Shown: piece by piece, positions 1 through 1,582 of the stretch
Layout of the letters: the number at the start of each line of letters is the position of its first letter
Position numbering within the stretch: position 1 is the first letter of the stretch
NCBI GenBank assembly: GCA_000004985.1
Contig: GG739374.1
Source of the DNA: Naegleria gruberi
Taxonomy: Eukaryota
Reading direction: 5' to 3' (one strand)
Length of the DNA stretch: 1,582 nt
Translations under genes and position numbers: made by a program
The notes under the pieces: model-generated
What the model was told of the DNA's origin: nothing
The model's input: only the letters and a program-made list of their open reading frames with translations
The model's database searches: none

Positions 1-183
1 TATTTTGTGATGATGATGAAGGGGATTGCTTTGTATGACTAGTATCCTCAAATGAAGTATCATCATATGGATTCCAAAACCTCCTTCCTCTTCTTCTTCT
101 TCGTCGGCTTCCTCCTCTTCCACGTCTCCAATTCTATCTTCCTCCTCTTCTTGGTAGGTTTGGTTGTAGCGCCCAAAAGACAT
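1..183 (-). CDS. 5' end of a protein-coding gene, with the start codon at 181-183 (plus-strand CAT) and the remainder continuing past the left window edge. The N-terminus reads MSFGRYNQTYQEEEEDRIGDVEEEEADEEEEEEGGFGIHMMILHLRILVIQSNPLHHHHKI..., an acidic Glu-rich protein of unknown family. An intron may begin after the E-tract, at a possible donor AG|GTTTTG near 79-87 on the minus strand.
   Basis: This is the first in-frame ATG after an upstream TAA, which lies 5 codons upstream. Its context is excellent and A-rich: AAAAAAATGTCT. The frame is open for all 61 codons to the window edge. E2F and CCAAT promoter elements lie 43-66 bp upstream on the same strand. The reading frame is ambiguous, because the GAA/GAG polypurine tract is open in all three frames. 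The track's ORF 63..266(-) is the +1 frame, a K/R-rich product that would have to contain the E2F sites inside coding sequence and has a poor ATG context (C at -3). I therefore prefer the E-rich frame. Confidence 0.45.
   Translation of the reverse strand, partial: MSFGRYNQTYQEEEEDRIGDVEEEEADEEEEEEGGFGIHMMILHLRILVIQSNPLHHHHKI
81..152. repeat. Polypyrimidine/polypurine tract about 72 nt long and ~90% pyrimidine on the plus strand. It is made of CTT/CCT triplet-like units and contains a 13-nt direct repeat CTTCCTCCTCTTC at 108-120 and again at 138-150. It encodes the Glu-rich repeats EEEE(A)D on the minus strand.
   Basis: This is directly visible: CTCCTTCCTCTTCTTCTTCTTC...CTTCCTCCTCTTC...CTTCCTCCTCTTCTTGG. 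The 13-mer recurs with a 30-nt (10-codon) period. Confidence 0.85.
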
Positions 184-224
184 TTTTTTAAATTTGTTTT
201 AAAAACTGAATGGAAATGTAAATT

Positions 225-250
225 ATTGGCGCCAAACTTTTCCCGCCAAC
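225..250 (-). promoter_or_regulatory. Composite cell-cycle promoter module with two adjacent E2F consensus sites and an overlapping CCAAT box. The first site is TTTGGCGC on the minus strand (229-236), inside the perfect 10-bp palindrome TTGGCGCCAA (226-235). The second is TTTCCCGCC on the plus strand (239-247). The CCAAT is on the minus strand (ATTGG at 225-229). The module lies 43-66 bp upstream of the minus-strand ATG at 183.
   Basis: Both sites match the E2F consensus TTTSSCGC exactly. The palindromic TTTGGCGCCAAA-type arrangement resembles the overlapping inverted E2F sites of the mammalian DHFR promoter, and the plant E2F sites reported in RNR, PCNA and MCM promoters are of the TTTCCCGC type. 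E2F-site positioning is typically close to the transcription start site. The GC-rich 8-mers stand out in ~70% AT sequence. Confidence 0.45.
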
Positions 251-384
251 CTACAAGAACGTACATCTGCTTATTGTTTGTTATTTAATAGTCACAAACA
301 AAATCAAAAAATTACGACAATTCTGATCCGAGGATAATGAGGAAGAAGAAAAAAAATTGTCTGACATTGAAGACTCAAAATTAG

Positions 385-394
385 TTTTATAAAA
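385..394 (-). promoter_or_regulatory. TATA-like element TTTTATAAAA, which is palindromic and so gives TATAAAA on both strands. It lies ~200 bp upstream of the minus-strand ATG at 183 and may mark an alternative or upstream transcription start site.
   Basis: There is an exact TATAAAA match. However, it is ~140 bp upstream of the E2F module, which normally sits near the transcription start site, so its relevance is uncertain. TATA-like strings also occur by chance in AT-rich DNA. Confidence 0.2.
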
Positions 395-833
395 TTAAAA
401 AGAGAACTATTGAACTTTGAAGATAGTGATATTTCCATTGCATAATTTTGTTCTGCATATTCTTCTTGAATTTTCAATTCATATGAGTTAGTCTCGTATT
501 CTTCCTCTGTACTCAACCATCTCAAAGATAACAATGTTTACCAAATATCCATTAAATTCAATTATGGAGATAGAATCTTAATGGAAATGATGGAAAACGA
601 AATTTGGGCTTTGGAAACAAGTACAAGTTACTAGTTCAATCAAATGAAACACCAAACCTGATGGGTTTTAGTGTTGAATATAGGAGAGGAAGAAACTATT
701 TTAATATCCATAATGAAACCGATATTTACAATTTTCAAAGTTGCTATTGGTGATTGGGATTTTTTTGTTGATTAACCCGTACGAGCTTTTTCTTTCTCAC
801 TCTGGATGTGATCTTTAAAATGAGCATATTTTC

Positions 834-868
834 TTACTCACTCCAATAGTGAGAGAAGAAGTGAGTAA
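834..868. repeat. Inverted repeat TTACTCACT (834-842) and AGTGAGTAA (860-868), 9 bp perfect with a 17-nt spacer. The spacer contains a further AGTGAG copy at 849-854 that pairs with CTCACT at 837-842 around a 6-nt loop. A third CTCAC copy lies upstream at 796-801.
   Basis: Read directly from the sequence: ttcttactcactccaatagtgagagaagaagtgagtaaa. Confidence 0.6.
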
Positions 869-988
869 ATAGTATGATAATTTATATTGAATTTTTTCTT
901 GTTTTCTTTATTAAATTGAGTAGTGTAGAGATGTATCTTCGGTTTGAATGAATGAAATTGTTGTTATTCAATCCAAACAGCAAATCGG

Positions 989-1027
989 ATCACTTTGATT
1001 TCTATCAGCTCTCACTTTGAAAGTGAT
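989..1027. repeat. Inverted repeat GATCACTTTGA (989-999) and TGAAAGTGATC (1017-1027), 10 of 11 complementary with a 17-nt spacer. The right arm is itself part of a 15-bp near-perfect palindrome TCACTTTGAAAGTGA (1011-1025).
   Basis: Read directly from the sequence: ggatcactttgatttctatcagctctcactttgaaagtgatcatt. Confidence 0.6.
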
Positions 1028-1124
1028 CATTAAAAAAAAAATCAACACAACCTGAAGTGAATATGATATTCTCTCTTCGCAACATGGTCTACAACTACGT
1101 CCATGTGTGATGGGATGAACTAAT

Positions 1125-1138
1125 TATTACTAGTAATA
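1125..1138. repeat. 14-bp perfect AT-rich palindrome TATTACTAGTAATA in the putative 3' flank of the right-hand gene.
   Basis: Read directly from the sequence. It is centred on CTAG at 1130-1133. Confidence 0.5.
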
Positions 1139-1175
1139 TTATTAATAATATAATAACCAATGGTGGTTCAATTAA

Positions 1176-1181
1176 TTTATT
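1176..1181 (-). terminator. Candidate polyadenylation signal AATAAA on the minus strand (plus-strand TTTATT) for the right-hand gene. It lies ~70 nt downstream of the stop codon at 1251-1253 and is followed, in the gene's orientation, by a very AT-rich stretch at 1120-1160.
   Basis: There is an exact AATAAA hexamer at a typical distance from the stop codon. The surrounding sequence is AT-rich and UA-rich, consistent with near and far upstream elements of eukaryotic 3'-end processing. AATAAA-like hexamers are frequent in AT-rich DNA, so this is a moderate call. Confidence 0.35.
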
Positions 1182-1250
1182 ATGAATAGTATCTGTCTTA
1201 TGATGACAATATCTGTATGGTGACGACTTCCAATTATTCTCTCTTGATGA

Positions 1251-1582
1251 TTAATTAATAATACCAACATCATCATCATCACCACATGGTAATACTTCAT
1301 CACATTCTTCATTGAGTTCAATATTGTTATCAATATTCATATTATTATTATTATTAACAATACCATCCGTACTGATATCAGTATTTTGTTCAGCATCTTG
1401 CAATAAGACAGTTGAATTAGAATCCTCATCAACAAGTACCACTTTGGCTCTAGCTGTGGTACCATCATCAACAGCCTTTCTATTGAAGAGTTTACTCTTT
1501 CTATCTTTGAAATTCTTGAGTCTGTGTTTGGATTCTTTCATGAGTGGACAGATTCTTGTCATGATTAAATCCAAAGCTCTGA
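1251..1582 (-). CDS. 3'-terminal coding segment (possibly the last exon) of a gene whose 5' part lies beyond the right window edge. The stop codon TAA is at 1251-1253. The in-frame translation is ...RALDLIMTRICPLMKESKHRLKNFKDRKSKLFNRKAVDDGTTARAKVVLVDEDSNSTVLLQDAEQNTDISTDGIVNNNNNMNIDNNIELNEECDEVLPCGDDDDVGIIN*. The product is unknown: a basic putative NLS patch followed by an acidic, Asn-rich low-complexity C-terminal tail.
   Basis: The reading frame is open for 110 codons on the minus strand and runs off the window edge. The track's M at 1574 is really a TTG codon, and the frame stays open upstream (A, R, ...). Codon usage is strongly biased and coherent: all 5 Arg are AGA, all 4 Gly are GGT, Asp is GAT, and Pro is CCA, unlike the flanking non-coding DNA. 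The (GAT)4 run at 1269-1280 and the (AAT)5 run at 1341-1355 sit in frame as poly-D and poly-N. An AATAAA on the minus strand (plus-strand TTTATT at 1176-1181) lies ~70 nt downstream of the stop. Confidence 0.65.
   Translation of the reverse strand, partial: RALDLIMTRICPLMKESKHRLKNFKDRKSKLFNRKAVDDGTTARAKVVLVDEDSNSTVLLQDAEQNTDISTDGIVNNNNNMNIDNNIELNEECDEVLPCGDDDDVGIIN

Follow-up and report, generated by a model that had tools for sequence, protein, structure and literature searches.

Positions 225–249 of a small orphan scaffold in the Naegleria gruberi NEG-M genome assembly are, in the reading that we favour and think fairly probable, a composite cis-element, namely a side-by-side pair of near-optimal E2F sites within the proximal promoter of a gene not annotated in this amoeboflagellate. 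The scaffold, 1582 bp long and 31.7% GC, was analysed in its entirety and is termed ‘the window’ in what follows; with its identification as N. gruberi, the dictyostelid, yeast and plant origins that had been considered on the basis of composition were rejected. Sequence, the factor repertoire of the organism and comparative usage of the same words all lend the E2F reading good support. A paired E2F element is of an ordinary, well-known kind, though one that we did not find described in this lineage, and our search of the literature yielded no description of E2F cis-elements in Naegleria. Work on such elements has, as far as we are aware, been confined almost wholly to animals and plants, and we know of no RB or E2F genetics for Naegleria; the E2F/DP/RB set itself is traced by inference to the last eukaryotic common ancestor.

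What do the letters hold? Direct reading of the plus strand at 225–250 gives ATTGGCGCCAAACTTTTCCCGCCAAC. The first-pass annotation had pointed to two E2F consensus octamers and a palindrome in this stretch, and all three are indeed there: TTTGGCGC at 229–236 on the minus strand (site 1) and TTTCCCGC at 239–246 on the plus strand (site 2, where the 9-mer TTTCCCGCC occupies 239–247, plus strand), each an exact match to TTTSSCGC and the two being the sole matches in the window, together with the perfect 10-bp palindrome TTGGCGCCAA at 226–235. Both octamers are parts of 12-mers of the full TTTSSCGSSAAA type, which adjoin one another with their centres approximately 13 bp apart. Site 1, the near-palindromic ATTGGCGCCAAA at 225–236 (minus), reads TTTGGCGCCAAT on the gene strand and is located at −53 to −42 from the ATG discussed below, and site 2, TTTTCCCGCCAA at 238–249 (plus), reads TTGGCGGGAAAA on the gene strand, at −66 to −55. 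Is such a pair to be expected in DNA of this composition? The two TTTSSCGC matches, 3 bp apart, are to be set against 0.02 expected; none of 200 dinucleotide shuffles of the window had two or more; and 200,000 windows simulated with a first-order Markov model had a mean of 0.0135 matches, with a probability of 1e-4 for two or more and of 3e-5 per window for two within 20 bp. GCGC occurs at two places in the window, 229 and 169 (169–172), and the latter, the sole one outside the module, is contained in an E2F-like near-site, TTTGGGCGC (168–176, minus strand), which spans codons 2–5 of the ORF just past its ATG, has one extra G and is not a consensus match.

The position given for the module, just upstream of a minus-strand ATG at 183, was right too. 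It is at −42 to −67 from that ATG, which begins an unannotated, frameshifted ORF with N. gruberi-like codon usage, and the intervening 184–224 (minus strand) is A/T-rich and, as read from its sequence, may be a leader or core-promoter stretch. How would such a putative promoter function? We infer that the N. gruberi E2F/DP heterodimer would bind each site via conserved RRxYD recognition helices, and that DEL, the two-domain family member that resembles E2F7/8, may bind the sites too. Recruitment of RB to E2F would keep the promoter repressed outside a proliferative or S-phase time window, release of RB would permit activation, and minus-strand transcription would then enter the acidic ORF at 183, heading leftwards.

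That ORF, putative gene A, takes up 1–183 of the minus strand and runs off the window. Its ATG is the first past the in-frame stop and is in the A-rich context AAAAAAATGTC, and on translation the frame that it opens, starting MSFGRYNQTYQEEEEDRIGDVEEEEADEEEEEEGG, continues to the window end. Is it coding? With a table of 5,030 codons from the N. gruberi-like genes of contigs L001 and L005–L007, the codon log-odds of the ATG frame over 82–183 are +11.0 bits, the best of the six frames, whereas over 1–81 the in-frame continuation has −12.2 bits and it is the shifted frame, FWNPYDDTSFEDTSHTKQSPSSSSQN, that is best, with +6.7. Judged by these frame-by-frame values the ORF looks coding but with a 1-bp frameshift near 76–84. 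At the junction, again on the minus strand, codon usage favours …EEEGG and then FWNPYDDTSFEDTS… in the next frame, and lengthening the T4 run at 76–79 by one T, to T5, would rejoin the frames to give …EEEGGFWNPYDD…. The frameshift may stem from a sequencing error, the scaffold being small and its end close by, or it may signify a pseudogene; likewise the acidic ORF as a whole could be a pseudogene or within low-quality sequence. Its acidic N-terminus had earlier been taken as the mark of a chromatin or replication protein, for which there is now little encouragement, as the ORF is without homologue, Pfam hit or annotation and its frame breaks at 76–84. Word-indexed protein searches, including one with a frameshift-corrected hybrid of gene A, returned no homologue, with the proviso that so Glu-rich a sequence (poly-E) may have overwhelmed the word index; Pfam yielded nothing significant for six peptides of the window, and an exact look-up of ten small ORFs from its left half found none of them among 15 billion proteins. 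A plus-strand gene ending at 38 (…FCDDDEGDCFV*) was also considered and was rejected on codon log-odds.

Could this be genuine E2F-type sequence at a locus that is nevertheless no working promoter, the scaffold being an assembly leftover (a chimeric clone, a collapsed haplotype or a decaying duplicate) and the acidic ORF either a pseudogene or a purine-rich tract that codes for nothing? The orphan status and small size of the scaffold lean in that direction, and so does its relationship to ENA contig L001, the single related contig that reaches this region. From 760 to 1582 the window is 99.3% identical to L001 over 824 bp, the 759 bp to the left of 760 have no similarity to it, and in L001 another gene (MQYEDDDPMSEALS…; start MQYEDDDPMSEALSLNDPSSEVE) begins exactly where the homology ends (window 755–790 compared with L001 4480–4579); structural variation, a second haplotype or chimerism of a clone could each account for the scaffold. 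To this can be added that the ORF is frameshifted, has neither annotation nor homologue nor an exact match in the 15 billion proteins, and contains a GAA/GAG tract that is open in several frames. However, over 500 bp separate the module from the break at 760, which therefore leaves the relation of module to ATG (42–67 bp) unaffected and has not parted the two. Also, the N. gruberi codon log-odds are positive for each half of the ORF, on one strand only, and the single missing T in the T4 run, whose restoration would mend the frame, is typical of read-end error. An assembly leftover with no promoter activity is an explanation that we take seriously while thinking it unlikely.

An E2F promoter presupposes E2F, and does N. 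gruberi possess it? Sequences termed NgruE2F, NgruDP, NgruDEL and NgruRB are given in the source data of Medina et al. 2016 (PMC4862756 supplements). The first three of these supplement sequences are exactly the NCBI N. gruberi entries EFC36120.1 (E2F), EFC41842.1 (DP) and EFC40606.1 (DEL). By Pfam, NgruE2F has E2F_TDP and E2F_CC-MB domains and NgruDP has DP and E2F_TDP domains, the E2F_TDP scores being 1e-28 and 2e-18 respectively; DEL, with a double E2F_TDP, is a two-domain protein of the E2F7/8-like kind, and NgruRB, the pocket protein through which cell-cycle regulation would be conferred, has both RB_A (6e-45) and RB_B (2e-24). The DNA-binding domain of NgruE2F matches the crystallised human E2F4 domain (1CF7) with E = 7e-25 and has all 24 letters of its recognition helix in common with human E2F4. 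In the recognition of DNA by E2F the RRxYD helix contacts the CGCG core, and given this and the identity of the helices, NgruE2F is expected to have the same sequence specificity. The module had initially been taken to point to an organism with E2F/DP, and so not to a budding yeast, and this taxonomic deduction was right: E2F and DP are encoded by N. gruberi with an intact winged-helix DNA-binding domain (RRxYD), and DEL and RB are present in addition.

Where else does the composite occur? A scan of JGI metagenome contigs with the 22-mer TTGGCGCCAAACTTTTCCCGCC gave matches at one locus, represented on two contigs (L012 7570–7594, the same as L013 963–987), and prokaryotic genomes amounting to 596 Gbp, like the viral contigs, gave 0 matches. 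On BLAST comparison of the window with this locus the identity is exactly 25 bp, 225–249, with nothing beyond. In L012 an intron-rich MCM2 gene has the module 93–117 bp upstream of its ATG. The exons of this gene encode MCM2_N (7e-15), MCM_N, MCM_OB and the MCM P-loop (3e-44), and MCM2 belongs to the canonical targets of E2F. Going by the Arabidopsis MCM2 N-terminus, the protein presumably resembles the flowering-plant one, and the locus looks like DNA of a host plant present in an environmental sample. Since the flanks are unrelated, the match between window and MCM2 is best seen as convergence on two near-optimal E2F sites and neither as homology nor as contamination. As judged from the domains of the downstream gene, the locus shows the exact composite in apparent use at a genuine E2F-target promoter. 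The wider resemblance to plant E2F-target promoters, those of MCM, PCNA and RNR genes, extends to the individual words: both 9-mers of the window, TTTGGCGCC and TTTCCCGCC, are Arabidopsis E2F words, with TTTGGCGCC being the cell-cycle-specific one (PMC1779545). In plant MCM2, as in the window, the full 25-bp composite is near the start codon. In contrast to the plant promoters, the window is from Heterolobosea, within Discoba, and the gene downstream of its module is no recognisable replication gene; also, the module is oriented oppositely, relative to its own gene, from the one at plant MCM2. A plus-strand gene to the right of the module, the side on which MCM2 is found in the plant locus, was considered and rejected, there being no ORF and codon scores being negative.

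Closer to home, comparison was possible with contigs of ENA assembly ERZ929261, which are 97–99% identical to N. gruberi. Five loci totalling 20.8 kb (gene B, DEL, CDKAc, CycB1 and CDKAa), a small and author-selected set, were used, and L003 and L004, unrelated TARA ocean contigs, were left out. In these 20.8 kb there are two matches only to TTTSSCGC, both of them TTTGGCGCC on the coding strand and upstream of a canonical cell-cycle gene: one at −46 to −38 from the annotated start of DEL (L005 3725–3733) and the other at −255 to −247 from the start of CDKAc (L006 976–984). DEL has in addition GGCGGGAA, shared with site 2 of the window, at −161 to −154 (L005 3610–3617), its single occurrence in the 20.8 kb. 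CDKAc has the E2F-like word ATTCGCGC at −122 (L006 1109–1116), and CDKAa has at −97 (L014 24–31) the one-mismatch site TTGGCGCG, which holds the sole GCGC of that contig. GGCGCC is absent from the five loci. Upstream regions of N. gruberi DEL (EFC40606.1) and CDK (EFC39002.1, EFC50050.1) thus have in common with the window the species and coding-strand TTTGGCGCC, and for DEL the distance of that word from the ATG is nearly equal to the −53 to −45 of the window. In the DEL and CDK promoters, however, two words are at least 100 bp apart, or there is one alone, while in the window they adjoin. The promoters carrying E2F words come from three genes of a tiny comparison set, and within this small, selected sample the word pattern is what an E2F code would be predicted to give. 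As background only, the CDKAa orthologue of N. fowleri was taken with 21-kb stretches of the DNA around it, which have 0–2 consensus words each, with none in the CDKAa promoter. In animals E2F7/8, and in plants DEL1, are themselves E2F targets, and N. gruberi DEL, a member of the E2F family, may likewise be one. A further ATG, in frame with DEL, precedes the annotated start by 102 bp (L005 3669–3771), and as its use would put TTTGGCGCC inside coding sequence, the true DEL start codon is uncertain.

How does the element compare with well-studied ones? The mammalian DHFR-type overlapping inverted E2F site is TTTCGCGCCAAA, and ATTGGCGCCAAA shares its 12-bp inverted-repeat layout, having one exact half-site and one with a single mismatch. 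The differences are that the central bases of ATTGGCGCCAAA are GG/CC instead of CG/CG and that the window has a second full site adjoining. Among protists, Dictyostelium also has E2F, DP and a single RB orthologue, RblA, which represses S-phase and mitotic genes, and one RblA-repressed Dictyostelium transposon carries a consensus E2F element (PMC3386910); the organism there is amoebozoan whereas here it is heterolobosean. Taken together, the words at this locus, those at DEL and CDK, and a recognition helix identical to the human one suggest that the E2F binding code may be conserved in Discoba. If it is, the E2F regulon of Naegleria would be predictable from sequence, a gain for work on an organism that lacks routine genetics and also for work on its pathogenic relative N. 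fowleri. The locus itself is of small value, one more putative E2F target.

A much bolder thought is that the adjoining double site with its fixed 13-bp spacing of centres is a piece of ancient promoter grammar, kept base for base between the heterolobosean element and that of plant MCM2 for two E2F-family complexes to dock side by side, these being either two E2F/DP dimers or E2F/DP plus DEL, and that it marks an unannotated, lineage-specific proliferation gene of Naegleria. Were it true, the E2F regulon of a deep-branching eukaryote could be read directly from sequence. We regard it as doubtful.

Granted near-optimal E2F words, is it E2F that would use them? Site 1 includes a perfect 10-bp palindrome, and many factor families use GC-rich words in AT-rich promoters, so a different protein, such as a dimer on TTGGCGCCAA or a zinc-finger GC-box binder, might be the one bound, with the likeness to E2F sites incidental. 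However, both words are the exact E2F consensus, the recognition helix of NgruE2F does not differ from that of human E2F4, the same words are upstream of the N. gruberi DEL and CDK genes, and the identical composite is in an MCM2 promoter; another factor seems improbable. That the two words are a functionless chance co-occurrence is, in our estimation, very improbable, since even with the motif picked after the sequence had been seen, and many windows and motifs thereby implicitly screened, the pair has a probability of only about 3e-5 per window, GCGC is very rare in the genome with the exact consensus matches found being all in 5′ regions, and the 25-mer recurs solely in the MCM2 promoter.

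The element on which the initial reading of the module has to be revised is the CCAAT pentamer. It was said to abut the E2F palindrome and to provide an NF-Y partner for E2F. Actually, the pentamer (minus strand, 229–225) shares two bases with GGCGCC and, overlapping the core in this way, forms the outer arm of ATTGGCGCCAAA, the 12-bp site, instead of a separate box. Nor is its presence unusual, as the window has 7 CCAAT where 4.8 are expected and at least as many turn up in 41 of 200 shuffles, i.e., it is at chance level. A module with E2F and NF-Y bound side by side would have in its favour that CCAAT is present on the gene strand, and that GCGCCAAT recurs both within the module of plant MCM2 and ahead of the CDKAa gene of N. 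gruberi. However, with the CCAAT frequency being that of chance, a 2-bp overlap with the GGCGCC core that makes simultaneous occupancy by E2F and NF-Y unlikely, DEL and CDKAc sites that are without CCAAT, and a literature search that gave nothing relevant on NF-Y in Naegleria, we give such joint occupancy very little credence. Two other classes of cell-cycle element were considered and rejected. In a CDE/CHR (DREAM) element a CHR, TTYGAA, would follow the E2F-like CDE within a few bases, but the nearest TTYGAA is at 416–421 and the TTYGAA count is at chance level. Fungal SBF/MBF elements (SCB CRCGAAA, MCB ACGCGT) have a G1/S role in common with E2F elements, and there is partial overlap between their motifs and the E2F consensus (Medina et al. 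2016, PMC4862756), but neither MCB nor SCB words are in the window, and the organism is a heterolobosean and no fungus.

The rest of the window merits brief description. At its right-hand side the ORF at 1251–1580 on the minus strand was found, by exhaustive HMMER search, to be 100% identical to N. gruberi EFC35762.1; the word-indexed protein search found nothing for it. The annotated models there are EFC35315.1 (NAEGRDRAFT_77031), with 103 aa, and EFC35762.1, with 301 aa, and both are C-terminal parts of an uninterrupted ORF of 522 aa (P0005) at L001 2449–4017, from which the annotated models of this gene (window 1251–1582) look truncated. The P0005 protein has no Pfam domain. The window is without tRNAs or meaningful repeats, and Rfam gave C/D-box snoRNA-like matches at 1003–1057 and 1197–1306 that, with E of 0.3–0.9 and far below gathering scores, are probably due to chance. 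Between genes, approximately 380 bp downstream of the stop codon of the right-hand gene, there is at 834–868 an inverted repeat, TTACTCAC … GTGAGTAA, with 8-bp arms and a 19-nt loop, and the stretch is identical in L001.

What the first reader, a model, noticed from the sequence alone, without database searches (positions are those of the whole stretch)
1251..1582. C-terminal exon combining a bipartite-NLS-like basic patch with an N/D-rich disordered tail; the family could not be identified
The fragment has a Cys- and Leu-containing segment at the window edge (RALDLIMTRICPLMK) that loosely resembles the start of an F-box-like helix (L-x-x-I-x-x-R-I-x-P-L). It is followed by a dense basic cluster, KESKHRLKNFKDRKSKLFNRK, a plausible bipartite nuclear localisation signal. 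Next comes a strongly acidic, Asn-rich low-complexity region (NNNNNMNIDNNIELNEECDEVLPCGDDDDVGIIN*). This layout is typical of nuclear regulators with a disordered acidic tail, which may act as an activation or histone-binding region. I could not match it to a named domain, so it may be a poorly characterised or lineage-specific protein. The poly-N and poly-D runs are encoded by (AAT)5 and (GAT)4 microsatellites and are therefore likely length-polymorphic. An alternative reading is that the N-rich 60-nt stretch is a short intron (minus-strand GTATTG...GAAG), but it is in frame and matches the codon bias, so I treat it as coding.
Basis: partly seen in the sequence, partly recalled or inferred. 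Interest (0 to 1): 0.5.

Follow-up and report, generated by a model that had tools for sequence, protein, structure and literature searches.

The report
Tail of an orphan Naegleria protein
The region encodes the last 109 amino acids of an already catalogued protein of unknown function from the amoeba Naegleria gruberi that has no detectable relatives, and its basic patch and acidic Asn-rich tail are real but match no named domain or signal.

Summary
On the minus strand, 1580→1254 plus the stop at 1253-1251 reads exactly the peptide quoted. The window is a complete 1582-bp Naegleria gruberi NEG-M scaffold. Its ORF is 100% identical to residues 193-301 of the 'predicted protein' NAEGRDRAFT_54757 (D2W587). 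The scaffold's own 103-aa model, NAEGRDRAFT_77031, looks like a truncation artefact. A 99%-identical contig (L001) carries the gene as one uninterrupted 522-codon ORF, so this is the C-terminal fifth of an apparently intronless gene.

No relatives were found. The searches were an exhaustive HMMER search of the fragment, two word-indexed searches of the full protein, viral, metagenome and prokaryote scans, and Pfam, PDB and PHROGs.

- **F-box idea:** it has no support.
- **Bipartite NLS:** the basic cluster fits no classical mono- or bipartite NLS consensus. The only classical match (KRKR) lies outside the window.
- **Charge layout:** the segregation is non-random, with 10 K/R in 21 residues followed by net −17 over 74 residues.
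- **Repeats:** (AAT)5 and (GAT)4 have the same length in all three available sequences.
- **Structure:** prediction without an alignment was unreliable, apart from an upstream coiled coil.

Verdict: an ordinary, already annotated orphan-protein C-terminus whose function is unknown. Interest is low.

The parts
1251..1580 (-). C-terminal 109 codons plus the TAA stop (1253-1251) of the Naegleria gruberi orphan gene. They correspond to residues 414-522 of the 522-aa ORF P0005 and residues 193-301 of NAEGRDRAFT_54757. The ORF is cut by the scaffold end at 1582.
   Evidence: Translation. 100% identity to P0001 residues 193-301. Source names. Full ORF in L001 2449-4017.
1539..1580 (-). RALDLIMTRICPLM, the hydrophobic end of a predicted helix (residues 410-426 of the full protein). 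That helix appears to close a small alpha/beta region starting about residue 355, upstream of the window. It is not an F-box.
   Evidence: Secondary structure from low-confidence AF2 models. It falls on the folded side of the charge-hydropathy plot. No F-box hit in Pfam at E ≤ 10.
1476..1538 (-). Basic cluster KESKHRLKNFKDRKSKLFNRK, with 10 K/R in 21 residues and net +8. It is the densest K/R stretch in the whole protein.
   Evidence: Reached in 63 of 5000 shuffles of the full protein. No classical NLS consensus matches. Helical amphipathicity is not significant (27% of shuffles reach the observed value).
1359..1475 (-). Acidic middle segment AVDDGTTARAKVVLVDEDSNSTVLLQDAEQNTDISTDGI (net −7).
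1254..1358 (-). Asn/Asp-rich acidic tail VNNNNNMNIDNNIELNEECDEVLPCGDDDDVGIIN, with net −10, 10 Asn, GC 0.24 and GC3 0.09. It contains (AAT)5 at 1341-1355 and (GAT)4 at 1269-1280.
   Evidence: No secondary structure and pLDDT below 35 in the AF2 model. It falls on the disordered side of the charge-hydropathy plot.
1307..1363 (-). It is 57 nt, in frame and has no stop codon. It is best read as coding.
   Evidence: There are 52 GT..AG pairs 40-300 nt apart in this 330-nt ORF, so such pairs are common by chance. Both NCBI models and the ENA and Logan gene calls keep the stretch.
1527..1527 (-). The only coding difference between the window and L001. It is a synonymous Lys codon, AAA in the window and AAG in L001.
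   Evidence: The proteins are 100% identical.
775..1250 (-). 3' flank of the gene, shared with L001 with one mismatch (at window 987). GC is about 0.30. Short indels appear at 760-774, and beyond them the two sequences are unrelated.

Best explanation
Window 1251-1580 (minus strand) is the C-terminal fifth of a single-ORF, 522-residue protein-coding gene. Relatives were found only in Naegleria gruberi and in one 99%-identical environmental or culture contig. The window is a 1.58-kb unplaced scaffold that cuts the gene. The deposited 103-aa 'predicted protein' NAEGRDRAFT_77031 is therefore a truncated copy of NAEGRDRAFT_54757 (D2W587).

Shown:
- The fragment contains the hydrophobic end of a helix, a 21-residue basic cluster (net +8), and a 74-residue acidic, Asn-rich stretch (net −17).
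- The acidic stretch has no predicted structure.
- The full protein has a confidently predicted coiled coil of about 50-65 residues just upstream (confident at residues 290-335).

Inferred (low confidence):
- The protein oligomerises through the coiled coil.
- The helix at the window edge belongs to a small alpha/beta domain that follows the coiled coil.
- The basic cluster is an electrostatic binding surface, for a non-classical nuclear import signal or for nucleic-acid or other polyanion binding.
- The oppositely charged disordered tail either masks that surface intramolecularly or is functionally neutral low complexity. In the neutral case, replication slippage of AAT and GAT repeats in an AT-rich genome would have produced it.

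It is not an F-box and not a classical bipartite NLS.
For: - **Identity and source:**. The match is 100% over 109 aa. The names are NAEGRDRAFT_54757 and NAEGRDRAFT_77031, and the longest contig carrying the 103-aa model is 1582 bp, the length of the window.
- **Single uninterrupted ORF:** (L001 2449-4017). Window 760-1582 is 99.3% identical to L001. The only coding difference is synonymous.
- **Coding signature:** GC is 0.37 in the ORF against 0.30 in the flanks, GC3 is 0.28, and the AAT/GAT/ATT preference is the same in the tail as in the rest of the gene.
- **Orphan status:** (protein databases; contig scans; Pfam, PDB, PHROGs).
- **Charge segregation beyond chance:**
- **Coiled coil:** pLDDT is 82-93 for residues about 290-335, and the only weak Pfam hits are coiled-coil families over the same residues.
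- **Tail:** no secondary structure and the lowest pLDDT.
- **Background:** species-specific genes of unknown function are common in Naegleria (PMC9928731).
Against: - There is no expression, localisation or interaction evidence, so every functional step is inference from composition.
- The AF2 models were made without an alignment and have mean pLDDT 41-44. The domain boundaries and the helix assignment of the basic cluster are therefore unreliable.
- Low pLDDT in single-sequence mode is not specific evidence of disorder.
- The exhaustive HMMER search covered only the 109-aa fragment. The full-length searches were word-indexed and would miss distant relatives.
- I could not verify that other Naegleria proteomes are in the searched collections.
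- The 522-aa start is a gene-caller choice on L001. NCBI's model starts at Met222.
Confidence: 0.6

Rival explanations
1. The gene is cargo, or the second ORF, of an uncharacterised DNA transposon. In L001 it is transcribed divergently from a large Cys-rich protein, with only 90 nt between the two start codons. The point near window 760-774 where the window and L001 stop being alike would be one end of the element. The basic patch would then serve DNA binding or nuclear entry for the element.
For: - The gene plus about 490 nt of 3' flank lies in two different downstream contexts (window versus L001).
- Both N. gruberi copies are on small unplaced scaffolds of 1582 and 9586 bp.
- By eye, and from my memory of the families, the neighbour P0006 plus P0007 has motifs reminiscent of CACTA/Tnp2- or KDZ-type transposases.
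- The two ORFs sit 90 nt apart.
Against: - Pfam gives no transposase hit for P0006 or P0007 even at E ≤ 10.
- No diverged paralogues of the orphan protein turned up in any search, so it is not a multi-copy family.
- P0006 is a singleton cluster.
- No terminal inverted repeat was found, and only one putative end is available.
- The context difference could equally be a haplotype or strain indel, or a chimeric small scaffold.
Confidence: 0.1
2. The coiled coil followed by a small alpha/beta domain is a highly diverged member of the coiled-coil plus RWD-type class of kinetochore or centrosome subunits (Spc24/Spc25-like). The window would encode the last helix of that domain plus a lineage-specific charged tail.
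For: - There is a weak sub-threshold Pfam Spc24 hit (E 0.06-0.09).
- The predicted order of elements, a long helix, then 2-3 strands, then helices, loosely resembles that class as I recall it.
Against: - The Spc24 alignment covers only the coiled-coil residues (P0001 69-132 against profile 12-63), like eleven other coiled-coil families at similar E-values.
- The Foldseek search against PDB gave nothing at E ≤ 0.001, and the best hits were unrelated.
- The models are of low confidence.
- The protein is 522 aa with additional N-terminal domains, unlike Spc24 and Spc25.
Confidence: 0.04
3. The ORF is not a functional gene. It would be a fortuitous or decaying open frame, or a dead duplicate, and the window copy would be an assembly leftover.
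For: - Within the window the open stretch is only marginally longer than chance (40 of 1000 shuffles).
- There are no homologues and no transcript evidence.
- The tail is extremely AT-rich (GC 0.24).
Against: - The frame is open for 522 codons in L001, far beyond the shuffle maximum of 142.
- GC is higher than in the flanks, and codon preference is consistent throughout.
- The sequence is identical at protein level in independent datasets, with a synonymous difference.
- A confidently predicted coiled coil and non-random charge architecture are present.
Confidence: 0.08

Closest known systems
Naegleria gruberi NEG-M predicted protein NAEGRDRAFT_54757 (XP_002668506.1, UniProt D2W587), its fragment model NAEGRDRAFT_77031 (XP_002668059.1), and the longer 522-aa ORF P0005 on ENA contig ERZ929261 k127_33427
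   Same: The match is 100% over all 109 residues. The 103-aa model is encoded by this very scaffold.
   Different: Nothing differs in the shared part. The deposited models differ only in where they start (Met222 or Met418 of the 522-aa ORF). None carries a functional annotation.
Nuclear proteins with a basic DNA-binding or NLS region followed by an autoinhibitory acidic tail, such as HMGB1 or the nucleoplasmin type (comparison from general knowledge, not tested)
   Same: Only the layout is shared: a dense basic cluster next to a long, net-negative, apparently unstructured C-terminal tail.
   Different: There is no HMG box, nucleoplasmin core or any other Pfam domain. The tail here is Asn-rich and has no long uninterrupted D/E run. 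No sequence similarity exists.
F-box motif (Pfam PF00646, PF12937 and related)
   Different: No profile match appears at E ≤ 10. The motif would sit at residue 416 of 522. It is followed by a basic cluster, not by the second and third F-box helices.
Classical importin-alpha NLS, monopartite K-K/R-x-K/R and bipartite KR-x10-12-K(K/R)(K/R)
   Same: The K/R density is high, 10 of 21 residues.
   Different: The fragment matches neither consensus nor the Kosugi classes. The only classical match (KRKR, residues 316-319) lies upstream of the window.

Membership tests
F-box (PF00646 / PF12937 / F-box-like) | A three-helix motif of about 45 residues recognisable by the Pfam profiles. | tested here: not met
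   hmmscan at max E = 10 returned no family for the fragment and no F-box family for P0001 or P0005.
F-box (PF00646 / PF12937 / F-box-like) | Binding to Skp1 within an SCF ligase. | not testable with these tools
   This needs a pull-down or a co-folding experiment.
Classical bipartite NLS | Two adjacent basic residues, a 10-12 residue spacer, then at least 3 basic residues out of 5 (or KR-x10-12-K[KR][KR] / K[KR]x[KR]). | tested here: not met
   Regex scans of the fragment and of the full protein found no match.
Classical monopartite NLS (K-K/R-x-K/R; Kosugi classes 1-4) | A consensus match within the basic cluster of the window. | tested here: not met
   There is no match in the fragment. The only matches in the protein are KKYK at 306 and KRKR at 316, both outside the window.
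Nuclear protein (any NLS type) | Nuclear localisation that depends on the basic cluster. | not testable with these tools
   This needs a GFP fusion or immunolocalisation in Naegleria, or in a heterologous cell.
Intrinsically disordered acidic low-complexity tail | Compositional bias, high net charge with low hydropathy, and no predicted secondary structure. | tested here: met
   Net charge is −17 over 74 residues, reached in 10 of 5000 shuffles, and the segment falls on the disordered side of the charge-hydropathy boundary. There are no DSSP elements after residue 451 and pLDDT is 24-32. Caveat: the single-sequence model is poor throughout.
Spc24/Spc25-type coiled coil plus RWD domain | A profile or fold match covering the globular domain after the coiled coil. 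| tested here: inconclusive
   Pfam Spc24 scores E 0.06-0.09, below its cutoff, and aligns only to coiled-coil residues. Foldseek against PDB gave nothing at E ≤ 0.001, but the model is low-confidence.
CACTA/Tnp2 or KDZ transposase (for the L001 neighbour P0006 and P0007, relevant to the transposon rival) | A match to Transposase_21, KDZ, DUF4218 or related Pfam profiles. | tested here: not met
   No such family appears at E ≤ 10. The resemblance is by eye only.

The most novel reading that the evidence does not exclude
The orphan protein is the accessory ORF of a previously undescribed Naegleria DNA transposon, divergently paired with a very diverged CACTA/KDZ-like transposase. The break in similarity near window 760-774 marks the end of the element. 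The basic patch and acidic tail would then belong to a new transposon-encoded DNA-binding or nuclear-entry factor.
Probability: 0.08. Interest if true: 0.35.

Novelty: already known. Interest (0 to 1): 0.1.

Why it matters
It matters little beyond housekeeping. The result shows that a deposited 103-aa N. gruberi 'predicted protein' is a truncated copy of a longer gene. It also suggests that the 301-aa reference model is itself N-terminally short, because a 522-codon ORF exists. The gene is one of many Naegleria-restricted genes of unknown function, and its charged, low-complexity C-terminus is a generic feature. It would become interesting only if the protein proved to be a diverged kinetochore or centrosome component, or part of a new mobile element. 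The present data do not support either reading.

Tried and rejected
- **Fragment against domain and structure libraries.** Pfam on the fragment gave nothing at E ≤ 10. PDB sequence search on the fragment gave nothing meaningful.
- **Fragment against protein databases.** The word-indexed 5.8-billion-protein search found nothing. The exhaustive phmmer search against 1.84 billion representatives found only the protein itself, plus a bacterial-looking repeat protein (P0002, E 2e-6). P0002 matches only residues 62-94 of the fragment, in five repeated stretches. I rejected it as a compositional or repeat match.
- **Full protein.** I searched the full 522-aa protein, and a version with the S/G linker, the N-terminus and the N/D tail removed so that low-complexity words would not fill the candidate list. 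Both returned only the protein itself.
- **Contig scans.** Viral, metagenome and prokaryotic genome scans with the fragment and with the full protein gave no confirmed relative. This argues against a viral, including giant-virus, origin or a prokaryotic origin.
- **Other libraries.** PDB and PHROGs on the full protein gave only coiled-coil noise.
- **Structure.** AlphaFold2 without an alignment, on the full protein and on residues 345-481, gave mean pLDDT 41 and 44. Foldseek against PDB then returned nothing at E ≤ 0.001. I did not use the other fold libraries because the models are too poor.
- **Exact-sequence look-ups.** The 301-, 103- and 107-aa versions are not on record.
- **RNA genes.** Rfam gave three C/D-snoRNA-like matches far below gathering scores, which I treated as chance. 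There is no tRNA.
- **Repeats.** I looked for transposon termini and found nothing convincing.
- **Amphipathic helix.** The reading of the basic cluster as an amphipathic helix was rejected, because 27% of shuffles reach the observed hydrophobic moment.
- **Literature.** Searches for the locus tags and for the ENA project and run found nothing.

Full report
**1. What is in the sequence**

Reading the minus strand from base 1580 gives 109 sense codons and a TAA stop at 1253-1251:

RALDLIMTRICPLMKESKHRLKNFKDRKSKLFNRKAVDDGTTARAKVVLVDEDSNSTVLLQDAEQNTDISTDGIVNNNNNMNIDNNIELNEECDEVLPCGDDDDVGIIN*

The other two minus frames are full of stops. No plus-strand ORF of 30 aa or more overlaps the region. 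(AAT)5 lies at 1341-1355 and (GAT)4 at 1269-1280.

Its candidate intron is 57 nt (1363→1307), not 60.

By length alone the open frame inside the window is only marginal. In 40 of 1000 dinucleotide-preserving shuffles of the window, the longest open stretch reaches at least 110 codons.

**2. Where it comes from**

An exhaustive phmmer search of the fragment against 1.84 billion cluster representatives returned one real hit, P0001. The match is 100% identical over residues 193-301 of a 301-aa protein.

The cluster look-up names P0001 as Naegleria gruberi 'predicted protein' NAEGRDRAFT_54757 (XP_002668506.1, UniProt D2W587), on a 9586-bp contig. The same cluster holds a 103-aa protein, NAEGRDRAFT_77031 (XP_002668059.1), whose contig is 1582 bp long. 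That is exactly the length of this window.

The 103-aa sequence is the window ORF from its first ATG. The window is therefore a complete, tiny, unplaced scaffold of the N. gruberi NEG-M assembly. The scaffold cuts the gene, and its deposited protein model is a truncation artefact.

**3. The whole gene**

The same cluster holds a 522-aa version, P0005. It is encoded on a 4579-bp ENA contig (L001) and a 1755-bp Logan contig (L002), both from run ERR1078381, as one uninterrupted ORF at L001 2449-4017.

Window 760-1582 aligns to L001 at 99.3% identity. Within the coding part there is one difference, at window 1527, a synonymous Lys AAA/AAG change.

Several points follow:
- A 522-codon open frame is far beyond the shuffle maximum of 142.
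- GC is 0.37 in the ORF against 0.30 in the flanks.
- The AAT, GAT and ATT codon preference of the tail matches the rest of the gene.
- The region is therefore coding, and no intron is needed anywhere in the gene. 'C-terminal exon' should read 'C-terminal fifth of an apparently intronless gene'.
- The candidate intron is kept in all gene models. There are 52 GT..AG pairs of intron-like spacing in this 330-nt ORF, so such pairs carry no weight. I had no RNA data.

**4. No relatives and no named domain**

The searches that found nothing beyond the protein itself were:
- Pfam on the fragment at E ≤ 10.
- Pfam on the 301- and 522-aa versions. Only sub-threshold coiled-coil families over residues about 285-355 appeared, such as DUF3450, Spc24, DivIC and ZapB.
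- PDB sequence search and PHROGs, which gave the same coiled-coil noise.
- Word-indexed searches of the fragment, of the full protein and of a low-complexity-trimmed construct.
- Scans of viral, metagenome and prokaryotic genome contigs with the fragment and with the full protein.

The second phmmer hit, P0002, is a 727-aa repeat protein. It matches only residues 62-94 of the fragment, in five repeated stretches. I treat it as compositional.

Two caveats apply. Only the fragment was searched exhaustively. I also could not confirm that other Naegleria proteomes are in the collections. Species-specific genes of unknown function are reported to be common in the genus (PMC9928731).

**5.

*F-box.* No profile support exists at any threshold. 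In the low-confidence models the RALDLIMTRICPLM segment is the end of a helix starting at residue 410. That helix follows a strand-strand-helix-strand region immediately after the coiled coil.

*Bipartite NLS.* The fragment has no adjacent-basic pair followed, 10-12 residues later, by a 3-of-5 basic cluster. It has no K-K/R-x-K/R motif and no Kosugi class 1-4 or bipartite match. The protein's only classical motif is KRKR at residues 316-319, outside the window.

*Charge layout.* The layout itself is non-random.
- 10 K/R in 21 residues is the densest stretch in the protein and is reached in 63 of 5000 shuffles.
- Net −17 over the last 74 residues is reached in 10 of 5000 shuffles.
- An amphipathic-helix reading of the basic cluster is not supported, since 27% of shuffles reach the observed hydrophobic moment.

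*Disorder.* The tail lies on the disordered side of the charge-hydropathy plot. It has no predicted secondary structure and the lowest pLDDT. The models are poor overall, with mean pLDDT 41 and 44. Only the coiled coil at about residues 290-335 is confident. Foldseek against PDB found nothing at E ≤ 0.001.

*Microsatellite polymorphism.* Both repeats have the same length in the window, L001 and L002. L001 and L002 are two assemblies of one sequencing run, so this is effectively a sample of two.

**6. Best explanation and rivals**

What it is, with high confidence: the C-terminus of an already catalogued, lineage-restricted N. gruberi protein.

How it works is inference only. I think it is most likely a coiled-coil oligomer whose C-terminal alpha/beta region ends in the helix at the window edge. 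A basic cluster follows and acts as an electrostatic binding or non-classical import element. The acidic Asn-rich disordered tail then either masks that cluster or is neutral, slippage-generated low complexity.

The rivals are:
- **A transposon accessory gene.**
  - For:
    - The gene sits in two different downstream contexts.
    - It is divergently paired, 90 nt apart, with a large Cys-rich ORF. By eye that ORF recalls CACTA or KDZ transposases.
  - Against:
    - Pfam gives no transposase hit.
    - There are no paralogues, and no terminal repeats were found.
- **A diverged Spc24/RWD-type protein.** It rests only on a sub-threshold hit confined to the coiled coil.
- **A non-functional ORF.** It is contradicted by the 522-codon frame and the ordered architecture.

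**7. Verdict**

- The coding, lineage-specific and N-rich-stretch-as-coding parts hold.
- The F-box and bipartite-NLS parts do not.
- The nuclear role is untested.

The feature is already present in public annotation as a hypothetical protein and is ordinary. Interest is low.

Noticed in passing
window 229-246: Two matches to the E2F-type consensus TTTSSCGC lie on opposite strands 2 nt apart: TTTGGCGC at 229-236 (−) and TTTCCCGC at 239-246 (+). They sit 46-63 nt upstream of a minus-strand ATG at 183. Shuffles predict 0.02 matches, and none of 200 shuffles had two. Whether Naegleria uses E2F/DP at such sites was not verified here.
   Followed up: partly
window 1-183 (minus strand): A second gene appears to start at the ATG at 183-181 and run off the left end of the scaffold: MSFGRYNQTYQEEEEDRIGDVEEEEADEEEEEEGGF... 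After the Glu-rich run, a different frame (…FWNPYDDTSFEDTSHTKQSPSSSSQN) looks more protein-like than the in-frame continuation (…GIHMMILHLRILVIQ…). This suggests a short intron or a frameshift near 60-85. It was not identified.
   Followed up: no
window 760-774 / L001 4495-4510: The window and the 99%-identical contig L001 stop being alike here. L001 goes straight into another ORF start (MQYEDDDPMSEALSLNDPSSEVE…). The window instead has about 580 nt of unrelated non-coding DNA before the ATG at 183. This could be a structural variant, a duplication border, a mobile-element end or a chimeric small scaffold. It is unresolved.
   Followed up: partly
L001 327-2488 (minus strand), 90 nt upstream of the gene's start: A divergently oriented ORF of 555-598 aa (P0006), plus a 107-aa continuation (P0007), has Cys-rich motifs that by eye recall CACTA/Tnp2- or KDZ-type transposases. 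Pfam and PHROGs give no significant hit, and it forms a singleton cluster seen only in ENA.
   Followed up: partly
NCBI gene models of N. gruberi (P0001, P0003): The 301-aa reference model starts at Met222 of a 522-codon open frame, and the 103-aa model is a scaffold-end truncation. Both are probably mis-annotated N-termini.
   Followed up: yes
window 1003-1057 (+), 1197-1275 (+), 1253-1306 (−): Three C/D-box snoRNA-like Rfam matches score far below gathering thresholds (21-25 bits against 45-63, E 0.3-0.9). TGATGA boxes occur at 1200 and 1245. These are probably chance matches in AT-rich DNA.
   Followed up: no
protein cluster of P0001: A 56-aa ENA protein (P0004, MHYQTNTPKVSQLW…) with no visible similarity is listed as a member of the same 90%-identity cluster. 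This is probably a clustering artefact.
   Followed up: no
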